Origin: a virus | DNA length: 64,000 bases | Reading direction: 5' to 3' (one strand) | Virus record (IMG/VR): IMGVR_UViG_3300036790_000366 | Span: 12,384-76,383 of that record | Part shown: piece after piece, positions 1-64,000 of the stretch | How the letters are laid out: each line of letters begins with the position of its first letter | How positions within the stretch are numbered: the stretch's first letter is position 1 | Program-made: the position numbers and the translations under genes | The notes under the pieces: generated by a model | The model's input: the letters and a program-made list of their open reading frames with translations, nothing else | Database searches by the model: none | What the model was told of the DNA's origin: nothing

Positions 1-104
1 ATGAATTTTGGGTGGTGCTGCGGTGCTTTCCGGCCGCGCCGGTCTGTGCTGGTCTCAAAGCTAGTGGGAGTCTTGAGTTGTGTCAAATGATGCAGGTGGG
101 ACGG

Positions 105-2573
105 CTAATCGAGCACCCACACGGCGCTCGGCAGCGTCGTCCCCGTGCTGGTGTTCACCTTGATCCACTGACCGGGACCCACTCTGACCGGGAAGGACGT
201 CGCGATCGTGCCCGCCGTGGTGAAGTCGGCCACTGTGGCCACCGCGGGAGCCGACGCGCTACCGGCAAGGGAGCTCACCTGCACGGTCGTCAGATTCGCC
301 CCGCCGGACAGGTAGACGGTGGCGGTCCTGTACAGGGTGTTGCAGACCGCGGTGTTGGCCACCAGGGCGGGCGGGGACGCGTTGACGCCCGGGAGGATCT
401 GCTCCCGAATGACGCGCAGTGTGGTGGGGAACGTGAAGGACGGCACGCTGGAGCTGCCGCACATGCGGATCTCTCCGGTGATACCTCCGAGCCCCGTGCC
501 GGTGTTGGGGTTGTCCCGGAAGGCGACGGTGCCCTCCGTGTCCAGGATGCCGTGCACGGTGGCCGCAGGGCCGAACACCATGACGTGGAAGGAGCACGAC
601 TCCACCGCCAGCTGCCCGAAGTTGATCGCGTGCAGCGCGCCGATGGCGCTGCCGCTGTCCCCGTACACGCCGACCGGGCAGAAACCTCCCCAGCAGTACA
701 GGATCGTGTTGACGCCTTCTCCCACGGTGTGTTCCATCCACAGTGGTCCGTAGGTGTAGCCGCCGTTCCACACGCAGTCCCGGATGACGTTGCTCGCATT
801 GTTTCCGTTCGCGGGCATCAGGCCGCCGATGGAGATGCCGCCGGAGAATGTCGGGATGGAGGAGAAGTCTCCGAGTCCCGGTTCGTTCTTGTAGTACTGC
901 ACCACGCCGTTCGTTCCGAAGGAGCACCTGTTCAAGTGCGCCCTGGCCATGCCGAAGAAGTTGAAAGGACAGTACGTCCAACCCGAGGCGCTGTGCGTGT
1001 TCATGATGACGAGGTCTTTCAGCACCACGGTGAAGTTGTTGTACACCGGGTCCGCGACGGAGTTCCCGTAGCCGAACTTACCGGTGGGTCCTCCCAGGAC
1101 GCTCGGGTTCCCGAAGTTGGTGACCGAGGTGGCCTGCGTCGCCTGCGTGGAGAAGACGCCCGTGGAGAACCAGGTGGAACTGCCCAGCATCGGGTAGTCC
1201 TGGTCCCAGTACCTGGTGTTGCCGCCATCCAGCACGCCGGAGAAGGAGAGGACCCTTCCCGCGTTCCTTCCCGAGTTCAGGCCGATCGTCAGCTGCGAGT
1301 TGTATATCGCGTTGACGCCGTCGGTGTTCTTCAGCGCACCGGCGATCATGTACCCCGCACCGCCGACCGCGGCAGGGGTGATGATTTCCGAACCGACGCC
1401 GTAAGGAGATTCGAAAGCCACCGCGGCGTTGATGGCCGACTGGATCGCCGCCGTGTTGTCCGTGCCCCACAGAACTTGCAGGCTGGTTCCGTTGGCCACG
1501 GTTGCGGCAACGGCCAGCGTCACCTGAGAAGCCGACTGGTAGGAGGCGACCGTGGTGACCAGGGAAGTCTGCCCGGAGGTCAGCGCGCCCTTGACCACGA
1601 TCGGTTTTCCCACGTCGCCGGGGGCGAAGGGGTTCGAGGTTCCGCATGTGAGGACCGCGGAAGCGTTCATCGCCCCGTCGATGGCGCACTTCATGTCCCC
1701 CACGGCCCCGTAAGCCGTTATGAGGAACTGCCAGGGCGCCATCGGGTGGATGTGCCCGGAGTCCACCACGAGGTTGTTGGAGCCCAGCGCAGCGACTCCG
1801 TTCGGCTGTAGGTGGGCCGCGTTCGACTCGTACTCGACGATACCGGCAACGCCTGTCGTGGCGTTCGACAGCGTGGGGGTTCCGTGTCCGTGGTCGCCTT
1901 TGGAGAAGGCTGCGGAACTACCGGCCGAAGAAGTCTGGCCGAACGAGGTTCCGGCAGTGACCGTGCTGGACGGAGAAGGAACCGCCGGAAGCTGGCCCAC
2001 CGTGGCGTAGTCGGTTCCGGCGGTTCCGTTCGCCGCGTTGGTTATCTTGTTCGATCCCATGTTGATGGGGCCGGTCATCGTTCCGCCGGAAGTCGGTAGC
2101 GAACCCGCTCCGGACGGTGCCTGCCAGTCCGCGGTCTGGTTCCCCAGGTTCGTGAGGACTTCTCCCGCGGTTCCGGTGCCCAGGATCGATATGCCGTTCA
2201 CGGGCGTGAAGGAACTCGCCGGGGCGAGCGCGGAGAGGTCCACGGTGGACCCCAGCGTGTGCGGCAGGGAGACGGGGTAGTCGCTGATGACCGGGGTCTT
2301 CGAGGAACCGTAGAAAAGTTCCTGCCGGACGGTGACGGTGAAGCCGTTCGGGTTGACCGTCTCGTCGTTGACCGGAAGGACCACCGGAGTCATCACACCG
2401 CCGACCACCGGCGTGGAAGTCTGCGAGTCAGCGATGACGACCCCGTGGGTGGGATCGAGCAATTGCCCGGAGGCGATGAAGTAGACGGTGCCACTTGCCG
2501 CGGAATTTCCTTCCAGGTCGCATAGATTCTCACCTGTCACGATGATGGTGGCTATACCTGCGGGAAGTGACAT
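105..2573 (-). CDS. Tailspike / receptor-binding protein with pectin-lyase-like beta-helix (possible depolymerase)
   Basis: 822 aa, Gly/Thr/Ser-rich; 'ITAYGAVGD' and 'TDNTAAIQSAINAA' are typical of the start of a pectate_lyase_3 beta-helix; 'GGTMTGPINMG' fibre motif; last gene of the structural operon. Confidence 0.75.
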   Translation of the reverse strand: MSLPAGIATIIVTGENLCDLEGNSAASGTVYFIASGQLLDPTHGVVIADSQTSTPVVGGVMTPVVLPVNDETVNPNGFTVTVRQELFYGSSKTPVISDYPVSLPHTLGSTVDLSALAPASSFTPVNGISILGTGTAGEVLTNLGNQTADWQAPSGAGSLPTSGGTMTGPINMGSNKITNAANGTAGTDYATVGQLPAVPSPSSTVTAGTSFGQTSSAGSSAAFSKGDHGHGTPTLSNATTGVAGIVEYESNAAHLQPNGVAALGSNNLVVDSGHIHPMAPWQFLITAYGAVGDMKCAIDGAMNASAVLTCGTSNPFAPGDVGKPIVVKGALTSGQTSLVTTVASYQSASQVTLAVAATVANGTSLQVLWGTDNTAAIQSAINAAVAFESPYGVGSEIITPAAVGGAGYMIAGALKNTDGVNAIYNSQLTIGLNSGRNAGRVLSFSGVLDGGNTRYWDQDYPMLGSSTWFSTGVFSTQATQATSVTNFGNPSVLGGPTGKFGYGNSVADPVYNNFTVVLKDLVIMNTHSASGWTYCPFNFFGMARAHLNRCSFGTNGVVQYYKNEPGLGDFSSIPTFSGGISIGGLMPANGNNASNVIRDCVWNGGYTYGPLWMEHTVGEGVNTILYCWGGFCPVGVYGDSGSAIGALHAINFGQLAVESCSFHVMVFGPAATVHGILDTEGTVAFRDNPNTGTGLGGITGEIRMCGSSSVPSFTFPTTLRVIREQILPGVNASPPALVANTAVCNTLYRTATVYLSGGANLTTVQVSSLAGSASAPAVATVADFTTAGTIATSFPVRVGPGQWIKVNTSTGTTLPSAVWVLD

Positions 2574-2586
2574 CGTCTTCTCCTGC

Positions 2587-3276
2587 TCAGGAAGTGGTCT
2601 TGGCCAGCGTGGCTTCCAGCTTGGCCAGTGCCGCCGTGTTCGCCTGGATGGCGGCTGTGAGGTTCTGCATGTGCGCGTCGTTCCAGCCCACCATGGAACC
2701 TAGCGTGGTGCTGCCGTGCTCCGCGCCTCCGGCCGTGTTGCCCTGCCGGGGGACCGGGGCGTTGAGGATTACTTGTGCGTCTTCTGGGGTGAGTGCCATG
2801 TCTTCTCCTTGAGGTTCCGGGTCAACGCCCGGCCAGTAGTCGGCCACGCTGGAGATGTCCCAGTTCACGTCGCTCTCGTACTGGTGCGCGACGGCGCCGA
2901 CTGGAATCGTCTGACTGCCGTTGTAGTTCGCCAGCCAGTAATGCGGCTCGACGACGTTCCGGGCCTTGAAAGCCGCCTGCACCAGCGGAAGGGTGTTCTC
3001 TTCGTTGCAGTAGACAGTCGGGTCCGCACCGGCCAGCCGACGCATGAGGACCCAGTCCACGGACTGCGCGGGGGAGGCGTTTCCCTCTTCCACGTCCAGA
3101 ACTGCTCCGAAGTTGGAGGACTGGTGCACCACGATGTGCACGTGGACCGAGTCCGGGAACCTGGCCCAGTCGGTGTCCTTCCACGCGTAGAATCCGTCGT
3201 CGTATCCGGCGACGAGTTGTGCGCTCGTGGGGATGACGTCCGCGTCGGAGTCGATCCCGTCGTACATGATTCGCAT
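2587..3276 (-). CDS. Endolysin, GH25-like muramidase
   Basis: 'VLDVEEG', 'PTVYC', 'YWLANY', 'AHQY...DISSV' GH25-type barrel motifs; adjacent to small membrane genes. Confidence 0.7.
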   Translation of the reverse strand: MRIMYDGIDSDADVIPTSAQLVAGYDDGFYAWKDTDWARFPDSVHVHIVVHQSSNFGAVLDVEEGNASPAQSVDWVLMRRLAGADPTVYCNEENTLPLVQAAFKARNVVEPHYWLANYNGSQTIPVGAVAHQYESDVNWDISSVADYWPGVDPEPQGEDMALTPEDAQVILNAPVPRQGNTAGGAEHGSTTLGSMVGWNDAHMQNLTAAIQANTAALAKLEATLAKTTS

Positions 3277-3279
3277 ACT

Positions 3280-3399
3280 TCATCCTCCCAGGAACGGGCG
3301 CAAAGCCCCGATCACCGCTATGAGCAGGCCGACCCCTCGCAGCAGCTCGTCATGGCTCAGCCAGAACGAGTTGATCCGCCTGCTCGTAGGAGTACGCAT
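3280..3399 (-). CDS. Small membrane protein, 39 aa (not in ORF track)
   Basis: MRTPTSRRINSFWLSHDELLRGVGLLIAVIGALRPFLGG; AGGAG RBS; fills the gap in the lysis cassette. Confidence 0.55.
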   Translation of the reverse strand: MRTPTSRRINSFWLSHDELLRGVGLLIAVIGALRPFLGG

Positions 3400-3409
3400 G
3401 TCGATGCTC

Positions 3410-3772
3410 CTAGCAGCTGCCGATGTCGGGGTAAGTGGCGTGCTGTAGTTCGCCATTGATTTTCGCCAGTTCTGTCAGGTAGGTCTTGATGACCGCGGCA
3501 TCCTGGGCTGGGGTGTTCTTCTTGGAGTTGATGAGAGCCACCACGAAGTTGTTGATGTTCGAGGTGTTCTCGTTCGAGATCGTGGCACGCTCCTTCAGCA
3601 CGGCCAAGAATTCCTGATTCACCTTCGTCTGGCAAGCAGCCGTCGCAGCGGTCCGGTGGACTTCGGTTGTTCTCTCACTCTGCTCGACCGAGGTGAAGAC
3701 CACCGCCCCGATCGCGAGAAGCAACGCGAGCCAGCCAACATACCGCTGCGCCCGCTCCTTGGTCACACGCAT
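3410..3772 (-). CDS. Lysis-cassette membrane protein (1 TM plus helical domain)
   Basis: N-terminal TM 'WLALLLAIGAVVF'; position. Confidence 0.6.
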   Translation of the reverse strand: MRVTKERAQRYVGWLALLLAIGAVVFTSVEQSERTTEVHRTAATAACQTKVNQEFLAVLKERATISNENTSNINNFVVALINSKKNTPAQDAAVIKTYLTELAKINGELQHATYPDIGSC

Positions 3773-3778
3773 CTGAGA

Positions 3779-3955
3779 TCAGTCCTTGGTCTTGTCTTTT
3801 TTGGTCTTTACCGCGCTCACGACGCCCACCAGCGCCGCGAACGTCGTGTCAAAACCTCCGGAGACGGAGACGTGCTCGATGAGCCCGGCGAGATGGACGG
3901 AACCCCATGCGACGATGACGACTCCGAGCAGAATCGTCTTTGCAGTTCCGTTCAC
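3779..3955 (-). CDS. Holin-like 2-TM protein
   Basis: Two hydrophobic helices and a basic C-tail KTKKDKTKD; probable GTG start after GGAG. Confidence 0.6.
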   Translation of the reverse strand: MNGTAKTILLGVVIVAWGSVHLAGLIEHVSVSGGFDTTFAALVGVVSAVKTKKDKTKD

Positions 3956-4018
3956 CCGCTCTCCCCTCCGAAGTTCCATGATGCCTCCACGGCAGGCTCC
4001 CACCAAGCCCTGAGACGG

Positions 4019-4246
4019 TTACGGGCCTTCCTGGCCCTCTGGTACCGCGGCCACGCTCAAAGGGACCGCACGGGCCCTCTGCGGGGTTCTGGGGCGTTCC
4101 TGGTCCTCTTCCGCCTTCTCGTACTTCTCCAGACGCTCCGACAGGTGCTGGTAGCCGATGCGGAGCACCATCAGTTGATGGTTGGCCTCCGCGAGCTGCT
4201 TCTTGTACTCCTCCAGCATCTCCTCGTACGTGGCCGTGATTTCCAC
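4019..4246 (-). CDS. Small coiled-coil protein
   Basis: 75 aa with heptad pattern; typical between tail and lysis genes. Confidence 0.55.
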   Translation of the reverse strand: MEITATYEEMLEEYKKQLAEANHQLMVLRIGYQHLSERLEKYEKAEEDQERPRTPQRARAVPLSVAAVPEGQEGP

Positions 4247-4336
4247 TCTACGCCCTTTTCATGATCATTTATGGATTCGAAAATTGCCGGAAAATTTTTG
4301 GGGCTTCTTTTTTTCGGGAAGTCGTTTTGACGAAAA

Positions 4337-5371
4337 TCAGAAAGCTGCACCCATGTCTTCCACGTACAGGGTACGCCCGAGGGTACCAACCTCCACTGGT
4401 GTGAATGTACCGGTTCCGGCAGTCCTCTGCGCGGAGAAGCCGAAGACCGAGTTGCCCGTGGTACCGGTGTACTGGAAGGTACCGGTCATCGGGATGCCCA
4501 CCCGGCCGCTGGTTCCGGTCAGCTGCGTGGTGTAGATGTTCTCAGCCACGAGGGTGGAAGTCGCTGTCGGGTTGCTTGCCGAGCCGGAGTTCCTGACACG
4601 CAAGTCGAACACATCGTTGACGACGGTACCGTTTCCGTCCAGTCCTTCCAACGTCACCCGGTAGCGGCGCCCGTTGATGAGGGCGCACGTGTAGTACCCG
4701 AGAACGGTGTCGAAAGTTTCTGTGCTGCCAGAGGTGGCTGTTCCGCTCGCATCCGAGTTGATGGGCGTGGCCATCAGGCCGCCCGCACCGGTCGGAACCC
4801 ATGCGGATCCGGTGTAGACCGTCGTCTTCCCGGTGTCGGTCTCGTACACCACCATTCCCGCACCCGCGGTGGGGCGTGTCGTGGACGTGCAGACGAGCGC
4901 GCCAGAATGGTTGTCCCAGCTCGACCCGTTCCACACCATGACGCGCTTCGTGTCGGTCTCGTAGATGTCCACGCCGTTTGCCAGGGCCACCGTGGGGCGC
5001 GTGCTGGACGTGCAGATGACAGTTGACTGCCACTGCCATATCGAGCCCGTGTAGACCGCGACGGCGTTCTTGTCGGTGGTGTAGACGACGTCGCCGGTGA
5101 TGGGGTTGGCGGGAAAGGCTGAGGAGAGGCAGCTCGCCATGCTCGTGTCCACCCACGAAGAGCCCTTGTAGACCCGGACGAACGTCGTGTCCGTCTCGTA
5201 GATGAGCATGCCCTGGACGGGACTGGCAGGACGTGTGCTGGACGTGCAGACCTGCGTGCCCAGCTTCAGGTCGATGCCGTCCCAGTTCACGTTGAAGTCG
5301 TTGACCACGTCTACGTTGTCGGTGGCCTCGACGATTTTGTTCAGCGCGTAACGAGCGGTGGTGGTCGTCAC
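4337..5371 (-). CDS. Tail fibre / minor tail protein with four internal repeats
   Basis: Repeats of VCTSSTRP...G..(I/V)YETDT...(Y/W).GS.W. Confidence 0.7.
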   Translation of the reverse strand: MTTTTARYALNKIVEATDNVDVVNDFNVNWDGIDLKLGTQVCTSSTRPASPVQGMLIYETDTTFVRVYKGSSWVDTSMASCLSSAFPANPITGDVVYTTDKNAVAVYTGSIWQWQSTVICTSSTRPTVALANGVDIYETDTKRVMVWNGSSWDNHSGALVCTSTTRPTAGAGMVVYETDTGKTTVYTGSAWVPTGAGGLMATPINSDASGTATSGSTETFDTVLGYYTCALINGRRYRVTLEGLDGNGTVVNDVFDLRVRNSGSASNPTATSTLVAENIYTTQLTGTSGRVGIPMTGTFQYTGTTGNSVFGFSAQRTAGTGTFTPVEVGTLGRTLYVEDMGAAF

Positions 5372-5811
5372 TTCTTATCGCTCCTCGCCATGCGCTCGGC
5401 ACGGATACCGGCACACCAGGCACGGTGCTTCTTGTGCAGATCGGAGTCGTGCAGCTCCGGATGCCGTTGGTGGATCTGGTCCAGCAGTCCGTTCGGGTCC
5501 TGCCATTGGATGTCTTTGGCCTTCACGTCCGCGATGTGCCCGAGCATGTTCTCCCGGGCGCTCGCCTCGTCCGTGTTGTAGACGAACCTCGGATGGTCGT
5601 GCACGTTGTCGGAGAAATCCCGGACGCGTTCGTGCAGAATGATGTCCAGCACGGTGGCACTGTCTTCCGGGTCGATGCCGTATTCCGCAGCCCGGTAGTC
5701 CAGTTCGCTCGGCTTGATATGGTAGATGTTTTCTAGTCCGCCGTCGGTCCAGTGGATCCACCAACCGTTCTCCGGCTGGTACTCCACCTTCAGTACCTGT
5801 CTGGTCTGCAC
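5368..5811 (-). CDS. Hypothetical tail-module protein
   Basis: 147 aa, tightly packed in the operon. Confidence 0.6.
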   Translation of the reverse strand: MQTRQVLKVEYQPENGWWIHWTDGGLENIYHIKPSELDYRAAEYGIDPEDSATVLDIILHERVRDFSDNVHDHPRFVYNTDEASARENMLGHIADVKAKDIQWQDPNGLLDQIHQRHPELHDSDLHKKHRAWCAGIRAERMARSDKK

Positions 5812-5815
5812 GTCG

Positions 5816-8665
5816 TCACCTCACTCGGAAAGTGTGCCAGAGGGCATAAGAAACTGTGGTGCTGTTCCATGCGATGGAGAACCCGGTGATGGAACTGACG
5901 CTGATGTAGCAGCCCCGGGTGGTGGGACTGCTCGTGGTGTCGATGACTCCTGGCAGCGTGACGACCGGCCCCGCCATGGTGGAACCGTACCCGATGCTGA
6001 TGGCTCCGGCACCTGCCACGCCTCCCAGGAACCCGGCGAAGATGCACCAGTTCGGAAAGGCGCCACCGGTCATGTTCCCGTTGTTCACGGTGTACCCGAC
6101 GGTGCGCCAGGAAGCGTCGGAGTTGGTGGCGTCCCAGTTCATCTCCAGGCCGCCGTACTCCGTGCCGTGCTTCTGCACGGTCATGTACGACGTGGTGTCG
6201 CCGATGACGAACCCGCCACCGCTGACGGACTGAGTGCTGTCGATGACTGCCAGATGTGCGAACGACGGACCCTGCAAATAAACGCGCTGCCCCACCGTCG
6301 TGCTGTCCAGGCCGGAAGTATAAGTGGCGGTGTTGATGCCGATGCCAGCGCCCGCCTGAGAACCGAACTCGACTGCGTTGATGAATGCAGGTTTGGTTCC
6401 GGTGATGTCGTAGAGGTAGAGCGTCGGGTAGGAACCGGAGCAGTCCACGGTGAACTCGTTGCCGCCCGCGCCGGAGGCAAGAATGATGGTGGTCGAGCTC
6501 GGGCTGACGTCGAAGACCTTGAACCCGGCTGCGTTGTACGCGTGGAAGCCAAGGCTGTCCATCACCGCGCGGGCACCGGTGGCTGCCGTCTCGATCGTGC
6601 CGCCGAGGATGATGGTGGCCGTCACAGTGCCCGCGATGAGCTTGCTCACCGACAGGGAGGAGATGTGGGTGTCGTCGATCAGGACCGCGGTCACACCCGA
6701 ACCCGGGGAGGGCGGGGAGGAGTTCCCCGAGATGTCCACCGCGATGAGCTTGATGTAGATGCCGGTGGTGGAAGTCACCTGGAAAGTTCCCACCGCCACG
6801 ATTCCGGCGGCCATCATGCCCGCGTTGGCGATGAGCTTTCCGAGATATGTCGGGGAGGTTATTCCGGGGACGGGAACGAACGCCGGGTCGTAGCTGTAGT
6901 GGACTTCCAGGTGGTCCAGGTCGTTGGCCAGGTTGAAGGTGCCGCCTGCCTCCGAGCCCATGTCGCTGAGAACCTGGACCGCGACCATGGAGGCGAACAC
7001 CGTGGGCGCGTCCGGCTGGTTCGGTGCCAAGTCGTCCGTGGCCGTGACGAAAGCGCTCGTGGCGGAGAAGGTTCCGGTGTTCCCGGACACGTCCGTGCAC
7101 GCTATCTGGAAGTCGTACGTCTCCCCGCAGATGAGTCCCTGGATGACGAGGTTGTTGCTGTCGATCCCGACGGTCACCGTGGTCCACTGCTGGTTCTGCG
7201 GACTGTCCAGCGGGTTGCTCCACGGGTTCCCCTGGAGCGTGTTCCACGGCTTGCCCTGAAGCTGCGACCACTTGATGGGGTAGAGCGGCGTGCTCGCCAG
7301 CTTGTACTGCACCAGGTACTGATAGCCGTCGATCATCGTGGTGCCATCGGTGTTCGCAGGCGTCGTCCACTGAAGTTCCATCTGCGCCAGCGTGGTGCCG
7401 GTCGCCGGGGAGAAGTAAGCGGCCGTGTAGATGCTCGTGGGGGTGAAAGCAGGCGTGCCGGGAACCGTCGGGTTCGGACCGGGTGCCGCAGTGACACCGG
7501 TTGCCGGACCAGCGATGATTCCGCCGCTCAGTTTGTTCAGCGCGTTCGCTACCAGAATCTCGCGGCTGTAGAAAACGTTGTTCAGCGTGGGCTGTATGAA
7601 AGTCGGGCCGCCCGGACCGCACTGCGCGGCGACCTGTGCCACCTGGTACTTGGTCGTGGTTCCGTTGACGTCCAGCGAAATGTAATTTCCGGAGAAGTAG
7701 TCCTTCCAGGGAATCGGGGTCCCCTTGGACGTGTCGATGACATACGTGGGTGTCAGCGAGATCAGCTGGTCGTCGATGGCTCCGAGCGCCTGCTCCGCCC
7801 AGTAGGTGAGCGTGGCGGCGTCGGTCACGCCGGACTGCGACATGTAAGTCTCTATGCGGCCGATCGTTCCTTCGGTACCGGCGATGGTCTCGATGTTCAG
7901 GCCGTTGTCGCCCTGCGCCAGCATCACGGTGGCGATCTGCGTGCGGTCGCGCCCCTGCGGGGAGGTGACGATCTCCCGCCCCTTGCGAATGAACACCGTG
8001 GAACTGTGGTCCACCGCGAGAGTCGTCTTCGGGTTGTACATGTGCAGAACGGTGCCGGTCATGGAGAAGTCGCACAGGCCTCCCTGCGACAGGGAGATGA
8101 GCAGGTCCATCATGAACCCGCCCGCGTCGAACGCGTTCGTGTACGACTGCGTCCATGCCGCCCCGGAACTATCCTGTCCGTCGGTGAAGTCCCACGTGAG
8201 CAGAGGAAAACAACCGCGGGCCTGCGCTGCGGTCAGCAGGTCGTTCATCACCTTGCCCGCGGAGGCACCGGCGAAGGACCACGAGGTGGTGAGAGAACCG
8301 ACACCGGCCTGCGGGTAGATGATGGCCTCTTGCAGGAGGGCGATGATACTTCTGCCGGATGCCTGCACGATGGACGACTCGTTCATCGACGGGTCGTAGT
8401 TGTCCTGCTCGTAGAACCCGCGCCAGACTTCCTGGAACCCGTTGCCGTCACGCCGGTCCATCATGACGGCTATTTGCAGGTTCGTGTCCGAGATGAGGTT
8501 CGAGGCGCCGGGCGAGTTCAGGTTCCACTGCCACGTGAAGGACCCGACGTTGTTGTAGACGTCGAGGATGTTCAGGCTGGTGAAGTAGGGGAACTCGCAG
8601 AGAAGTGTGGTTCCGTTCGCTGCGTACACCCTCACCGTCATCGGGGTGTCGGCTGTAGTGGTCAC
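5816..8665 (-). CDS. Baseplate hub / Tal-like minor tail protein with FN3-like domains
   Basis: 949 aa after Dit; FN3-like 'YDFQIACTDVSGNTG' and 'IKLIAVDISGNSSPPS'; 'SLSVSKLIAGT' host-specificity motif. Confidence 0.75.
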   Translation of the reverse strand: MTTTADTPMTVRVYAANGTTLLCEFPYFTSLNILDVYNNVGSFTWQWNLNSPGASNLISDTNLQIAVMMDRRDGNGFQEVWRGFYEQDNYDPSMNESSIVQASGRSIIALLQEAIIYPQAGVGSLTTSWSFAGASAGKVMNDLLTAAQARGCFPLLTWDFTDGQDSSGAAWTQSYTNAFDAGGFMMDLLISLSQGGLCDFSMTGTVLHMYNPKTTLAVDHSSTVFIRKGREIVTSPQGRDRTQIATVMLAQGDNGLNIETIAGTEGTIGRIETYMSQSGVTDAATLTYWAEQALGAIDDQLISLTPTYVIDTSKGTPIPWKDYFSGNYISLDVNGTTTKYQVAQVAAQCGPGGPTFIQPTLNNVFYSREILVANALNKLSGGIIAGPATGVTAAPGPNPTVPGTPAFTPTSIYTAAYFSPATGTTLAQMELQWTTPANTDGTTMIDGYQYLVQYKLASTPLYPIKWSQLQGKPWNTLQGNPWSNPLDSPQNQQWTTVTVGIDSNNLVIQGLICGETYDFQIACTDVSGNTGTFSATSAFVTATDDLAPNQPDAPTVFASMVAVQVLSDMGSEAGGTFNLANDLDHLEVHYSYDPAFVPVPGITSPTYLGKLIANAGMMAAGIVAVGTFQVTSTTGIYIKLIAVDISGNSSPPSPGSGVTAVLIDDTHISSLSVSKLIAGTVTATIILGGTIETAATGARAVMDSLGFHAYNAAGFKVFDVSPSSTTIILASGAGGNEFTVDCSGSYPTLYLYDITGTKPAFINAVEFGSQAGAGIGINTATYTSGLDSTTVGQRVYLQGPSFAHLAVIDSTQSVSGGGFVIGDTTSYMTVQKHGTEYGGLEMNWDATNSDASWRTVGYTVNNGNMTGGAFPNWCIFAGFLGGVAGAGAISIGYGSTMAGPVVTLPGVIDTTSSPTTRGCYISVSSITGFSIAWNSTTVSYALWHTFRVR

Positions 8666-8670
8666 GGCAC

Positions 8671-9567
8671 TTACCTCATGAACTTCTTATGGCCCACCAG
8701 GGCGAGGGCGGTGGCTCCGGAGGTGGAAGTCCCGCCGAAGGTTATGTTCACCCCGCCGAGTACCTGCGAGGGGTAGAGCACGAGCCATTCACCGTCGCCC
8801 GCGTGCTGCATGTTCGCCAATGCCGGAGACCACCCGGAACCGCCGTCGTCGATGCCCATGTTCGTGTTGTGCACCACGAGGGTTTTTCCCGCGGCCACGG
8901 TTCCGTTGTACTGGAACCACGAGCCGGACTCGTTGTCGGTGACCCTCGGGTTCGTGACCGGACCGGTGATGTTGAACTGCATGTCGTTCATGGGCGCGGT
9001 GGCCGTGGCAAGGGCCGTCACGACCCCGGAGAAGCCCGCTGCGAGCGTCGCGAGGGTGGTGTCGGCACTGTCCCACCAGAAGGGGTCCGGGAACGTCAGC
9101 TCCACCGTTATAGAGGCGTCCGTGACGGGTATCAGGGTGGGCCGGTTGACCGAGGCCACGGTGACGTACCCCTTGCGGGTGGTTCCGTCGGAACGCAAAC
9201 GAAGAACGGTCGCCAGGTTCCTGCGCCGCTGGAAGAGCAGGGACAGGGAGTCCAAGTTCGAGTCGAAGTTCTGCCGTGCCAGGTCGATCGAGGTGGGCGA
9301 CGCCCCGGTGGACGGGTTGTTCGTCGTCACGTGCATGGTGAGGAGTCGCGTCATCGCCGTGAAGTACTGCGGGTACCAGTACTCCCCGTGCTTCTGCGCG
9401 AGCTGGAACATACCGTTGGTTCCGGTCGTCGCACCCGAAGCGCTGCCGTTGACGTTGACACCCGCGATGTCGTCCAGCCCGGACCACGTGCGGATGTCCC
9501 AGATCTTGTTGCCGCCGACGTAGTTCGAGAGAGCGACACCGTCGTAGGTCCATGTCTCGGTAGCCAT
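8671..9567 (-). CDS. Distal tail protein (Dit)
   Basis: Directly after tape measure; 'ELTFPDPFWW' and 'ITGPVTNPRV' motifs. Confidence 0.75.
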   Translation of the reverse strand: MATETWTYDGVALSNYVGGNKIWDIRTWSGLDDIAGVNVNGSASGATTGTNGMFQLAQKHGEYWYPQYFTAMTRLLTMHVTTNNPSTGASPTSIDLARQNFDSNLDSLSLLFQRRRNLATVLRLRSDGTTRKGYVTVASVNRPTLIPVTDASITVELTFPDPFWWDSADTTLATLAAGFSGVVTALATATAPMNDMQFNITGPVTNPRVTDNESGSWFQYNGTVAAGKTLVVHNTNMGIDDGGSGWSPALANMQHAGDGEWLVLYPSQVLGGVNITFGGTSTSGATALALVGHKKFMR

Positions 9568-9568
9568 G

Positions 9569-12160
9569 TCACACCTGCCCCGGGAACTGCGCACCCATCG
9601 GTGCCTGGTTTATTCCGAACACGGCCACGCTTTGCAGGGACTTCGTGAGGGACTGCGAGGCGGGCTCCGGAGTCGGGTTGTTTATCTGGATGGCACCGGC
9701 CGCGATGGTGACCGTCGTCCCACCGCCGGGAAGGTTTCCACCAGTGCCCAGTCCGGCTCCGAGACGGGAGTTCAGGTCCGCGTTCAGCTTGGTGGACAGG
9801 TCCGTGGTGAACTGCGAGCCGAAGGTGTTCCCGATGTTCTTCGTGAACCCGCCGAGGCTGCTCGCGACCGCGGGGTACTTCGACTCCAGCCCGTCCATGA
9901 AGCCTTGGATGACCATCTGCCCGGAACTGTAGAGGATCGTCTTGTCCTTGCTGGGCGGACCCTTCCAGCTGGGCAGCCATCCGGTCAGGGTCTTCAGGAG
10001 GGAGCTGAGTCCGGGAATCGCGTTCTCGATACCGTTGATGAAGCCCTGTACAAGGTTCCAACCGGCGTTGATAAGAACTTCCGACATGTTGCCCAGCCAG
10101 CTGACCACTTCTCCGGGGAGCTTCGCGAAGAAGGTTCCTACGGTGGCCAGCTTTGAGGCGATCGTGTTGATGAAATTCGTTCCCCATGTTTCCGCACCGC
10201 TGACGACCCGGCCGAAGAAACTTTCCACGTTGGTGACGACACTGCCGAGAGTCTTCAGGAAGAAGTTCTCCACCGCGGTAAGCGGAGCCTCGAAAAGCTT
10301 GACCAGGTATGTCCACCCCATGGAGACCATGTTGCTGACGATGGCCCATGCGCCCTGGAAAATTCCTTCGATGATTTTCCAGAAGCCGGTGAAGACATCT
10401 TCGATCCCCTTCCAGACCAGCGACCACTTGCCGGTGATCAGTCCGAAGAAGATGTCGAAGAGTCCTTCGATGACCTTCAGGCCGCCGCCGAATATTTTCC
10501 CCCATCCGGCGAACATCCCGGTGATGATCGACTCTATGTTCCCGCCGTAAGTCTTCCACGCACTTTCGATGTCCGGCCAGATCCCGATGAACCACTGCTT
10601 CACCTGGGACAGGTCGCCCTCGATGTCCTTGAACGTGGGGAGCAGGTTCTTGTTGACCCAGTCGCGGAAACTGGCGGACTTCTCGTAGAGGGTTACAAAC
10701 CCGACGGCCAGCGCCAGCACGGCAGCGACGGCGGCGCCCATCGGCGTGGCTATGAAGCTCATCAGAGGCCCCAGGGCGGGGCCCAGCTTGCTCGCGGCCA
10801 GTGCCATTAGGCTCAGGTCGGTGGCGACCCCCGTCAGCCCCTCGTGGGTGCTCGTGAAGTTATTCAGGTCCTTCAGCATGTTGTCGAGGAAGGTGAGGAA
10901 CCCTTTGTTCCCGGACTGCTCGCCGAGTGCGCCGACAAGATTGGCGACGAACTTGATGATCTGTCCGAGGATGTTCAGCACCAGCGGACCATCGGTCTCC
11001 ACCGTGGCGATGAACTTCTTGAACCCCGCGGACTGAGCGAGGTGCTGTGCCCAGGTGTCGAAGCTCTGCGTCATCTTGTCGAAGCCGCCGGACATCGAGA
11101 CACCGAGCGGCATGAAGGCGTCGAGGAGGGCGACGATTCCTTCGATGATGTTCAGGACGCCGTTGCCCCAGTCGCTGACGAGAAGCTGGACGTTGTCCGC
11201 CATGTCCTTGAAGAACTTCTGGAACGTGGGGTCGTTCATCCGGCCCGACATGTCCTGAAGTACTTCGTCGATCGCCTCTCCCGCACCGACTGCGGCCGGG
11301 GTCAGGTCTCCGATGGCCTGAGCCAGCAGGCCCATCGCGTCGGTGAGGATCGCCGTGGACTCCGGCTGTATCTCCTTCTGGAAGTCGGCCAGCTGCTGCT
11401 TCAGGAAGACGTACTCAAGAACCACACCCTGCGCGCTCTTGCTCATGGCCTTGAACGCGGCGGAGTTCTTGTCGAGGATTTTTATGCTCTGGTCCATGCT
11501 CTGCGAGTTCAGCAGGGCAGCCTGAGTCGCCGCGTTGAGGCCGGAGTAGAGCGTGCTGACGGACTGGTAGAGCTGGTCCGTGCCGTACGCCACGAGAGCC
11601 ACCGGAGCCAGCATGGTGCCGAAGGCTGACGCCAGCCCCATGGCGCCGCCCACGGTGCTCAGGAGGGCGGCGCTGAGCGGTATGAGCAGGGGCGCCAGCA
11701 TCTTGATGGAGAACTCGAACTTGCTGCTGGACTCCCCTGCGCTGTCCAGCTTCTTCGAGGTGTCGTCCACCTGCTTGCCGAACGTTTTCAGTTCTGTCTC
11801 GGACTCCGCCAGTCCATCGATTTTTATCTTGTAGTCGATGTCGTGCGGGGCGTCTTCGAGTTCCCGGGTCACCATCACGAGGGAGACGATGTCCTCTTCG
11901 CCCTCGATGTTTATCTTGATGTCTACCGTGTAGTCTTTCGCGTCCAGCTCATCCAGGAACGCCTTCAGCTCGTCAAGCTTGTCCTGTCCGTCGATGACGA
12001 CTTCGATGTTGACGCCCTTGTCGCCGATCTCGTCCAGCTTGGCGCCGACTTCGTCCAGCTTCGTTTCCAGCTCGTCCAACTTGTCGATGATGGCACTGAC
12101 GTCTTCGACTATTCCGTCCGGGTCGATCGAAGCTTCGCCGGATACTTCGAAATCCGCCAC
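9569..12160 (-). CDS. Tape measure protein
   Basis: 863 aa, helical, with 11-residue Trp/Phe periodicity; follows the chaperone. Confidence 0.9.
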   Translation of the reverse strand: MADFEVSGEASIDPDGIVEDVSAIIDKLDELETKLDEVGAKLDEIGDKGVNIEVVIDGQDKLDELKAFLDELDAKDYTVDIKINIEGEEDIVSLVMVTRELEDAPHDIDYKIKIDGLAESETELKTFGKQVDDTSKKLDSAGESSSKFEFSIKMLAPLLIPLSAALLSTVGGAMGLASAFGTMLAPVALVAYGTDQLYQSVSTLYSGLNAATQAALLNSQSMDQSIKILDKNSAAFKAMSKSAQGVVLEYVFLKQQLADFQKEIQPESTAILTDAMGLLAQAIGDLTPAAVGAGEAIDEVLQDMSGRMNDPTFQKFFKDMADNVQLLVSDWGNGVLNIIEGIVALLDAFMPLGVSMSGGFDKMTQSFDTWAQHLAQSAGFKKFIATVETDGPLVLNILGQIIKFVANLVGALGEQSGNKGFLTFLDNMLKDLNNFTSTHEGLTGVATDLSLMALAASKLGPALGPLMSFIATPMGAAVAAVLALAVGFVTLYEKSASFRDWVNKNLLPTFKDIEGDLSQVKQWFIGIWPDIESAWKTYGGNIESIITGMFAGWGKIFGGGLKVIEGLFDIFFGLITGKWSLVWKGIEDVFTGFWKIIEGIFQGAWAIVSNMVSMGWTYLVKLFEAPLTAVENFFLKTLGSVVTNVESFFGRVVSGAETWGTNFINTIASKLATVGTFFAKLPGEVVSWLGNMSEVLINAGWNLVQGFINGIENAIPGLSSLLKTLTGWLPSWKGPPSKDKTILYSSGQMVIQGFMDGLESKYPAVASSLGGFTKNIGNTFGSQFTTDLSTKLNADLNSRLGAGLGTGGNLPGGGTTVTIAAGAIQINNPTPEPASQSLTKSLQSVAVFGINQAPMGAQFPGQV

Positions 12161-12197
12161 GCTGCCACCTCCTCTAGCTGTTGCCCTAGCTGCTGCC

Positions 12198-12375
12198 CTA
12201 GCTGTTGGACTTCTGCGTCTCGGCGTAGTGCCGCTTCACCTTGAAGTAGGTGCTCCACATGCGCAGTTCGCTGGACGACAACGGTGCACGTTTTCCGGTG
12301 AGGAGTTCGTGCACCGTCCTGTGAGTCAGCTCCGCGAGCTGGTAGGTGAAGAAGAGCTCATCGCTTTCGAGGAAA
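12198..12375 (-). CDS. Tail assembly chaperone frameshift extension (gpT equivalent, +1 frame)
   Basis: FLESDELFFTYQLAELTHRTVHELL...SSSELRMWSTYF is a typical gpT-like segment; no RBS or start of its own. Confidence 0.65.
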
Positions 12376-12864
12376 TCGACGCTCCCTGGCCTTCTCCGCC
12401 TCTTCCCCCATCCCGGACTTCTCCACGATGCGGTTCGTGATTCGGACGATCGCCCCGGCCGCACGCTGCTGGAGGACGTGGTAGTTCTGCACGTTGACCA
12501 CCGGCTGGACCATACCGGCAATCAGCAGTTCCCGGTTGATGACGTCCGAACGGGTGCCGGACATCTTCACCTGCTTGGTACCCGCCCTCCGGCGGACGTG
12601 GGTCAGCTCCTCCATCGACAGGCCCTTGAGCAGAACGTTGGCCTTCCACTCCTCCACGTAGAACTTCTCCTCCTCCGTGTCGTCCACGGCGGCGAGCTGG
12701 TCCATCGTGATGATGGGCGCGTCCTCGTGCGCGTGCGGGTCCTCCGGAGGAACTCCCGGGATCTCGTCTTCCGGCTCGTCATCTTCGTCGAAGTCGTACT
12801 CGTCGTCGATGTCGTCTTCCGGGAAGTCGATGTCCATCTCTTCTGGAGTGGCAAGCCTGTTCAT
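12358..12864 (-). CDS. Tail assembly chaperone (gpG equivalent) with acidic N-terminus
   Basis: 'EEKFYVEEWKANVLLKGLS...LLIAGMVQP'; between tail tube and tape measure. Confidence 0.75.
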   Translation of the reverse strand: MNRLATPEEMDIDFPEDDIDDEYDFDEDDEPEDEIPGVPPEDPHAHEDAPIITMDQLAAVDDTEEEKFYVEEWKANVLLKGLSMEELTHVRRRAGTKQVKMSGTRSDVINRELLIAGMVQPVVNVQNYHVLQQRAAGAIVRITNRIVEKSGMGEEAEKARERRFPRKR

Positions 12865-12893
12865 GTCTTCGCCCTTGGTGTCGGTGGATTTTC

Positions 12894-13331
12894 TTACTGA
12901 GTCGTGCGCACCGGGGTGCCGGAGTTCTGGAAGTTCGCGGTCCAGACGTAGGCACCGGCGGTGGAGACCTTCTCCTCGAACTTGTCGAAGAAGCCCACGC
13001 CAGTGTAGAGCCCGGTTCCGGTGGTGCCTATTCCGACCGGCGCGTACTCCCACGCGATGGCGTTTCCAGCACCCGTCATGATGAACAGGTTGTAGATCTG
13101 ACTGGAGATGTTCGAGTCGGACGGTCCGGTCAGCGGAATCGACAGGTCGCACAGACCGGCGACGTACGCCTTGAACAGGTTCTTGAACGCGGACACGTCC
13201 GCCTTGTCCCGGGAGAAGCTGAGAGACGTGTCGTTGAGGTACTGCGTGATGGCGATGGCAGTGCCGGGGGTACCGGAAGTACCCACGTAAAAGTCTGCCC
13301 GTGAGCCGTGGGTCGGTGCCAGTGCGGTCAT
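12894..13331 (-). CDS. Major tail tube protein (paralogue 2, 145 aa)
   Basis: Beta-rich tube-type pattern; 'SRDKADVSAFK..FK.YVAG' shared with the upstream gene. Confidence 0.75.
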   Translation of the reverse strand: MTALAPTHGSRADFYVGTSGTPGTAIAITQYLNDTSLSFSRDKADVSAFKNLFKAYVAGLCDLSIPLTGPSDSNISSQIYNLFIMTGAGNAIAWEYAPVGIGTTGTGLYTGVGFFDKFEEKVSTAGAYVWTANFQNSGTPVRTTQ

Positions 13332-13343
13332 TTCAGCTCCTTC

Positions 13344-14102
13344 TTACTTCCTGGAGAACAGGGCGAGGAAGGTCCCCGTGCCCGTCCACGTGACCCGGGT
13401 GTACTGACGGACGGTCCCGGACGGCGCAGTTCCGGCTGCCGGGTACCTGTACGCCCCTGCAACGCTGTTCGTGGGGCTCACCGTGACTCCGGTGACGTTC
13501 GCCCACGTGGCGTTGTCCGCGGAGTCCTGAAGGTTCACCACAAGGCTCGCGACGTCCGAGAAGGCGTGCACCACCAGGACGCAGCCGTTCGTGGAGCTGG
13601 TCGCGCCGTAGTTCGTGGAGCTTCCGTTGCCGCTGCCCACCTGTGTCACCCACGGGGACAGGATCAGGCCGGAGTCGAGGCCGCCGCCGGTCGCGTCCAT
13701 CTGCACTTCCGCGGAGACGACGTTGGCCGAACTGGTCGCCGACTTTATCTCGTACTTCGTGGTCAGTCCGGTGATGGACTTCCCCGTGTTCCCGAACGCT
13801 CCGGCCCCCTGTGCCCCGAGCGGTGCGTAGAACCAGTTGCTGTCCACCGCGGTCGCCGCGGAGAGGTACGAGTACAGCAACGGGTCCTCAGCCGTGGTGT
13901 TGGACGAGTCGTACATCCCCGCAATGGCGACCGTTCCGTCGGCCTCGCCTGCGACGTAGGACTTGAACAACTGCTTGAAGGCGGAGACGTCGGCCTTGTC
14001 GCGGGAGAGCGAGGGGGAGAAGTCGTTGAAGTACTGGCTCACCACCAGACCGTTGACGAGCACGTCGGTGTTTACACCGTGGCTCGGAAGAAGAGCTGTC
14101 AC
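13344..14102 (-). CDS. Tail tube paralogue 1 with C-terminal beta-sandwich extension
   Basis: N-terminal half aligns by eye to 12894..13331; extra ~100 aa. Confidence 0.65.
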   Translation of the reverse strand: MTALLPSHGVNTDVLVNGLVVSQYFNDFSPSLSRDKADVSAFKQLFKSYVAGEADGTVAIAGMYDSSNTTAEDPLLYSYLSAATAVDSNWFYAPLGAQGAGAFGNTGKSITGLTTKYEIKSATSSANVVSAEVQMDATGGGLDSGLILSPWVTQVGSGNGSSTNYGATSSTNGCVLVVHAFSDVASLVVNLQDSADNATWANVTGVTVSPTNSVAGAYRYPAAGTAPSGTVRQYTRVTWTGTGTFLALFSRK

Positions 14103-14272
14103 TGCGGTTCACCTTCTTCCACGCGTTCGATGTTCCCGTGCTCCTGTTCCAGCCGGGTGGCGAGCCTCGGCATGTCGTCGAAGACGTCGCCGGGTTCCAC
14201 ATGGGCGTACAGCCCCGTGCGAGTGCTCGGGTAGTCGATGACGTTCAGTGCCCGGAACTTAGGCTTGGGCAT
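14099..14272 (-). CDS. Small hypothetical protein (57 aa)
   Basis: MPKPKFRALNVIDY...; strong AGGAGG RBS. Confidence 0.6.
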   Translation of the reverse strand: MPKPKFRALNVIDYPSTRTGLYAHVEPGDVFDDMPRLATRLEQEHGNIERVEEGEPQ

Positions 14273-14292
14273 TTCCTCCTCCTTCGCACCCG

Positions 14293-14718
14293 CTACGCAT
14301 CGAAGTACTTCATGACCGTGAACTCCTGCACGTACACCGGCCGGTTGTTCGGGTCCAGCTCCTGCGGCGCGGGGTTCCCCACCGGATCGATGATCATGTA
14401 GAAGACCCCGTTCACGCTCTGGTTCACCACCGTCTTGAGCAGGTTCCAGATGGCCAGGGCATCGGTCTGCGCCTGCCCGTAGCCCTGCTCCTCGGAGACC
14501 CGGTTGGTTATCTTCAGCCGCGGGTTCTCCCAAGCGAAGTGGTTCCCGAAAGTCCTGAACGGCTTGACCCCGGGAAGCTCGTACACGCATACGCACTGGT
14601 CCGGCTCGGTCGGCTGCTGCTCCATGAAGATGTTCCCGGTGGCCGCGGTGACCGACGGGTCGATCCAGGTGCCGATATTCGCCACGACGTACTTCACGAT
14701 ATCCAGGTTCATGGGCAC
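14293..14718 (-). CDS. Tail terminator-like protein
   Basis: 'QPTEPDQCVCVYE.PG' and 'ELDPNNRPVYVQEF'; position. Confidence 0.7.
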   Translation of the reverse strand: MPMNLDIVKYVVANIGTWIDPSVTAATGNIFMEQQPTEPDQCVCVYELPGVKPFRTFGNHFAWENPRLKITNRVSEEQGYGQAQTDALAIWNLLKTVVNQSVNGVFYMIIDPVGNPAPQELDPNNRPVYVQEFTVMKYFDA

Positions 14719-14724
14719 GTCCGG

Positions 14725-15120
14725 TCACCCCCGGGCCAGTTCGTCCAGCTTTTCCGCGGCCCGTTCCTTCAACTTCGGAACAGAGTTCTTCAGCGGCTGC
14801 TCCACGAAGTGCGCCTGCGTCGGCGGATCGTGGTGGTGCTCGTCGATGACTTCCACCGCAGCCGCGTAGTCCACCATCTCCCGGTTGTTCACCGGGGAGT
14901 CGCCGAAGTGGACGGCCCACCCGCCTGCCCTCGACCCTGCACGCAGTTCTCCCGTCCCTGCAAGGGCCCCTGTGGCCTTCGGGACCTTCTCCATGGACTC
15001 CGGGAGCACGACCTGCTCCATGTGGTCCCTGGTGGCCTGTGAGAGGGTGTCGCCGCCCTTGTCCCGCAGACGCTGGAACGCGGCACGGAACTCGCTGAGC
15101 CCGTCCACCTTCAGTCCCAT
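14725..15120 (-). CDS. HK97 gp10-like neck protein
   Basis: 'VPKATGALAGT', 'DYAAAV', 'QAHFVEQPL'. Confidence 0.7.
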   Translation of the reverse strand: MGLKVDGLSEFRAAFQRLRDKGGDTLSQATRDHMEQVVLPESMEKVPKATGALAGTGELRAGSRAGGWAVHFGDSPVNNREMVDYAAAVEVIDEHHHDPPTQAHFVEQPLKNSVPKLKERAAEKLDELARG

Positions 15121-15131
15121 GTCGCCCTCCC

Positions 15132-15521
15132 TCACTCGAAAGTGATCGTCTGTACGAAGATGTTTCCGTACTGGTCCGGGTAAGTCTTCACGAGTCCGAG
15201 CCGTCTGGTCAGACCGGTGAGGTACGCGGGTTCCAGGACTTGTATCTGTTCTTCCGCGCGGATCGGATAGGCGTCCGTGCCACCGACCGGGATCGACAGC
15301 ACGTAGGCGATGTACGGGAACTTGTCCGTGGAACTGGCTACGGTCCAGTCCGTTCCCTCGTTCGGTTGTATCAGGCAGTTGTACGTCCGGATCTCGGAGG
15401 GGTCTGTGGTGACGACCCTCTTCGAGTAGGCGTCGTGCCCGCCGGTGTAGGTGGAAACTTGTATCTGGTGGTGCGCGTCGATCAGGAATGCGGCTTGTGC
15501 GTTGATCAGTTCGCTGGCCAT
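15132..15521 (-). CDS. Head-tail stopper / closure protein
   Basis: 129 aa beta-rich; follows the adaptor. Confidence 0.55.
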   Translation of the reverse strand: MASELINAQAAFLIDAHHQIQVSTYTGGHDAYSKRVVTTDPSEIRTYNCLIQPNEGTDWTVASSTDKFPYIAYVLSIPVGGTDAYPIRAEEQIQVLEPAYLTGLTRRLGLVKTYPDQYGNIFVQTITFE

Positions 15522-15528
15522 CAGCCGC

Positions 15529-16002
15529 TCACGGGTAGGTGTACAGCGGAGGGAGGTCGGCGGGCGGCCAGAAGACGGACGTCGCGGGGAAGTCGTCCAT
15601 GCCCACCTTGAAGATGTGCTGCGGTCCGCCGTTCCCGCAGTTCGTGTCCTGGTACCCGTTCTGGTTCTGCGGGTAGAAAACCACCGACGCACCGGCCCAG
15701 CGCGACGCGGTCTGCATGAGCGACTGCGCCAGCGCCTGATAGAAGGGGACCGCCTGACCGCGCTGGATATTCAGCGGGCCGATGCGGGTGTTCTGAATCT
15801 TCGCCCAGTAGGCAGCAATGACCTGGCAGCACTCGGCGGCAGCGAGGAACACGTTCGACTGCTGCGACAGCGTCCAGTTTATTTCCTCGTCTGCGAGGCG
15901 GACGATGCCAGTCGTCATGTCGGTGTCCTGGCACAGGAACCGGACCGCGTCCTTCAGAGAACTGTTCGGGTCGAAGGAGTACGTGTACGTGCCCGGCATC
16001 AT
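15529..16002 (-). CDS. Head-tail adaptor
   Basis: 'DAVRFLCQDTD...LADEEINW.L...AAAECC'. Confidence 0.7.
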   Translation of the reverse strand: MMPGTYTYSFDPNSSLKDAVRFLCQDTDMTTGIVRLADEEINWTLSQQSNVFLAAAECCQVIAAYWAKIQNTRIGPLNIQRGQAVPFYQALAQSLMQTASRWAGASVVFYPQNQNGYQDTNCGNGGPQHIFKVGMDDFPATSVFWPPADLPPLYTYP

Positions 16003-16011
16003 CCACCTCCT

Positions 16012-16422
16012 CTACGTGACTGGCTGGCTGCTCGGAAAAGCGGTGTAGTTCCTCGTTATCGCAACACCGCTCAGTGTCACCCCAGTGGCGTCCTGGTAGC
16101 ACCCCGCCAGAAAAGACTCAACAGCAGACTGGATGCCGGAAGAAAGACCTGAAACCAACGTGTCCAGCTGAGAGACGGTTGGGGTGTTGAAAACGTGGCC
16201 GTCACCGACTCCGGCAATCTGAACAGAATCGGAGTCACCGAACACACCAGCCTGCGGGGCGTCCGACGTCTCAATGTTCGGAGCGATCTGGACATTCACA
16301 GAAAACCCGTTCGGGCTTCCGCCGTCTTCCGAGTCTACCGCTACAAAACTCAGCGTAACGTTGTAGTACAGGCCAGTGGTCAACAGACCAAGGCCGCTCT
16401 CGTTCTCAACTACAACGCTCAC
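16012..16422 (-). CDS. Hypothetical protein with lower-GC codon usage
   Basis: GTG start overlaps the previous stop; many A/T-ending codons. Confidence 0.55.
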   Translation of the reverse strand: MSVVVENESGLGLLTTGLYYNVTLSFVAVDSEDGGSPNGFSVNVQIAPNIETSDAPQAGVFGDSDSVQIAGVGDGHVFNTPTVSQLDTLVSGLSSGIQSAVESFLAGCYQDATGVTLSGVAITRNYTAFPSSQPVT

Positions 16423-17084
16423 GAGTTGGCCACTCCCATCAAGGGCAAGAACGCCATGGCAGACGTGCTCCCAGGGATGGCAATGGACGCCGGAAAACTT
16501 GTCTGAGTTCCGTTGGTGTAGCCCTGACTGATCGCTACGCCCTTGATGTTCAGGGTATTCGCCGTGATGGTAGCTGCGTAGCAGTTCGGTTCCGTGGTGA
16601 ACGTCGCGATGAACGACGCGTACAGATACCCCGGGGCGGAACTGACCGGAGCCGTCAGGGTTCCCTCGTAGTACTTCGAAGCACCGGAGGTGACCCACGC
16701 CGCGCCGGTGTCCGCGCCGGTGTCGGCCAGCTTCGTCATCGCAGCAGCACCCGGGACGTAGCTGTACACGGCCAGACCGGAATAGGTTCCCGGGGTTGCC
16801 AGCACGGCGGCGCCGAGGTGCAGGCCTACCTTGTTGATGGCGTTGTTGTTGTTCGCGTTCAGGTTGCACGGGTTCGACAAGCGAACAAGGTACTGCGTGC
16901 CGGAGACGAGCGCCTGCGTGATGGTGCTGACGTCCATCGGGTCGATGGACCAGCCGAGAAGTCCGAAGTCGCCCGGCAGCGGGCCCATCGGAATTGCTTC
17001 CGGGTTGTTCTGCACGATCTTCCGGAACGGAGTCTGACCGCCGCCGGAGTTCACGTAGACATCGAAAGCTGACTGCTTGGGCAT
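16419..17084 (-). CDS. Putative virion decoration protein (beta-rich)
   Basis: 221 aa Ala/Gly/Thr-rich, in the head-neck region. Confidence 0.5.
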   Translation of the reverse strand: MPKQSAFDVYVNSGGGQTPFRKIVQNNPEAIPMGPLPGDFGLLGWSIDPMDVSTITQALVSGTQYLVRLSNPCNLNANNNNAINKVGLHLGAAVLATPGTYSGLAVYSYVPGAAAMTKLADTGADTGAAWVTSGASKYYEGTLTAPVSSAPGYLYASFIATFTTEPNCYAATITANTLNIKGVAISQGYTNGTQTSFPASIAIPGSTSAMAFLPLMGVANS

Positions 17085-17303
17085 TTACGCCTCCGACTTG
17101 TCGAAGGTCAGCGTGAAGTGGTCGCCGTTGTTCCAGTCAGCCGCGACCTCGTCCAGCACCGTCATGCTCAGGCTCAGAGCAGGCGTGTACTTCGCCCACT
17201 CCTTGTTCTGGCCGTCGGCGTAGTCGGCGTTGAAGTCCAGCGTCGTCTGACCGTCGCTGGATTCCGACTTCCTCCACAAGAAAATCTTCGCGGTGGTGGC
17301 CAT
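17085..17303 (-). CDS. Small conserved-type phage protein (72 aa)
   Basis: 'NKEWAKYTPALSLSMTV' recurs in small phage proteins. Confidence 0.6.
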   Translation of the reverse strand: MATTAKIFLWRKSESSDGQTTLDFNADYADGQNKEWAKYTPALSLSMTVLDEVAADWNNGDHFTLTFDKSEA

Positions 17304-17821
17304 TACGCTTCCACCTTCCCGCCGCCGCCGCCGGTCTCGATGGCCGCCGCTAGCTCGCCCTGGTACCCGGGCTGGAGCGCGTCCCACGTGGGGGACGGAC
17401 GGGCGGCCGGGTCGAGCGCCACCCGCTCCGGGAAGGAGACGAGCTGCGTTTCGATCTGCTTGGCCAGCCAGGAATCCGGAACCGACGGGTCGGAAGTCGG
17501 CGTGTATTCCTTGTCACCCGGCTTGAACGAGTAGCGCTGCTGGTCCCCGGAATGGGTGACTTCGTACACTTCCCACTCGGAGTTGCTCCGCGGGTAGGAG
17601 TCGTGCCGCGTGTGCACCACGGAACCGTCCGGCATGACCACGTGCTGACCGGCGTCGTCGTTCACGACCACCGGACCGGTCGGTGCTTCCGCCTCCGGGT
17701 CCTCTTCCTCGTCCTCCGCGGGGGCTTCCGGCGCCTCCGCCCCCTCTTCGGTGGTCTCGGTCTCCGGCTCTTCCTCCGGGGCCTCTACGGGCTCCTGCGG
17801 GGCTTCGGTCGTGTCGGTCAT
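17303..17821 (-). CDS. Acidic hypothetical protein
   Basis: Glu/Pro-rich N-terminus; RBS present. Confidence 0.6.
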   Translation of the reverse strand: MTDTTEAPQEPVEAPEEEPETETTEEGAEAPEAPAEDEEEDPEAEAPTGPVVVNDDAGQHVVMPDGSVVHTRHDSYPRSNSEWEVYEVTHSGDQQRYSFKPGDKEYTPTSDPSVPDSWLAKQIETQLVSFPERVALDPAARPSPTWDALQPGYQGELAAAIETGGGGGKVEA

Positions 17822-17824
17822 GGC

Positions 17825-18430
17825 CTATCCCTTCTTCCTCAGAACCTTCGTCGGAGCCTTGCGGTTCTCTCCGACGTTCGGGAGGTTCGTGGTGTTGCGG
17901 ACGGTGGGGAGCGCGGCGGGGCGCGGCATCCCGGTGTGCTTGGACTTCACGCCGCCGAGGTCGATCTTCTCCACGATGGTCTTCTCACCGGTGGGGTCGA
18001 ATTCCTCCGTGGGCTTGGCGGCAGGGGCCTGAGCCTTCCCCTGCTTGGCCAGAAGTTCGGCACGGCGTGCGTCCAGCTCTGCGATTTCCTCGGCGATGGT
18101 CTGCGCGGCGAACTTCTCCGCGTCCTGCGCGGCAACCCGCTCCGCGTACTCCGCCAACCACCGGTCGAGCTCCGACTGATTGATGTAGACGGGTTCGAGC
18201 AGCTGCTGACGCAGGTACATGCCGATGTTCTTCCACGACTGCGCCTCGGGAACGTAGTCCCCGAAGACCCGGTCGTGCGCGCCGACGCCGTCCCCGTCGG
18301 CCACCAGGAGCTTGGTCAGCGCCTTGTAGCACTTGATGGTGGGGTCGTTGCTCGGGACGGCACGGGGCTTCGCCGGTCGAACTGCGGCCGCCCCGGGCTT
18401 CCGCGGCTTCTTCAAAGTCTTCTCGGTCAT
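17825..18430 (-). CDS. Hypothetical protein downstream of the major capsid gene
   Basis: 201 aa with basic termini. Confidence 0.6.
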   Translation of the reverse strand: MTEKTLKKPRKPGAAAVRPAKPRAVPSNDPTIKCYKALTKLLVADGDGVGAHDRVFGDYVPEAQSWKNIGMYLRQQLLEPVYINQSELDRWLAEYAERVAAQDAEKFAAQTIAEEIAELDARRAELLAKQGKAQAPAAKPTEEFDPTGEKTIVEKIDLGGVKSKHTGMPRPAALPTVRNTTNLPNVGENRKAPTKVLRKKG

Positions 18431-18442
18431 GTTCTTCGGTCC

Positions 18443-19468
18443 TTACGAAACCGGGTTGGCGACGCAGCCGGAAAGGAACGTTCCCAGTTCCGGAGCCGTC
18501 AGCTGGCAGACGTACGAGGCCTCGATCTCGATGCGGTCCGAGGCGATGTGCTCCATGCGGTACTTCTTGATGCGCCCGCCCCACGCGGAGGCACCGAGGT
18601 AGCCATTCCACGCGAAGGTGTAGCCCGCGGACGGGGTGTTCCGGGAGGGACGCGGGGCCGAGTAGATGAGCAGGATTCCGTTGGAGTCCGCCGCGTTGCT
18701 CGCACCGGTGATCCACTGCGTGGTCGGCGCGGTGTCCGCAACGATTTCTTCGTCCTGGTTCGTGGCCTGGACGGCGGACGCCACGAGAACCTGGTCGATG
18801 CCCACGGCACGCGCGATCAGCTGCTCCGTGATGAAGCCCGCCTGCGTGTACTTGATGCGCTCGATGATTTCCGGGTGGTCCAACAGCGCGTTGTACGCGT
18901 TCGCGGAGAAGACCGCGATGTTCGGCATCATGCCGGTGCGCCGCTTGAAACGCAGCATCGCAGCGCGGAACACCTCGATCGGCTGCGAACCCGCCAGGTC
19001 GAACTGCGTGAACTGCGTGGAACTCGGCGAAGTGCTCGCCACGCCGGTGAGGGTTTCTCCCCAGACGCTCGAAGCGAAGTAGGAACTCACCCACTGGAGG
19101 TCGCGCCGGATGAGCAGCTGCTGCGTGATGAGTTCCGTGCCCGCGGTGTCGAACTGAAAATTTGCGTCCGCGTTGGAACGCAGCTGGTCTTCCACGTCGT
19201 AGTGCAGGCCCCACACCTGAGTGGTGTAGGTGTTCTTCGTGAACGTCCAGTCCACACCCGGGGTTTCAGTACCCGGCGCGCGGAGCGCAGCCTGAGACTG
19301 AAGGTAGCTCCTACGGCCGAAGCGGTAGTAGAAGTCGGAGATGTGGTCCACCGGAACGACGGGGAAGACCTTGTCCGCGATGAAGTCCTTGCTCTGCTGC
19401 GCGTAGGCAATCATCACCTGCGTCAGCGGGACCATCACGTGGACGTCGGACGGGCTGATGTTCGGCAC
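18443..19468 (-). CDS. Major capsid protein (HK97 fold, lambda gpE-like family)
   Basis: 'SDVHV..PLT...IAY.Q...FIADKVFPVVPV' and 'PSAGYTFAW'; follows scaffold and decoration genes. Confidence 0.9.
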   Translation of the reverse strand: MPNISPSDVHVMVPLTQVMIAYAQQSKDFIADKVFPVVPVDHISDFYYRFGRRSYLQSQAALRAPGTETPGVDWTFTKNTYTTQVWGLHYDVEDQLRSNADANFQFDTAGTELITQQLLIRRDLQWVSSYFASSVWGETLTGVASTSPSSTQFTQFDLAGSQPIEVFRAAMLRFKRRTGMMPNIAVFSANAYNALLDHPEIIERIKYTQAGFITEQLIARAVGIDQVLVASAVQATNQDEEIVADTAPTTQWITGASNAADSNGILLIYSAPRPSRNTPSAGYTFAWNGYLGASAWGGRIKKYRMEHIASDRIEIEASYVCQLTAPELGTFLSGCVANPVS

Positions 19469-19499
19469 TAGTTCACCCTCTCTGTTTTCTCGTGGCCGT

Positions 19500-19934
19500 T
19501 TAGATAACCGCGCCGAAAGGCTTCAGGCACACGGCGATCATGAAGCCCGTCGCGTTGGCCGAAGCCTCTTCGGCGATACCGATGCAGCCCGCGGAGGAGG
19601 TCTGCGTGTGGGTGACCATGCCGAAAGCGTCCAGGTACAGCTTCGTACCGACCACGATCGAGGCGTCGGAGGAACGCACCCGGCTGACGCCGGAGAGCAT
19701 CACCGTGGCCGCCTGCGTGGGCGGTGTCTTGGACTGAATGATGCCCACCGCGTTGTCCGTGGCGGCCGTCACCGGGACCAGCAGACCGGCCGAGAACTTC
19801 ACGAACATGTACTGGTACCCGTTCGGGCACGAGATGCCGTTGACCGTGCACGCGACGGACAGGTCCGAGTTCGCGGAACCGGCCGTGCCGCCCGCGATCC
19901 AGCTGCGCTGGAAGCCCTGGATTTCGAGAGCCAT
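19500..19934 (-). CDS. Capsid cement / decoration protein (DUF2190-like)
   Basis: 'AVGIIQ...ATVMLSGVSRV...CIGIAEEA'; directly upstream of the major capsid gene. Confidence 0.7.
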   Translation of the reverse strand: MALEIQGFQRSWIAGGTAGSANSDLSVACTVNGISCPNGYQYMFVKFSAGLLVPVTAATDNAVGIIQSKTPPTQAATVMLSGVSRVRSSDASIVVGTKLYLDAFGMVTHTQTSSAGCIGIAEEASANATGFMIAVCLKPFGAVI

Positions 19935-19970
19935 TTTCTTCCTTCCTACTTCTCGGAGTTTCCAGGGCCT

Positions 19971-21869
19971 TTAGAGGTGCTTGGCTTCCTGGTAGAACTC
20001 GCCCGGGTGCTCCTTCATGTAGTCCACCACGAGCTGTTCCTTGGTGGGGCCGTCCGCGCCGGACTTCGCCACGATGGACTCGGCAGCCGCGTAGGCCTGC
20101 GTCATCTTGGCCTGCATGTCGTCCCCGCCGAGGACCGCTCCGCCGGTCATCCCGTGCTGCTTGAGAACGGTGGAGTCCGACACGATGTTCGCCGAGGCCT
20201 GAAGCATCTGCTCCAGTTCCGCGCCCATCTCCGGGTCGGTCTCGTAGGCGGTGCGCAGCTGCTTGGCGACCTTCGCCTCGTCGTAGCCGGGAATCCCCTT
20301 GAGGTTCCGCGCCTTCCCGATGTACGTGGCGACCTGCTTCTCTTCCAGAAGCTCGTCCAGCCGCGCGAACTTCGCCTTGGTCAGCGCATCCGGCTCGTTC
20401 TCGCCCTGGCCGCCGACGTTCTTGTACAGCTTCTTCTTGCCCACGACGGTTTCCACCTTCTCATTCTTGTTGGCACGGGTGGAGGTCTTCAGCCTCCCCA
20501 TGGAGTTCGTCGCCACCGAATCCATCTTGTCCGCGTCCTCGCCCTCGGACGCCTCGTCGGACATCTCGGAGGCCGGGGAGGCCTTGGCGAGAAGTTCGTA
20601 CACCTCGGATGCGACGGACTCCACCTGAGCGTCCAGCGTTGTGGACTTCGTGATGGAGGAACCGGCGAACCATTCCTGCGCGCCAGCGTTCAGCACGTCC
20701 AGGAAGTCTTCTACCACCGCCGGGTACAGGTCCGGACGGTTCTTCTCGTGGATGGCCGCGAGGTTCTTCGCCAGCCGCACGGACAGGTTCGCCGCCTCCA
20801 CGGCCACGAGGGCCTTCTGCACGTCCTCGGCACTCATGCCCTTGGACTTGTCCAGCGGGTTGTTCGGAGGCGCCACAGCGGTCCTCTGCCGGGTCGTGTG
20901 CTTGCTGTGACCCGTGCCGGTTCCGTTCCGCTTCACCCCCGGCTTGCTATAGATGCCGTCGGAGGTCCCGTGGTCCATGATGTCCAGACCTTCGGAGTTG
21001 GTCTTCTTCTTCCGCGCCTTGCCGATCCGGAGCGCGCGGTTCGCATCGGACATCGTGGATTCCAGCCGTGTCTGCGCCGGGACGGTGGGCTGCGAGTTCT
21101 CGCGGTAGAGCTGCGCCGCGTTCTCGGTCACCGTCTGGCTGCCGCCGTCGGTCAGGTCGTAGGAGTCGAGGCCGGGATTCTTCTTGGCCAGCTTCTTCTT
21201 CTTGCCCAGCGGGGCACGCGACTTGTGCGTGGCCATGGTGGAGTCGGAAGCGTTCGTCGCGGTGTTCTGGAAGCCGCCGCCCTTGTTCGGACGGGTTCCG
21301 GTGGGCTTGGTCTCGGCGAGCGCCTCGATGTCCGAGTCGTCGTCTTCGCCCTCCTTCTCGGATTCCAGGGCCTCGTTGTCCACCGTGTCCACGGACTCGC
21401 CGGTGGCCTTCCCGATTTCCTCGTCGAACCAACCGTCGTTGCTCTTGCTCATCGAAGACCTCTCAACAGAATCCCCCAGCGCTTCGCCGTTCTCCCCGTT
21501 GTCCTGGTCGTACTGCTCGTCCTCGAACGTGTAGCCGCTGGCGTTCGAAGTCGAGTTCGTTGCGTCGTCGTTCTTCGGGGGCTTCTTCGGGTTCGTCACC
21601 GTCTTCGTGACCAGGACCCTGGTCTTGGCCAGATCGGTGGAACCGCAGCGCTTGCACTTGCTGGCACCCTTGGCGTTCATCATGCCGCAGTGGTTGCACT
21701 TGATCTGGCCCATGGCCTTGCGCACGGTGAACGTCTGGGGAGAGTTCCTGCGCAGCCCCTTGTTCTTGGCCAGAAGAATGTCGGCGTGCTCGTTGGCGCC
21801 GTCGCCCACCAGGTCCACCCGGTTGTACTTCATTCCGGTGAGCGCCTGCCGCTTTCGTACCTGCGTCAC
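19971..21869 (-). CDS. Scaffold / head-core protein with Zn ribbon and long charged linker
   Basis: N-terminal 'RVDLVGDGANEHADILLAK' (XkdF-associated motif); CxxC-10-CxxC; C-terminal scaffold-like helices. Confidence 0.7.
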   Translation of the reverse strand: MTQVRKRQALTGMKYNRVDLVGDGANEHADILLAKNKGLRRNSPQTFTVRKAMGQIKCNHCGMMNAKGASKCKRCGSTDLAKTRVLVTKTVTNPKKPPKNDDATNSTSNASGYTFEDEQYDQDNGENGEALGDSVERSSMSKSNDGWFDEEIGKATGESVDTVDNEALESEKEGEDDDSDIEALAETKPTGTRPNKGGGFQNTATNASDSTMATHKSRAPLGKKKKLAKKNPGLDSYDLTDGGSQTVTENAAQLYRENSQPTVPAQTRLESTMSDANRALRIGKARKKKTNSEGLDIMDHGTSDGIYSKPGVKRNGTGTGHSKHTTRQRTAVAPPNNPLDKSKGMSAEDVQKALVAVEAANLSVRLAKNLAAIHEKNRPDLYPAVVEDFLDVLNAGAQEWFAGSSITKSTTLDAQVESVASEVYELLAKASPASEMSDEASEGEDADKMDSVATNSMGRLKTSTRANKNEKVETVVGKKKLYKNVGGQGENEPDALTKAKFARLDELLEEKQVATYIGKARNLKGIPGYDEAKVAKQLRTAYETDPEMGAELEQMLQASANIVSDSTVLKQHGMTGGAVLGGDDMQAKMTQAYAAAESIVAKSGADGPTKEQLVVDYMKEHPGEFYQEAKHL

Positions 21870-22381
21870 AGCGGGATCCTCCTCCCTGTTCCCTGGACCG
21901 AGAACATCTTGTACTTGCCTTTCTTCACACCGTCCCACGCCATCGGGTCGTCGATGTGGAAGCCGGTCCACCACGCGATGGGGAGAACCCCCGAGGGGAT
22001 TCCCATGGCTTTCCACTTCTCCGGGGTGGACACGAAGCTCTCGATGAGAGTCCCCTTGCCGCCCTTGCCGATGTGCTCGGTTCCCTGGTCGCGCCCGTTG
22101 AGGGTGAAGTCGTAGGCCGCGTCCTCGATGTCCTCGACACTTTTGAGGACGTCGCCCTGCCAGTCGGTGTACTCGCGGTACCGCCCGTTGTCCGGAAGAT
22201 ATCCGACGGAAGCCCATCCGAAGACGTTCTGCTTCTCGACGTTGAACTTCTGGATCCGGTGGACGGTACGGAAAGAAAAATCGTCCCGCCCCTTTAGAAC
22301 TCGTCCCTCCATGCTCGGAATTTTCACTCCGACACTTTCGGAAAAGTTCCAGAACTCCTCGTCCGTGATTGTAAGGCCCAT
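21866..22381 (-). CDS. XkdF-like prohead protease
   Basis: 'VFGWASV...DWQGD...IEDAAYDF...EH...LIESFV...WWTGF...W..VK.G.YKMFSVQG'. Confidence 0.8.
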   Translation of the reverse strand: MGLTITDEEFWNFSESVGVKIPSMEGRVLKGRDDFSFRTVHRIQKFNVEKQNVFGWASVGYLPDNGRYREYTDWQGDVLKSVEDIEDAAYDFTLNGRDQGTEHIGKGGKGTLIESFVSTPEKWKAMGIPSGVLPIAWWTGFHIDDPMAWDGVKKGKYKMFSVQGTGRRIPL

Positions 22382-22385
22382 GTTT

Positions 22386-22877
22386 TTACTCCGTCAAACC
22401 GGAGAAGCAGGAAACCGCGGACTCGAAAAGTTCCGCAGACTTGTCCACGGAAGTCTTTTGCGCCAGCGGGTTCTTCACGCCCATCGCCCTGGCCCGCCTT
22501 CCGATCAGGCGCTTTGCCGCACCGACGTCCCCGTGGCCGGAACGCGCAAGGGTCGCCGCGTTCTTCAGATCCTCCGGGTCCTGGATCGGATACGAGTTGT
22601 TGGGGAGCGCCTTGCCCTGCGCCGCCAGGGACCGGCGGTTCTTCGCCGAGTGGAACTTCTTCTGGATTTTCATCTTGTTCACCCAATCGGGACTGTACTC
22701 GATCTGCTTCACCTTGCGCTTATGGTTCTTGTTCCGCGCCTTGCGCTCGTCGTCCATCGCGGTGGAGAACTTCTTCTGCTTCTTCCGCGGAGGCGCCATA
22801 CCGGCGCCGTCCGTCTCGCTGTTCACCTCAGCGAGGACGTGAACGTCCGACGGGGTCAGGTTCGGCAAGGGAGTCAC
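22386..22877 (-). CDS. Head-associated protein (DUF6582-like domain)
   Basis: 'ALPNNSYPIQDPEDLKNA...AKRLIGRRARAMG' domain, often fused to phage proteases/scaffolds. Confidence 0.6.
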   Translation of the reverse strand: MTPLPNLTPSDVHVLAEVNSETDGAGMAPPRKKQKKFSTAMDDERKARNKNHKRKVKQIEYSPDWVNKMKIQKKFHSAKNRRSLAAQGKALPNNSYPIQDPEDLKNAATLARSGHGDVGAAKRLIGRRARAMGVKNPLAQKTSVDKSAELFESAVSCFSGLTE

Positions 22878-23358
22878 CCCGCTCCGCGTTCTTGAACCGG
22901 GCGAGAGCCAGTTCTATGGCCTTGTCCGTCCACGCGTTGGCCAGCAGGTTCCACCGCGTGGTGAGCAGCGACTTCCGGCGTACCTGCACTGCACTGGACC
23001 CGGGATTGTCGCGCGCGTACTGGATCATCACCCGGGACATCTCCGCGCTCAGCCCCAGGGTGAGGCCGCGGATTTTCTTGGCCTCCTCCTGAGAGAAAGT
23101 CAGAAGTACCTGGTCGTTCGTGCGCTTGGCCAGCAGATCCTGCTGCGCCTGCACGACCTGCTCCAGGATCTCCTTGCCCATGTTCCTGTCCTGGAGCAGA
23201 AACGTGGACCCCAGGAAATAGGCCACGTTCGCGTATACCTCGTAGAAGCCCAGCTGGATCGGGCCCATGTCCAGGCTCGGGAAGTTCCGGCAGCCGCGTG
23301 TCGTGGCCAGCCGCATCTTCGACTTCGCGTCGCCTTCTAGTTCCGGTGTCAGGTTCAC
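22828..23358 (-). CDS. Hypothetical helical protein
   Basis: GTG start overlaps the portal stop; normal codon usage. Confidence 0.55.
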   Translation of the reverse strand: MNLTPELEGDAKSKMRLATTRGCRNFPSLDMGPIQLGFYEVYANVAYFLGSTFLLQDRNMGKEILEQVVQAQQDLLAKRTNDQVLLTFSQEEAKKIRGLTLGLSAEMSRVMIQYARDNPGSSAVQVRRKSLLTTRWNLLANAWTDKAIELALARFKNAERGDSLAEPDPVGRSRPR

Positions 23359-25964
23359 TGTGCGATCACCCTCGGGAAGGGAGTGTTCGGGCTCCCGTTG
23401 ACGGGACTGACCTGGTTGTTCGCAGACCATCTGATTTCCGCCTTGGCCTGCGGGACGTGCGCGTTGCAGCAGCGGTGCACGATCGCGTCGCCCTGCATGA
23501 AACGCTGCTTCTCCGGCTTCTGGCAGAAGTCGCACTTCTTCATCGCATACTTCACCGGGACCTGATTGACCGGTGCGCTCTTGGAGACCTTCGCCTCCCA
23601 CCTGTCGCAGACGTCCTCGGAGTCGATCGCCCCCTTCACCAGGGAGCAGCCGTGCGGGCCGCGGAACATGACGCAGTTCCCGCACTTCCGGGAACCGATG
23701 GCCGGGCGGTATCGGACGTCCTGCTTGGACATCTTCAGCCGCTTGGCCAGGGCGGCACTCGAATCCGGGTCGTCGCTGGTGTACTGCTGCGCGTGCATCT
23801 CGTCCCAGGGACCCGTGTTCTGTTCCACGTGCGCCACGTAGGTGGGGGCCGGGTAGCCCAGCCCGTGATAGGCCATGTAGTGGTGGTGGCCGTCCACGAT
23901 CCTCAGCTTGTTGGAACCGGGAACCCGCACCGCGACGATCGGCTTGTGCTTGCCCTCCTTGATCTCCTTGGAGAAGTCCTTCACCTTCTCCGGTTCGTGG
24001 GAGGCCGCCCAGGACTTCTGGTCCGCGGTGTCGAACATCTCCGTGGGGACCATCTCCGGGCCGGTCCACACCGCGTCCTTCATCCACTTCATGGACGACT
24101 TCGGGAAGTCGGAGGACATCTGCTTCTTCACGCGCTTGCGCACGCCGACGGTGTCCTGCGGCGCGATGTGCTTGGCCACGGAGCGGTTCTTCAGTCCGCC
24201 GGTGGACTTCGCCGGGGCGTTCTGCGCCGCCCTCGTGGAGATGGTGGCCCGCCGTGCCGCCGGGGGCTGCTTCGACTTCACCGGACCGGTGGACTTCGTC
24301 GGAGCGCCCGGCTTGGAGCCCTTCTGCTTCCCGCCGGACCCGACCGTCTTCGCCGCCCGGTTCGTCGCGGTCGCCTGCGCCGCGCCCTTGGCCGGTGCGT
24401 TGGCGCCCGTGGAGGGGGCACCAGGGGCCGCACCCGCCGCCCCGGCCGGTGGCTTAAGGGTGACCGGGTCCATGCGCTCCACGATGCTTCCCTGGGGCGC
24501 GGGGACCACACCTTCCGCGTTCGCGTCCCTCGCGGTGCGCTGCGCCATGTCCTGCTCCGCGGAGGAACTGGCCAGCATCGTGTCCAGCTGCTGGTTGATG
24601 ATTTTCTCTTCGATGCCCTCGTTGACCGGGTTGCTCTCCCGGATCGGGAGCTTCGCGAACTCCCGCAGGTGGTTCTCCAGCTCGCTGTCCGGGAACAGCT
24701 GGGCACCGGCACCGGCCATGGCGGAGATCAGGGTGGCCAGGTCGGTGAGCGTCGGCTTCTGCACGATGTCGTGCCGGAGCTTCGGGTAGGGGCCGTTGTT
24801 GATTCCGTTCATCCGGAACAGCAGCGGGATGGCCCGGTTGTTTATCTCGTTCTCGATGTCGTTCAGGAAGGTTTCCAGGGCGGACTGGAACATGCTGGCC
24901 TTGGAGGTGGACAGCGCGTAGGAGCCGTTGTTCGTGGCGTCGTTCCCCAGCAGGAGGAAGTCGGCCAGAACCGTCATGGCGATGCGGGACTCGTACCGGC
25001 TGATGATTTCCTGCGTGGGGAACTGCCGGGAGCCGCCGGAGGTCAGGAGCTTGAACGTGTAGAGCTCGTGGCCCGCCGCGTCGTACGCCTGCGGCCAGAC
25101 GATGCCCTCCTGCTCGTCCCGCCGGACGTTCTGCACCAGCTTGACGACCGAGGCCACCATGGCCTGATCCGCCTCGCTGGCGTTCTCCCCCAGCATCTCC
25201 GCGGGAACCGTGGCGATCGGGATACCGGCCAGGTCGCGCTCTACGCCGATGGCCTCGATCTCTTCGATCCGCTTCAGGAAGTACCAGGAGCGGTAGGCCG
25301 TGCGCAGGACGGAGACGCCTTCCGGGTTGTCCTTCCAGGACTTCGTCCGGAAGTGCAGCGACTTCCCCAGCGGAAGATACCGCTCCGAGTAGTCGGGCGC
25401 GGGGCGCTGCCACATGCCGATCGTCTTGCCGGAGACCGGGGAGAAGTCCCACCTCCACCAGGATTCCTGAGCGATCGGCATGAACTTCTGCCAGCCGATC
25501 AGCCCGTCGTTCCACTGGGACGCGGTGGTGCCGAATTCGTCGATGACATCGTTGAAGCGCTGCTTGTAGCAGATCTCGAACCAGGACCACCCGTACGGCA
25601 GCATCGAGTTGACTTCGGAGATGAAGTCGGGCCAGCTCATCTCCATGTCGTCCCGGCACGAGGCGAGGAACTTGGCGCGCTCCTTGTCCACCTTCGATTC
25701 GCTGGCCGCCTCCTCGCGCCACAGCACCTTGCGCATGAACATGTCGATGGCGAACAAGACGGCGCCGATGACGGAGGAGTTCTGGGACATCTCCTGGTAG
25801 ACGCTGACGGCCTTGCGGCCCATCAGCTGCGGGAGAAGTTCCTCGTAGATGTAGCCGTACGATCGCTTCAGGCCGCTCTGACCGAACTGTACGGCACCGA
25901 GACCCATCCGCGGTTCGGCGCCGGTAAGCGTGGGTGTCTTCCTCACCTTCAACTTCTGCGCCAC
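23355..25964 (-). CDS. Portal protein (DUF935 / Mu gp29-like) with C-terminal ParB, HiPIP-like and Zn modules
   Basis: 'DNPEGVSVLRTAYRSWYF', 'IGVERDLAGIP', 'IAMTVLADFLLLG...GSYALS'; follows TerL. Confidence 0.9.
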   Translation of the reverse strand: MAQKLKVRKTPTLTGAEPRMGLGAVQFGQSGLKRSYGYIYEELLPQLMGRKAVSVYQEMSQNSSVIGAVLFAIDMFMRKVLWREEAASESKVDKERAKFLASCRDDMEMSWPDFISEVNSMLPYGWSWFEICYKQRFNDVIDEFGTTASQWNDGLIGWQKFMPIAQESWWRWDFSPVSGKTIGMWQRPAPDYSERYLPLGKSLHFRTKSWKDNPEGVSVLRTAYRSWYFLKRIEEIEAIGVERDLAGIPIATVPAEMLGENASEADQAMVASVVKLVQNVRRDEQEGIVWPQAYDAAGHELYTFKLLTSGGSRQFPTQEIISRYESRIAMTVLADFLLLGNDATNNGSYALSTSKASMFQSALETFLNDIENEINNRAIPLLFRMNGINNGPYPKLRHDIVQKPTLTDLATLISAMAGAGAQLFPDSELENHLREFAKLPIRESNPVNEGIEEKIINQQLDTMLASSSAEQDMAQRTARDANAEGVVPAPQGSIVERMDPVTLKPPAGAAGAAPGAPSTGANAPAKGAAQATATNRAAKTVGSGGKQKGSKPGAPTKSTGPVKSKQPPAARRATISTRAAQNAPAKSTGGLKNRSVAKHIAPQDTVGVRKRVKKQMSSDFPKSSMKWMKDAVWTGPEMVPTEMFDTADQKSWAASHEPEKVKDFSKEIKEGKHKPIVAVRVPGSNKLRIVDGHHHYMAYHGLGYPAPTYVAHVEQNTGPWDEMHAQQYTSDDPDSSAALAKRLKMSKQDVRYRPAIGSRKCGNCVMFRGPHGCSLVKGAIDSEDVCDRWEAKVSKSAPVNQVPVKYAMKKCDFCQKPEKQRFMQGDAIVHRCCNAHVPQAKAEIRWSANNQVSPVNGSPNTPFPRVIAQ

Positions 25965-25971
25965 TTTTTCC

Positions 25972-27387
25972 TCAAATCTTCCAGGGTGAAGTCTCACGGG
26001 TGATGGAGATCACGCTCGTGTTCCTGTTCGCGTTCCGCTTCCGTGCCGACCATGCCAGCGCGGTGGAGGCGATGGTGTCCGGCAGGTGGGAAGAGGTGCC
26101 GACGTTGTACAGGTCGTCCGCGGTGACCAGACGGAAGTCGTCGTACATCGAGATGATACGCGGGGACAGGAAGTTGTGGCTTTCCACCCCGTGCACGAAC
26201 TCGGTGATCATGTCTGTGCGGATCTTGCCGTTCATGGAGATCTCGGTCAGGTTGTCCCGCACGGTTCCCGGGGGATAGACGATGTAGTCGCTGACCACCG
26301 CACCGACACCGGTCGCGTCGGAGACCACGTCGCCGCCGTACATGGCCCAGCGCTTGTTCAACCGACCGATCAGAACATCCCATGGCCTCTTGTTTATCTT
26401 CTCGAACGCCGCCATCTTCCACTGCCCCACCGTGACGTCCCAGGTGGTGATGACCGTGAAGTCCCGCGACTTCGCCCAGTCCACCCCGGTCACGTAGTCG
26501 CGGTCCGGCCGTGGCTTCATGAACTGGTAGAACATCCCGTCCTCGCCCTTGACGATGTCCCACCGCGGATCGAACATCTTCTCCACGGCTTCTTCGTCCA
26601 GCGCACGGCCTTCGAAGTTCGGTTCAAGGATGTCGTATTCGTTCCGCCACATCTGGGCAGGGATTTCGAGGCGCTTGCGCTCGATCTCCTCGGGGTCCAG
26701 CCATCCGTCCACCGGGTTCGAGGTTTCCTTGTAGCACCACGAGTAGACAGGGAAACCCTTCTCCGCGAACTCTCTCTTGTAGTAGGTGACCGGACCGTCC
26801 GGGTAGGTGTGCGTGCTGGAGAAGACGGTGGAAGTCTCGATCCTCTCCCCGGTGAGCATCGACTTCCCGCGCATGGGCTGGCCGAGGGCGGCTTGGACGA
26901 TGCTCAGGTCCGCCTCGTCGATCTCGTCGATCCGCAGACGGGAAGGGTGGGGGCCACGCACGGAGGTCTGCGAGGCCATGAGGGTTCGGGCCTTTCCTCC
27001 GTTCGTGAGAACCGTGTCGAACTTCGTCGGAGACTTCTCCAGCAGATACTTCGGTGCCCGCGGTGCGTGCCACAGGGCGTTCATGGATTCCTGCACGCGC
27101 ATGGCCTGCGCGCCGGAGCCGCCGAGGATCGAGACGAACGCACCGAGGTAGGTGAGCTCCATCATGCCCAGCAGCGACATGGTGAAGGTCTTGCCGGAGA
27201 AGCCACGAGAGCCGAGCCACATCGCCTGAGGACTTCTCGCGAAGAACGCGTTGCAGAAAGCCTCGAACGGTGTGTCGTGGTTCAGACACACCTTAGTCCG
27301 TGGAATCTTCACACCCCACGTGGCGAGCACGGCGTACCAGAGTTCCGCGTCCGTCTGCGGTGGCCTCTGGATGACGAAGTCGGTCAC
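25972..27387 (-). CDS. terL: Terminase large subunit
   Basis: Walker A 'GSRGFSGKT', Walker B 'LRIDE', 'SST' coupling motif, nuclease 'GVDWAKSRD', 'DATGVG', 'HLPD'. Confidence 0.93.
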   Translation of the reverse strand: MTDFVIQRPPQTDAELWYAVLATWGVKIPRTKVCLNHDTPFEAFCNAFFARSPQAMWLGSRGFSGKTFTMSLLGMMELTYLGAFVSILGGSGAQAMRVQESMNALWHAPRAPKYLLEKSPTKFDTVLTNGGKARTLMASQTSVRGPHPSRLRIDEIDEADLSIVQAALGQPMRGKSMLTGERIETSTVFSSTHTYPDGPVTYYKREFAEKGFPVYSWCYKETSNPVDGWLDPEEIERKRLEIPAQMWRNEYDILEPNFEGRALDEEAVEKMFDPRWDIVKGEDGMFYQFMKPRPDRDYVTGVDWAKSRDFTVITTWDVTVGQWKMAAFEKINKRPWDVLIGRLNKRWAMYGGDVVSDATGVGAVVSDYIVYPPGTVRDNLTEISMNGKIRTDMITEFVHGVESHNFLSPRIISMYDDFRLVTADDLYNVGTSSHLPDTIASTALAWSARKRNANRNTSVISITRETSPWKI

Positions 27388-27390
27388 TTC

Positions 27391-27765
27391 CTACCGCCGC
27401 AGACCGCCGATGGACCCCAGGTAGTCAGCGGTCAGCATGACGTTGTACGCGCCGACACTGGTATTCGCACCGACTTGGGCCACAACATCCGTGGATCCGT
27501 CCAGAGTCACAATGAACTTGTAAGGGCCGTAACCCGCGGACACGGCTGCGATCGGAACAGGCAGCGTGATACTTCCGATCACGACGGAGATGTTTCCCGC
27601 GTCGTTCGCCCCGACACCGGAACCTACGCTCGCATAGACGGCTAGTTCGTACTGACCAGCCTGCGTGACCTGGTTCGTATGGCTCAGAGTCGCAATGGCA
27701 GTTCCCGTGACGGTTCCGCCAGCAGCGTTCCCCGCCTTGAAAATCGTGGAAACTCCGACAGTCAT
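27391..27765 (-). CDS. Hypothetical beta-rich protein, possibly virion-associated
   Basis: 124 aa Gly/Val/Thr-rich; strong AAGGAG RBS. Confidence 0.6.
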   Translation of the reverse strand: MTVGVSTIFKAGNAAGGTVTGTAIATLSHTNQVTQAGQYELAVYASVGSGVGANDAGNISVVIGSITLPVPIAAVSAGYGPYKFIVTLDGSTDVVAQVGANTSVGAYNVMLTADYLGSIGGLRR

Positions 27766-27784
27766 GTCTCTCCTTTCCAAGGTT

Positions 27785-27856
27785 CGGGGGCGGACGCAGG
27801 TCACCCCGCAGGGTGCCTTGCACCCGGGCGATTATCTGGGCTGACGTCCGCCCCCG
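27785..27856 (-). promoter_or_regulatory. Structured leader hairpin ahead of the packaging/structural operon
   Basis: Perfect 12-bp inverted repeat with a nested hairpin; TATCAT -10-like hexamer just upstream. Confidence 0.5.
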
Positions 27857-27903
27857 GAGGACATGATAGAGCACGGGGAAGTTTTTTCCGACTTGCCGAC
27901 CCG

Positions 27904-28299
27904 CTAGTTCGGCGTCTTGTTCGTCTTCTGCTTGGTCAGCTTCTCCCGCGGCGCCTTCAGTTTCGGCATCTTCGGCTGCTTCGGAGTCGGAACCCGAGTG
28001 GCAACCGTGCTGGTCGTACCCTTCTTCGCACTACCAGAACTGCCGGAAGAAGACTTCTTGCCGAGGTTCGGCAGGCCTAGATTCGGCAGGCCTAGATTCG
28101 GAAAGTTCCGGTTCCGGAGAAGGTTCCCCTTGCCTTTACCAGAGTCGCTCTTCTTCTTGTCTTCCGGCTTCGTCTCCCCCGGCTTCTTTTCCCCCTCGCC
28201 GACGCGCTTGGGTTCCTTGGCGCCTTCCTTGTCCTCCCGCACGCGGCTGCCGGAAGCCGTCAGACCGCCGTTGCCGCCCTTCGAGCCCTGCCCCATCAC
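27904..28299 (-). CDS. Very basic Lys/Gly-rich disordered protein with PNLG(L) x3
   Basis: 131 aa starting (M)MGQGSKGGNGG; 15-bp tandem repeat at 28067-28101. Confidence 0.65.
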   Translation of the reverse strand: MMGQGSKGGNGGLTASGSRVREDKEGAKEPKRVGEGEKKPGETKPEDKKKSDSGKGKGNLLRNRNFPNLGLPNLGLPNLGKKSSSGSSGSAKKGTTSTVATRVPTPKQPKMPKLKAPREKLTKQKTNKTPN

Positions 28300-28421
28300 T
28301 GACCCCCGCTCTTCTTCTGCACGGGCTTGGGAACGCGCTTCACGGCCGTCTGCGCCTTGCGCGCCCGCTTCCCCTTGGTGCCAGCCGCAGCGCGGCGGGC
28401 CGATCGAGCGTTAGTCCCCAT
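28296..28421 (-). CDS. Small basic peptide, 41 aa (not in ORF track)
   Basis: MGTNARSARRAAAGTKGKRARKAQTAVKRVPKPVQKKSGGQ; overlaps both neighbours at start and stop. Confidence 0.55.
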   Translation of the reverse strand: MGTNARSARRAAAGTKGKRARKAQTAVKRVPKPVQKKSGGQ

Positions 28422-29724
28422 CCTCTTCGAATCCTCTCGTCCGCTTCTTGGAGCGAGTCTGCCGCTGCCCCTTCACCGTGGTCCCGGAGTCCAGAAGTTC
28501 TCTGCGCCGGTTGGTCCGAGTCTCCACCCGCACGACTTCCGCGTCCAGACCGGCACGCTTCACCACTTCGTCCGCGTCGGTGTGCCCGTAGACGAGGATC
28601 TGGCCGAAACCTATTTTCTCTTCCGCCTTCTTCAGCAACCGGGCGGTGGTGCGGATCCTGTCCTGGTCCCCGCGGATCGTCTGGATCTGCGTGGCCACCA
28701 GCGGTGCGCCCTCCGGAATGCATTCCAGGCACAGTTCCAGGGCCTCGTCGCTGCCGCCGTACTGGATGTCCGGGATGACCAGGAACCCGGCTTCCTGCCA
28801 GTACCTCGCCACGTACGCGCTGCGGTAGGCGGACCAGATCCACAGAGCAGGGGGCCAGCCCTGGTTCACAGAATAGTTCGGCATGATGCAGGTGGTGATC
28901 CCGCAGTTCATTATCTTCTTGGTGTTCTCCGCGGGGTCGGTGTACAGACCTTCGAAGTGGAAGTCCTCCGTGTACAGGCTGAGGATGGCGCGCTCGAACG
29001 GAATCCCGCGGTTGCCCGTGTGCCACTGGGAAACCCACCACTGATCCTTGTCGGGGACCCGGTCGCCGTCGATCTCGACACCGCCCCACATGTCCAGCTT
29101 CTCCGGCAGCCGGTCCGGAATCCGGTCGAGGCGAAGTTCCGGGATGCCGTAGTTCTTGTCCGACTCGAACAGCACATAGCGGCTCAGGTCTTCGACGCCG
29201 TCCAGGTCGGACGGAGCTTCTTCGATGGAGTCGATGGAGTCGATCGGGTTCCTGTTCATCTCCACCAGGAGTTTGCCCAGGACGTCATCGCTGTACGTGG
29301 TGCCGATCAGATGGCCGGTCTGCTTCTTCTGGTCCTCCAGAAGCTGGGCGAGAAGACCCGGGTCGTAGGTGGCGTCGTCGGTGGAACCGTTGTCGGCCAG
29401 CACGATGCGGCGGGCGTGGTCGTCGTCCACGTCCACCCATGCCACTTTTATCTTCTTCCAGCCCAGGGACTTGGCCGCCTTGGCGGTGTGGTTACCGGCC
29501 AGTATCTCGTTCTCCCGGCCGGTCTTCGTTCCGCGGTTCACCACGATCGGCTTGAACTGGCTGTTGGACCGCAGGCTCTCGGCGACCTTTTCCAGGTTCC
29601 CCACCCGCGGGTTCTGGTGGTAGTACTTCAGCCCGCGGAGCTGCACCTCTTCGTAGTCCAGTTCCAGCGGGCCGGTGTCGCAGGGCGATTCAGACACGCT
29701 CTTCTTCAACTTTTTTACGGCCAC
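28411..29724 (-). CDS. ParB-N / DUF4417 fusion protein
   Basis: ParB 'NPRVGN...PIVVN...ILAGNHT.KAA...LADN'; DUF4417 'DFHFEGL...PNYSV...W..YRS...ARYWQ..G..VIP'. Confidence 0.75.
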   Translation of the reverse strand: MAVKKLKKSVSESPCDTGPLELDYEEVQLRGLKYYHQNPRVGNLEKVAESLRSNSQFKPIVVNRGTKTGRENEILAGNHTAKAAKSLGWKKIKVAWVDVDDDHARRIVLADNGSTDDATYDPGLLAQLLEDQKKQTGHLIGTTYSDDVLGKLLVEMNRNPIDSIDSIEEAPSDLDGVEDLSRYVLFESDKNYGIPELRLDRIPDRLPEKLDMWGGVEIDGDRVPDKDQWWVSQWHTGNRGIPFERAILSLYTEDFHFEGLYTDPAENTKKIMNCGITTCIMPNYSVNQGWPPALWIWSAYRSAYVARYWQEAGFLVIPDIQYGGSDEALELCLECIPEGAPLVATQIQTIRGDQDRIRTTARLLKKAEEKIGFGQILVYGHTDADEVVKRAGLDAEVVRVETRTNRRRELLDSGTTVKGQRQTRSKKRTRGFEEDGD

Positions 29725-30208
29725 GGATTCTCCTCGACAACAGTCGCTCGTACATGACGCCGTACCGGTTCAGGCATACGGCGTCGATCAGGTCTTGGTC
29801 CCCCTCTGCCAGATGATAGGCCTCGGGGCAGTTCTTCTCCACCCACTCCGCAATTTCCGGCTTCTTGGCGTTCCCCTTCCCGACGACCTGCTTCTTCCAG
29901 GTTCCGACGTTCACCAGTTTCAACGGCACGGCAAGGTTCTGCGCGGCAGCCATCACCGCACCGCCCACCTGGGCCTGCACGATGGTGGAGTGCACGCCGC
30001 CGACACCGACCAGTGGGGCTTCCAGGTAGACCGCCACCGGTCCTTCAGCGAACTTCAGAAACGAAAAAGCCTCCCTGTAGGCCGCACCCGTCGCCGAGTA
30101 CAACCCACCAGGGAGGTCTATTACATGAAGTTCTGAGTAGAAGCCGTTTCCGGAACAGCACAGTGCGAGCTTCTTGGAGCTGGGGTCGATGCCGATGACT
30201 GATCTCAT
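29690..30208 (-). CDS. ruvC: RuvC-like Holliday junction resolvase
   Basis: 'IGIDP', 'YLEAP', 'TWKKQVVGKGNAKK', 'DLIDAVC'. Confidence 0.85.
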   Translation of the reverse strand: MRSVIGIDPSSKKLALCCSGNGFYSELHVIDLPGGLYSATGAAYREAFSFLKFAEGPVAVYLEAPLVGVGGVHSTIVQAQVGGAVMAAAQNLAVPLKLVNVGTWKKQVVGKGNAKKPEIAEWVEKNCPEAYHLAEGDQDLIDAVCLNRYGVMYERLLSRRIRGRKKVEEERV

Positions 30209-30220
30209 CCGACCAGGGTA

Positions 30221-31102
30221 TCAGCGTTTCATCCACTGAGCTCCATACTTATTTTGCAGCATGGCTTCTTGGACCTGGTCCGTTATGGACTTGGTGTCGA
30301 TGTGAATTTGTACAGTAGGGGTGCTTGTCGCTGGGGTGCCAAGGGGAATGAAGGTCGTGGCTGCGATGGGAGTGCCGGGCGTACTTTCCACCTCCGGACT
30401 TTTCAGCGTCATGCTGAAGTTGGTTATATCTACAGAGCGCTCCTCCTTCGGATTGAGCCGCGCCTTCTTCTTGCAGCCGGGAGTCAGGCACTTCCAGTAC
30501 TCGTCGTCGTGCAGCTTGTCCGTCACGTGCGCCATCTGGCCGCCGTGGACCGGGCACTCCAGCACGAACGGCTTGGTGTATTGGGCCACCTTCGGTTCCT
30601 CCTTCTCCAGATCCACGTAACCGAGGCTCTTCTTCTGCTCGTCAATCTCCTTCTTGCAATCGGACAGCTTCGTACCCCGTATCCCCATGTTCAGAGACAC
30701 CTTCGAGGCGCCGTAGTCGTCGTGTCTGATGAAGAGCTCGCCTATCTCAGTACCGTTGACGTAACTCGTGCTGACTGTCAGGTCGAACGGCTTGGCGTAT
30801 TCGCACAGCTCGGCACGCATGTCAGGAGTCAGACTGCTGAGCCCTTCCGGGTGCAGGCGCAGCATCTCCTTCTTCATGTCCGCGACAGCTGCCTTCAGGA
30901 CTTCGCCCGGCTGCCTGGCGTCATCGACCAGTTCTCTGCCGAGCGTCCTCGACACGGAGTCTCCGTTGGTCGGATGCTCCAGGAGCAGCTGATAGCTCAT
31001 AATAGCTTCGCTCGTGATTATGTTCAGCCGGTACGGCTTCGCGAAGGCGATGAGTTCGTTCTGCCGCCGCATGTTACTTGTGTACTCGCTTGTGCTCACC
31101 AC
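30221..31102 (-). CDS. Hypothetical protein with C-terminal Zn ribbon
   Basis: CPVH...C...C motif; start chosen at the GTG after an RBS to avoid a long overlap. Confidence 0.55.
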   Translation of the reverse strand: MVSTSEYTSNMRRQNELIAFAKPYRLNIITSEAIMSYQLLLEHPTNGDSVSRTLGRELVDDARQPGEVLKAAVADMKKEMLRLHPEGLSSLTPDMRAELCEYAKPFDLTVSTSYVNGTEIGELFIRHDDYGASKVSLNMGIRGTKLSDCKKEIDEQKKSLGYVDLEKEEPKVAQYTKPFVLECPVHGGQMAHVTDKLHDDEYWKCLTPGCKKKARLNPKEERSVDITNFSMTLKSPEVESTPGTPIAATTFIPLGTPATSTPTVQIHIDTKSITDQVQEAMLQNKYGAQWMKR

Positions 31103-31154
31103 GTCCTTCACCTCTTTCCTGATGGCGTCCTTTATCTGCCTGTCGATCCGCTCC

Positions 31155-31571
31155 TCAGCGCGCAGATTCTCGTCCGAGTCTTGCTTGCTCGACTTCGACA
31201 GTGCGTGCTGTAAGCCGTCGCGAACCGAGCTGAGCAGCTGCTCTCGCCAGTTCCCGGAAGGTACGTAGCTCTCCGGTACGGAACTTGGCATAGTCCGATC
31301 CTCTTTTGACCGTCCCATCCGCCTCTCCTCTCTGGATGAGCGCCGTCATCTCGCTGGCACGTGCGTAGTACTGGTCCGCGACTTCTTGGAGGGCATGCGT
31401 ACCGGTGACGGGAGATATCAGCCTACCCATGAGCACATCCATGTACCCGTCCAGTTCTCTACGGAGTTCGGCCACGGGCCCCAGCCCGAAGTCCACCGGA
31501 ACGGCGCGGAGGACTGCGTTCGTGTAGCCGCGCTCCTGGCTCTTGTGCTGCATCGGTGGGAGCTTCTTCAT
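31155..31571 (-). CDS. Helical protein, possible recombination mediator
   Basis: 138 aa all-helical, coupled to the exonuclease gene; function is inferred. Confidence 0.5.
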   Translation of the reverse strand: MKKLPPMQHKSQERGYTNAVLRAVPVDFGLGPVAELRRELDGYMDVLMGRLISPVTGTHALQEVADQYYARASEMTALIQRGEADGTVKRGSDYAKFRTGELRTFRELARAAAQLGSRRLTARTVEVEQARLGRESAR

Positions 31572-32419
31572 CTGGTCCTCGCTGGCCACGAGCCGGAGTT
31601 GACGCACGCCCCGCCGGGAGTTCCGAACGGGCACTTGTAGAACTCACCGGACTTGTTCTGCTTCACGCACTCGGCCAGCATCGGGTGCAGCACCTGCCTG
31701 TCCACCGCGCGGTTCAGCGCCTTCAGTTCTTTCCGGGCCTCCGAGATCCTGGACTCGTCCCGTTCCAGAACAAACTCGCTGATCTCCTGCGTGTCCTTGT
31801 TTTCATTTGTCACCGCCGCCAGGTCGAAACCAGTCAGCAGAAGCTGCATGTCGGTCTGCTTCCGCGTCTTCTCGTCCGGAACCCCTGCGCGGTCCTGCTT
31901 GCTCCACACGAAGGACATGCGGCCCTTGTGCTCCCAGACGAAGTCGGCGCCGTCCCAGCGGCCTCCCAGGGCCTTCCCGAGGCCGTCCAGGTTCGCCCGC
32001 GCCCGCAGCTTGGAGGACGTCACCTTGTACTCGATGTCGTCGATTATTTCCGCCCCGAGCAGACCGATCTGCCAGCGCAGGTGCACGAAGGTTCCGTTGT
32101 TGAATATCCGGATCCCGCGGGGGTCCGCAACCTGATTCTGCTGCTGCCCGGTGAAGGCGAGTTCCTGCCGACGCAGGCAGTACCCGGCGGAACTCGCGGA
32201 GAAGGATCGCGACCGGTCTCTGGGCTTGTGCGTGAGCTCCGCCATCACCCGCAGGAACATGATCCGGTCCATCAGGACGTCCGGGTTGTGCAGCAGGTAT
32301 TTCTCGTACCGCGGGGTGATGATGAGGTTCTCGTCCACCGGCTGCGACCCGTCATACTTCTTCGGGACGGTGGGGTAGACCACGGGATGGTAGCCCTTGA
32401 GGACCGGTGCGACGCGCAT
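31568..32419 (-). CDS. Cas4 / RecB-family PD-(D/E)XK exonuclease
   Basis: 'SASSAGYCLRR', 'GTFVH', 'LDG...EHK', C-terminal C..CP...C Fe-S staple. Confidence 0.8.
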   Translation of the reverse strand: MRVAPVLKGYHPVVYPTVPKKYDGSQPVDENLIITPRYEKYLLHNPDVLMDRIMFLRVMAELTHKPRDRSRSFSASSAGYCLRRQELAFTGQQQNQVADPRGIRIFNNGTFVHLRWQIGLLGAEIIDDIEYKVTSSKLRARANLDGLGKALGGRWDGADFVWEHKGRMSFVWSKQDRAGVPDEKTRKQTDMQLLLTGFDLAAVTNENKDTQEISEFVLERDESRISEARKELKALNRAVDRQVLHPMLAECVKQNKSGEFYKCPFGTPGGACVNSGSWPARTR

Positions 32420-32622
32420 CAGAAAGGCACCTTCGTGTAGGCGCCGTACTTGTCGCGGTACTCCCGCGCCACCCGTACGGCTTCCTTCTTGGATTCGTAT
32501 CCGGACTTGGACGTCTTTCCCGCGATGCCCCGGCTGTCCATGTCGCAGACGAACCAGCAACCGCAGTAAACGTACGCCGCCCGGGCGCGGCTCACCCCGC
32601 GGCTCACGTAGAAGCGAACCAC
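32419..32622 (-). CDS. Small hypothetical protein
   Basis: GTG start with RBS, 67 aa. Confidence 0.45.
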   Translation of the reverse strand: MVRFYVSRGVSRARAAYVYCGCWFVCDMDSRGIAGKTSKSGYESKKEAVRVAREYRDKYGAYTKVPF

Positions 32623-32647
32623 CTTCCGCGCTCCGGAGCGGTAGGCC

Positions 32648-32893
32648 TTATAGGCCTTGGGCCCCTGCGTCGTCTTCGGGTACTTCGGAGCCGAAGTACT
32701 TTCTGAGAAGCCAGAGCGAGTAGTGGAACGAACTGCCCCAGTGGATGACGGAACAGCCGAGCGCTTCACAGTCGTGGAGGCCGACGCGTTCGACTTCCCC
32801 CGAGTCCGCGCGGGTGGGGTCGGCCGTGTAGCTGAACTTCCCGCCCGCGCTGTACCAATGCGTCGATTGCTGAGGGACATGTTCAAACTCCAT
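32648..32893 (-). CDS. Small hypothetical protein
   Basis: 81 aa, packed in the operon. Confidence 0.5.
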   Translation of the reverse strand: MEFEHVPQQSTHWYSAGGKFSYTADPTRADSGEVERVGLHDCEALGCSVIHWGSSFHYSLWLLRKYFGSEVPEDDAGAQGL

Positions 32894-33299
32894 CGTCAGG
32901 CCTGTCCGGGGGAAGGATCCTGCACTCCAGCCTCAGCCCCGGGAAGACGACGACAAGGACGCCTTGCTTGCCCTTGGCCGCAGCTTCTTTACGGAGACGG
33001 CGGAGGTAGGCGATGTCAAGACGGAAGGACTTGAGGGCGTCTTTGATCTCGATGACTTCGAAGTCGTTACTTCCGTCGAACTTCTCGTGTCCCGCACCGG
33101 AGTTGCTGTGCGCCCGCGCGCCGTAGAGGGGGAGGATGCGCTTTTCCGTTTTCCGTCCCTCTTCTTGGCGGCTGGGGCGCTTCCAGCCGCTTCTACTCCG
33201 TCCACCGTTCCCGCCAGCATCTCCTTCAGCTTCTCCAGCGGAACGTGCCCACGGAACAGTTCGGGGACCATTCTCTTGCTGTCGTCCGGATGCCACCAC
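32883..33299 (-). CDS. PD-(D/E)XK (Hjc-like) endonuclease overlapping the recA 3' end; start uncertain
   Basis: 'GRKTEKR...YGARAHSNSGAG..KFDG...IEIK' in the -1 frame relative to RecA. Confidence 0.6.
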   Translation of the reverse strand: MVASGRQQENGPRTVPWARSAGEAEGDAGGNGGRSRSGWKRPSRQEEGRKTEKRILPLYGARAHSNSGAGHEKFDGSNDFEVIEIKDALKSFRLDIAYLRRLRKEAAAKGKQGVLVVVFPGLRLECRILPPDRPDDGV

Positions 33300-34210
33300 T
33301 TGCCCCTCTCGTAGCCGAGAAGACCGTTGTCGAGTGCTTGGTTGGCCAGGTACGACCAGTCGTCGATCTGGCCCTTCTCCAAGTCGTAGACGAAGTTCGT
33401 CTCCCGGTGCGGCTTGTTCAGCTTGGACTTCTTCACGTCCACCCTGATCCGCATGCCGACGACCTTCTTTATCTTCTTCTTGACCGGACGCCCGTCCTCC
33501 CCGGTTATCCAGACCTCCGTGTCCTCCTTCGCCTTGCCCGCGTGGTACAGGCCGATGATGTAGGAGCAGTAGAACTGGAGCGCACGACCGGCGGGAACTG
33601 ATTCCTGGCTGCCGAACATGATGTTCGGGTTGGTCCGCGTCTGGTTTATCCAGAGGACCCCGGTGTTCTGGCGCATGGAAGCCGTCAGCTTCCGCATGGC
33701 CTTGGACATCATGTCGGCCTGCCGGGCGAGCTGCTTGGCGTCCCCCATGGACTTGCTGTACTCCGCGCTGGGGAGGAGCGCTGCCACGGAGTCCACCACG
33801 ATCAGGTCCACCCCTCCGCGGATGAGGGACTCCATCAAGTCGATGGCCTTCTCGCCAGTTTCCATCTTGTGCTTCGGCGGCATGATCAGATTCAGCGTGT
33901 CCACGCCGAGGTTCTTGGCCCACGCGGAGTCGAAGGACTTCTCCGTGTCCAGCAGTGCGGTCAGCTTCCCGTGTCTCTGAGCCGAGGCGATCAGGCACAA
34001 CCCGATATAACTTTTCAGCGTGCTGAAGTCACCGTGGATCATCACGTGCCGACCGAGCGGGAAACCTCCCTGCCAGATCTCGTCCATCGGGGCGAGCCCG
34101 GTCGGGATCGTCAGGATTTTGAAGTCGTCGTCGCTGGCCAACTTCACCGTTCCGGCACCGAGCTGCTGGTTTACCAGGTCCAGAACTTCCTGCGTGCGCG
34201 CACTCGTCAC
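32933..34210 (-). CDS. recA: RecA-like recombinase
   Basis: 'IPTG..PMD...GGFPLGR', 'DTEKSFD..WA..LGVD', 'IVVDSVAAL', 'INQTR', 'GRALQFY'. Confidence 0.92.
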   Translation of the reverse strand: MTSARTQEVLDLVNQQLGAGTVKLASDDDFKILTIPTGLAPMDEIWQGGFPLGRHVMIHGDFSTLKSYIGLCLIASAQRHGKLTALLDTEKSFDSAWAKNLGVDTLNLIMPPKHKMETGEKAIDLMESLIRGGVDLIVVDSVAALLPSAEYSKSMGDAKQLARQADMMSKAMRKLTASMRQNTGVLWINQTRTNPNIMFGSQESVPAGRALQFYCSYIIGLYHAGKAKEDTEVWITGEDGRPVKKKIKKVVGMRIRVDVKKSKLNKPHRETNFVYDLEKGQIDDWSYLANQALDNGLLGYERGKWWHPDDSKRMVPELFRGHVPLEKLKEMLAGTVDGVEAAGSAPAAKKRDGKRKSASSPSTARGRTATPVRDTRSSTEVTTSKSSRSKTPSSPSVLTSPTSAVSVKKLRPRASKASLSSSSRG

Positions 34211-34213
34211 TCG

Positions 34214-36952
34214 TCATGCCTCCAAGCTCTCCAGCGCCCCGGCTTCCTTGAGCGCCTTCATGGTGCCGATCCAGCCGCCGAGAGGCGTGCCGTCGCGCTT
34301 AGTCTTCCCGCGCAAGAGGTCCAAGTACTGGTTCCGGCCGCTCAGGATGCCCGCAGGCAGGCTCTCGGCCAGCTCCTCGATACTACTCCACCCGCCGTCC
34401 GGCCGGGCCGCCAGAATGCCCGCAGCGCGGTCCGGGGAGATCCCCTTGATGCTGGCCAGCCCCTTGGTGATCGCCTTGCGGCTCACGGCCATCGTCCAGC
34501 GCACACCGGCGGTGTTGACGTCCGCGGGGAGGATCCGGATGCCGATGCGCCGGGTCTCCTTCACGTACATCAGCTCCTTATCCACCTTCCCCGTGTTCTT
34601 GCCCGCCACACTCTCCAGAGCGGCCGTCATGAACTCCAGCGGGTGGTGCGTCTTGAGGTAGGCACAGCGGTAGGACCGGACGCCGTAGCCGGTGGCGTGC
34701 GCCTGATTGAAGCCGTACTTCACATACCCCTCGATGTAGTGCCACGCGCCCTCTACGTCCGAGATTCCGTTCTTCTTGCAGATGCCGCGCCACTGCTGCT
34801 TGACCTCCTTCGCCCGTTGTAGGTTCCGGCCGGTCGCGCCCTTGCCGGAGTCCTTGACGATTTTGAAGAAGACGTTGATACCCGCGTAGTCCAGACCGAG
34901 GGCCCGCATGATCTGTAGTACCTGCTCCTGGAACAGGACGCACCCGTAAGTCGGTTTGAGAGCTTCCTCGAAAGCTCGGTGCGGGTACCGGAGATTCGCC
35001 CGTAGCGCCTTGTTCTTGCGACGTTCGAGGTATAGGTCCGTGACTCCGGAGTCCATGCACGCCGGGCGGAATAGGGACGCCGCAAGTATGCAGTCCAGTG
35101 TGCTTCGTATTCCCATAGCCTGCGCACCTTTCGCCATGGCATAGCCTTCAAACTGGAATACGGCATTGTGGGTCCTCCCTTCCGAGAGGCTGGTGCAGGT
35201 CGCCGGATCGTCCAGCGGTATCCAGGAGAAGTCTGCCTTGTCCTTGCGGCCCATGAGCTCTTGCGCTCGTGCCATGACCCACAGAGTACGCTGCCCGAGG
35301 ACGTCATCTTTCAGGAACCCCACTTTCTCCACGTCGTCCATCGTGTACTGGCTGACGATGGTGTCGCTGGACGGGACCAGCATGGTGGGGACATATTCTT
35401 CGAGCCTCAGGTGGGCGCCCGGCAGAAGAAGTCCCGAGGCGTGCACGCCGTGCGAGCGGAACGGGGTGGACTTCGCCAGCTTCCGCACGCCGTTGTAGTC
35501 CTTGGTGCTGATCTTCTTGATTTCCGCGATGGTGTCGATGCCCTTGCCGAACCGGGCGTTGAACGCGGCCGGTGTGAGCCGACTGCGCATGTACGCGTTG
35601 TAGGAGACCAGGATGGAACCCTTGCCGTCGTCGCGCTCCCCCAGCATGGAGTAGTTCCCGATGGCGATGGCGCCGTACTTGTGCTTGATGTACTCGACCA
35701 GTTCCCCGCGACGGATGTCCTCGATGTCGATGTCGATGTCCGGCGGCTTCTGCCTGTCGAGAGAAAGGAAACGCTCGAACGTCAGGCCCCACTGAACCGG
35801 GTCCACCTGCGTGATGCCGAGACAGAAGCAGACGAGGGAGGCGTTCGCAGAGCCGCGGGCCTCGATGACGATTTTCTTCCGATTGCAGAACTCGACAAGA
35901 TCGAGGACGTGCAGGAAGTAGTCGGCGTACCCGAGCTTGTTGATGATTCCCAGCTCGTAGAGAAGGCGGTCCCGGTACTTCCCTTCCTGGTTCCCGGAGG
36001 TATCGATGACCCGGTTCATACTCAGGCCGAGAAGACCCTTGTAGACCTTGTCCCGCAAGTCCTGCTTGGGGGTCTTTGACATCTTCGGGACGAAGGGGTT
36101 GTAGGAGTCCAGCGCTGGCATCTCCAGGTCGTGCAGGGACAGCACCAGCTCGTGCCCTTCCTCCGACCTCTCCCACTGCCTCTTGGTGTAGTGGGACTGC
36201 ACCCACTCCGTGGAGGCGAAGTGGTAGCTGTCCCCGGGGAACTCCGCCTCGTCCCCCTTCCGGAACACCATCTTCTTCATGGTGTTGTGCGCCGCCTTGT
36301 CTGACGGCTTCAGGTAGTGGCTGTCCTGCGTGGCCACCACGGGCAGCCCTACTTCGTCCGCGATCTGGACGAGGGCTTCCACGATGTCGTCGTCGGTCCA
36401 GCCGTCCGGGTGCGGCGTCTCGTGGTTCTGCACTTCCACGAAGGTGTTCGGGAACCACTGGGCGTACATCTCGGCTACCGCGCGAGCTTGGACAGGGCCT
36501 TTTGTAACCAGCGTCTGCTGAAGGAGTCCAAAATAACAGCCAGTGAGAAGGACCAGAGAGCCCACGGCCCCGCTGTCAGCCAGGGCTGCCAGGTCGGATA
36601 GATCATGCCGAGGAAAGCGATTGAAATGCGGACGGGTGTGAGACAGAGAACTGAAGCTGGCAAGGCTGCGGAAGCCAGACAGATCAGTAGCCAGTAGACC
36701 GAAGTGATGACGCGGCGCCTTGCCGTCGTTGACGTCCTCCACCAGGTATCCCTCAAAACCTGGAAAAACTTGAACACCTTGCTTCTTGCCTTCTGTGTAG
36801 AGCTGGACCGTTCCGGACATGCTCCCGTGGTCGGTGAGGGCCATGGCTGGCTGCCCCCACCCCTTCGCGTGCGCCACCATGTCCGCGACGGACTGTGTGG
36901 AGTCGACACAGGAGAACTTCGAGTGCGCGTGCAAGTGGGAGAAGTAAGTCAC
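34214..36952 (-). CDS. dnaE: DNA polymerase III alpha (DnaE-like)
   Basis: PHP 'HLHAHS' and 'ALTDHG'; 'RGSA..SLV', 'PDIDID', 'KDDVLG', 'YGFNQAHA'; no C-terminal OB region. Confidence 0.93.
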   Translation of the reverse strand: MTYFSHLHAHSKFSCVDSTQSVADMVAHAKGWGQPAMALTDHGSMSGTVQLYTEGKKQGVQVFPGFEGYLVEDVNDGKAPRHHFGLLATDLSGFRSLASFSSLSHTRPHFNRFPRHDLSDLAALADSGAVGSLVLLTGCYFGLLQQTLVTKGPVQARAVAEMYAQWFPNTFVEVQNHETPHPDGWTDDDIVEALVQIADEVGLPVVATQDSHYLKPSDKAAHNTMKKMVFRKGDEAEFPGDSYHFASTEWVQSHYTKRQWERSEEGHELVLSLHDLEMPALDSYNPFVPKMSKTPKQDLRDKVYKGLLGLSMNRVIDTSGNQEGKYRDRLLYELGIINKLGYADYFLHVLDLVEFCNRKKIVIEARGSANASLVCFCLGITQVDPVQWGLTFERFLSLDRQKPPDIDIDIEDIRRGELVEYIKHKYGAIAIGNYSMLGERDDGKGSILVSYNAYMRSRLTPAAFNARFGKGIDTIAEIKKISTKDYNGVRKLAKSTPFRSHGVHASGLLLPGAHLRLEEYVPTMLVPSSDTIVSQYTMDDVEKVGFLKDDVLGQRTLWVMARAQELMGRKDKADFSWIPLDDPATCTSLSEGRTHNAVFQFEGYAMAKGAQAMGIRSTLDCILAASLFRPACMDSGVTDLYLERRKNKALRANLRYPHRAFEEALKPTYGCVLFQEQVLQIMRALGLDYAGINVFFKIVKDSGKGATGRNLQRAKEVKQQWRGICKKNGISDVEGAWHYIEGYVKYGFNQAHATGYGVRSYRCAYLKTHHPLEFMTAALESVAGKNTGKVDKELMYVKETRRIGIRILPADVNTAGVRWTMAVSRKAITKGLASIKGISPDRAAGILAARPDGGWSSIEELAESLPAGILSGRNQYLDLLRGKTKRDGTPLGGWIGTMKALKEAGALESLEA

Positions 36953-36970
36953 CGTTCGCCTTCCGGTACG

Positions 36971-37015
36971 AGAAAGCCCCCTCCGCATCTGTGGAATACG
37001 AAGGGGGCGGCTTTC
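36971..37015 (-). terminator. Hairpin, probable terminator
   Basis: GAAAGCCCCCT...AGGGGGCGGCTTTC inverted repeat between genes. Confidence 0.4.
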
Positions 37016-37029
37016 AGGGACGGGACGGC

Positions 37030-38184
37030 CTACTCCTCGTCGTCGTCCTCTTCTTCCTCGTCATCGTCGTCGGCCTCCACGTACGGGAGCAGCCACGCAC
37101 GCAGCTTCTCCGCGTTGTTGAAGGTGGACTTCTTGGGCGTCCCGTCGCACTCCTCCGAGAGCTTCTGGAGCGCTTCCAGGTCCATCTTGGGGAGGTCTTC
37201 GGCGGTCACGTAGCCGCCGTCCTCACCCTCGTCGTCTTCGTCGTCGTCTTCCTCGTCCTGGTCGTCCTCGTCCTCTTCTTCCTCCGAGGCGGCACGGACG
37301 AGCGCCTTCAGCTCGTCACGGAGAGCGTCCTCCGACTTCCCCTTGATGGGGACGTTGCTCTCCTCCGCGACTTCACGGAGCTGCTTGAGGGTGTAGTCGT
37401 CCAGGTCCTCTTCGGTCAGGACGCCGTCCTCGTCGGACTCGTCTTCATCCTCGTCAGCAGCATCGTCATCGTCGTCGTCATCGGACTCTTCGTCGTCGTC
37501 CTCGAAGTCGTCCTCTTCCTCATCGTCCTCAGCGTCGAATGCCTCGTCGGAAGACTCGTCGTCCTCAGCAGAATCATCAGCCACCTCCTCCCGAAAGTAA
37601 CCGTTCTTCTCCATCTGGGCGAGGATCGACTTCTTGACGAGGGTTTCCTCCAGCCGCTCGTCCCCCTCGCATAGCTCCTTGAAGATCTTCCGAAGTTCCG
37701 GAAGGGAAGTGTGGCTCTCCAGCCGCTCCCGGTCGTAGACCTCGCCGATGACGCTCTTGCTCGGCTCGACCATCGCACGGCGGGCCGGTCCGTCCTTGCG
37801 GCGCGGTCCGCTCTGCTTCGGCGCGTCCAGCTCGGAGACGGCCTTTGCGGTGTCCACGGCGAAGTCGAGGACTTCCCCGTACTCCGCCCAGTAGGCGGCG
37901 TGCAGCTCGTCCGCGACGTGCCGGGCCTTGCGTGCGTCCAGCTCCGCCCGCAGGACGTCATGCGCCTGAATCTTGGAGCGCGAGGACACGGTCTCCCGCA
38001 CTTCCTGGACGGGCTTGGCAGCGGGCTTGCGGGCCGGGGCGCTGCGCTTGGCTGCCGGGGGAGCTGCCTTGCGGGCGGGGGCGGCAGCGGCCCTCTTGGC
38101 GGCCGGAGCGGGCTTCGCGGCGGGCCGGGCGGTGCGGGACGAAGTCGCCTTCTTCGCCGGAGCGGTACGGGTACGGGTAGCCAT
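37030..38184 (-). CDS. Protein with histone-like AAK/PAR N-terminus, long acidic tracts and Rho-N/SAP-like repeats
   Basis: 'TLKQLREVA', 'SLPELRKI', 'MDLEALQKL' helix repeats separated by D/E runs. Confidence 0.65.
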   Translation of the reverse strand: MATRTRTAPAKKATSSRTARPAAKPAPAAKRAAAAPARKAAPPAAKRSAPARKPAAKPVQEVRETVSSRSKIQAHDVLRAELDARKARHVADELHAAYWAEYGEVLDFAVDTAKAVSELDAPKQSGPRRKDGPARRAMVEPSKSVIGEVYDRERLESHTSLPELRKIFKELCEGDERLEETLVKKSILAQMEKNGYFREEVADDSAEDDESSDEAFDAEDDEEEDDFEDDDEESDDDDDDDAADEDEDESDEDGVLTEEDLDDYTLKQLREVAEESNVPIKGKSEDALRDELKALVRAASEEEEDEDDQDEEDDDEDDEGEDGGYVTAEDLPKMDLEALQKLSEECDGTPKKSTFNNAEKLRAWLLPYVEADDDDEEEEDDDEE

Positions 38185-38220
38185 TGTCTCTCGGAATCCT
38201 TTTTCTTCAGTGGTATGGGT

Positions 38221-39054
38221 TTACTTGCGGAGCTTGCGGACCCGGGACGCTTCCGGGTGACGGGACTTCTCGGGCTTGAACTCGTCGTACCCGTCTTCAC
38301 GGGCCGGGCGCTTCTTCTTCTTCACCGGAGGACTGGCCGAAGAAGTGCGGGCTGGCTTGCGGCGCGGTCGGTACTCTTCCTCTTCCTCTTCCTCTTCCTC
38401 TTCCTCGGGCTCCTCTTCGTCGTCTTCCTCTTCGTCGTCCTCGTAGTCGTCTTCCTCCTCGGGCTCCTCCCGGGAACGGCGCGTCGGGCGCGACTTGGAC
38501 TTCGGCTTGGAGGAACGCGGTTCCTCGTCCTCGGGCTCTTCGCCGCCCGGGTCGAATCCGAGTTCCGAGATGATGGCCGCTTCCACGTCCAGAAGCGTGT
38601 ACCGGGAGAGGTCGCACCTGGTGGGGTCCAGACGATCCGCGCCGTAGGTCGTGTTCTCCTTGGTGGAACCCTCGCGCCAGATCGTGTAGTCCGCGGTCGT
38701 GATGGGGCGGTCGATCTTCCCGGCCACGCTGTCCGCGAGCTGGGAAGTCATCTGGATGATGCGCACCTTGCCGGACTCGCGGTCCAGAACGTTCGTGAGA
38801 ACACGCTTCGACGGGGAATTTCCGCTCTGGCAGCTCTCGCAGCTCTTGCGCCCGTCCGGATCCGAACACCAGACGAACTCGCCCGCGACGTAATGCTGCG
38901 CAGCCTCGTACCAGTCCTTCGGCTCTTGCAGGTACCGAACAGTGAACTGTTCGTCAGCCTTGAGCCGCCAGAGGAAGTCGGCACCCCCGCTGGCGCCCTT
39001 CTTGATTGCGGCACGCGCCTTCTTCGACGTGCCGTACTGCTTCGCTAATGCCAC
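38221..39054 (-). CDS. Single-stranded DNA-binding protein (gp32-like) with Zn site
   Basis: 'TVRYL...HY...C.......CESC', 'DYTIWREG...TTY'; acidic tail. Confidence 0.65.
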   Translation of the reverse strand: MALAKQYGTSKKARAAIKKGASGGADFLWRLKADEQFTVRYLQEPKDWYEAAQHYVAGEFVWCSDPDGRKSCESCQSGNSPSKRVLTNVLDRESGKVRIIQMTSQLADSVAGKIDRPITTADYTIWREGSTKENTTYGADRLDPTRCDLSRYTLLDVEAAIISELGFDPGGEEPEDEEPRSSKPKSKSRPTRRSREEPEEEDDYEDDEEEDDEEEPEEEEEEEEEEEYRPRRKPARTSSASPPVKKKKRPAREDGYDEFKPEKSRHPEASRVRKLRK

Positions 39055-39131
39055 GGATTCTCTCCTGAGATTTTTGCCGGGCCGGAGTCGCCACACTAGC
39101 ACGGCTCCGGCTTAGCCGTCGATGACGCAGG

Positions 39132-39326
39132 TCAGATGCCGTAGGTGGAGTGACCCTCCCATTCACAGGGGCACCCGGAGGTCTTACCGTTCGTGAAAAG
39201 GACGGTCGGATCGATTCCGCTTCGCCGCACCGTTGCCTCGTACAGCGGATTTGGTGACCTCTGGATTTCGCTCGGGACGACGCTTCCCTGAATCACGTTG
39301 TGGCTGTCGCCCGGGGAACTGCTCAT
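39132..39326 (-). CDS. Small hypothetical protein
   Basis: AAGGAG RBS; overlaps 39184..39483. Confidence 0.35.
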   Translation of the reverse strand: MSSSPGDSHNVIQGSVVPSEIQRSPNPLYEATVRRSGIDPTVLFTNGKTSGCPCEWEGHSTYGI

Positions 39327-39483
39327 GCAGCTTCTCCTTCGTCTCTTTGTGTGTCGGCGCTCCTGCCGACTTGGTCTCGTAGAACCAGTGGTACAGGCAC
39401 TGGACCCTGCCGTCGCAGGCGCAGAAGTGCTCCTGCGGCCCTGCCGCCGTCTGGTAGACGTCCTTGCGGACTCCGCAGATCAT
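39184..39483 (-). CDS. Small Cys/His-containing hypothetical protein
   Basis: ATGA coupling with the upstream gene. Confidence 0.4.
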   Translation of the reverse strand: MICGVRKDVYQTAAGPQEHFCACDGRVQCLYHWFYETKSAGAPTHKETKEKLHEQFPGRQPQRDSGKRRPERNPEVTKSAVRGNGAAKRNRSDRPFHER

Positions 39484-39809
39484 TTTGCCTTCCTCCTGAG
39501 CTTCTTCACGGGAGGCACGTGCCCGGGGACCTGCTCTCCGGCAGCCACCGCCCGGTCCCGGGCCTCACGCTGGTCTCTGACGGCCTGCTGCTGCTTGCTG
39601 AGCACCGGAGGGCGCTCGGCACGCTCCAGGGCCGCCACGGCGCTCTCCGGGATTTCCAGCACCAGGACGGGACCGAGCTCCGGATGCACCTGGTAGTGGA
39701 ACCTGGCCCGCGGTCCGGCCCCCAGCGTCTCGGCCTGACCCACGAAGTCCTTCAGCGCTTGCAGGTATTCGGAGTACTCGGTCAGGCGCAGGACCACGCG
39801 GCGGCTCAC
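39480..39809 (-). CDS. Hypothetical protein
   Basis: 109 aa, GTGA coupling. Confidence 0.6.
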   Translation of the reverse strand: MSRRVVLRLTEYSEYLQALKDFVGQAETLGAGPRARFHYQVHPELGPVLVLEIPESAVAALERAERPPVLSKQQQAVRDQREARDRAVAAGEQVPGHVPPVKKLRRKAK

Positions 39810-40366
39810 TTCGTCCTCCGCAGCTTCTTCGTCGGCTTCAGTACTTTCTGCGGGGCTGGCTCCTCCGGCTTGGGCCTCGGGCCCGGAGGGAGCTTGCTGC
39901 GCCGACTGGCCGCCACCTCTTCCGTCTCCTTGGCGGTGAGCAGGTTCGGCGGCTGCATGGCCATGGCGTTCTTCGGCGGGTTCTTGGCCACCTCCTCAGC
40001 ACGTTCGGCGAGAAGCGCCGCCTTCTTCTCGTCACCGGCCACCGACCACGACGGCGGGAAAGTACCCGGCTTGCGGTCCATCGTCTTCGGGTCGAAGTCC
40101 ATATGACGGCACATCTTTCCGTCGATCAGGTAGTAGCCACCGGTGGAGGTGACTCTGGCATCCGGAAACTCCGCGAGGATCGCCTTCTGGATCCGCTCCA
40201 TGAACTCTTCGTAGAGGATGTTCCTGGAGTCGTTCCCCTGGGAGATCGTGTAGGAGTTCTGCACTTCGATCTGCACCGACTTCTGCACCGCCCTACCGGT
40301 GTCCGTCGGCTTCTTCTGCGCCGCCACCTTCGGACGCAGCATCTTCGCCATCTGCTCCTCCTTCAT
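39806..40366 (-). CDS. Hypothetical protein
   Basis: 186 aa. Confidence 0.6.
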   Translation of the reverse strand: MKEEQMAKMLRPKVAAQKKPTDTGRAVQKSVQIEVQNSYTISQGNDSRNILYEEFMERIQKAILAEFPDARVTSTGGYYLIDGKMCRHMDFDPKTMDRKPGTFPPSWSVAGDEKKAALLAERAEEVAKNPPKNAMAMQPPNLLTAKETEEVAASRRSKLPPGPRPKPEEPAPQKVLKPTKKLRRTK

Positions 40367-40387
40367 ACTGCCGGGTTTCCAAGCTCC

Positions 40388-40416
40388 CCCTCCCCGCGAC
40401 CATCGGGGAGGGAGGG
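40388..40416 (-). terminator. GC hairpin, probable terminator
   Basis: CCCTCCCCG...CGGGGAGGG. Confidence 0.5.
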
Positions 40417-40433
40417 CAAGGGAATCCTACAGA

Positions 40434-40625
40434 CTATCCGTAGACGTCCGACATGATGACGATCTCGGGGTCAGGGAGTTCTCGAACGACCAGCGGAGAA
40501 AGCTCGTGGAAGCATTCGCTCTCCGAGACGATGCTCCTGGCCTCCTTCTCGGTTTCAGCCTGGACCACCGCCATGGAGGACAAGCCATAGGCTGGCTCGT
40601 CCGTGGTGAAGAGGAACACCTTCAT
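40434..40625 (-). CDS. Small hypothetical protein
   Basis: MKVFLF...VVQAETEKEAR, a common small-phage-protein pattern. Confidence 0.55.
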   Translation of the reverse strand: MKVFLFTTDEPAYGLSSMAVVQAETEKEARSIVSESECFHELSPLVVRELPDPEIVIMSDVYG

Positions 40626-41068
40626 CACAGGGAATCCGCGCTCGGGTTGACCCACTTGACGGACGGGGTGGACGGCTCGATCCGGACCATGAACTTCTCC
40701 ACGTCCTTCACGTCGATGTCCCCGAGCGCCAGCAGGGCGTGCAGCTTGTCCGGGTCGAGCTCCTGCGTGCTCGCCTTCTTCCAGAGGTTCTTCTCCTTCA
40801 GGTACTCGATGAGCGGGGCCACGTCCCACTTCTGGCCCGCGTCGCCCTGCGACACCTTCGCCCCGAGCTCCTTGCCGTCGAGCTGGAAGCGGATCGTCTT
40901 GCCGTTCACCCCGATCAGCTCGGAGAGTTCGGGCACGAGTTCCGCCGAGTACTCCTTCCGGACGTCCTCCGCATCCTTCGCCTGCACCGAGAGCCGCTTG
41001 AGCATGGCCAAGTGCTCCCGGGCGTCGTCCAGGGCGCGCTTCTCCGCCAGCTCCTCGTTGATGGACAT
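40625..41068 (-). CDS. Hypothetical protein (Gam/Gp157-like architecture possible)
   Basis: Coiled-coil N-terminus plus 'ELDPDKL..LL..G.I'. Confidence 0.55.
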   Translation of the reverse strand: MSINEELAEKRALDDAREHLAMLKRLSVQAKDAEDVRKEYSAELVPELSELIGVNGKTIRFQLDGKELGAKVSQGDAGQKWDVAPLIEYLKEKNLWKKASTQELDPDKLHALLALGDIDVKDVEKFMVRIEPSTPSVKWVNPSADSL

Positions 41069-43012
41069 CTAGTACCAACCTTCCAGGTTTCTCGACATGA
41101 GTTCCGTTACTGTTTCCGCCATCAGCCAGAAGACGTCACCGGTGGTGCGTCGGACGATGTCGAAGTTCTTTTCGTAGGACCACTTGTTGTCCTCACCGAA
41201 GCCGATGAGGCCGCACGCCTTGACGACGTCCGTCATGGACGCCAGGGATTTCGCTATCACATCGGATTCGTTCCACTGGCCGTCCGTCAGCGAGATGAGG
41301 AACTTCCCCGGTGTCTGCACCTGAGACAGGATCCTGCGCGCCTCCACGATGGCGTCGATCGCGTTCGTCCCGCCGGAGGCGTGCGGGTAGATGAAAGTGC
41401 TGTGCTCCACTTTGTCGTCGAGCTCGTAGAGCAGCCGCGAGGAGCTGTCGTAGGTGATGACGCAGACTTTCACGTCCACCTGCTCGCACGCCTTCTTGAT
41501 GCACCAGATGGCTTGCGCGGCCAGCAGACCGCGGACACCGACGGACCTTCCTTGGCTGTCTCTCACAGCGGTGTCCATCGAAGCGGATTCGTCCGAGATG
41601 ATGATGCCGGTCGCGGCGGAGTTGTGCTGCTGCCCCTCGCTCCAGTCGGCGTAGACGTCCTCTGTGTCCTCGTCCGACATGGCCGCCGTGAAGACACGGC
41701 TCATGTCCAGACGAGAGCCGTCGGAGACCCCGTAGCGCCAGCCGGGCTCCATGGCCTGCCAGATGCGCGCGAGCTCGCCAGCGTAGCGCTCAGAGCGTTC
41801 CCGCATGCCCGTGGTCACAGCGTGCTGGTGGGCGCGGATCGCCGGGTGGCGCTCCATGGAGGAGTGCAGGCCGTTGGTCATGTCGTCCATGACGTCGCGA
41901 ACATTCTGGACGTCCGTCTTGACCGTCTCGCTGTCCAGGATGTCTTCCATCAGGACTTCCAGGGCGCCCCGGATGTCCCGGTCGCTCAGGGCGTCGCGGC
42001 CCTTCCCGCTGCCAGCTTTCTGACCGGCTCCGTTATCACCAGAGGAACCACCTCCCCGCTCCTCCGAACCACCTTCACCGTCGTCTCCGTCCAGCTCTCC
42101 AGGATTTCGGTTACCGGGTTGAGAACCAGCACCCGGCGGATTCTGCCCACCGCCATCCTGCGTACCGGACGAGTCGTCATCCGCTTCTGTATCGCCATCC
42201 TGGAAATCGGGATCGTCTGCGCCATCTTCCTCCCCCTTCTCGGCCTTCTCCTGATCCTGCTTCTGCTGCCCCGGCTGCGTCATCTTGTTGCTGCCGTCGT
42301 TCGCTCCGGCAACCGCTTGGCTGTGGTTCGGCGCCGTCGCGCTGGCGGGGATGAGCTTGGCGAACTCCTTGATGATCCTCCCGGCCTCGGCCATGTCCTG
42401 CGGGTAGAGAAGAAGGCGGTACCTGTCGATCAGTTCTTCCGCCTGCTTCGTCTGGGGCTCGCCGAAAGCTGCGGCGTACCTCTGGCGAAGTACCCCCCGC
42501 ACCTTCTTCGGAAGGTACTTGCGCCCGTGCACCAGAAGATAGGTCTCCGGATCCGGCGAACCGATGATGAGGTCCGCCACGATGAGCGTGAAGTACTTCT
42601 TCAGGCGCGGGTACCGGGCGGAGAGAAGTGTCTCCACGCGCCCTTCCTCCAGGATGTTGTACGCATCCTCGAAGTTTGTCGCACTGTCTACTGCCCTCTT
42701 GATCCTCTCCACGTCGCTGAAGGTGTAGACGACGTGCGCGAGCTCGTGGTAATTCAGCCCCAGTATGGTGGCGATACCACGGTCCGACAGCGTGTCTCGC
42801 ACCTTGTCCGGGTGGATGTAGATCTCGTTTTTGACGGAGAAGGCGGGGTGCCTGCCCAGCCCCCCGCTCAGCACGCTTCTCCGGAGCGTGACGTTCACCG
42901 ACTCGATTCCGGACAGCGTGCGGTCGGCCAGCTGGAGAGACCAGCGCAGCCCCTGCAACCGGGTCGTCTGCCGGTCCCATTCCTGGTAGACGTCCCCGTT
43001 AGCGGTCGCCAT
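41069..43012 (-). CDS. vWA protein with N-terminal HExxH metallopeptidase-like domain (CobT-like)
   Basis: 'HELAH...LEEGRVE'; acidic Gly-rich linker; MIDAS 'DESAS...GGT...LTDG'. Confidence 0.85.
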   Translation of the reverse strand: MATANGDVYQEWDRQTTRLQGLRWSLQLADRTLSGIESVNVTLRRSVLSGGLGRHPAFSVKNEIYIHPDKVRDTLSDRGIATILGLNYHELAHVVYTFSDVERIKRAVDSATNFEDAYNILEEGRVETLLSARYPRLKKYFTLIVADLIIGSPDPETYLLVHGRKYLPKKVRGVLRQRYAAAFGEPQTKQAEELIDRYRLLLYPQDMAEAGRIIKEFAKLIPASATAPNHSQAVAGANDGSNKMTQPGQQKQDQEKAEKGEEDGADDPDFQDGDTEADDDSSGTQDGGGQNPPGAGSQPGNRNPGELDGDDGEGGSEERGGGSSGDNGAGQKAGSGKGRDALSDRDIRGALEVLMEDILDSETVKTDVQNVRDVMDDMTNGLHSSMERHPAIRAHQHAVTTGMRERSERYAGELARIWQAMEPGWRYGVSDGSRLDMSRVFTAAMSDEDTEDVYADWSEGQQHNSAATGIIISDESASMDTAVRDSQGRSVGVRGLLAAQAIWCIKKACEQVDVKVCVITYDSSSRLLYELDDKVEHSTFIYPHASGGTNAIDAIVEARRILSQVQTPGKFLISLTDGQWNESDVIAKSLASMTDVVKACGLIGFGEDNKWSYEKNFDIVRRTTGDVFWLMAETVTELMSRNLEGWY

Positions 43013-44027
43013 CGTCGTCCTCGAAAGTGAAGTCGGTCTGCTTGAGCCCCTGGCCCATCTTCGCGTTCCAGTCCACGTCGTATTCCGTGTCCGGAAGTAC
43101 CGTGTCGAGCTTCGCGCCGAGGAGCTTCTTGGCGATACCGGCGATCTGCGGCTTCAGCTTGTCGGAGTGCGCATCGACGATGAGCTTCAGGGCGCCGCGC
43201 TCCCCGGTGGAGAACATGGCGTTGAAGTTCGCTTCGGCGAAGTTGTAGCCCAGCGCCACCGCGATGTCGATGAACTCCATCAAACTGTTCGTGCTCACCG
43301 GGGTCTTGATTCCCGGACTGGCCCGGATCTTCTTGGCCATCTCCAGGAGCTCCGAGGACTTGATCAGCCTGCCCTCGACCGCTTCGTTGTAGTCCCACGG
43401 GATCTTGATGGCGAACCGGTTCAGGAAGGCCTCGTTCAGCTGCATCGTGCCCCGGTAGTCCGGGTTGTAGTCCGTCACGACGAGAAGCTTTTCGTGCGCC
43501 TTGACGATTTCCCCGCCCTTGCGCAGCAGGGGAAGTTCCCGGCGGTGGTCCAGCAGGGGGAAAAGACTCGCCGCGACCTTCGGCGACATGAAGTTCGCCT
43601 CGCTGATGTCCAGAACTCCGCCGCTCCGGACGAGCTCCGTCACCGGGCCGTCCTGCCACACGAAGCCGCCTTCCCCGTCCGGCTGCCAGCCACCGAGCAA
43701 AGCACCCGGCTCCATGGAGACGTCGCAGGGGACCGCGTAGAAATTCAGCCCCTTCAGGGCGGCCCACGCCATCGGGAACATCGTCTTCCCGGAACCCGTC
43801 GGACCGCGGACCAGAAGGTTGACCCTGCGGTCCATGCAGAACTGCAAGACGTCGAAGTCCTTCTGCCCGTTCACGGTCCGGCTGACGTACTTCAGGCCGT
43901 AGTCCGGATGGGGGACGTAGGAATGCCTCTCCTCCGGACGCTGCTCCGCCTCCAGCACCTCGACTTCTTCGGGTACCACCACCTTTCCGTTCCTCAGGTT
44001 CTTCGTCACCTTGACGTCGCTCGCCAC
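42999..44027 (-). CDS. MoxR / CbbQ / CobS-family AAA+ ATPase
   Basis: 'GPTGSGKT', 'WQDGPV', 'YNPDYRG...LNEAFLNRF'; paired with vWA. Confidence 0.88.
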   Translation of the reverse strand: MASDVKVTKNLRNGKVVVPEEVEVLEAEQRPEERHSYVPHPDYGLKYVSRTVNGQKDFDVLQFCMDRRVNLLVRGPTGSGKTMFPMAWAALKGLNFYAVPCDVSMEPGALLGGWQPDGEGGFVWQDGPVTELVRSGGVLDISEANFMSPKVAASLFPLLDHRRELPLLRKGGEIVKAHEKLLVVTDYNPDYRGTMQLNEAFLNRFAIKIPWDYNEAVEGRLIKSSELLEMAKKIRASPGIKTPVSTNSLMEFIDIAVALGYNFAEANFNAMFSTGERGALKLIVDAHSDKLKPQIAGIAKKLLGAKLDTVLPDTEYDVDWNAKMGQGLKQTDFTFEDDDGDR

Positions 44028-44028
44028 G

Positions 44029-44472
44029 TCATCTTCCTTCCGGGTCCGGGACCCTGCGGTCCAGAGCGCTCTCGGGTATGCGGTACGTGTTTCCTTCGAC
44101 GAGGCTTTCGTTCCCGCCGTTGCGCAGAACCTCCACGCGGACCTTTCCGTCGCTGTAGAGCTCGATGAAGCGGACCACCACGTGCCGGTAGGAGGCCCCC
44201 AGAAGCTCGTAGCAGGCCTCCGGGGCCAGAGCCGGAGCTCCCTCCCGGTAGTGCCGTACGCGCTTGAGGAAGGCTGTCCGGAAGGCGTCCGGGTCCTGCG
44301 CCTCCAAGCCCATCCGGTCGGAGATCCGGGAGTCGATGGCCTCCACGAGCTCGTAGAGGTACGGGTCGAATTCCCCGCGCACCAGAGCATCCGTGAATTC
44401 TTCGACGAAGTCCAGGACTTCGTTCATCGGGGACAGCGGGAGGGACTTGCGGCGAACCTTCTTCTCCGCCAT
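44029..44472 (-). CDS. Hypothetical protein
   Basis: 147 aa. Confidence 0.6.
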   Translation of the reverse strand: MAEKKVRRKSLPLSPMNEVLDFVEEFTDALVRGEFDPYLYELVEAIDSRISDRMGLEAQDPDAFRTAFLKRVRHYREGAPALAPEACYELLGASYRHVVVRFIELYSDGKVRVEVLRNGGNESLVEGNTYRIPESALDRRVPDPEGR

Positions 44473-44669
44473 CAGGTAGCGCCCTTCATGGCTTCCCGGT
44501 ACGCCTTGGCCATATTGCCGTACTCACCGATGGCGATGGCCTGCTCTGGAGTGAGCTCCATGGTTCCCGAGAGGCACCCGTCGTAGAAGCACACGAAAAC
44601 AGTGTCCCGGTGCTTGATGTGGTTCACCGTCATGCGCTCAGGACCGTTTCTAGTCTTCTTCTTGGCCAT
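44472..44669 (-). CDS. Small hypothetical protein
   Basis: 65 aa, TGATG coupling. Confidence 0.55.
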   Translation of the reverse strand: MAKKKTRNGPERMTVNHIKHRDTVFVCFYDGCLSGTMELTPEQAIAIGEYGNMAKAYREAMKGAT

Positions 44670-44872
44670 CAGAAGTCGAGCTCCGTCTCTTCCACGCGGA
44701 TGAGCTTCACCTTGAAGCCGCGCCTCCGCTGATCCTGCGCCAGTTCCATGGCCGACTCGATGGCGCGGCGGATCAGACTGGTGACCGAGAGCCCGTCCTT
44801 TATCTTGCTCTTCCACTCGACCCGGTAGAAGACGTTCCTGTCGTGCTCATATTCCACTACTCCCTCCGGCAC
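44669..44872 (-). CDS. Small hypothetical protein
   Basis: GTG start with GGAGG RBS, 67 aa. Confidence 0.55.
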   Translation of the reverse strand: MPEGVVEYEHDRNVFYRVEWKSKIKDGLSVTSLIRRAIESAMELAQDQRRRGFKVKLIRVEETELDF

Positions 44873-44899
44873 TTCTTCCTCCCTTGTCTGTTGCTTGCG

Positions 44900-44967
44900 C
44901 GGACCGGACGGGAATCGAACCCGTGACCGAGGCGTATTGCTCTGCTCTACCACTGAGCTACCGGCCC
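44900..44967 (-). ncRNA. tRNA-like RNA with intact acceptor, D and T arms but a shortened anticodon arm
   Basis: GGGCCGG-TA-GCTC-AGTGGTA-GAGC-[19 nt]-ACGGG-TTCGATT-CCCGT-CCGGTCC-G. Confidence 0.8.
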
Positions 44968-44971
44968 GTGT

Positions 44972-44987
44972 GGGGCCTTTCGGCCCC
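44972..44987 (-). terminator. GAAA-tetraloop hairpin directly 5' of the tRNA-like RNA
   Basis: GGGGCC-GAAA-GGCCCC. Confidence 0.45.
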
Positions 44988-44996
44988 GTCGTGCTG

Positions 44997-45233
44997 TTAC
45001 TTCGCTTCCAGGATCTCGACGACCACGCGCACCCGGACGGGCACCGTGCCGTCCAGCGGCCCCTTCTTCAGGTACAGGCCGCCGATGACGTGTCCGTCGG
45101 GGTCTCCGGTCTCGTTGAGCCGGTAGGTCCCGGGAGTCTCCTTGAAAGAGACGAACTCCGCCTCCATCCGGACGACACCGGGCTTCTTCGCCGCAGCCTT
45201 CTTGGCCGGGCGCTTGACGACTGGAACGGTCAT
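44997..45233 (-). CDS. Small basic hypothetical protein
   Basis: 78 aa, AAGGAAG RBS. Confidence 0.6.
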   Translation of the reverse strand: MTVPVVKRPAKKAAAKKPGVVRMEAEFVSFKETPGTYRLNETGDPDGHVIGGLYLKKGPLDGTVPVRVRVVVEILEAK

Positions 45234-45244
45234 GCTTCCTTCTC

Positions 45245-45772
45245 TCATGTCTTGAAAGCCTCCCGGAAGCACTCCACGTGCCCCCCGGTTCCCTCTGCTT
45301 CTTCCTCGCTGAGCTCTTCCGAGCAGACTGCGCAGCGGAGGAACAACTTACCGTACTCGACCATGCAGTCCATCGGACCGGCCTTCCGAATCTCCAGGAC
45401 CGCGTAAGTCCGGTCGTAGACGCCGGAGAGGAGCTGTGCCGCCCCGGTGTCCATGTCGAACCCGGTGACGAACCAGAACTCCGCCCAGCGTCCCTCCTGG
45501 AACTGCCGGACCAGGAAGTGCGCGCCGGACGGGCCCCAGGTCTGCGGCGGGATGTAATAGTGCCCGTTCGGCACTGCCAGGGACTCGATGTACTCGGCGA
45601 GCAGCTGGCTCTTGGACAGCGCAGCCTCGGAGGGCACGGCCTTCGACGGTGCCCACATGTCGATTTTTGCGTTCCGCGCTCTCCGCTGCCTGCGCTCGGC
45701 TGCCTCCGCGCATTTCTTCCCCGTCTCCGGGCTCCGGTGGTTACCGCCGCAGTGCGCGCAGTGGTACGACAC
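45245..45772 (-). CDS. Zn-binding hypothetical protein (DUF6011-like C-terminus)
   Basis: 'YG....RCAVC...L...EA...G.HVEC'; N-terminal CxxC-H-C. Confidence 0.55.
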   Translation of the reverse strand: MSYHCAHCGGNHRSPETGKKCAEAAERRQRRARNAKIDMWAPSKAVPSEAALSKSQLLAEYIESLAVPNGHYYIPPQTWGPSGAHFLVRQFQEGRWAEFWFVTGFDMDTGAAQLLSGVYDRTYAVLEIRKAGPMDCMVEYGKLFLRCAVCSEELSEEEAEGTGGHVECFREAFKT

Positions 45773-45775
45773 CTG

Positions 45776-46018
45776 CTAGTCCTCCTCCTTCGATTTTGCG
45801 TACTTTTTCAGGTCCTTCCAGTTGGAAAAGCCTCCGAAGTCATCGCCACTGATGACGTCCACTCCTATGAAACGGAGTGCTACGGTCTCGTCGTCGTAGA
45901 CCATGGACATGGTCTGAAGCTCCTGAAAGATCTTCTGAGCCACGTCGCTGACGTCGATCCCGTCCGGGTGCGCTTCGGCAGTGATGAGGATGTAGACCTT
46001 CTCACGGTATTCAGCCAT
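45776..46018 (-). CDS. Hypothetical protein, first gene of the leftward early operon
   Basis: Strong GAAGGAGA RBS. Confidence 0.6.
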   Translation of the reverse strand: MAEYREKVYILITAEAHPDGIDVSDVAQKIFQELQTMSMVYDDETVALRFIGVDVISGDDFGGFSNWKDLKKYAKSKEED

Positions 46019-46029
46019 TTTCTCTCCTT

Positions 46030-46480
46030 CGGTTGGCCGTCCAGGGATCTGCTCGTGCTTCGCGGTCTACGACTGCAAGACGAGCAAGACCCTGAGCTTC
46101 CAATCTCCGCGGTGCTGGCTGTTCCGACCCGGACCGGCTGTCATGGCGAGGTGGCGTGTAGGAGGCTCTGGCAGCCGCTCTGACGAGCGTCCACCGTCTT
46201 CGCCTGCTTCCCCTTGGCGCTAGGCCTGCCGAGGTCTCACAGCGGCTCTCCGCGGTTTTCCGTCTCTGTGGAGTTCTCAAGATCCGTCCGCCAGTCCCGT
46301 CCTGCCCTGTGGTAGCGGCCGGTGTGGTGCGGTGGGTTGAAGCTATCAGCTCGTCAGACGGTGCGCAAGAGGCCAACTCAAGTCTGTAGTTGGCGGCCGT
46401 GTTTGCCACGCTTTGGATCATCTAGTAGAGTGCCCGGTTGGGCCGACGTCGATTCCTCTCCTGCCGCGTCTGACGGAATG
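46030..46480 (-). ncRNA. Candidate large structured RNA or leader
   Basis: Several long inverted repeats, no credible ORF; strand inferred from the operon direction. Confidence 0.4.
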
Positions 46481-46519
46481 TTGAAACATCCGGAGGTGGC
46501 TGGTTTGAGGTAGATGGCC

Positions 46520-46728
46520 CCCTACTCCAAAACTTTTCTGGAAACATTCGATGCGCTCGCAACTACGGCAGCGTCTTGCAGTTGAAACTGGGAAAAGTTC
46601 TTCATGGGGGTAGGGGGCCTTCTATCTTAAGCCTTCCACCGTTCCTCCGGAATGTGATAAATCAAAAGAGTCATAATAGTAGATGGATAGTGCTGTGGCT
46701 TCTACATGTAGTAGAAACTAGGAAAAAC
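46520..46728. promoter_or_regulatory. AT-rich divergent promoter region, possible origin
   Basis: Strand switch; AT-rich; TCATAAT near 46671. Confidence 0.45.
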
Positions 46729-47460
46729 ATGTCTAGAGGACGTAAACGCAAATTCAACACTCCTACTAGCTACTACACGGAGGAAGAACTTCTAGCTCTG
46801 AGAGAAACAATCAGATCTGTGAAGTGTCCCTACTGCCAAGCAGAACCTGGAGAAAAATGCTTGGGGGTCACGAGAAGGGACGGAACACGAAGAGACCGAG
46901 TCACCAACCACGCAGAACGAGGATACAGGTACCGGGCGTGGAGCAACGAACTCGGACTTGACCTGCGTAGGAAGACTGACCTAGTATTGCCGTCTTCCGA
47001 CGAAAGGAACGACATGCCCGTCAAGAAGACCCTGGCGAAGAAGAAGACCGGGATCGCGAAGAAGAAGACTTCTCCGGTCACCAAGCCCTCCTCCAGCTCC
47101 CCGAAGAAGACCGTCACCCGCAAGAAGACGATCGATTCGCCCAAGCCCCGCTTCACGCACCTGGACCGGGAACGCGACGGCAAGCTCCGCATCCAGGGAA
47201 TGAGCTACCTCCAGTTGGAAGAGCTCACCGGGATCCGGATCGAGACCGAGGGTTTCCAGATCGCCCTTGAGCTCCTGCGGGGCGGGATGGACCGCCAGGA
47301 GATCAACAACCGGTGCCGGGACCTGCTGCCCACGCACACCAGCAGCGGTACGCGCAAGCCCGTCCCGAACCTCGTGGCCGGGGTGCTCAAGAAGCTTCAG
47401 GCCAGCGGCTTCACCGTCAAGGGTGCCTGGAAGGTCGTCAAGCCGCCGAAGAGCATGTGA
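46729..47460 (+). CDS. Zn-finger plus Lys-rich plus winged-helix-like DNA-binding protein
   Basis: CPYC.AEPG.KC...H..R actinophage-type Zn finger; internal in-frame ATG at 47014 with RBS. Confidence 0.6.
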   Translation: MSRGRKRKFNTPTSYYTEEELLALRETIRSVKCPYCQAEPGEKCLGVTRRDGTRRDRVTNHAERGYRYRAWSNELGLDLRRKTDLVLPSSDERNDMPVKKTLAKKKTGIAKKKTSPVTKPSSSSPKKTVTRKKTIDSPKPRFTHLDRERDGKLRIQGMSYLQLEELTGIRIETEGFQIALELLRGGMDRQEINNRCRDLLPTHTSSGTRKPVPNLVAGVLKKLQASGFTVKGAWKVVKPPKSM

Positions 47461-47556
47461 GTCGTGTACGATCAACTCAGCATTTGATCCACCGAGAGGC
47501 AGCTTTGGTCCACAAGGCTGCCTTTCTCGGTCTTCCCAGCCGGTGGAGGCGCAGCT

Positions 47557-49032
47557 GTGACATCGCCTGAAATTCTCCTCATCTCCGCGATCATGAGGTC
47601 CCGAGACTGCACCACGGCAGTGATGGCAGGGGTCACCCCCGAGATGTTCTACGGGTACAGGGAGGAGTACGAGTGGTTGAGCAAGTACGTCGAGAACCGC
47701 GGGAGGACGCCGTCACGGGGAGCTTTCCGCGAAGCCTTCTCGGAGATCGTCCTGAAGAACGTGGACGACGTGGAGCTCTTCTCCGAGGAAGTGAAGGACA
47801 ACCACTCGCGCCAGCTCATGCTGAAGAGCATGAAGAGGGTCAGCACGGCGATCCAGCAAAAAGACATCAAGCGCGCCTCCGCTCTGCTGCACGAGGCCTC
47901 GATAGAGGTGGAGAGCTCTCTGCTCGGTTCTTCCTTCGACAGCGACATCTTCCAGGACTACGGGGACATCGAGAAGGAAGTCCTGGACCGCAAGCGCAGG
48001 ATGGAGGCGACCGGCTTCTCCGGCATCCCCACCGGCTTCCCCACCCTGGACGAGCTGACCGGCGGAATCCAGCCCGGCTGGTTTGTCATCGTCTGCGCCC
48101 GCGCCGGTGTGGGGAAAACCCGCTCGCTCACCCGAATGTCCTGCGCCGCCTCCTTCTCCGGCTTCATCTCCCAGTACGACGCCCTTGAGCAGTCCCGGGC
48201 CGAGATAGCCATGCAGGTGCACGCGTTCGTCTCCAGCGAGTTCGGGCAGGGCACCTTCAAATCCCTGGACCTGGCCAAGGGGACCGGGTACAGCGAGACG
48301 GAGTACAAGCGCTTCCTGCGCGAGACGAGCCGACAGGTCGCAGGAAAGATGCACGTGGCGGACAACAGGTACGTCACCATCGGACCGGCCGTCATCAAGG
48401 CGCAGATCAAGCGGAACAACCCGGACATCTTCTTCCTGGACTACCTGACCCTGATGGAGGGGGCCGACGACTGGCAGTCCTCCGCGAACCTCGTCACCTC
48501 TCTCTCCAGGTGCGCGAAGCGGACCGGCTGCGCCATCGTCACGGCGGCCCAGATCAACCGGAAGGGCGCGGAGTCCAAGGAGGTGGACACCGAGCATCTC
48601 TCGGTGACGGACCGCTTGGGACAGGACGCGGACCTCGTGGTGGTCGTGGAGAAGTTCGGCGGCTGCCAGTCCGTCGTGCGCATGAAAGTCATCAAGTTCC
48701 GGCACGGACCGAGCGGTTACGTCTTCTTCCTGAAGTTCGACCCGAACCAGGGGGTCATGGAGGAGATCACCTACCAGGAGGCCTGCGACATCCGGGACAA
48801 CGAAAAAGACGCCCAGGAGGAAGTCCGTGAGGTCAAGAAGTTCACCCCGCGCAAGAAGGGATCCTTCGCTGCGACCGCCAAAACCCGGAAGGCGGCCAAG
48901 AAGCCAGCAGAAGCCCCTGTGACGTCCTCCGAGCCCCGCCGGGTACCTCGGACACCGCAGGCGGCCCCCAAGCGGACACAGCACCGCTCAGCCCCGCCGG
49001 GACCGGTGCGCCGCTACCGGCGTGATGCTTGA
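47557..49032 (+). CDS. dnaB: DnaB-like replicative helicase
   Basis: 'GIPTGFPTLDELTGG.QPG', 'ARAGVGKT', 'FLDYLTLM', 'AQINR', 'QDAD', 'KFRHGP'. Confidence 0.92.
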   Translation: MTSPEILLISAIMRSRDCTTAVMAGVTPEMFYGYREEYEWLSKYVENRGRTPSRGAFREAFSEIVLKNVDDVELFSEEVKDNHSRQLMLKSMKRVSTAIQQKDIKRASALLHEASIEVESSLLGSSFDSDIFQDYGDIEKEVLDRKRRMEATGFSGIPTGFPTLDELTGGIQPGWFVIVCARAGVGKTRSLTRMSCAASFSGFISQYDALEQSRAEIAMQVHAFVSSEFGQGTFKSLDLAKGTGYSETEYKRFLRETSRQVAGKMHVADNRYVTIGPAVIKAQIKRNNPDIFFLDYLTLMEGADDWQSSANLVTSLSRCAKRTGCAIVTAAQINRKGAESKEVDTEHLSVTDRLGQDADLVVVVEKFGGCQSVVRMKVIKFRHGPSGYVFFLKFDPNQGVMEEITYQEACDIRDNEKDAQEEVREVKKFTPRKKGSFAATAKTRKAAKKPAEAPVTSSEPRRVPRTPQAAPKRTQHRSAPPGPVRRYRRDA

Positions 49033-49041
49033 CCTGAGCGT

Positions 49042-49071
49042 TTGCCGCTGATCTGCCGGACGGCGTACGGT
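49042..49071 (+). promoter_or_regulatory. HrdB-like promoter, possibly giving a leaderless primase mRNA
   Basis: TTGCCG-18 nt-TACGGT with an in-frame GTG at 49080 and no RBS. Confidence 0.4.
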
Positions 49072-49079
49072 TGACCACT

Positions 49080-50099
49080 GTGACTCAAGGATCCAGTTTG
49101 AATTCGTACAGCCGCATCATGTACGACCACCTCGACGTCCTCGGCGCGGACGGAGAAGAGCACCTGTGCGTCTGCCCGATCTGTGGCGGACGTTCTCTCT
49201 ACTTCAACGACCACAAAGGTCTGTGGAAGTGCTTCAAGTGCGCCGAGGGCGGATCCGCGAGAAAACTCGTGGAACTGCTGGACGGAACCTACTCCGAACC
49301 GGAGATGTCCCTGTCCGAGCTGAACGCTGATCTGGCGGCGCTGTCCGCGGACCCGTACGAACCTCCGCGGATAATCCCCGAGTCCATGCTTCTGCGGTAC
49401 AGCAACAGAACGGCAACACCTCATCAGCACTGGCTGGACCGCGGGTTCGACAAGGAGACCTGCACGAAGTGGGAACTGGGTTTCGACGCCTTGGGGGAGA
49501 ACGGCGGCCAGCTGACCCTCCCCTACCGCAGCCCGGCCACCGGACATCTGGACGGAATCATCTTCCGGGCCCTGAACCCGGGGGAAGGACCCCGGTACCG
49601 CTTTCCCAAGGGGTTCAAGCGCAGCCTCTCCCTGTACGGCTCGTGGATCCCCCAGCACGCCGCGGGCTGCGTCTCCTTGGTGGAGGGGCCCACGGACGCC
49701 ATCCGGGTCTCACAGACCGGCAGGAGCGCCTTCTCGCAGTACGGCAGCTCCGTCTCCACCGGGCAGACGAGGCTGCTGCACCGGCTCGGGATAACCTCCC
49801 TGGTCCTGTTCTACGACTACGACCGCGCCGGACTCCGGGCCACGGAGAAGGGCGAGCACCTGGCGGAGGAGTTCTTCGTCCGCAAGGTGCGGTGGAGCAG
49901 GGAGAAGTACTGCTGGCACGAAACCGTGTGCGGCTGCCCTTTCGGGGACACGCGCAAGGCGACCTGGATAACGCACACGACCGTGGGGAACTGCCCGGTG
50001 AAGCGCCCGTGCAAGTGCGGGCGCGTCCACGAACCGGACCCGGGCTCGCTGCCCCTGGAAGATATCGAAGACATGCACAGAAAGGCGGTAGAAGTATGA
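49080..50099 (+). CDS. DNA primase (Zn-binding plus TOPRIM)
   Basis: 'CPIC...WKCFKC', 'LVEGPTDA', 'FYDYDRAG', 'DPG'. Confidence 0.88.
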   Translation: MTQGSSLNSYSRIMYDHLDVLGADGEEHLCVCPICGGRSLYFNDHKGLWKCFKCAEGGSARKLVELLDGTYSEPEMSLSELNADLAALSADPYEPPRIIPESMLLRYSNRTATPHQHWLDRGFDKETCTKWELGFDALGENGGQLTLPYRSPATGHLDGIIFRALNPGEGPRYRFPKGFKRSLSLYGSWIPQHAAGCVSLVEGPTDAIRVSQTGRSAFSQYGSSVSTGQTRLLHRLGITSLVLFYDYDRAGLRATEKGEHLAEEFFVRKVRWSREKYCWHETVCGCPFGDTRKATWITHTTVGNCPVKRPCKCGRVHEPDPGSLPLEDIEDMHRKAVEV

Positions 50100-50539
50100 A
50101 CAACGATGTTCCCGAGCTCGGCCGTGCCAAGCCCGTGGAGGACGTGGGCCAAGCACCCGACATGTCCGCGGCGGGGGAGGCCGTCTTCCGGGACATGCTG
50201 GCCAACATGAAACTCTTCATGGCTCCGGGAGTCTCCTCCGCGGGGTGGGTCATCGCCGAGGCGGAGCAGGACGGCAGACCGGTCCCGAACGCCGTCCTGA
50301 TGATCGCTCAGAACAACACGGTCAGCGCCGTCTGGTACAGCCCGGAGGACATGGAGAACTTCGTGCAGAACACCATGGTGGCGTGGCAGGCCATGCAGGG
50401 CGAGATGGCCAAGAAGGTTCCGCTGATCGTGGCGAACCCCGACCAGATGAACGCGGCCCTGTCCAACAAGCGGGACATGGACGGGAAGTTCGGCGCGCAC
50501 CGTCAGCCGAACTGGCCCCCGGAAGGATGGAATAAGTAA
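50096..50539 (+). CDS. Hypothetical protein
   Basis: ATGA coupling, 147 aa. Confidence 0.6.
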   Translation: MNNDVPELGRAKPVEDVGQAPDMSAAGEAVFRDMLANMKLFMAPGVSSAGWVIAEAEQDGRPVPNAVLMIAQNNTVSAVWYSPEDMENFVQNTMVAWQAMQGEMAKKVPLIVANPDQMNAALSNKRDMDGKFGAHRQPNWPPEGWNK

Positions 50540-50814
50540 TGGCCGACGTAGTCAGCAGGCGTGGCGGATTCTCCGAAGCCCAGATGGACCAGATCGCCGA
50601 AGAAGCGAACCTGTATCAGGCCGTCCGCGGAGTTCTCCGGTTCTTCGTGGACGACGGGAACCTTCCGGACGACCTGGCCCAGATCCACAACCAGTACGCG
50701 CACCTGGCGGTCTTCGTCGCCGTGAAGTCCCCGCAGGACCCGGAGACCACCGTGGCCGTCAGGAAGCTGCTGGATTCCAAGGAAGCGGCGTTCCGGGCGG
50801 CGCGCTGTGCCTGA
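50539..50814 (+). CDS. Small helical-hairpin protein, possibly Acb2/Tad1-like
   Basis: 'LRFF...LP..L......LA.......PETTVAVRKLLDSKEAAFRA'. Confidence 0.55.
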   Translation: MADVVSRRGGFSEAQMDQIAEEANLYQAVRGVLRFFVDDGNLPDDLAQIHNQYAHLAVFVAVKSPQDPETTVAVRKLLDSKEAAFRAARCA

Positions 50815-51034
50815 CGGAACCCCTCACGCGAAGAAGGCGAATCCCCTGAAGTCGTGGTGGGAGAACAGGGGCAGCCGCTTCGCCTTCCAGCAGGACAGCA
50901 ACATGGGCGTCGTCCGCGGTGTCTTCAAGCGGATCGACGCCATGGACTACCGCAGGTACGTCGTCGTGGAGATCTCCACGAACAACTACATCTCCCTCAA
51001 CATCGATCACATCATCTCAGTGGAGGAATACTAG
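50807..51034 (+). CDS. Small beta-barrel (Sm-like?) protein
   Basis: 75 aa, 'VRGVFK..D...V...ISLNIDHIISVE'. Confidence 0.5.
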   Translation: MPDGTPHAKKANPLKSWWENRGSRFAFQQDSNMGVVRGVFKRIDAMDYRRYVVVEISTNNYISLNIDHIISVEEY

Positions 51035-51035
51035 A

Positions 51036-51473
51036 ATGGCCGGTCACAACGCGAGCTTCCACGTCTCCTCGGAAGAGATCGCAGATCTCATTCCCGCGAT
51101 CGAGAAGGTCGCCACACTTCCGCAGTTCCTGCACCGCTCCCTCGTCGGCGTCACTTTCAGCGAGGGCGGCTGGCACGTGGAGCTCGTCTCCGGGAGTGCC
51201 CGCAACCTGATGGAGCTGACCACCCGGATCTACATGGAGCTCCCGCCGCAGGAGGACGTGTGGGCGCCGTCGGTGACCGCGGAGGAGGATGTCCCCGAGA
51301 ACTCCGAGGAAGAAGCAGACGGGGAAGAAGAGGAGGAAGTCCTCCCCGGGACCTCCGACGGCCCGGTGGCGGAGGAAGTGGCGGAAGCCGCCCCGAACCC
51401 GCGGCCCAAGCCGCTGAAGAAGCCCTCCGGCAACAAGGTGGCCAGCAAGGCCGTCACGGTCGAGAGCGACTGA
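51036..51473 (+). CDS. Hypothetical protein with acidic C-terminus
   Basis: GGAGG RBS. Confidence 0.6.
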   Translation: MAGHNASFHVSSEEIADLIPAIEKVATLPQFLHRSLVGVTFSEGGWHVELVSGSARNLMELTTRIYMELPPQEDVWAPSVTAEEDVPENSEEEADGEEEEEVLPGTSDGPVAEEVAEAAPNPRPKPLKKPSGNKVASKAVTVESD

Positions 51474-51489
51474 CCAAGAAGAAGTAAGC

Positions 51490-51524
51490 AGGGCCGGGGC
51501 TTTCGAGTTCCGGCCCTTTTCTTT
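51490..51524 (+). terminator. Rho-independent terminator
   Basis: AGGGCCGGGGC-TTTCGA-GTTCCGGCCCT followed by TTTCTTT. Confidence 0.75.
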
Positions 51525-51536
51525 CCAGGAGGATAA

Positions 51537-51821
51537 ATGTCCGTCGTGCACAACCACCCGCACCCCATGGCCCAGCAGGTCATTCAGCCGCAGAACGCCG
51601 AGATCTACCGGAAGTTCGGCGCCGTCCGGGTCGAGGACTGGGCCGACAGGGTCCTCGGGGACACCCCCGGCAACCTGCGCCAGCGCTCAGAGCCCGTGGA
51701 CCGCTACGAGGCCACCAGCCGCCTGCCCGGATGCACCGGCATGCCGGACGACGACGAGATCGTGGCGTGCCACACGGTCCTCACCGGCGAGCGCGTCCTG
51801 CTGCACGACCTCTGGCTCTGA
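51537..51821 (+). CDS. Hypothetical protein
   Basis: AGGAGG RBS, 94 aa. Confidence 0.6.
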   Translation: MSVVHNHPHPMAQQVIQPQNAEIYRKFGAVRVEDWADRVLGDTPGNLRQRSEPVDRYEATSRLPGCTGMPDDDEIVACHTVLTGERVLLHDLWL

Positions 51822-51852
51822 CCTGCGCCTGTGACTCATGGGACAACCTGGC

Positions 51853-51880
51853 TTGACAGATGACCCGTGGTGAGTAGAGT
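51853..51880 (+). promoter_or_regulatory. Sigma70/HrdB-type promoter
   Basis: TTGACA-16 nt-TAGAGT, intergenic; spacer is short. Confidence 0.5.
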
Positions 51881-51919
51881 CGTCGTCAGCTGAACTATTG
51901 ATCTGGAGAGAGAGGGGAG

Positions 51920-52264
51920 GTGAGCAGCATGCGGTTGCCGAGACTCGGCTGCCTCGGGTGGATGGTCCTCGGGATTCCGATCCTGTCCGTCTACATCACG
52001 TACGCGGTCGTCAAGGGTCTCTTCGTCATCGTCGGCGGAATCTTCAAAGCCGCCTCGAACAGGCAGGCACGCGCGAAGTCCCGGAGAGCCACCAGGAAGG
52101 CTTACGAGCGCGACCTGGCCCTGAGGCAGAGAATCGCCTCCCAGCAGGCGCACATAACCACTCAGGGGATGCGCTGGTACGACGAGCGCGGCTACCCGAG
52201 GAACGCTTGGACCGGCGAGCCGATGGACGAGCCGCCGCCCCGTCATCCGTCCGGCTGGCGATAA
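51920..52264 (+). CDS. Membrane protein
   Basis: N-terminal hydrophobic helix; GGAGG RBS. Confidence 0.6.
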   Translation: MSSMRLPRLGCLGWMVLGIPILSVYITYAVVKGLFVIVGGIFKAASNRQARAKSRRATRKAYERDLALRQRIASQQAHITTQGMRWYDERGYPRNAWTGEPMDEPPPRHPSGWR

Positions 52265-52273
52265 CCTCTTCAC

Positions 52274-52660
52274 GTGTCGGATGATCAGAGAAGGTTCTGG
52301 ATCGTGCCCCTCTACGGCAGGCAGCCCTACTACTCCCCGGACGACGTGACGGAAGAACTTTTCATCACGCGGGAACTCCCGGTATTCCAGAGCTTCCACA
52401 ACCGCTTGGAGAACTTCTTCAGGAAGTGGCGGCTCTGGATCCTCGGAATCGCGATGCTGGCCCTGGCCGCCACCGCGGTCCTGACGGCCGTCGTGGGAGC
52501 GCACAAGTGCTGCTCCGTGAGCAACTTCCAGGAACCGGCAGTCCCCCAGTTCCCCGCAGTACCCCCGAAGGAAAGGACCACCACCCGTGATGCCGGGCCA
52601 GACCGTGTACTACCGACTCTCCAGGGAAGACGCCCTGGCGGTGAACCGACGACGCCATGA
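52274..52660 (+). CDS. Membrane protein
   Basis: TM 'LWILGIAMLALAATAVLTAVVG'. Confidence 0.5.
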   Translation: MSDDQRRFWIVPLYGRQPYYSPDDVTEELFITRELPVFQSFHNRLENFFRKWRLWILGIAMLALAATAVLTAVVGAHKCCSVSNFQEPAVPQFPAVPPKERTTTRDAGPDRVLPTLQGRRPGGEPTTP

Positions 52661-53033
52661 CGCCTATTCGTCCGACTTCATGAAGGACAGGTTCGGTGAG
52701 CACCCGGGAGCCGTCATGCATGTCGGCGACACCGTCCAGGAAGGCCAGGTCTTCCCCGCCGTCGTCGTCAAGCCCTACTCCCAGAAGGAATGGGTCGACA
52801 TGTTCCACCCGGGGAACAAGATAAGGACCCCGGACCCGGCCGCCCACCGGTACTTCTCCGGCCACGCGGACATCCGGGTCCTTCTGCCCGGGAACGACGA
52901 CTTGTGGGTACCCCGGGCCCAATGGGACGAGAACCCCACCCGCGCGGAGGAGGACGGCAAAGACCTCGGTTTTGTCACCGTCGTCCCCCTCTGCGGACAG
53001 TTCACCACCGTTTCACCCCCGCCCCTCATCTGA
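52587..53033 (+). CDS. Hypothetical protein
   Basis: 'PGQTVYYRLS..DA..VNRRR...GD.VQEGQVFPAVVV' recurrent phage pattern. Confidence 0.6.
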   Translation: MMPGQTVYYRLSREDALAVNRRRHDAYSSDFMKDRFGEHPGAVMHVGDTVQEGQVFPAVVVKPYSQKEWVDMFHPGNKIRTPDPAAHRYFSGHADIRVLLPGNDDLWVPRAQWDENPTRAEEDGKDLGFVTVVPLCGQFTTVSPPPLI

Positions 53034-53050
53034 GAAAGGTTTATCCCCTG

Positions 53051-53635
53051 ATGGGTCTCTTCGATTACCCCCACACCGCCGCCATAGCCGACATGCTGAA
53101 GGAATACATGGTCCAGTTCGACAAGGACGTCGCTGCCGACGCCGAACCGGTCGTGTACCTGCCCCACGGCGCCAACGCGAACTTCTGCGAGACGGTTCGG
53201 CGACGGTTCACGGCCATCCAGTTCCAGCACAACGCCGAGGACGCCGGGAACCTCATGCAGGTTCTCGCCTTCCTGGTCGAGAACAGCATCCCGTTCGGCA
53301 TGTGCGCGCACGGCAACCTTTACGTCGGCCTCGACAAGCAGCCCCATCAGGTGAACGACGGCGAGTGGATTCTCTGCTCCACCGACGACGTCACCGAGGA
53401 CGGGCCCGCGGACTACCGGGTCTACCCGACCGAAGCATTCCAGCTGGAGTTCAGCTGGGCCGGTACTGGCCCTTCCACCAGCAAGCCTTTCACCGTGGAC
53501 GTAGAGGAGATGAACCGCGTCTCCGAATCCGCGGTGGACAGCGGCATGGAGCGCGTCCGCGAGCACGCTCTGAAGAGCAGCCCGACCGGTTCTTTCGGAC
53601 ATCCTTACGAGGACGACTGCGAGGACGATGACTGA
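53051..53635 (+). CDS. Hypothetical protein of the 'AIQF...GDWI...FYP...F..TY' small phage family
   Basis: 'AIQF', 'DGEWIL', 'DYRVYPTEAFQLEF'. Confidence 0.55.
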   Translation: MGLFDYPHTAAIADMLKEYMVQFDKDVAADAEPVVYLPHGANANFCETVRRRFTAIQFQHNAEDAGNLMQVLAFLVENSIPFGMCAHGNLYVGLDKQPHQVNDGEWILCSTDDVTEDGPADYRVYPTEAFQLEFSWAGTGPSTSKPFTVDVEEMNRVSESAVDSGMERVREHALKSSPTGSFGHPYEDDCEDDD

Positions 53636-53999
53636 CCAGCAGGACGCGCCGGAATCCGCTCCCGTCTTCCCCACGGTGGAAGGCGGGGCGGTGCCCGCGG
53701 AGGACTTCTTCGACGGCACGATGTGGCACTTCCTTCTCGTGGTGGACATGACGCTGGTCCCCGAACCTTGGATCCGCGAGAGCGTCATGCGATACCTCAC
53801 CAGAACCTGCTACGAGTTCATCGGCGCCGGGAAGTACAGCGTCTGGAACAACATAGAATCGGTGGCCGTCCACGCCATCACCGTCCCGGGGAAGATGGAT
53901 TTGTTCCAGCAGCGGGTGAAGGAATCCGTCGAGCTGTGGACCAAGCCCCGCACGATCCGGATGAACCGCTTCACCATGACTTTGCAGAAGGACCGCTGA
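53628..53999 (+). CDS. Hypothetical protein
   Basis: 123 aa, coupled. Confidence 0.55.
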   Translation: MTDQQDAPESAPVFPTVEGGAVPAEDFFDGTMWHFLLVVDMTLVPEPWIRESVMRYLTRTCYEFIGAGKYSVWNNIESVAVHAITVPGKMDLFQQRVKESVELWTKPRTIRMNRFTMTLQKDR

Positions 54000-54020
54000 A
54001 ACGAGATCGGAGGTCGCAGA

Positions 54021-54773
54021 ATGAGCAAGAGGAACCAGAACCAGCCGATGTCCCCCGCGGTCGGCTTCGACCTGTCGGACATGCTGACCAAGCGCATCGA
54101 GGCGGCGGAGAAGGCTCAGCTCAGCCTCCAGGAGGCCACCAGGGAGGCCAACGCGGCCACCAAGGGTCTGGCTGAGGAGAGGAGGAAGCTGGACGACCTG
54201 CGGGCCTCCCTGGTGGACGAGGCGGGGGTCGTCGTCAAGGATCTGATCGAGGGCCGGGTCTCCGATGGCCTGAAGCAGTTCGGGGAGTTCCTGGAAAAGG
54301 CTCTGAAAGACTCCGAGGCAGCCGTCTTCCGCCGGTTCGACAAACTATCCGACATCCTCCTGGGCAAGGCCCGCACTGACAACCTGCCGTCCATCATGGA
54401 GCAGGTGGCAGTCATGGAGCACGCCTTCTACCTGAACTGGGAAAACTTCTACAACTACATCATCTCCGCCCTGGAAGTCTCCAAGGGCTGCACGGCGGAG
54501 GACTGCAACGGCGTGGCGAAGTACTCGGACATGCTGAAGCACGTGAGTCAGGTCGTCGGCGTGACGGCCGTGAAGGAGATAATCCCGGAGGGCGAGGACC
54601 CCGAGAAGTGGGACGTGCAGGGTCACATGCACCTGTGCCAGCACCACCACGACGCGGCAAAGGCCACCGGGGAGGTCATGACGTCCGTCCGGCTGGAAAC
54701 CCGCGTGTGCCCCTACCCGCACGGCGTTTCCAACCGCTCGACCGTGGTGCATACAGACAAGGAACTCTTATGA
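54021..54773 (+). CDS. Coiled-coil protein with C-terminal Cys/His cluster
   Basis: 250 aa, GGAGG RBS. Confidence 0.6.
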   Translation: MSKRNQNQPMSPAVGFDLSDMLTKRIEAAEKAQLSLQEATREANAATKGLAEERRKLDDLRASLVDEAGVVVKDLIEGRVSDGLKQFGEFLEKALKDSEAAVFRRFDKLSDILLGKARTDNLPSIMEQVAVMEHAFYLNWENFYNYIISALEVSKGCTAEDCNGVAKYSDMLKHVSQVVGVTAVKEIIPEGEDPEKWDVQGHMHLCQHHHDAAKATGEVMTSVRLETRVCPYPHGVSNRSTVVHTDKELL

Positions 54774-55138
54774 AGTCGCTCATGGAACTGGTCCCCGGCC
54801 AGACGGTGAACTACCCGAGCAGGAACATGCGGGTGACGCGCGCTTTCCCCAAGCATTTCGAGGACGGCAGCTTCACCGCCTTCCAGGTCAAGCGGAACTA
54901 TCCGGAGGGCACGCTGTCCGTGCGGTGCGAGGTGCCGGAGAGCCTGACGGACATCTGGAAGGACTCCCCCGAATTCATGCTGGACTACTTCGAGCTGGAA
55001 GCCGACCAGCTGTATCGGTGGAGCTGCTTCAAGAACAACATGAGCTCGATCAAGCGGGGCATCCGCGCGAACGTGAAGCGGCACCTGCGCCGGAAGTACG
55101 GAAAGGAAGGACAGCTCCATGTCAGAGTCTACGGCTGA
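54770..55138 (+). CDS. Hypothetical protein
   Basis: ATGA coupling. Confidence 0.55.
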   Translation: MKSLMELVPGQTVNYPSRNMRVTRAFPKHFEDGSFTAFQVKRNYPEGTLSVRCEVPESLTDIWKDSPEFMLDYFELEADQLYRWSCFKNNMSSIKRGIRANVKRHLRRKYGKEGQLHVRVYG

Positions 55139-55316
55139 GAAGCCGCGAAAGGGGTTCTGGTTCTTTTTCACCGCGACCTCAGCCTGCGGATCCTGCTTCC
55201 TGGCAGCGATGGAAGGGATGTTCGGGCACCTGTTCTTCGCGGTCTTCTACACCCTGACGGCCATCGTGTGGGCGACTGCGGCCGAGAAGTCCATCAGGCC
55301 GCACGATGTCGAATAA
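55119..55316 (+). CDS. Small 2-TM protein
   Basis: 65 aa hydrophobic. Confidence 0.5.
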   Translation: MSESTAEKPRKGFWFFFTATSACGSCFLAAMEGMFGHLFFAVFYTLTAIVWATAAEKSIRPHDVE

Positions 55317-55557
55317 CCCGGCCCCGCTGTCCAAGGAGCAGCAGGACTGCCTGCGGGAGCTGGAAAGCCAGTACCAGACGTCCGTCATGGAGGACTACAA
55401 GCTGGACGAGCTGATACTCCTGGCGCACAAGAAGAAGATCTCGTGGGCCGAGATAGCCAGGTCGATCGGGGTCAGCAAGCAGGCGGTCACCAAGAAGTAC
55501 TCGGAAATGGAGAGGAGGGCGAAGTCGGATGAGTACAACCGGCTCCACGGACGTTAA
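55306..55557 (+). CDS. HTH DNA-binding protein
   Basis: 'ISWAEIARSIGVSKQAVTKKY'. Confidence 0.75.
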   Translation: MSNNPAPLSKEQQDCLRELESQYQTSVMEDYKLDELILLAHKKKISWAEIARSIGVSKQAVTKKYSEMERRAKSDEYNRLHGR

Positions 55558-55936
55558 GACCCTGGAGATGAGGGCGTTCGACCTGCGCAAGGCCGGGCAC
55601 ACCTTCCAACAAGTCGGCGTCCTGCTCAGCACCCCGAAGCACCAGGTCTCCGCGGATGAAGCGGAAGCTCTCGTCTACGGCTACATGCGCCGCACCCGGG
55701 AGGAGAACCGGCTGAAGCTGGAGGAGGAGGCGGACTTCAACCTTTTCTCCACGATCGACCTGGACTGGCACAAGAAGTCCGCCTCCTGCACCCTGAGGCA
55801 CCCGCCGGACTTCAAGAACCCGGTCTTCAAGGTGCGGGCCAAGCGCTCCGACAAGGAAGCCACGGAGAAGTCGGACAGCGAACTGCTGGACCTGGTGGCC
55901 GCCGTCCGGGCCCACAACTACAAGTACCACCCATGA
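55529..55936 (+). CDS. HTH-containing protein
   Basis: 'AFDLRKAGHTFQQVGVLL'. Confidence 0.55.
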   Translation: MSTTGSTDVKTLEMRAFDLRKAGHTFQQVGVLLSTPKHQVSADEAEALVYGYMRRTREENRLKLEEEADFNLFSTIDLDWHKKSASCTLRHPPDFKNPVFKVRAKRSDKEATEKSDSELLDLVAAVRAHNYKYHP

Positions 55937-56139
55937 CAGCACTTCCGAGCAGGTACTACACGACACGTTTCGACCTGTCCTGGGGACAGCACGACATACA
56001 GCTTCGTTGCAGGACATGCAACGGATTGCCGCTGGCGACGGCGGCGGAACTGAGCCTCGACACCCAAGTCAAGGTCGCTACAGCACACGAGCACGTGCAC
56101 CACCCTAAAATTCCATTCGAGCAGACACAAGGGCGATGA
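55933..56139 (+). CDS. Small CxxC/HxxxxH protein
   Basis: 68 aa, coupled. Confidence 0.5.
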   Translation: MTALPSRYYTTRFDLSWGQHDIQLRCRTCNGLPLATAAELSLDTQVKVATAHEHVHHPKIPFEQTQGR

Positions 56140-57038
56140 GAATGAACAAGCGATTCCGTACCGTGGCCTCCATCGTGGCCGCCGTGGTGGTGGCCGGAGG
56201 CGTGGCAGCGGCCACCGAGGCCGTCAGCACCACCTACAGCGGCGGCGGGGCCTACACCGCGGTCAGTACCTACCGGGCCCTGGACACGCGCTCCACGGCC
56301 CCCGTGGCGGCCGGGAAGGACGTCTCCCTGTCCTTCTCCGCCCCCGTCCCGGCGGACGCCACCGCGGTGGTCCTGAACGTCACCGCGACGGACATCAAGA
56401 CCTCCGGGTACCTGTCCGCGGACTCCAGCGACGACACCACGCCCAAGGCCACCTCGACGGTGAACTTCTCGGGCGCCGGGCAGAGTGTGGCGAACACCAC
56501 CACCGTGCAGCTCGGCAAGGACGGGAAGGTGGACGTCTGGAACTTCTCCGGGTCCACCCTGGACGTGGTGGTGGACGTCCTCGGTTACTTCGAGACCCCG
56601 ACCGTCACCGCGGCCCCGGCGGTCCCGGTCGTCAACGACCTCGGCGGCATGGCCTCGGTCCCGACCGGCGGCAGCTTCAACTCCCTGGCCCCGGAGGTGG
56701 GCACGTTCGACCTGACGCCCGGGACCTACCAGGTGGTGATGAACGCGAAGGTCACCCCGATCGTGCAGGCGAACGCGGCCACGCAGGTGTTCCCGTCCCT
56801 CCACCTGTACAACCAGGTGAAGAACGCGAACTTCTCCGGTGACGTGCTGGACGTCGGCGGGAGCGCGCTGGAGTCCGGCGCCTACAAGAACGTGGACTCG
56901 AACTACAGCGGGACCGCGATCGTCACCGTGGCCGCCGACACGACGTTCCACGTCTACGGGTTCGGCTACGACAGCGACACCGGCGCCGGTAGCTACCAGC
57001 TGGACGACCTCTCCGTGACCGTGGTCCAGATCGGCTAG
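56136..57038 (+). CDS. Secreted/surface protein with an actinobacterial 'RxLDTR...AVVLNVT...DVxGY' domain
   Basis: Sec signal peptide; motif typical of actinobacterial secreted proteins. Confidence 0.75.
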   Translation: MRMNKRFRTVASIVAAVVVAGGVAAATEAVSTTYSGGGAYTAVSTYRALDTRSTAPVAAGKDVSLSFSAPVPADATAVVLNVTATDIKTSGYLSADSSDDTTPKATSTVNFSGAGQSVANTTTVQLGKDGKVDVWNFSGSTLDVVVDVLGYFETPTVTAAPAVPVVNDLGGMASVPTGGSFNSLAPEVGTFDLTPGTYQVVMNAKVTPIVQANAATQVFPSLHLYNQVKNANFSGDVLDVGGSALESGAYKNVDSNYSGTAIVTVAADTTFHVYGFGYDSDTGAGSYQLDDLSVTVVQIG

Positions 57039-57043
57039 GAATC

Positions 57044-57088
57044 CCCGAAGACCGCCCCGTCCCCCTCCCGGGGTGCGGGGCTTTCGGA
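57044..57088 (+). terminator. Hairpin, probable terminator
   Basis: GCCCCG..CCCC...GGGG..CGGGGC followed by TTT. Confidence 0.5.
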
Positions 57089-57106
57089 GTGAGAGAAGGA
57101 GGAAGA

Positions 57107-57598
57107 ATGGAAGCCGATCCGAAGCTTCAGTTCACCGGGCACGCCACACCGGAGGAACGGCGCAAGGCGAAGTTGTTCGTGGTGAACCAAGCTGCGCAGA
57201 ACAATTGGTCCCCGGAGGTGGTGCACCAGATCGCGGACCTCATATTCCGCACTCCCCCGGGGCCGACGCTGGAGACCTTCAAGCCGTACCTGAGCACGAA
57301 GGTGAGCTTCCGCGGCGGACGCCCCACGAAGTTCTCCCTGCTGCACGCCGTCCAGGAGGGGGAGGTCTTCTGGGACGAGGCGGACAGCCGGTGGAAGACC
57401 CCGGACTGCGACACGGTCCACGAGGCCCTGGCGAACCTCATCGTCGTGGGCCAGCTGCGGGTGAGCGACGACGACGCCACGCTGCTGGAGCTGACCTGGA
57501 GCGGCACCAGGTACCACGACCTCCGGCTGATGGACCGCACCAAGTGGGCCATGTACCGGAAGACCACCACCAGGACCAAGACGAAGGAACCGAGTTGA
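57107..57598 (+). CDS. Hypothetical protein
   Basis: AGGAGG RBS. Confidence 0.6.
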   Translation: MEADPKLQFTGHATPEERRKAKLFVVNQAAQNNWSPEVVHQIADLIFRTPPGPTLETFKPYLSTKVSFRGGRPTKFSLLHAVQEGEVFWDEADSRWKTPDCDTVHEALANLIVVGQLRVSDDDATLLELTWSGTRYHDLRLMDRTKWAMYRKTTTRTKTKEPS

Positions 57599-58047
57599 GA
57601 ATCGAGCTGAACGAAGAGCAGGCGCAGTGGATCCGCGTCGGACTGCTCTGCTACCGGAACACCTGCCAGGTTCCTGCGAGCTTCGGCAGTGTGGAGTTCC
57701 TGGCGAAGGTCCACCAGATCCAGAGCGCCATCGAGTGGTTCGACGAGGAAACAGCCAGCGCGAAGTTCTGGGAGGGGAAGACCGTGGAAGCCATCGTGGA
57801 CGACACCTCGTCCGGCCCGAGTCTCGCAGACGTTCAGAAGGAACTGTCCTTCGGGGAGCCGAAGACCCGTTGCATGGCCTGCAACCAACCGGTCTTCTGG
57901 CTGAGGGACCCGGGCGAGCCCATGAGGTGGCTGCACAGCCACCAGAGGTCCGCTGACGGCCACGCGCCCGTAGTGCGTGCCTCTGACGCCGAAGAGGCTG
58001 AAAGGCTCGCAAACGGGCTCGAAGGGCCTCCTGAGCCCGTCAGGTGA
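57595..58047 (+). CDS. Hypothetical protein with CxxC motif
   Basis: TTG start overlapping the previous stop. Confidence 0.55.
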   Translation: MRIELNEEQAQWIRVGLLCYRNTCQVPASFGSVEFLAKVHQIQSAIEWFDEETASAKFWEGKTVEAIVDDTSSGPSLADVQKELSFGEPKTRCMACNQPVFWLRDPGEPMRWLHSHQRSADGHAPVVRASDAEEAERLANGLEGPPEPVR

Positions 58048-58223
58048 CTTCCCGACGCGCACCGGGATGCCGTCTACTTCCAAAGCCGTGTCGTCTCGAT
58101 GTCCCGCGACATCGGCGAGATCTGCGCCATGATAGAGGAGTGGGAGGACAAGACTCCGAGCTTCCCGTCGGTGACGGCGTTGAACGCCATCAAGAAGCAC
58201 CTTGTGGAGAAGGGATACATGGA

Positions 58224-58427
58224 ATGACGGGGATCTTCAAGAACGGGCGCAGGAAGCCGGGCGTCAGCTGGTCCGGGCAGGCCGCCGGAACCGGTTCGGA
58301 GCAGGTGCCCAACAAGCCCTGCGAGGACGGCCACAGGACCCCCGTCATCGTCAGCGAGGACAAGCAGGCGGGGACGCGGCAGATGACCTGCCAGTCCTGC
58401 GGGGGCAACTGGAGTGAGAGGCTATGA
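58224..58427 (+). CDS. Small Zn-ribbon protein
   Basis: C...H...CQSC; ATGA coupling. Confidence 0.55.
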   Translation: MTGIFKNGRRKPGVSWSGQAAGTGSEQVPNKPCEDGHRTPVIVSEDKQAGTRQMTCQSCGGNWSERL

Positions 58428-59008
58428 ACAAAAAAGCTGTGAACGAAATCAAGATCGAAGAAATCAAGCTGGCACTCACCCTGTCGGCCCTGGAGGGCGC
58501 GGTTCCGGGCACCATGGTGGAGGACGAGGACGAGGATGTCTGGAAGAAGGGGAAGGACTACTGCTGGTACATGCTGGACGACGGCGGCGCCCCGCTGGCC
58601 ATACCGCACTCCTCGCTGTTCATTTACGAGCTCGGGGAACTGGCCTACCTCGGGATCTCCCTGGCAGTCCAGCAGAAGTCGAAGAACGGCGTCACCGGGG
58701 CGCAGCTGGCGGAGTCCAGCCGGATCGTGGACGAGGCCGACTCCGGCACGCTTCTCAACGTCCAGACCTTCGAGTTCGTTGACGTCTTCGGCGACACGAG
58801 CCCGAAGGAACTCCACGAACTGGTGAGGCAGGGGCGGTACTTCCTCAACGCCAACGACCCGGAAGAGCTCATGTGGGGCTGCAACGACCACATCGACACG
58901 GAGGTCAACGAAGTCGTGGACGCCTGCTACTTCACCCGTGCGCGCGGGACCGACGTCGTCGTCCTGCTGAAGTGGATCGATAAGCACGAGGCGGAGCACC
59001 ACTCATGA
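58424..59008 (+). CDS. Hypothetical acidic protein
   Basis: 194 aa. Confidence 0.6.
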   Translation: MNKKAVNEIKIEEIKLALTLSALEGAVPGTMVEDEDEDVWKKGKDYCWYMLDDGGAPLAIPHSSLFIYELGELAYLGISLAVQQKSKNGVTGAQLAESSRIVDEADSGTLLNVQTFEFVDVFGDTSPKELHELVRQGRYFLNANDPEELMWGCNDHIDTEVNEVVDACYFTRARGTDVVVLLKWIDKHEAEHHS

Positions 59009-59220
59009 GCTTCACCGGGCAGCACGTCAAGACGGAGAAACTCTCCTGGAAGAAGGCGGTCATCTGCAACGCGGCCACCAACTGCGTGGAGGTCGCCTTC
59101 TCCGAGGACGGCACGGTGCACGTCCGCGATTCCGGCGACCCGACGGGGCCGGTGCTGGTCTTCACCAAAGAGGAGTGGGACGCCTTCCTCGAAGGAATAA
59201 GGAACGGAGACTTCGGGTGA
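59005..59220 (+). CDS. DUF397 (BldB-family) protein
   Basis: 'WKKA......NCVEVA....G.VHVRDS.DP.GPVLVFT..EWDAFL.G...GDF'. Confidence 0.9.
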   Translation: MSFTGQHVKTEKLSWKKAVICNAATNCVEVAFSEDGTVHVRDSGDPTGPVLVFTKEEWDAFLEGIRNGDFG

Positions 59221-59657
59221 AGGACAGGACAACCGGCTGGCACAGGCGGCAGGCGGCGCAGCTCGCCATGGCCGACGACTTCAACAACGGCAGGAAGGAA
59301 GAGGAGGAGCTGATGGGCGCGGAGGGAGACCCGGAGACCACGTACGCCGTGGAGGGCGAGAACCTGGTGATGACCTGCTCGCAGTGCGGCAGGTTCTACG
59401 ACGACCGCGTCACCAAGAACCCGGTCGGCTTCGACAACGTCGTGCGCAACCAGACCGTGGTCCACCTCCGGGACAGGCACAGGAAGCCCCTGGAGGTGCC
59501 GTACGCCGTCTGGCAGGCCTACGGGGCAGCGGAGGTCATGAAGGACCTGGACGGCGTCTACGTCCGCCTCTCCTTCGACCGGAGCAATTCCCTGAAGTTC
59601 AACTACGCCGAGTGGGACGCGTTCCTGAGCGGCGCGCGGAAGGACTTCAGCCGATGA
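59217..59657 (+). CDS. Protein with CxxC-HxxxxH motif and a degenerate C-terminal DUF397-like module
   Basis: 'AEV....DGVYVR.S......LKFNYAEWDAFLSGAR'. Confidence 0.6.
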   Translation: MKDRTTGWHRRQAAQLAMADDFNNGRKEEEELMGAEGDPETTYAVEGENLVMTCSQCGRFYDDRVTKNPVGFDNVVRNQTVVHLRDRHRKPLEVPYAVWQAYGAAEVMKDLDGVYVRLSFDRSNSLKFNYAEWDAFLSGARKDFSR

Positions 59658-59824
59658 TCCTCGTGGCGATGGTCTTCTTCCTGCTGGACACCCTCGTCTC
59701 CAACGGGACGATCCACTCCGGCCTGCGGGAGATGTCCCCGCAGTCCCTGACCGCCGCGGGCCTGTTCTTCCTGACCCTGGCGGTCATCACCGGCCCGCAG
59801 TGGCCGTTCAACCGAAGGAAGTAG
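59654..59824 (+). CDS. Small 2-TM protein
   Basis: 56 aa hydrophobic, ATGA coupling. Confidence 0.55.
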   Translation: MILVAMVFFLLDTLVSNGTIHSGLREMSPQSLTAAGLFFLTLAVITGPQWPFNRRK

Positions 59825-59834
59825 GGCTGAACGA

Positions 59835-60191
59835 ATGACCTGGACGGCGGACAACGTTCCGCGGGAACTGCTGGAGATAATCTCCGACGCGGCCGACAAG
59901 GGCCACAAGAACGGCGGAGAAGTGGCGAAGAACCTCGCGGACGTCCTGAACGCGTACGACGTCATCAAGCTCCAGGACAAGGCCTACACCATCCTGGAAT
60001 CGCTGCCGGTGGGGTCCGAGGTCTTCCAGAAAGGGAGCAAGGCGGACAAGAACACTTCCTACCGCAAAGTGGACCACAACGGAAACCTGGTCTGGGAGTA
60101 CTACCGCTACGGAGTCGGTTCCAGGTGCTTCATGGGCTCCAAGACCCTGCTGGGCAACTACGGCCCGCTTGAGCTGAGGATCGGATCGTAA
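59835..60191 (+). CDS. Hypothetical protein
   Basis: 118 aa. Confidence 0.55.
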   Translation: MTWTADNVPRELLEIISDAADKGHKNGGEVAKNLADVLNAYDVIKLQDKAYTILESLPVGSEVFQKGSKADKNTSYRKVDHNGNLVWEYYRYGVGSRCFMGSKTLLGNYGPLELRIGS

Positions 60192-60193
60192 CC

Positions 60194-60565
60194 GTGGTGG
60201 AACTCGGACCGCAGGACGAGGGCATGAAGAACGGCCACATGGCCGCGGAATGCCCGCTCAGGGAGAACATCGCCAGGTTCGGCAGTAAGTACCCCTGCTG
60301 GATCCACGGAGCCTGTAACCTGATGAAAGAAGTGAAGGACCAGGACGAGTACAAGCGACACGTCTTCATCAGCTTCCAGGACGGTACCAAGGACAAGTTC
60401 AACTTCTTCGTGGACAAGGACTCCAAGGAGGTGGCCGGTTCCATGAAGTTCTTCGACAAGGGCGTCCTGCTCTTCAGGACTTCCTGGGACGGCTTGGAGT
60501 ACATACTGGTGAACATCGGCAGCGTTCACCTTTTCGCTGTGAAGAAGGGCTGGAGCCAGATTTGA
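60194..60565 (+). CDS. Hypothetical protein
   Basis: 123 aa; start may be the internal ATG. Confidence 0.55.
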   Translation: MVELGPQDEGMKNGHMAAECPLRENIARFGSKYPCWIHGACNLMKEVKDQDEYKRHVFISFQDGTKDKFNFFVDKDSKEVAGSMKFFDKGVLLFRTSWDGLEYILVNIGSVHLFAVKKGWSQI

Positions 60566-60882
60566 CTGAAAGAGCTGAGGTCTCCAAGGAGTCTGAGGTA
60601 TACGATCCGGAGGCGCACATCCTCCGGGTCATGGAGGACATGTGCGAGACCTGCATATTCCGTCCCGGGAACCTGATGCACCTGGCCCCCGGGAAATTGC
60701 AGAGGATGGTGAGGGAGACGCGGGAGGAACCCATGGGTAACATCCCGTGCCACGACACCCTGCCGTACTCGCTTCCTCCTCAGGAGAAGGCGGCGGTCTG
60801 CCGCGGTTGGTGGGACGCCTACGCCGGGGAGAAGTTCTGGTCCACGATGATCCCGATAGAGCTATGGAGGCCTGTGAAGTGA
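60562..60882 (+). CDS. Cys-rich hypothetical protein
   Basis: 'CETCIFRPGN.M.L..G...CH.TL...AVCRGW' recurrent in actinobacterial mobile elements. Confidence 0.6.
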   Translation: MTERAEVSKESEVYDPEAHILRVMEDMCETCIFRPGNLMHLAPGKLQRMVRETREEPMGNIPCHDTLPYSLPPQEKAAVCRGWWDAYAGEKFWSTMIPIELWRPVK

Positions 60883-61211
60883 GCTCGAAAGACTTTTTCG
60901 AAGCAGGGAAGACCTACATCGAGAACGAGCCGTACCGCGCCCCTGAGGTCACCGCCGTCTTCATGGTGGTGTGGTTGGGAACGCTCCCCGGGACGGATAC
61001 CGTGTTCGCCTTCGGGTTCACCACCCCGGCCTTCCCCGGGGACAAGTGGGAGGTGTACCTGACCACCAAGCCGGAGGACGAGGATGAAGGACCGTTCGAG
61101 CATGAGTGGCTGGAGGCCGTCTGGGACGACGGCCAGAAGGTCCACTTCTGGCGTCCGAAGTCCCCGGGAGAAGTGAGCAACAAGCCCGAACACGGTTCCG
61201 AGGGATCGTGA
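60879..61211 (+). CDS. Hypothetical protein
   Basis: GTGA coupling. Confidence 0.55.
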   Translation: MSSKDFFEAGKTYIENEPYRAPEVTAVFMVVWLGTLPGTDTVFAFGFTTPAFPGDKWEVYLTTKPEDEDEGPFEHEWLEAVWDDGQKVHFWRPKSPGEVSNKPEHGSEGS

Positions 61212-61429
61212 GCAACAAGGCAGCGAGCAACCTCGAACAGAAGGCGAAAACCCTCAGGATCCAGAAGGACGCCTACGAACTGGCCTACCGGGAACTGCTC
61301 AGCGGTGTGGGGAACTTCGCCAAGGACAACCCGTGCCTGGACCTGACCGCCCTGGGGCAGCTCTCCACGGACATCGCGGCTAGACTCATGTACCAACTCT
61401 CCAAAGTCGAAGACAGGAGGAAGACGTGA
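61208..61429 (+). CDS. Small hypothetical protein
   Basis: GTGA coupling. Confidence 0.55.
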   Translation: MSNKAASNLEQKAKTLRIQKDAYELAYRELLSGVGNFAKDNPCLDLTALGQLSTDIAARLMYQLSKVEDRRKT

Positions 61430-61803
61430 AGACCGGAAGGATAGCGACCAGTGTCCTGCTGGGGATCGACGACGAGCCGATGTTCCTCCCCGAAGAAGTC
61501 TGGACGGGCATCCGGGACAAGGCCTTCGACCACGTGAAGTTCTTCCACAAGCTCGCACAGAGCACGGAGGACTGCTACCTGTTCGAGGCAGCCGGTCACA
61601 ACAGGGTCGTGCAGATCCGCGGAAGAATCTTCACCACGGACGTGAAGCGCTTGGCGGAACAGATCCAGCATCTTCTCGCGTCCTTCGAACTTCCCACGCC
61701 CACCGTCGCCATGCTTACCTTGCTCGCGACCGACTTCAACAGGTCTCTCATCGTCACCAAGGACGCGGTAAAGCCTTGGGACAAGTTCATCAGAAGGGAG
61801 TAA
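61426..61803 (+). CDS. Hypothetical protein
   Basis: GTGA coupling, AGGAGG RBS. Confidence 0.55.
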   Translation: MKTGRIATSVLLGIDDEPMFLPEEVWTGIRDKAFDHVKFFHKLAQSTEDCYLFEAAGHNRVVQIRGRIFTTDVKRLAEQIQHLLASFELPTPTVAMLTLLATDFNRSLIVTKDAVKPWDKFIRRE

Positions 61804-61806
61804 GAA

Positions 61807-61983
61807 ATGAAAAACGAGGAGAAGGGCACCGTACAGGGTTCCCTTGCCGTACAGGGTCTCAAGGACACGAGGAGCACGTCCCTGGTGTCGCTGGCCCGTG
61901 AGGCGGGGCAGGAGCCCGGGAACGTGCTGCCGCCGGTGGAGACCGAAACCGTCGTAGTGGCGGCGTTCGCCTCATCCATTTAA
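61807..61983 (+). CDS. Small hypothetical protein, 58 aa (not in ORF track)
   Basis: MKNEEKGTVQG...AAFASSI; GGGAG RBS; last gene of the plus arm. Confidence 0.5.
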   Translation: MKNEEKGTVQGSLAVQGLKDTRSTSLVSLAREAGQEPGNVLPPVETETVVVAAFASSI

Positions 61984-62099
61984 CTCGCTTGCTCGTTGCC
62001 CCTTCGGGGGTAAGTTACTCATAGGTAACATATAGTACAAGAGTAAATCTGCAAGAAAAAGCCCCTGGTTCCGTTTCTGGTTCTGGGGGTTCTTTCGTA

Positions 62100-62455
62100 C
62101 CCCAAAATAAAAAAAATCTCAAAATCGGATCCTGCTAGAGGCCTCATTAGCGTGTCGGGGGTCTAGCCACCAAAAATAAAAAACGCCATGTGGCGAACCT
62201 TCTAGAGGCCTCATTAGTGGAAGGGGTCGCCGCCCTACCTTTTCAGCACCTCGGCGACATTCTGGCGGAAGCGACGGACGGATCACGCGGCGAGCGCCTG
62301 GCCCGCGCACGCCCCGCTGCCGCCCTGCCGTGTGCCGCTGGCTGCCCGGCTACCGCACAGTGCCGTGCACGGCTGAGAACGGCTGCTACGGCCTCCCCTT
62401 CGTCATGTGCCGTGTGCCGCTGGCCGCCCTGCCGACCGCTGCGAGCGCCTGGCTT
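62100..62455. repeat. Non-coding direct-repeat region (candidate genome end / packaging site)
   Basis: CTAGAGGCCTCATTAG x2, A-tract CCAAAA(A)TAAAAAA x2, TGCCGTGTGCCGCTGGC x2, GCGAGCGCCTGGC x2. Confidence 0.7.
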
Positions 62456-62662
62456 GTGCATGCTGCTGCCATATGTGTCCGATTCGTCCCAGGTTTGCTC
62501 GGCCCTCCGCGCCTGGCCTACGTCCATCCAGAAACCTGTTTTTCTCTGTTTTTGTGTTTTTCTCAAGTTGATCAGGGTGGCTCTGGAACCAGGCGCTACG
62601 CCGACCATAAACGTTCTGACCTGCGAATATGGTGTTTCTTAGTTTATGTGTTGAGAACTTTC

Positions 62663-63742
62663 TCAATCAATTCTCTGAGAAAGTGTTTCCGACTCGATTT
62701 CGTCGACAAAGTTGTCAACAGACTTATACCTCCTCGACGACGGGATCCGAGGCAAACCGCTGTTCACCTGCGACGATTGTTTTGGGAGCTTTTTGAGAAT
62801 TCTCTGCTCAGAAACGCTCTCAGAAGGCTTCCTGGGAGGATTCCTGTACGGCACGCCGTGTGAAGCGTCCATATTGGCGTCGTCCGGCTTCACACGGATC
62901 CTCAGACGCTTTTTCTGCGGCTGGGTGCTGTCAGGAACGTCAACGCTCAGCACAGGGTCTGTGAGCGGCACGGAAGGCATTTCCTCGGATTGAGACTGTA
63001 GCTGTTCCTTGTTGACGATGAAGTTCTCAAGGCGTTCCGGGAACTGCTCATCCCTTGAGTTCTCATCTTTTTCGGACTTGTCTCCACCTGTTGCCTTACG
63101 CAGTTTTTTCGGCTTTTTCAGGTGCTTCCGCGGAGGGTCGTCCTCGACGATTTCAGCGTCCACGACTTCCGTGGGAGCCGTTCTGTTGCTCGCGGCGATC
63201 CTGTCGAGTTCCCGCTGCTGCTCCTGCGGCGACGTCCCGGCGGCTTCCATCATGGACTTCAGGTAGTCCGATTGGCTTCCCTGAACCACCATGATTCCGT
63301 TGTTGACCAGGGCTTTCGACTCATTTCTCCGTTGTTCTATGACTTCCGGTGTGATGCCCAGAGTCTCCCGTCGGAACTGCATGACCCTCAAAATCATCCC
63401 AGCCTGTTCGTACTTCCCGGCATGGAACGCCAGCGTCAGGTGTTGTTGCAGGTCGTCAAGCCGTGCGAGGTCCAGAACAAGGATGTCTTCCGGCGTTTCA
63501 TACTGGTACGCCCGAAGGATTCCACGCATGTCAGAACCTACGTGAGCCGTACTTTTGTACCCGATGTCGGCTTCTACGATCTGCTGATAACTAGCTCCCG
63601 CCATCCTGAGATTCAATGCAGTCTGTCGACGTTCGTGCCGGTCAGCAGCCCTTTGAAGTTTTTCTGGGCTGGTAGGAATCTTGTTTTTTCTCAGGCTCCT
63701 ATATTTAGGCTTCATATTGACCGTTGTCTGCATTTTTCTCAC
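62663..63742 (-). CDS. Terminase small subunit-like HTH protein with long disordered tail
   Basis: 'ALNLRMAGASYQQI...GY...LDLARLDDL...ILRVMQFRRETLGI', the actinophage TerS-type pattern. Confidence 0.65.
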   Translation of the reverse strand: MRKMQTTVNMKPKYRSLRKNKIPTSPEKLQRAADRHERRQTALNLRMAGASYQQIVEADIGYKSTAHVGSDMRGILRAYQYETPEDILVLDLARLDDLQQHLTLAFHAGKYEQAGMILRVMQFRRETLGITPEVIEQRRNESKALVNNGIMVVQGSQSDYLKSMMEAAGTSPQEQQRELDRIAASNRTAPTEVVDAEIVEDDPPRKHLKKPKKLRKATGGDKSEKDENSRDEQFPERLENFIVNKEQLQSQSEEMPSVPLTDPVLSVDVPDSTQPQKKRLRIRVKPDDANMDASHGVPYRNPPRKPSESVSEQRILKKLPKQSSQVNSGLPRIPSSRRYKSVDNFVDEIESETLSQRID

Positions 63743-64000
63743 CCCTACTAAAAATCTTGATCATTTAGGAACTTTCACTCTACGCCTACGTGCTTCCTGG
63801 GGGAAAGTCCGAAGGACCACGAAGTAGTTCTCAGTTCCTAGGTTCTAGGTTCCCCGATCGTTCCCACACGCTGGCTCCTACCGGCGGCACCCCCCCCCCT
63901 GCCTAGCTGTCCGTCCTTGTGTCATGGGGGAAAGTCTTCCGCCGTTCCTCCCTCTAGGGCCTACAGGAGCTCTCCTAGGGCGTGGGACGTCTTGCCGGTC

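What the first reader, a model, noticed from the sequence alone, without database searches (positions are those of the whole stretch)
23355..24480. Portal carries ~370 aa of cargo: basic linker, ParB domain, HiPIP-like 4-Cys domain and Zn finger
Seen: after the portal core come an Ala/Lys/Pro linker, a ParB/Srx domain (KPIVAV...LRIVDGHHHYMAY, ~24118-23775), then KMSKQDVRY...CGNC..F.....C..VKGAI....VCDRW (~23735-23590), then CDFC...CC..H. Established: the 4-Cys spacing matches small high-potential iron-sulfur proteins. A 4Fe-4S module on a portal is very unusual. Inference: these are internal head proteins made as a portal polyprotein and released or ejected, or a redox/DNA-sensing appendage of the motor.
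Basis: partly seen in the sequence, partly recalled or inferred. Interest (0 to 1): 0.72.

Follow-up and report, generated by a model that had tools for sequence, protein, structure and literature searches.

The report
Phage portal carrying a HiPIP-fold module
An uncultured soil phage makes its portal protein as one chain with a basic linker, a ParB/sulfiredoxin-like domain, a small domain that has the fold and cysteine ligands of high-potential iron-sulfur proteins, and a zinc knuckle. The same iron-sulfur-like module recurs on portals, MuF proteins, prohead proteases and injected-effector domains of many other uncultured phages, which points to a metal-cluster domain inside phage heads that no paper I could search describes.

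Summary
Window 23355-25964(-) is one continuous Mu-type portal gene. Its last ~375 residues are a +20 linker with an invariant motif, a ParB/Srx-fold domain (VIA Z 9.3; canonical Arg replaced by His), a 54-residue HiPIP-fold module (C-x2-C-x8-C-x12-C) and a C2CH zinc knuckle followed by an invariant terminal peptide.

The fusion is not an artefact. About 20 diverged homologues keep it. 66-76 kb contigs from two other soil studies span it without frame-breaking indels, and 22 of 23 listed tail substitutions are at third codon positions.

The HiPIP call is strong. A family profile hits only HiPIPs in the PDB (PioC, E 3.6e-9). The AF2 model (pLDDT 95) matches only HiPIP-fold [4Fe-4S] proteins.

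The module is optional and mobile. It is missing from 6 of 15 close portals. Elsewhere it sits inside P22-type portals, on HK97-type portals, MuF and prohead proteases, next to NUDIX, 2H and ART domains, and as ~55-residue signal-less proteins near terminase genes.

Best reading: portal-tethered, head-internal cargo of the known "polyvalent/packaged effector" kind, with a previously undiscussed Fe-S-type accessory module. Cluster binding, cleavage and ejection are untested.

The parts
23355..25964 (-). Whole portal-cargo gene. The likely start is GTG 25964 and the longest ORF starts at 25997. The stop codon is 23355-23357.
   Evidence: Continuous ORF. GAGGA lies 5 nt upstream of GTG 25964, and homologues start at the equivalent MAQKLKVRK. 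Independent 66-76 kb soil contigs span it with no frame-breaking indels.
24483..25964 (-). Mu-type portal core (residues 12-505)
   Evidence: PF06074 E 1.6e-21, 77.5 bits against a cutoff of 23.9. phrog_113 portal, E 1.1e-70.
24120..24482 (-). Basic Ala/Gly/Pro/Lys linker (residues 506-626, net charge +20). It contains the invariant motif GGKQKGSxPGAPTKSTGPVKS (24273-24335).
   Evidence: Composition. Motif invariant in 15 homologues. All 16 listed substitutions between 24120 and 24482, against the relatives' contigs, are at third codon positions.
23748..24119 (-). ParB/sulfiredoxin-fold domain (residues 627-750; folded part about 633-739). The motif is IVDGHHH, with His where the canonical DGHHR has Arg.
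   Evidence: AF2 pLDDT about 90. Foldseek top hits are all ParB/Srx superfamily, prob 1.0. VIA: Srx 6ky4 Z 9.3, PadC Z 9.1, KorB 7.9, SerK 6.9. Weak sequence hits: phrog_1033 E 0.005, 1vk1 E 0.04. Relative P0027 (41% identical) reaches PF02195 at E 3.7e-5.
23586..23747 (-). HiPIP-fold module (residues 751-804). Cys772, Cys775, Cys784 and Cys797 are the predicted [4Fe-4S] ligands.
   Evidence: PioC 6xyv E 0.005 with the single sequence and E 3.6e-9 with the family profile; only HiPIPs are hit. AF2 pLDDT 94.9. Foldseek: all 18 hits are HiPIPs, TM 0.71-0.78. VIA: only 11 of 48,161 chains reach Z>=2, and all are HiPIPs or the HiPIP-like [4Fe-4S] small subunits of glycyl-radical enzymes.
23457..23534 (-). 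C2CH zinc knuckle (C822, C825, C844, H847) within the C-terminal domain (residues 805-861)
   Evidence: These four residues are invariant in 15 homologues and C843 is not. AF2 pLDDT about 88, beta-hairpins followed by a helix. Only weak fold matches (Z<=3.5), among them C1, zf-HIT and B-box zinc domains.
23358..23432 (-). Nearly invariant C-terminal peptide RW..NNQVSPVN..P..PFPRV.[TA]Q (residues 856-880). Its last ~19 residues are predicted disordered. Candidate docking motif.
   Evidence: Invariant or near-invariant columns. pLDDT below 50 for tail residues 236-254. Retained in short forms P0025 and P0027.
21866..22381 (-). Head maturation protease gene. It is context only: a candidate enzyme for releasing the cargo.
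   Evidence: phrog_3017 and phrog_33677, head maturation protease, E 2.6e-9 and 1.4e-6.

Best explanation
The gene encodes a Mu-type portal whose C-terminus carries a modular cargo. In every solved portal the C-terminus leaves the crown on the capsid-lumen side (established knowledge). The portal dodecamer would therefore place twelve copies of the cargo inside the head, next to the DNA.

The cargo has five parts:
- a +20-charged linker;
- a ParB/Srx-fold nucleotide- or DNA-binding domain;
- an optional HiPIP-fold module predicted to hold a [4Fe-4S] cluster on Cys772, 775, 784 and 797;
- a C2CH zinc knuckle;
- an invariant terminal peptide.

I read it as a portal-tethered member of the phage 'polyvalent / head-packaged effector' class of Iyer et al. 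In that reading, fusion to the portal is the loading device. The cargo acts on DNA or nucleotides at the portal, or after release by the adjacent head protease during DNA delivery (inferred).

The HiPIP module is an oxygen-tolerant Fe-S accessory domain that travels with nucleotide-processing domains (ParB/Srx, NUDIX, 2H, ART). It most likely stabilises the neighbouring domain or gates it by redox state: oxidised in the aerobic virion, reduced in the cytoplasm (inferred, weakest step).

Shown: the domain identities, that the fusion is real and conserved, and the module's mobility and partners. Inferred: lumen location, cluster binding, cleavage or ejection, and the redox role.
For: Fusion real and under selection:
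- 21 homologues of 832-1206 aa carry the same tail; all but two (P0020, P0022) have a PF06074 portal on record.
- Contigs of 66-76 kb from two other soil studies span the gene, with one in-frame insert.
- 35 of 39 listed substitutions are at third codon positions, and 22 of 23 in the tail.

HiPIP identity.

ParB/Srx fold.

Modularity:
- The HiPIP module is missing from 6 of 15 close portals.
- NUDIX is inserted beside it in P0008, P0014 and P0015. The same ParB-NUDIX-HiPIP set sits on a MuF protein (P0020).
- L003 encodes a portal-MuF-NUDIX-ParB-HiPIP protein of 1487 aa.

Partner census of 50 multidomain homologues: NUDIX 12, portal 9, MuF 6, 2H 4, ART 3, XkdF protease 1.

Other settings:
- The module is inserted inside P22-type portals.
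- BFVD phage proteins with the fold include XkdF, prohead protease, SppA, ParB/Srx and zeta-toxin fusions.
- Stand-alone ParB-HiPIP proteins exist: P0175, P0176 and P0178.
- Small stand-alone copies lie near TerL.
- A protease gene lies downstream.

Literature: portal/MuF fusions to NUDIX, ART, 2H and ParB are interpreted as packaged, injected effectors (PMC5512222, PMC9503650).
Against: - There is no direct evidence that any cluster is bound.
- The window's own module misses the Pfam thresholds: no PF01355 hit, and DUF7140 scores 14.6 bits against a cutoff of 27.
- A portal-fused cargo can be ejected only if it is cleaved, and no cleavage site is identified.
- In P22-type portals the module is an internal insertion that cannot be released. 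This argues that at least there it works in place, at the portal.
- The ParB-like domain lacks the canonical Arg (DGHHH), so it may be catalytically inactive.
- The window protein carries no recognised toxin or effector enzyme domain.
Confidence: 0.55

Rival explanations
1. The tail is a permanent part of the packaging and retention machinery, not a delivered effector. The basic linker, ParB-like domain and zinc knuckle would hold or sense the packaged DNA end at the portal crown. The HiPIP module would be a structural or DNA-sensing element that stays on the portal.
For: - The module is an internal, non-releasable insertion in P22-type portals.
- The ParB-Zn tail core is invariant, while the 'effector-like' inserts (HiPIP, NUDIX) are optional.
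- The linker carries +20 net charge.
- The canonical catalytic Arg is replaced by His.
- The HiPIP module is itself basic, +6 over 54 residues.
Against: - The same module and the same ParB domain occur on MuF proteins, next to NUDIX, ART, 2H and zeta-toxin enzymes, and as free proteins. That is the pattern of exchangeable effectors, not of a motor part.
- Six of 15 close portals do without the HiPIP module.
Confidence: 0.25
2. The 4-Cys module keeps the HiPIP fold but binds zinc, a single iron or nothing. It would be only a compact cysteine-stapled spacer or adaptor domain.
For: - No Tat signal and no electron-transfer partners are evident.
- Pfam HiPIP thresholds are not met by the window's copy.
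- HiPIP-fold small subunits of benzylsuccinate synthase show that the fold can serve a non-carrier accessory role.
Against: - All four ligand cysteines are kept in about 145 of 150 homologues, together with the cluster-packing positions shared with solved HiPIPs: Tyr upstream 142/145, L-V-x-G-x-I 130/145, C-x-x-aromatic 143/145.
- Every structural match, including the benzylsuccinate synthase subunits, is a [4Fe-4S] protein.
- The HiPIP ligand geometry does not suit a single tetrahedral Zn site (established knowledge; not measured on the model).
Confidence: 0.15
3. Assembly or annotation artefact: the portal really ends after the core, and the tail is a separate gene or a chimeric join.
For: High-GC DNA gives long spurious ORFs in several frames. 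Short ParB-Zn or ParB-HiPIP proteins exist elsewhere.
Against: - Independent assemblies from two other studies span core, linker and tail on 66-76 kb contigs without frame-breaking indels.
- 22 of 23 listed tail substitutions are at third positions of the portal frame.
- About 20 homologues at 37-91% tail identity keep one ORF.
Confidence: 0.01
4. Auxiliary metabolic gene: the HiPIP serves as a soluble electron carrier that supplements host photosynthetic or respiratory electron transfer.
For: Its closest solved relative is PioC, a periplasmic electron carrier. A cyanophage carries a stand-alone copy.
Against: - None of the 12 small homologues inspected (82-108 aa) has an N-terminal signal peptide. 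A twin-arginine motif scan of all 98 hits under 130 aa flagged only seven ~55-65-aa proteins that have no room for one.
- Here the module is embedded in a portal chain.
- Its partners are head-assembly proteins and nucleotide-processing enzymes.
Confidence: 0.03

Closest known systems
PioC and other bacterial high-potential iron-sulfur proteins (PDB 6xyv, 1isu, 3h31; PMC7462912)
   Same: Same size (54 residues). Same spacing as PioC, C-x2-C-x8-C-x12-C. Shared conserved Tyr, C-x-L-V-x-G-x-I and C-x-x-W positions. Same predicted fold: TM 0.71-0.78, VIA Z 7.4.
   Different: No Tat signal and not periplasmic. Here it is a domain within phage head proteins, or a free cytoplasmic ~55-residue phage protein. 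No electron-transfer partner is evident. Cluster and potential are unmeasured.
Portal/MuF-fused and 'polyvalent' head-packaged effectors of phages (Iyer et al. 2017, PMC5512222; Iyer et al. 2022, PMC9503650)
   Same: Effector-type domains (ParB, NUDIX, ART, 2H) are fused to portal or MuF, encoded in the late head module, and show mosaic domain shuffling.
   Different: Those papers contain no mention of HiPIP, iron-sulfur or Fe-S. The window protein has no overt toxin or enzyme effector beyond a ParB-like domain with an altered motif.
DdrB-like ParB domains of phage P1-type head proteins, and the ParB/Srx superfamily (Srx 6ky4, PadC 6ryk, SerK 5x0b)
   Same: ParB/Srx fold (Z 6.9-9.3). DGHH motif at the end of strand 2. 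Head-gene context.
   Different: The canonical Arg is replaced by His in 14 of 15 portal-fused members. No Pfam ParB hit for the window copy. Specific membership in the DdrB-like clade was not tested.
HiPIP-like [4Fe-4S] small subunits of benzylsuccinate synthase and related glycyl-radical enzymes (PDB 4pkf, 9pzj, 2y8n)
   Same: A HiPIP fold used as an accessory module of a larger assembly, not as a free electron carrier (Z 3.2-4.1).
   Different: More distant than true HiPIPs. Unrelated enzymology. Not viral.
Pfam DUF7140 (PF23601) and UniProt's automatic 'HiPIP family profile domain-containing protein' label on Synechococcus phage S-SRM01 A0A879R316
   Same: Probably the same module. 12 of 41 stand-alone homologues hit DUF7140 (best E 1.2e-7). 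The S-SRM01 protein matches the model at TM 0.89.
   Different: These are database labels only. No paper mentions DUF7140, and the S-SRM01 genome paper does not mention the protein's HiPIP nature.

Membership tests
High-potential iron-sulfur protein (HiPIP; PF01355 / PROSITE profile) | Four cysteine ligands in the pattern C-x2-C-x(8-16)-C-x(12-13)-C | tested here: met
   C772, C775, C784 and C797 have the same spacing as PioC. The x12 spacing between the third and fourth Cys is kept in nearly all of the ~145 homologues that show the pattern.
High-potential iron-sulfur protein (HiPIP; PF01355 / PROSITE profile) | Significant sequence similarity to solved HiPIPs, including the cluster-packing residues | tested here: met
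   The family profile A2 hits only HiPIPs: PioC 3.6e-9, 3h31 2e-6, 1isu 1.3e-3, 1hlq 1.7e-3. The single sequence hits PioC at E 0.005.
High-potential iron-sulfur protein (HiPIP; PF01355 / PROSITE profile) | HiPIP fold | tested here: met
   AF2 pLDDT 94.9. All 18 Foldseek hits are HiPIPs. All 11 chains with VIA Z>=2 are HiPIP-fold [4Fe-4S] proteins, with a top Z of 7.4.
High-potential iron-sulfur protein (HiPIP; PF01355 / PROSITE profile) | Pfam PF01355 gathering score | tested here: not met
   No PF01355 hit at E<=1 for the window's module. 9 of 41 stand-alone homologues hit it (best E 9.2e-5).
High-potential iron-sulfur protein (HiPIP; PF01355 / PROSITE profile) | Exported (Tat) soluble periplasmic electron carrier | tested here: not met
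   The module is embedded in a portal chain. The 12 inspected small homologues show no signal peptide.
High-potential iron-sulfur protein (HiPIP; PF01355 / PROSITE profile) | Binds a [4Fe-4S] cluster that cycles 2+/3+ at positive potential | not testable with these tools
   Needs expression, UV-vis or EPR, metal analysis and voltammetry.
ParB/sulfiredoxin superfamily | ParB/Srx alpha+beta fold | tested here: met
   VIA: Srx Z 9.3, PadC 9.1, KorB 7.9, pNOB8 ParB 7.3, SerK 6.9. Foldseek prob about 1.0.
ParB/sulfiredoxin superfamily | Conserved active-site arginine (DGHHR / GxxR motif) | tested here: not met
   The window has DGHHH. His is found in 14 of 15 portal-fused homologues. Arg is kept in P0021, P0027 and P0175/P0176/P0178.
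ParB/sulfiredoxin superfamily | Pfam ParB_N (PF02195) gathering score | tested here: not met
   No hit for the window tail. The 41%-identical relative P0027 scores 24.1 bits against a cutoff of 26.3.
Mu-type phage portal (PF06074) | Profile match above the gathering score, in a terminase/head gene context | tested here: met
   77.5 bits against 23.9. phrog_113 E 1.1e-70. Protease and major head protein genes lie downstream.
Polyvalent / head-packaged effector proteins (Iyer et al. 2017) | Several unrelated domains in one chain, fused to a virion-incorporation domain (portal/MuF), encoded among late head genes, with mosaic architecture among relatives | tested here: met
Polyvalent / head-packaged effector proteins (Iyer et al. 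2017) | Packaged in the head and delivered into the host with the DNA | not testable with these tools
   Needs virion proteomics and infection assays. The phage is uncultured.
Treble-clef / knuckle-type zinc finger | Four invariant Zn ligands | tested here: met
   C822, C825, C844 and H847 are invariant in 15 sequences.
Treble-clef / knuckle-type zinc finger | Fold match to a known zinc-finger class | tested here: inconclusive
   Only Z<=3.5 matches, which include C1, zf-HIT and B-box domains.

The most novel reading that the evidence does not exclude
The HiPIP-fold module is a genuine [4Fe-4S] domain carried inside tailed-phage heads. It would act as a redox switch: oxidised (3+) in the air-exposed virion and reduced (2+) on entry to the cytoplasm, and this change would license the neighbouring ParB/NUDIX/ART-type domains or DNA release. 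That would be the first Fe-S cluster shown in a tailed-phage virion protein, and a new way for a virion to sense that it has reached a host.
Probability: 0.15. Interest if true: 0.85.

Novelty: new variant of a known kind. Interest (0 to 1): 0.64.

Why it matters
Portal and MuF fusions to effector domains are a known theme. None of the literature I could search describes an iron-sulfur-type domain among them.

If the module binds a cluster, phage heads would carry redox-active metal centres next to the packed DNA. HiPIP is the one [4Fe-4S] fold known to tolerate oxygen, which is what a particle that survives in aerated soil would need.

The module is widespread: 403 representative clusters at E<=1e-3. 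It attaches independently to three portal families, to MuF and to prohead proteases. It was absent from 185,579 species genomes at the pattern level. These features mark it as a virus-specific building block with a head-linked function that is not yet understood.

It also gives DUF7140 a fold and a testable cofactor prediction, and it names a cultured test case, the 67-residue protein of Synechococcus phage S-SRM01.

Tried and rejected
- Pfam on the 374- and 130-residue tails gave no family at E<=1. PHROGs gave only weak ParB hits.
- tblastn of the tail and megablast of the locus against 50,697 GenBank phages gave no match. The 54-residue module alone gave only a weak hit, in Synechococcus phage S-SRM01.
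The contexts of the stand-alone homologues could therefore be read only for the few found in IMG/VR.
With the tail protein it returned only 3 loci.
That pattern samples only part of the family.
- The same pattern in genome contigs gave 4 hits, all chance matches without the family's other conserved residues.
- The ESM Atlas search on the C-terminal domain gave nothing informative.
- In the tail model the HiPIP stretch had low pLDDT because the alignment was shallow there. The dedicated model was used instead.
- P0171 (610 aa, MMPL), listed in the cluster of P0035, lacks the module and is a clustering artefact.
- P0024 and P0025 look like contig-edge fragments. P0027 (209 aa, on a 981-nt contig) may or may not be a complete stand-alone gene.
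- No RNA holder was listed among the sequencing runs.
- The motifs of the linker and the terminal peptide occur nowhere else in the window, so no shared cleavage or targeting motif was found.
- I could not read model coordinates, so the Cys S-gamma distances were not measured.


Full report
**Where the window comes from**

The window is bases 12384-76383 of a 76,383-base IMG/VR virus record. Soil-metagenome runs hold the stretch. Independent assemblies give contigs of 75,725, 75,777 and 66,352 bases, so the genome is probably about 76 kb.

Genes around the finding lie on the minus strand:
- a 471-residue ORF upstream where a terminase is expected (no PHROG or Pfam hit);
- the portal gene;
- two small ORFs;
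- a head maturation protease (21866-22381);
- a long zinc-ribbon-bearing ORF;
- the major head protein (18443-19468, phrog_1005).

A separate ParB_N-DUF4417 gene lies at 28411-29724.

**The observation**

The ORF 23355..25997(-) is open for 880 codons. The real start is probably GTG 25964 (residue 12). GAGGA lies just upstream, the upstream ORF ends at 25972, and the homologues begin at the equivalent MAQKLKVRK.

Residues 65-434 match PF06074 Portal_Mu (77.5 bits). Residues 34-516 match phrog_113.

After the core come five parts:
- a 121-residue Ala/Gly/Pro/Lys linker with net charge +20;
- the KPIVAV...LRIVDGHHHY segment;
- the segment KMSKQDVRY...CGNC..F.....C..VKGAI....VCDRW, with Cys at 772, 775, 784 and 797;
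- CDFC...CC..H;
- a proline-rich end.

Two refinements come from a 15-sequence alignment. First, the zinc ligands are C822, C825, C844 and H847; C843 varies. Second, the 'linker' is not only low-complexity sequence, because it holds an invariant motif, GGKQKGSxPGAPTKSTGPVKS.

**Is the fusion real?**

Yes, on three grounds.
- A word-indexed search with residues 627-880 found 21 proteins of 832-1206 residues with 37-91% tail identity. All but two (P0020, P0022) carry a PF06074 portal, and several sit on contigs of 48-77 kb.
- Logan contigs from two further soil studies span core, linker and tail. The only length change is one in-frame insert of about 66 nt between the HiPIP module and the zinc domain.
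- Of the 39 listed substitutions inside the ORF, 35 are at third codon positions. In the tail the figure is 22 of 23, including every one in the linker. The whole tail is therefore translated in the portal frame and is under purifying selection.

**The HiPIP-like module**

*Sequence.*
- The tail's best match among all PDB sequences is PioC, the 54-residue HiPIP of Rhodopseudomonas palustris. E is 0.005 over the whole chain, with all four Cys aligned and identical spacing.
- An exhaustive phmmer search of 1.84 billion representatives with residues 745-880 gave 403 hits at E<=1e-3. Nearly all of them match residues 755-803.
- Among the best 150 hits, 74 are proteins of 80 residues or fewer and 52 are multidomain proteins of 140-2076 residues.
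- An alignment of the window module with 40 stand-alone homologues has invariant K, Y, four C, V, G and I.
- The profile of that alignment hits only HiPIPs in the PDB: PioC 3.6e-9, Rhodothermus 3h31 2e-6, 1isu 1.3e-3, 1hlq 1.7e-3, then 1eyt and 1cku. The aligned motifs are C-x-N-C, C-x-L-[VI]-x-G-x-I and C-x-x-W.

*Structure.*
- AlphaFold2 on this alignment gives pLDDT 94.9.
- All 18 Foldseek PDB matches are HiPIPs, with TM 0.71-0.78 and rmsd 1.4 A to 1isu.
- VIA-align against 48,161 chains finds only 11 with Z>=2. Seven are HiPIPs (Z 5.5-7.4). Four are the HiPIP-like [4Fe-4S] small subunits of benzylsuccinate synthase and related glycyl-radical enzymes.

*What is not met.*
- Pfam thresholds are not reached by the window's copy. 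DUF7140 gives E 0.032, and there is no PF01355 hit.
- 12 and 9 of the 41 aligned sequences hit DUF7140 and PF01355 respectively.
- The 12 small homologues I inspected show no signal peptide.

So this is a signal-less, PioC-sized branch of the HiPIP fold. Cluster binding is predicted, not shown.

**ParB/Srx-like domain and C-terminal domain**

The AF2 model of residues 627-880 is confident for tail residues about 7-113 and 181-235.

The first part is a ParB/Srx fold:
- VIA gives Arabidopsis sulfiredoxin Z 9.3, PadC 9.1, KorB 7.9, human Srx 7.7, pNOB8 ParB-N 7.3, free serine kinase 6.9 and SbnI 6.2.
- All Foldseek top hits belong to the same superfamily.
- Sequence evidence is weak: phrog_1033 E 0.005 and 1vk1 E 0.04.
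- The canonical DGHHR arginine is His in 14 of 15 portal-fused members. Arg is kept in P0021, in the short protein P0027 (which reaches PF02195 at E 3.7e-5) and in the stand-alone ParB-HiPIP proteins.

The C-terminal domain is built of beta-hairpins followed by a helix around the C2CH site. It has only weak fold matches (Z<=3.5), and C1, zf-HIT and B-box zinc domains are among them. Its last ~19 residues are predicted disordered, yet they are almost invariant (NNQVSPVN..P..PFPRV.[TA]Q). That is the signature of a docking peptide; this reading is an inference.

**The module is optional and mobile**

Within the close portal family, 6 of 15 members lack the HiPIP module and carry an unrelated segment in its place. 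Other members have a NUDIX domain inserted between ParB and HiPIP (P0008, P0014, P0015) or after HiPIP (P0019).

The same ParB-NUDIX-HiPIP set sits on a MuF protein (P0020). A NUDIX-HiPIP pair sits in an ADP-ribosyltransferase protein (P0022).

Other large carriers:
- HK97/SPP1-type portals (PF04860), with or without MuF and NUDIX: P0052, P0056, P0057;
- an Arr-type ADP-ribosyltransferase: P0032;
- a 1487-residue portal-MuF-NUDIX-ParB-HiPIP protein in L003.

A Pfam census of 50 multidomain homologues gives NUDIX 12, portals 9 (three Pfam families), MuF 6, 2H phosphoesterase 4, ARTs 3, histidine phosphatase 2 and XkdF-type prohead protease 1.

A back-translated DNA pattern for the module found 11 loci in IMG/VR, and all 11 are genuine. 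In five of them the module is inserted inside a P22-type portal (PF16510, E about 1e-157). The insertion lies between the blocks that align to Sf6 gp3 residues about 235 and about 283. Two small stand-alone copies lie within about 1.3 and 3 kb of a large-terminase gene.

BFVD holds phage proteins with the same predicted fold. They are fused to XkdF, prohead proteases, an SppA-type protease, ParB/Srx, zeta-toxin, HAD and helicase domains, and there is also a 67-residue protein of Synechococcus phage S-SRM01.

Stand-alone ParB-HiPIP proteins of about 230 residues exist, two of them on 9-kb contigs.

By contrast:
- the same DNA pattern gave only four hits in 185,579 species genomes, and all four are chance matches;
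- GenBank phages gave only the S-SRM01 hit.

The module therefore looks virus-specific, largely confined to uncultured phages, and tied to proteins that live inside the procapsid.

**How it most likely works**

In solved portal structures the C-terminal crown faces the capsid lumen (established knowledge). A C-terminal extension therefore places twelve copies of the cargo inside the head.

The literature already interprets portal or MuF fusions to NUDIX, ART, 2H, PBECR and ParB domains as proteins loaded into the head and delivered with the DNA (PMC5512222, PMC9503650). The partner spectrum found here is exactly that set.

I therefore read the tail as portal-tethered, head-internal cargo of this kind. 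It is loaded by fusion, and it could be released by the neighbouring head protease (inferred; no cleavage site is identified).

For the HiPIP module itself I propose an oxygen-tolerant [4Fe-4S] accessory domain that stabilises or redox-gates the adjacent nucleotide-processing domain. HiPIPs cycle 2+/3+ at +50 to +500 mV (PMC7462912), so the cluster could be oxidised in an aerated virion and reduced in the cytoplasm. This is the weakest step.

The main rival is that the tail never leaves the portal and instead works in DNA retention or sensing. The non-releasable insertion in P22-type portals and the altered ParB motif favour that view.

**Comparison and novelty**

Three elements are known: portal/MuF-effector fusions, ParB domains in polyvalent head proteins, and HiPIPs.

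What I could not find in any searchable paper is a HiPIP or Fe-S domain in this network.
- The two key Aravind-lab papers contain no 'HiPIP', 'iron-sulfur' or 'Fe-S'.
- 'DUF7140' appears in no paper.
- The combinations of HiPIP with phage and virion terms gave nothing relevant.
- The S-SRM01 genome paper does not mention it.

Databases do carry automatic labels: the UniProt HiPIP-profile name on two phage proteins, and Pfam DUF7140. The module is therefore seen but not interpreted.

I class the finding as a new variant of a known kind. An earlier first-stage note of this scan on the same stretch (e1-6067525) made the same domain calls.

Noticed in passing
window 25964-25997: The longest portal ORF starts at GTG 25997 and overlaps the upstream ORF's end (25972). 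GTG 25964 has a GAGGA Shine-Dalgarno and matches the homologues' N-termini, so the portal is probably 869 residues. IMG called an 850-residue version (P0172).
   Followed up: partly
window 23579-23585 (between the HiPIP module and the zinc domain): Close relatives in other soil metagenomes carry an in-frame insert of about 66 nt here (P0002 has about 24 extra residues). Together with the NUDIX inserts and the HiPIP-less variants, this marks the ParB-Zn interval as a hot spot for module exchange.
   Followed up: partly
window 25972-27387 (-): The 471-residue ORF directly upstream of the portal, where a large terminase is expected, has no PHROG hit at E<=1e-3 and no Pfam hit at E<=0.1.
   Followed up: no
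window 19971-22217 (-) and 21866-22381 (-): A 748-codon ORF with a CxxC...CxxC zinc-ribbon (weak Pfam Zn_Ribbon hits) and long acidic/basic low-complexity stretches overlaps the 171-residue head-protease ORF. It may be a scaffold-like protein with a downstream start.
   Followed up: no
window 28411-29724 (-): A second, unrelated ParB_N domain, fused to DUF4417 (phrog_940 'nuclease'), lies two genes upstream of the packaging genes.
   Followed up: partly
L008 1898-4747, L013 4125-6893, L015 3249-6098 (IMG/VR contigs): P22-type portal proteins (PF16510) carry an insertion of about 100-140 residues that contains the HiPIP-like module, between the N-terminal and stem/clip-proximal blocks. A metal-cluster-type domain would then be built into the portal body itself.
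   Followed up: partly
L009 8271-12722 (IMG/VR contig): A 1483-residue protein combines portal (PF04860), NUDIX, the HiPIP-like module, MuF and an intein splicing domain.
   Followed up: no
whole record: CheckV rates the 76,383-base record 62% complete. Independent assemblies repeatedly end at about 75.7 kb, which suggests the genome is essentially complete.
   Followed up: no

Follow-up and report, generated by a model that had tools for sequence, protein, structure and literature searches.

Exchange of bases in DNA by DpdA, the enzyme of the 7-deazaguanine (Dpd) system of Salmonella Montevideo, requires the ParB-like ATPase DpdB (PMC10164549). In type IV CBASS, the TGT-fold protein Cap10 binds the N-terminus M(G/S)G(G/S)GG of its partner, which is modified on Gly2 (bioRxiv 10.1101/2025.04.06.647259). 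A fusion of a ParB domain with DUF4417 has been listed among phage-enriched ParB fusions in a recent preprint, in which DUF4417 was given no function and was absent from the NTP binders, and in which glycine-tagged neighbours of this fusion were unmentioned (preprint 10.1101/2025.10.10.680097). Our own literature search found no paper describing a pairing of DUF4417 with glycine-tagged proteins. Here, we have analyzed such a pairing in the genome of a soil phage and compared it with related loci as well as with the described systems.

The window analyzed in this study is a 64,000-nucleotide stretch of virus record IMGVR_UViG_3300036790_000366, and all features discussed below are located on its minus strand. 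In a first-pass annotation of the window, an enzyme gene followed by two Gly-initiating basic ORFs had been noticed, and this observation could be confirmed. The cassette consists of a ParB_N plus DUF4417 fusion protein of 437 aa (28411..29724), recognized by Pfam and PHROGs matches and an AlphaFold model, a 41-aa basic protein with an N-terminal Met-Gly tag (MGTNAR...; 28296..28421), supported by ORF overlap and conservation, and a 130-aa Lys/Gly-rich protein, which also carries an N-terminal Met-Gly tag (MGQGSKGGNGGL...; 27904..28296) and has the C-terminus KLTKQ..N..PN. The three reading frames overlap in series: the 41-aa ORF overlaps the stop of the ParB-DUF4417 gene by 11 nt, and the 41-aa ORF ends in a TGA whose A is also the first base of the ATG of the 130-aa ORF at 28296 (TGATG). 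The last ORF was listed from a GTG at 28299, and the ATG at 28296 is the likelier start. The coupling of the enzyme gene to a 41-aa peptide and then to a 131-aa protein, as annotated before, is borne out by these overlaps, except that the second protein is likely to have 130 residues.

The module is flanked by a RuvC-like Holliday-junction resolvase gene (29690..30208; phrog_159, E 3.7e-20), directly upstream of ParB-DUF4417, and by the TerL and portal genes on the other side. The terminase large subunit (TerL; 25972..27387) was assigned by its similarity to terminase nuclease domains of known structure (sequence matches: 5m1q, E 1.4e-5; T4 gp17, E 0.005) and by its position directly before the portal gene, which encodes a Mu-type portal extended at its C-terminus by ∼370 aa (23355..25997; Portal_Mu, E 1.6e-21; phrog_113, E 1e-70). 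The cassette, which had been placed just upstream of terL, is indeed packaging-adjacent, but a 137-aa gene (27391..27804) intervenes. The product of this gene is a conserved protein (∼124–137 aa) kept in four related loci (L001, L008, L003 and L004); it had no Pfam or PHROGs match and occupies the site of the JAB protease gene in relatives. An Atlas structure search gave, as no more than a lead, a TNF/C1q/BclA-like jelly roll. The resolvase gene was found at the same place in L001, L008, L004, L025, GMA6, UBSmoodge and DalanDe, and at most two genes upstream in Cantare and Versailles. It should be noted that adjacency of this kind could stem from late-operon synteny alone, a point against treating such neighbours as one module. 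A promoter and terminator scan of the cassette found nothing useful, and the sequencing runs listed for the sequence were all of soil metagenome DNA, none of RNA.

Both small proteins start with Met-Gly and are highly basic, as first described, with Lys and Arg making up 32% of the 41-aa protein and 24% of the 130-aa protein. Glycine at position 2 is rare in the window, where only 3 of 66 crude gene calls have it. The 41-aa protein starts with MGTNARSARR, and the 130-aa protein, when read from the ATG at 28296, has the N-terminus MGQGSKGGNGG and three copies of PNLG. Both ORFs are conserved in position and frame in the same four related loci, in which residues M1, G2, N4, A5 and R6 of the 41-aa protein are invariant. 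Substitutions between related loci fell mostly at third codon positions; in comparison with L001, 8 synonymous and 1 non-synonymous changes were counted in the first 13 codons of the 41-aa gene, and 11 and 2, respectively, in the first 24 codons of the 130-aa gene. Judging from this pattern, purifying selection acts on both small proteins. The 130-aa family comprises 19 members (5 aligned ones and 14 more from the database), all of which start with MG..S.GG and end with KLTKQ..N..PN, whereas the middle part is hypervariable; each of the 14 database homologs starts with MG[QN][GQ]SRGG. No Pfam or NCBIfam match could be identified for the small proteins, and only a weak match was found in PHROGs (phrog_13828, E 0.003). 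A eukaryote-style N-myristoylation signal, which usually has Ser or Thr at position 6, was also considered and dropped, as the tags lack this residue. To our knowledge, bacteria have no N-myristoylation enzyme.

With regard to the fusion protein, Pfam scored both domains claimed for it above the respective cut-offs (DUF4417, PF14386: 69.2 bits versus 28.9, E 4e-19, residues 246–384; ParB_N: 27.8 bits versus 26.3, E 2.7e-6, residues 42–112), and the protein matched phrog_940 (E 3e-54). A total of 377 homologs of ParB-DUF4417 were found, many of them on phage-sized contigs (65–77 kb), and the DUF4417 search gave 1,180 cluster representatives at 50% identity. The AlphaFold model of the protein had a mean pLDDT of 79.7. 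In structure comparisons, the ParB/CTPase-fold domain (∼residues 22–157; 29254..29661) matched ParB, Noc, KorB and PadC structures with Z scores of 10–12.2 (7bnr: Z 12.2, rmsd 2.2 over 92 residues; 5k5d: Z 12.1). Its P-motif is G77-N78-H79-T80, in which the GxxR arginine needed for nucleotide binding is replaced by threonine. At least 90% of the 32 aligned homologs have T80 as well, and the arginine is retained in L008, Javan241 and L017. Because of this replacement, NTP-driven clamping by the ParB head is doubtful.

The DUF4417 domain (∼residues 200–418; 28471..29127) was assigned as a TGT-like TIM barrel from the model and a structure search. The best match was ArcTGT (1iq8; Z 10.8, rmsd 3.6, 207 residues aligned), and QTRT2 (6fv5, Z 10.0), bacterial TGT (3unt, Z 9.2) and DpdA (7ui4, Z 9.0, 198 residues aligned) were also matched. 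TGT-family matches aligned ∼205 of the ∼215 DUF4417 residues, and generic TIM barrels reached a Z of at most 8.9, below the TGT-family chains. The first-pass annotation had raised a TGT-like barrel as a question. The model of the DUF4417 half is indeed a TIM barrel with the fold of base-exchanging transglycosylases (TGT and DpdA), and TGT-family enzymes rank first among its structural matches. At the sequence level, Pfam TGT (PF01702) had no match at E up to 1 across the 76,383-bp record, a search of the PDB with the family profile returned ParB chains and no TGT, and hhalign of the family against Escherichia coli TGT gave an insignificant probability of 0.45%. By eye, T-E-D-F-H-F together with DPA.N....LG....MPN resembles T-D-S-G-G-F together with DPE.S....LG.D..M.FD of TGT. 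D254 is the sole acidic residue invariant across the wide DUF4417 family, and the GHTDAD stretch, a possible TGT-style nucleophile site, is clade-specific and not conserved outside. Inteins in several relatives sit 2–3 residues before D254, ahead of the invariant T-[ED]-D-F-H-F, and the combination of an invariant aspartate with inteins homing beside it suggests that the barrel is catalytic. A complex predicted from the DUF4417 domain (residues 185–420) and residues 1–45 of the 130-aa protein had a score of 0.02 (mark 0.32), which speaks neither for nor against an interaction. Neither the QueC model (at E up to 1) nor the thymidylate-synthase-like (base-hydroxymethylase) model had a match in the record, and Pfam analysis of 20 replication-region proteins revealed only RecA, Pol III alpha, DnaB, primase, AAA_5 and a zinc finger. 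As the record has no QueC-like ligase, the chemistry of Cap9/Cap10 is not simply transferable to this phage.

A second ParB domain had been annotated on the portal of the same phage. This domain was missed by Pfam, and the AlphaFold model of portal residues 621–880 agreed with the annotation in that its Foldseek matches were solely ParB/sulfiredoxin (Srx)-fold chains (PadC 6ryk, KorB and Srx; E 5e-3 to 6e-2, probability about 1.0), which places a ParB/Srx-fold domain at portal residues ∼643–725 (23823..24071). Weak support also came from sequence (phrog_1033, E 0.0045; hhalign against the enzyme family, E 0.011). However, docking between the two ParB domains at the portal cannot be general, because the portals of L011 and L024 have 547 aa and leave no space for the extension.

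To compare related modules, gene context was taken from ∼20 distinct loci among 36 locus entries, several of which were duplicates or ParB-only matches. Among these loci, which are not phylogenetically independent and might represent 4–6 lineages, a leader precedes G-[SAG]-G in ten (L005, L011, L024, L025, L013, L014, Gordonia phage GMA6, UBSmoodge, Brevibacterium phage Cantare and IPP52), all of which have JAB, whereas seven others (the window, L001, L008, L003, L004, Javan241 and Versailles) start directly with Met-Gly, and no JAB was noticed in them. The leaders of the basic proteins in relatives are neutral or acidic and look cleavable. Prok-JAB matches in relatives had E values of 1.7e-9 to 4.6e-5, and the record of this phage contained none. 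Since JAB accompanies the leader and is absent where Met-Gly is the direct start, a free N-terminal glycine appears to be the requirement. The first-pass annotation had mentioned small proteins starting with MGG(R)G as frequent successors of DUF4417 genes. Two unannotated MGGRGA[RK] ORFs indeed follow ParB-DUF4417 in Streptococcus phage Javan241, and neighborhoods of related loci and cultured phages displayed a conserved linkage of DUF4417 with Gly-initiating proteins. The tagged proteins of other phages are varied and include an HExxH protein in Versailles. The Versailles tag, MGRNSSGTRGGL, is similar to MGQGSKGGNGGL of this phage. The pairing of DUF4417 with a glycine tag was found in phages of Actinomycetota, Streptococcus and Bacteroides. 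In Gordonia phage DalanDe, which encodes the enzyme, neither an obvious tag protein nor JAB could be identified nearby.

On the basis of these results, we favor the explanation that the locus is a conserved late, packaging-adjacent enzyme-plus-tag module that acts on DNA at packaging, and we would give this explanation an even chance. The enzyme part would be the DUF4417 barrel fused to a DNA-engaging head of ParB type, and its partners would be small, disordered polycations, for which a free glycine at the N-terminus, followed by a short conserved tag, is essential. In this phage, translation begins with Met-Gly, and the glycine would be freed by methionine aminopeptidase of the host, whereas in relatives the co-encoded JAB metalloprotease most likely cuts off the leader before G-[SAG]-G. 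The DUF4417 barrel may then bind and act on the glycine tag, in parallel with the TGT-like Cap10, and the ParB head may direct the reaction to the phage DNA, in the manner of the ParB-like DpdB, the partner of DpdA. Subsequently, the polycations would be loaded onto, and possibly joined to, the DNA packaged by the neighboring terminase. It is also conceivable, although improbable in our view, that transglycosylase-type chemistry of ParB-DUF4417 joins the N-terminal glycine of the basic proteins covalently to the genome during packaging, either directly or via a host-made base. If this were true, the injected DNA would carry protein caps or decorations and be shielded from host nucleases.

Other explanations need to be considered for the same observations. 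The enzyme and the small proteins might be independent neighbors, that is, a DpdA/DpdB-like base modifier using a small molecule and ordinary histone-like or internal core proteins that share a late operon. Such a modifier would agree with the TGT/DpdA-like fold and the ParB fusion, phage ParB fusions being often DNA methyltransferases (phrog_498; preprint 10.1101/2025.10.10.680097), and core proteins would agree with the polycation composition of the small proteins. However, neither the need for a glycine N-terminus, nor the presence of JAB exactly where a leader exists, nor the same start of unrelated DUF4417-adjacent proteins in Streptococcus and Bacteroides phages would be explained, and genes of the QueC-like or base-hydroxymethylase type were not found in the record; we consider such independence rather unlikely. 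Alternatively, the glycine tag could be an address label and the DUF4417 barrel a non-catalytic receptor or chaperone that brings tagged cargo for co-injection to the procapsid or portal and performs no chemistry on DNA. The invariant aspartate and the adjacent homing inteins suggest catalysis instead, a free alpha-amine would be an odd need for simple binding, and the portal extension is lacking in L011 and L024, which makes a delivery role unlikely in spite of the varied tagged proteins in other phages (for example, the Versailles HExxH protein), the ParB-fold domain of the portal itself and the conservation of the 130-aa protein at either end, which points to two binding partners.

Two further possibilities carry little weight. 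ParB folds bind specific DNA sites, and the stretch from the resolvase to TerL contains no recognizable small terminase in this phage; ParB-DUF4417 and the basic proteins could stand in for the missing subunit and recognize the packaging site. This role was rejected as very unlikely because several relatives have a separate small-terminase-like ORF before TerL (in Javan241, IPP52 and Versailles, TerL is directly preceded by an ORF that is annotated as hypothetical and looks by eye like a small terminase); in addition, the small proteins are of low complexity and have no terminase-like oligomer core. Finally, an origin of the two small ORFs by chance in GC-rich DNA is hardly credible. Their short length, low complexity and lack of a Pfam family would agree with it, but their position, frame and termini are conserved in four loci and 14 database proteins, their substitutions are mostly synonymous and their starts and stops overlap.

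The enzyme-plus-tag module, if real, would be of interest for several reasons. DUF4417 is a widespread phage domain, and the family of loci provides a natural experiment on glycine exposure, in which this phage differs from the leader-plus-JAB module of its relatives by a direct Met-Gly start and a record with no Prok-JAB match. Provided that the proteins are indeed joined to DNA or loaded onto it, the module would represent a new phage route to genome protection or condensation and might also yield tools for site-directed protein-DNA conjugation.

In adenovirus, the basic core-protein precursors pVII and pre-Mu are trimmed by the viral protease adenain. These are likewise small polycationic DNA-associated precursors with a removable N-terminal piece, and in this respect match the leader-plus-JAB relatives. 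However, the protease of the relatives is of the JAMM/JAB type, this phage has neither leader nor protease, and the new N-terminal glycine is conserved here with a TGT-like enzyme always adjacent. The ParB-fused DNA methyltransferases of phages (preprint 10.1101/2025.10.10.680097) share with the present enzyme a ParB head on a nucleic-acid enzyme. DpdA/DpdB (PMC10164549) is similar in combining a TGT-fold barrel with a ParB-superfamily NTPase on double-stranded DNA, whereas in our case both folds are in one chain, no sequence similarity to TGT or DpdA was observed, no preQ0 pathway gene was found in this phage and the P-motif arginine is missing. In addition, DpdA/DpdB belongs to a restriction-modification island, and ParB-DUF4417 to a phage packaging block with glycine-tagged proteins. 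Type IV CBASS (bioRxiv 10.1101/2025.04.06.647259) also pairs a TGT-fold protein, Cap10, with a partner that requires for its function a glycine-rich N-terminus, which is exposed once methionine has been removed. In contrast, the phage locus has no QueC-like Cap9 and no CD-NTase, its partners are polycations of 41 and 130 aa, and its tag (MG[QTN]..[RK]) has only the glycine-first N-terminus in common with M(G/S)G(G/S)GG. Moreover, type IV CBASS is a host defence operon, whereas the present locus is phage-encoded and terminase-adjacent and carries a ParB fusion. The joint occurrence of a TGT-like fold, a ParB head and a glycine tag offers a testable link between base insertion by DpdA/DpdB and N-terminal tagging in type IV CBASS, and would place a system of such kind on the phage side, beside the packaging motor.

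The cassette lies in a minus-strand late block of a linear virus record of 76,383 bp, and every sequencing run containing this stretch was a soil metagenome. A RuvC-like resolvase gene (29690-30208, -; phrog_159, E 3.7e-20) is followed by the gene for the 437-aa ParB-DUF4417 enzyme (28411-29724, -; Pfam DUF4417 and ParB_N), a 41-aa ORF (28296-28421, -) overlapping the enzyme-gene stop by 11 nt, and a 130-aa ORF (27904-28296, -) whose ATG takes its A from the final base of the preceding TGA stop; both ORFs start with Met-Gly. Re-reading of gene order and overlaps showed that the first-pass annotation had located and described the cassette correctly. It also placed the cassette just upstream of the terL operon; the cassette and the TerL gene do not adjoin, being separated by the gene of a conserved ~124-137 aa protein (137 aa here; 27391-27804, -) that occupies the place of a JAB protease gene in relatives. 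TerL (25972-27387, -; matching terminase nuclease domains of known structure, 5m1q, E 1.4e-5) and a Mu-type portal (23355-25997, -; Pfam) come next. For the 137-aa protein, an Atlas structure search hinted, at low confidence, at a jelly roll of TNF/C1q/BclA-like type.

Judged from their sequences, the 41-aa and 130-aa ORFs are real genes. Both have orthologs at the same position in four metagenomic loci (L001, L008, L004 and L003), whose enzymes are 84%, 79%, 73% and 70% identical to that of this phage, respectively. M1, G2, N4, A5 and R6 are invariant in the 41-aa family, and the 130-aa family conserves its first 23 and last ~12 residues, whereas the Gly/Lys/Arg-rich middle varies freely. All 14 further homologs of the latter, found in a collection of 5.8 billion proteins, start with MG[QN][GQ]SRGG and end with KLTKQR.NK.PN or a one-residue variant. 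The constraint on the tag was also observed in its codons: in comparison with L001, synonymous changes outnumbered non-synonymous ones by 8 to 1 for the short gene and by 11 to 2 for the long one. Of 66 crude gene calls in the window, only 3 have glycine as the second residue. L004 encodes a third tagged protein starting MGNQSR (MGNQSRAAKGRGL), and additionally a 154-aa ORF that separates the short tagged gene from the enzyme gene (extra features at L004:7148-7612 and L004:8156-8443). Two genes upstream of the enzyme, a 365-aa protein (30221-31318, -) with a Cys-rich zinc-ribbon-like stretch also has a Met-Gly start (MGRSKEDR; MGRSEKDR in its counterpart at the same position in L001 and L008), making it a candidate third tagged protein of this phage. 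A 51-aa ORF (MGGRGRRPRPP; 29285-29440, -), out of frame within the ParB coding region, most likely reflects the GC-richness of the sequence and is no gene.

Comparison with other DUF4417 loci revealed two arrangements. In six distant loci with enzymes of 48-55% identity (L005, L011, L024, L013, L014 and L025, the last from a Streptomyces levis assembly, in a contig of 71.5 kb), no Met-Gly protein was found. Each encodes instead one basic protein of ~100 aa, in which a neutral or acidic leader of 14-25 residues with an aromatic last residue precedes G-[SA]-G and a body rich in Arg and Gly, and each has, just before TerL, a gene for a Prok-JAB protein (117-128 aa; motif HxH...S..D; E 1.7e-9 to 4.6e-5). 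The pattern recurs in cultured phages: the JAB gene is likewise present in GMA6 and UBSmoodge, where the leader ends ...VE before GAG, and in Cantare (...LFS before GAGG); in Streptococcus phage IPP52, a 65-residue leader precedes GGGRGA and the JAMM motif lies within the same protein. By contrast, no JAB gene could be identified among the loci with a direct start, either in the whole record of this phage or in the DNA examined of L001, L008, L003, L004, Javan241 and Versailles. In Streptococcus phage Javan241 (MK448714.1), two MGGRGA[RK] ORFs (L031:4061-4414 and L031:4427-4645) occupy a gap left unannotated by GenBank after the ParB-DUF4417 gene, the first overlapping the enzyme stop by 11 nt, as in the window; GenBank labels the enzyme gene a DNA modification methylase. 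In Bacteroides phage Versailles, the neighbor of the enzyme starts MGRNSSGTRGGL, with an HExxH motif present. Leader and JAB gene were observed together in 10 loci and the direct start in 7; one phage, DalanDe, had neither. It should be noted that these 17 loci are related to each other and therefore represent perhaps four to six independent lineages. The simplest reading would be that the JAB protease cuts off the leader just before the glycine, in which case a free N-terminal glycine would be the selected feature, maintained in a protein beside DUF4417. Leader/JAB-type loci often have an extra Cys-rich protein between the enzyme and JAB genes, in some a small ORF resembling a zinc ribbon, in others a protein of ~300 aa weakly matching DUF3109 (L005:7224-7418, L014:2664-2810, L029:6601-7503 and L032:5029-5934).

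Both enzyme domains exceeded Pfam cut-offs (DUF4417, E 4e-19; ParB_N, E 2.7e-6), and both folds were observed in an AlphaFold model built from 32 homologs (mean pLDDT 79.7). The N-terminal half matched N-domains of ParB, Noc, KorB and PadC (Z up to 12.2), and residues 200-418 formed a TIM barrel. The first-pass annotation had asked whether DUF4417 is a TGT-like barrel, and when 48,161 chains were searched without bias, the four best matches were all TGT or DpdA enzymes: archaeosine TGT (1iq8, Z 10.8, 207 aligned), QTRT2 (Z 10.0), bacterial TGT (Z 9.2) and the DNA preQ0 insertase DpdA (7ui4, Z 9.0). Ordinary barrels reached Z 8.9 or less, and dozens of TGT entries from a second pass over the Foldseek list gave Z 9.1-9.6, a modest yet consistent lead. 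However, the Pfam TGT model matched nowhere in the record, the enzyme family profile matched only ParB chains in the PDB, and hhalign against Escherichia coli TGT was insignificant; thus, the modeled enzyme is TGT-like in shape, and membership of the TGT family is not demonstrable.

Eight barrel residues were invariant when this phage was aligned broadly with four metagenomic relatives and with GMA6, Cantare and Javan241 (D254, F257, P282, Y300, G313, P318, P337 and Y379), D254 being the sole acidic one; a TGT-style nucleophile motif was not conserved family-wide. In L014 (1158-2120) and L015, which encode the same protein, an insert of ~320 residues interrupts the DUF4417 domain directly ahead of its invariant motif T-[ED]-D-F-H-F. 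It begins with Cys, ends with Gly-Asn and is followed by Thr, gave weak yet concordant intein signals (intein_Nterm, Intein_splicing) and matched the intein part of Tes at 8.5e-8. Three cluster representatives of 722-842 aa (P0172, P0264 and P0305) are split at or near the same site. Inteins are usually located in functionally critical motifs, and their position here points to D254 as part of the putative active site. In the ParB domain, the GxxR motif reads G-N-H-T, which makes canonical nucleotide binding doubtful in this clade; some relatives keep the arginine.

The first-pass annotation had also placed a second ParB domain on the portal, and this was borne out by a model of portal residues 621-880 (22 homologs; pLDDT ~82-93 across model residues 21-100), in which model residues ~23-105 matched only ParB/sulfiredoxin-fold chains (PadC, KorB, sulfiredoxin, SerK and ParB; Foldseek E from 5e-3, probability ~1.0). 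JGI names one portal homolog a ParB-like nuclease domain protein. On this evidence, we regard the second ParB-fold domain as real. Its suggested docking to the enzyme would be pure conjecture, and it is no general part of the system, because the portals of L011 and L024 (547 aa) have no extension. Conserved Cys clusters follow the ParB/Srx-fold domain in the extension (23355-24137, -); several homologous portals have a NUDIX (MutT-like) domain in their place (homologs: P0141, P0147-P0149 and P0152).

Covalent joining of protein to DNA would be improbable but conceivable, as Fpg/Nei and T4 endonuclease V use N-terminal amines to attack C1' of the sugar. Two known systems frame a broader proposal. 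Guanine exchange in DNA by the TGT-fold enzyme DpdA depends on the ParB-superfamily ATPase DpdB (PMC10164549); in this phage, the TGT-like and ParB folds are fused into one protein. In type IV CBASS, TGT-fold Cap10 binds a CD-NTase partner by its N-terminus, M(G/S)G(G/S)GG with the methionine lost, QueC-like Cap9 adds a deazaguanine to Gly2, and the modified N-terminus appears poised for onward transfer (bioRxiv 10.1101/2025.04.06.647259). Within this frame, the best explanation would be that the DUF4417 barrel recognizes the small polycations by their glycine tag, on which it acts, that the ParB head brings this reaction to phage DNA, and that the DNA packaged by TerL comes to carry the polycations. 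The folds, the constraint on the tag and the complementary occurrence of leader/JAB and direct start are shown by the data; we infer the enzyme-tag contact, DNA as the site of action and the chemistry, and consider the chances of the whole three-step module evenly balanced. Several points argue against either precedent being simply copied: no QueC-like gene was found in this record, a TGT-style nucleophile motif is not conserved in the DUF4417 family, and the P-motif arginine is missing in this phage. In the literature found, DUF4417 is a phage-enriched ParB fusion without assigned function or a bare annotation; those papers do not mention tagged neighbors, and a search for MGGRG returned nothing relevant. 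The proposed system would resemble those already known in its TGT-fold protein, in a partner with an N-terminal glycine and in action on DNA assisted by ParB; it is new in being phage-encoded, in lacking a QueC-like ligase and in having polycations as partners.

Follow-up and report, generated by a model that had tools for sequence, protein, structure and literature searches.

Non-decoding tRNA-shaped RNAs are usually dropped as pseudo-tRNAs in phage annotation. One such sequence lies between two small genes of a soil phage, in bases 12384-76383 of a 76.4-kb IMG/VR virus record (IMGVR_UViG_3300036790_000366); this 64,000-nt stretch is called the window below. Does a tRNA-like RNA without a normal anticodon arm serve this phage, and in what way?

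Structure of the element

The element consists of a hairpin, a short linker and a tRNA-like cloverleaf (Table 1). It begins 9 nt past the stop codon of the upstream small gene (up1), ends 27 nt before the start codon of the downstream small gene (dn1) and lies on the same strand as both. The hairpin is the sole perfect GC-rich GNRA hairpin on the minus strand of the 64-kb window.

The tRNA-like matches the Rfam tRNA model at 50.6 bits (E 6.7e-8 in the 64-kb window; gathering score 29), and in this alignment the central arm alone is shortened. ARAGORN calls no tRNA or tmRNA in the window. The tertiary core, as read from the sequence, is present: U8, A14, G18G19, R15:Y48 and a UUCRANY T-loop. 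The features of an RNase P/Z substrate, a 12-bp acceptor/T stack and an elbow, are present as well. A regular anticodon arm would have a 5-bp stem and a 7-nt loop with U33, an anticodon and R37; the element has 3 bp and 8 nt in this place, and a variable region of 4 nt (GGUC) separates this stub from the T stem.

An initial annotation, made from the letters alone, had described canonical acceptor stem, U8-A9, D arm and T arm, and all of these sequence statements hold on the minus strand. It was also right that only 19 nt (A, GAG-CAAUACGC-CUC, GGUC) lie between the D and T stems where 22-23 are normal, that no 5-bp/7-nt anticodon arm forms, and that a GAAA hairpin sits 4 nt upstream.

Table 1. 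Features of the element and its neighbours (window coordinates)
Feature	Position	Strand	Remarks
up1, upstream small gene	44997..45233	-	~78 aa, Lys/Ala-rich N-terminus; from ORF list
up1 stop codon TAA	44997-44999	-	9 nt before hairpin
GAAA-tetraloop hairpin GGGGCC-GAAA-GGCCCC	44972..44987	-	6 bp, all G:C, without U-tract
Linker ACAC, hairpin to tRNA position 1	44968..44971	-	predicted RNase P cut 44968/44967
tRNA-like cloverleaf, 68 nt	44900..44967	-	Rfam RF00005 match and fold
Acceptor stem GGGCCGG/CCGGUCC, 7 bp	44961-44967 / 44901-44907	-	contains G3:U70
D arm GCUC-AGUGGUA-GAGC, 4-bp stem	44944-44958	-	U8-A9 precede, A26 follows
Stub in place of anticodon arm, GAG-CAAUACGC-CUC	44929..44942	-	3-bp stem, 8-nt loop
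T arm ACGGG-UUCGAUU-CCCGU, 5-bp stem	44908-44924	-	
Discriminator G	44900	-	no CCA encoded after it
Leader, 27 nt, A/C-rich	44873..44899	-	Shine-Dalgarno AAGGGAGGA at 44877-44885
dn1, downstream small gene	44669..44872	-	67 aa, GTG start at 44872
dn1, then small ORF, MoxR/CobS-type AAA_5 ATPase, 647-aa protein		-	operon order

Genomic context

The element belongs to a minus-strand operon, divergent from a DnaB-helicase module. On the element's strand, neither a promoter-like nor a terminator-like consensus is found between 43800 and 46800, and we infer from the sequence that the element is part of one transcript with its flanking genes. up1 and dn1 belong to no Pfam or PHROG family; in the Atlas both have sub-threshold neighbours only, which for up1 are all phage hypothetical proteins.

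The AAA_5 ATPase, whose entry in the protein collection has 342 aa, forms a conserved pair with its 647-aa partner at 41069-44027 on the minus strand. A homologue of the partner in Gordonia phage GMA6 is annotated as 'putative von Willebrand factor protein'. The closest named phages are the Gordonia Bendigovirus phages; their ATPase is 46% identical, and the layout of DnaB and ATPase-vWA genes is alike. Judging from these nearest phages and a GC content of ~62%, the host is probably an actinobacterium.

Conservation in related phages

Five JGI soil or rhizosphere contigs are retrieved with a profile built from the ATPase and the homologues that are 70% identical to it (Logan ATPases P0002-P0004). 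Five versions of the element can thus be compared: those of the window, L048, L049, L050 and L051/L052, the last two being taken as one. Identity of the ATPase to that of the window is 71% in L048 and L049, 53% in L050 and 51% in L051/L052.

In L048 and L049 the module is located ~700 nt upstream of the ATPase gene, straight after an up1 homologue; its hairpin has a GCAA tetraloop, its linker is ACAA, and its tRNA-like, again short in the central arm, scores 48.3 bits (L048) and 53.6 bits (L049) with the Rfam tRNA model. This model gives no match in L050-L052 at E<=0.1. A covariance model (R1) built from the window, L048 and L049 versions finds the module at the syntenic place in L050 and L051/L052. 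By tblastn, L048, L049 and L050 have an up1 homologue immediately before the element, and L051 has one as judged by eye; the homologues of dn1 share 60% identity with it in L048 and L049, and 43% in L051/L052.

All five versions fold as a hairpin and a cloverleaf with a short central arm. Hairpin and acceptor stem are kept throughout, as are a linker of 3-4 nt (ACAC, ACAA, ACAA, ACAU and CCA), a T arm whose loop is canonical, and the location after the up1 stop and before the ribosome-binding site that follows. The hairpin stem is compensated (CC/GG to AG/CU in L049); its loop is GNRA (GCAA or GAAA) in four versions and folds as 5-nt GAAAU in L050. The D arm is mostly kept; it is degenerate in L051/L052, whose T arm stays canonical. 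G15:C48 of the window is A15:U48 in L048.

The stub varies widely. It is GAG-CAUUACGC-CUC in L048, CUC-AAACAAAUC-GAG with swapped strands and an unrelated 9-nt loop in L049, GGA-GAGG-UCC with a tetraloop in L050, and a different short arm in L051. Among the four clearly folding versions the central loop has 8, 8, 9 and 4 nt, and there is no conserved anticodon, U33 or size. Thus no close relative has a full tRNA at this site, all four being short-armed, and the suggestion in the initial annotation that selection acts on acceptor and elbow only agrees with relatives that keep acceptor, T arm and mostly the D arm as the stub drifts freely.

That annotation had also proposed to look for covariation, and compensatory changes are indeed found. 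In the alignment of the five versions (A6), which was fitted to the structure via the model and so favours pairing counts somewhat, 97.6% of cells are paired and 12 of 25 pairs have changed on both sides. These changes touch all five helices, hairpin included. None of 500 shuffles reaches as high a value, and partners slid by 1-3 columns pair in 35-60% of cells. Since related phages keep the module, it is a working part. The comparison shows that a non-decoding tRNA-like RNA, set within an operon and linked at constant distance to a hairpin, is under structural selection.

Between L048 (5227-5316) and L049 (5226-5314) the element is only 75% identical, while the flanking small genes are 90-95% identical; the stub strands are swapped, the hairpin stem is compensated, and neither the D-loop nor the T-loop is the same. 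Such a pattern suggests either that the element was replaced locally or that it changed unusually fast with its structure preserved. In L050 (1788-1852, plus strand) the acceptor stem has 8 bp, with an extra G:C pair at its open end followed by C; this recalls the G-1:C73 pair of bacterial tRNA-His.

Several other readings of the locus were tried and rejected. The hairpin is not an intrinsic terminator, as there is no U-tract and no match in the terminator scan. Sequestration of the Shine-Dalgarno sequence by CCUC of the stub is not compatible with the swapped strands in L049. An ORF at 44669-44953 would run through the element as coding sequence; the Shine-Dalgarno and start region of dn1 (GTG at 44872) is conserved, being identical in L048 and L049, and the leader differs between these two by a 4-nt indel, so that it is not coding.

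Independent assemblies

The short central arm could in principle reflect a 3-4 nt deletion introduced into a normal tRNA gene by sequencing or assembly; the metagenomic origin of the record is the one point in favour of this. Three other soil metagenome runs from two further studies yield contigs of 42-76 kb that span 44400-45400 at ~97.5% identity, each with 25 substitutions and zero indels over this interval, at word depths of 59-270. Among the runs listed as containing this DNA, none is an RNA run. The arm is short in the four diverged relatives as well. An artefact is therefore refuted. The 20 substitutions that are listed are all in the flanking ORFs; none of those listed falls within 44779-45004, where ~5.6 would be expected at a uniform rate.

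Two contigs of the ~97.5% identical strain have 75,725 and 75,777 bases; this record has 76,383. Given these similar sizes of independent contigs, the record may be near-complete despite a CheckV estimate of 62%.

Relationship to tRNA-Ala and to the tRNAs of the phage

In their 3' halves, U70 included, the tRNA-likes hardly differ from phage tRNA-Ala(UGC) genes (L106 and L108), which suggests that the element descended from tRNA-Ala. Charging of tRNA-Ala is independent of the anticodon. The initial annotation had noted G3:U70, the identity element of alanyl-tRNA synthetase, together with a G discriminator; both are seen in the window, but G3:U70 as a functional signal for this synthetase is not supported. 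Position 3:70 is G:U in the window and L048, A3:U70 in L049 and G:C in L051; the G:U of L050 sits elsewhere, next to the stem end of the 8-bp acceptor stem. With G3:U70 confined to two of the five versions, charging with alanine is not what the family conserves. The discriminator across the five versions is G, A, A, C and A.

The missing CCA, which had also been pointed out, is real and no peculiarity. Three canonical tRNAs of the phage (Glu-UUC, Glu-CUC and Arg-ACG) are encoded just outside the window (L001:1138-1572, minus strand; record 11383-11817), set in a long structured non-coding block. Their genes have no CCA either; the trailers are CGC, CGC and CGU for Arg-ACG, Glu-CUC and Glu-UUC, and the 3' trailer of the tRNA-like is CGC. 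A host pathway that matures these tRNAs would therefore fit the tRNA-like too.

Possible role in RNA processing

The best explanation, held at a rough probability of 0.45, is that hairpin, 3-4 nt linker and anticodon-less tRNA-like would together act in cis as RNase P/RNase Z punctuation of a polycistronic phage transcript. Transcription from an operon start near 46.0-46.4 kb would run through up1, hairpin, tRNA-like and dn1. Host RNase P would read the acceptor/T-arm stack and the D/T elbow and cut at the 5' end of the tRNA-like (44968/44967). The upstream mRNA would be left with a very stable hairpin and 3-4 unpaired nucleotides, stabilising the upstream cistrons. A tail of 3-4 nt is too short for PNPase, RNase II or RNase R to engage; this block to 3' exonucleases after the RNase P cut would be the reason for the fixed hairpin spacing. 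RNase Z, or the 3' activity that matures the CCA-less tRNAs of the phage, would cut past the discriminator at 44900 and free the downstream mRNA with its 27-nt leader and strong Shine-Dalgarno sequence. The anticodon arm, needless for these enzymes, would have shrunk to a variable stub, and the released 68-nt RNA would be a by-product or perhaps have a second role.

What is conserved corresponds to the portion of a tRNA read by RNase P, RNase Z and CCA-adding enzyme, for which the anticodon arm is needless. A kept T-loop with a degenerate stub (and, in L051, a degenerate D arm) would be the pattern expected under selection for a minimal RNase P/Z substrate. Of the three roles put forward in the initial annotation, an RNase P/Z processing tag is the best anatomical fit: the element lies between two cistrons, neither a promoter-like nor a terminator-like site belongs to it, and a hairpin precedes it by 3-4 nt in every version.

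The t-elements of plant mitochondria are a close parallel (Forner et al. 2007, PMC1920247). They are non-canonical cloverleaves with a well-kept T arm, lie in longer transcripts by protein genes and are thought or shown to direct RNase P and RNase Z cleavage, by which the 3' and 5' ends of mRNAs arise (PMC1920247). They differ in being organellar, in having experimentally mapped ends, where those of the phage element are predicted, and in that no obligatory hairpin 3-4 nt upstream has been described for them.

Some observations stand against this processing function. The T-arm motif GGTTCRANYCC occurs once in the 64-kb window, in the element, so the phage makes no general use of tRNA punctuation. 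The versions of the window, L048 and L049 exceed a minimal RNase P substrate, with a full D arm, G18G19 and a G15:C48 to A15:U48 change at the positions of the Levitt pair; this surplus of tRNA core may hint that the released RNA has a function. With the hairpin just 4 nt away from the cut, the RNase P protein would also be left with little single-stranded leader. A cis-acting role in processing and a trans-acting role of the product are not mutually exclusive.

To our knowledge, mRNA ends made by RNase P via tRNA punctuation have so far been documented mainly in organelles and vertebrate lncRNAs. If processing takes place as proposed, the element would be a clear case of tRNA punctuation with RNase P-made, hairpin-capped mRNA 3' ends in a bacterial phage. 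It would also be a compact, portable tool for obtaining differing expression levels within operons of high-GC bacteria.

Alternative explanations

The main rival, of lower probability, is that the 68-nt RNA is itself the product: matured by the same RNase P/Z cuts and given a CCA end, it would work in trans as a mimic of tRNA. It would then occupy a protein that reads acceptor, T arm and elbow; candidates are alanyl-tRNA synthetase, EF-Tu, SmpB, a modifying or CCA-adding enzyme, and an acceptor-end toxin. The full tRNA core with tertiary pairs in the window, L048 and L049 is consistent with this, as are G3:U70 in the window and L048, A73 in L048, and the near-identity of the 3' halves to tRNA-Ala(UGC) of L106 and L108. 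With SmpB as the candidate target, the RNA would be an inhibitor of trans-translation similar to the tRNA-like domain (TLD) of tmRNA. Mycobacteriophage DS6A provides a precedent: its gene encodes little beyond the TLD, and such a molecule inhibits tmRNA whether chargeable or not (Hudson, Lau and Williams 2014, PMC4131195). Like the DS6A gene, the element is an anticodon-less tRNA mimic with G3:U70 (here in two of five versions) in a phage of a probable actinobacterial host. Unlike a TLD, it has a normal 4-bp D stem, ends in the acceptor stem and has a closed stub where the TLD has helix P2. ARAGORN finds no tmRNA in it, and the one match among the Rfam tmRNA models, to tmRNA_permuted, is a 17-nt stretch at the T-loop that scores 12.8 bits where the gathering score is 47. 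Further points against a mimic are that G3:U70 is gone in L049 and not at 3:70 in L050 and L051, that the discriminator is variable and that the D arm is degenerate in L051/L052. No TROVE (PF05731, searched over the 76-kb record), CCA-adding enzyme or RtcB gene was found in the phage, and the element has no promoter or terminator of its own. A mimic would also leave the conserved hairpin and linker spacing unexplained. Should trans action be true, the element would be an addition to the emerging phage tRNA mimics directed against host translation or defence factors. Among the roles suggested initially, a decoy for anticodon nucleases is unlikely with no conserved anticodon-like loop, and a Y-RNA/tmRNA-like module is at odds with the absence of an Rfam family match (E<=10, the 17-nt stretch aside) and of a TROVE gene, and with the intact D stem.

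Rather unlikely is a combination in which one RNase P cut would give both a hairpin-protected early message and a stable, CCA-tailed, anticodon-less mimic that acts in trans. In such a dual role, which would resemble that of MALAT1 and mascRNA, the G3:U70 versions may be alanine-charged, and targets may include SmpB and trans-translation, EF-Tu or an acceptor-end-directed toxin. Loss of function is less probable again. A decaying tRNA pseudogene would account for the rejection by ARAGORN and the destroyed anticodon arm, and aberrant tRNA-likes are common in phage genomes (32 unique ones from one strict pattern, see below). It would not account for a cloverleaf and hairpin kept with 12 double-sided compensations between flanking proteins that are only 43-63% identical, for a nucleotide identity between window and L048 that is higher in the element (84%) than in its flanks (64-71%), or for the lack of any listed substitution within the element among near-identical strains. 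A tRNA fragment of the att-site type, considered together with the pseudogene and equally improbable, would not have both tRNA halves; neither a relative of the phage nor a copy of the element was found in 185,579 species genomes. Very improbable is a decoding tRNA whose anticodon arm is unusual, such as a suppressor of frameshifts or stop codons with 8 nt in its loop. UAC is found within the 8-nt loop of L048 and the window, and ARAGORN forces L049 to 'tRNA-Leu(CAA)' and L048 to a 2-nt anticodon. Against decoding, the stem has 3-4 bp and not 5, so that the loop would by reasoning be held too near the elbow; the loops are unrelated in sequence and vary in size, U33 is missing in L049, and L050 has a plain tetraloop. 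With a stub that varies this freely, decoding is in practice ruled out.

Comparison with known tRNA-like RNAs

The 3' module of MALAT1 and MEN-beta, as reportedly described by Wilusz, Freier and Spector in 2008, has a protective structure just upstream of an RNase P site. mascRNA, which is freed there by RNase P and RNase Z, is said to be tRNA-like with a poorly conserved, shortened anticodon arm. The order of protective structure, RNase P site and tRNA-like is the same in the phage element; the resemblance is functional and not one of homology. MALAT1 differs in being a eukaryotic nuclear lncRNA, in having a triple helix with an A-rich tract as protector and not a GNRA hairpin, and in having no downstream cistron.

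YrlA and Y RNAs contain, according to a reported description by Chen et al. from 2014, a tRNA-like module of acceptor, D and T arms without an anticodon loop. Where a tRNA has its anticodon stem, a Y RNA extends into the Ro-binding helix, in which the RNA ends lie; an rsr (TROVE) gene is found nearby. The phage element differs from these RNAs in its closed stub and in that there is no TROVE gene. Rfam gives no Y-RNA match to the element at E<=10, and nothing but tRNA scores above E 0.3.

Compared with canonical tRNA (RF00005), the acceptor, D and T arms and the tertiary nucleotides match. The element differs in that it has neither a 5-bp/7-nt anticodon arm nor a conserved anticodon, and in that G3:U70 is not family-wide.

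Distribution of short-armed tRNA-like sequences

Megablast of 44000-46000 against INPHARED gives no match, and the element is absent from the Gordonia Bendigovirus phages Hanem and GMA6 (best R1 match 11 bits, filters off). By blastn the element resembles tRNAs of various isotypes, in a generic way only. The stub version, sought as an exact pattern, has no other copy in IMG/VR, and the ATPase as a single query finds no relative there; a profile search with the ATPase in IMG/VR finds only relatives at <=34% identity. Searches of the 185,579 species genomes with the ATPase and with the pattern of the short-armed family gave no match. No description of the element was found in a literature search; a 2023 survey of structured RNAs in IMG/VR mentions tRNA-like candidates only in general terms.

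Other short-armed tRNA-likes exist in IMG/VR (L053-L099). A single strict pattern yields 32 distinct phage tRNA-likes whose D and T arms are canonical and whose central region is <=17 nt long; some stand alone, others belong to large tRNA arrays. One family recurs in many contigs and has a 4-bp stem and a 6-nt loop; ARAGORN reports it as 'tRNA-???' with a 2-nt anticodon. A hairpin is found upstream of 6 of the 32 short-armed tRNA-likes and of 21 of 122 normal tRNAs in IMG/VR (Fisher p 0.8). As there is no enrichment in this sample, coupling to a hairpin is specific to the present family and not a general rule.

Two further arrangements can be observed. In L005, one of the distant relatives from the ATPase profile search (31% ATPase identity), a canonical tRNA-Met(CAU) follows a G/C-rich hairpin at 7093-7194 on the plus strand, just downstream of the ATPase gene. 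This may be the hairpin-plus-tRNA arrangement at another place in the same operon type. In the present record, a second aberrant tRNA lies ~220 nt before the start of the window (L001:1766-1921, minus strand; record ~12011-12166). It has the acceptor/D/T frame and an insert of ~85 nt, closed by a long stem, at the anticodon loop. It is missed by the Rfam tRNA model and scores 15.5 bits with R1; a GUCCC-GCAA-GGGAC hairpin is located 3 nt beyond its 3' end.
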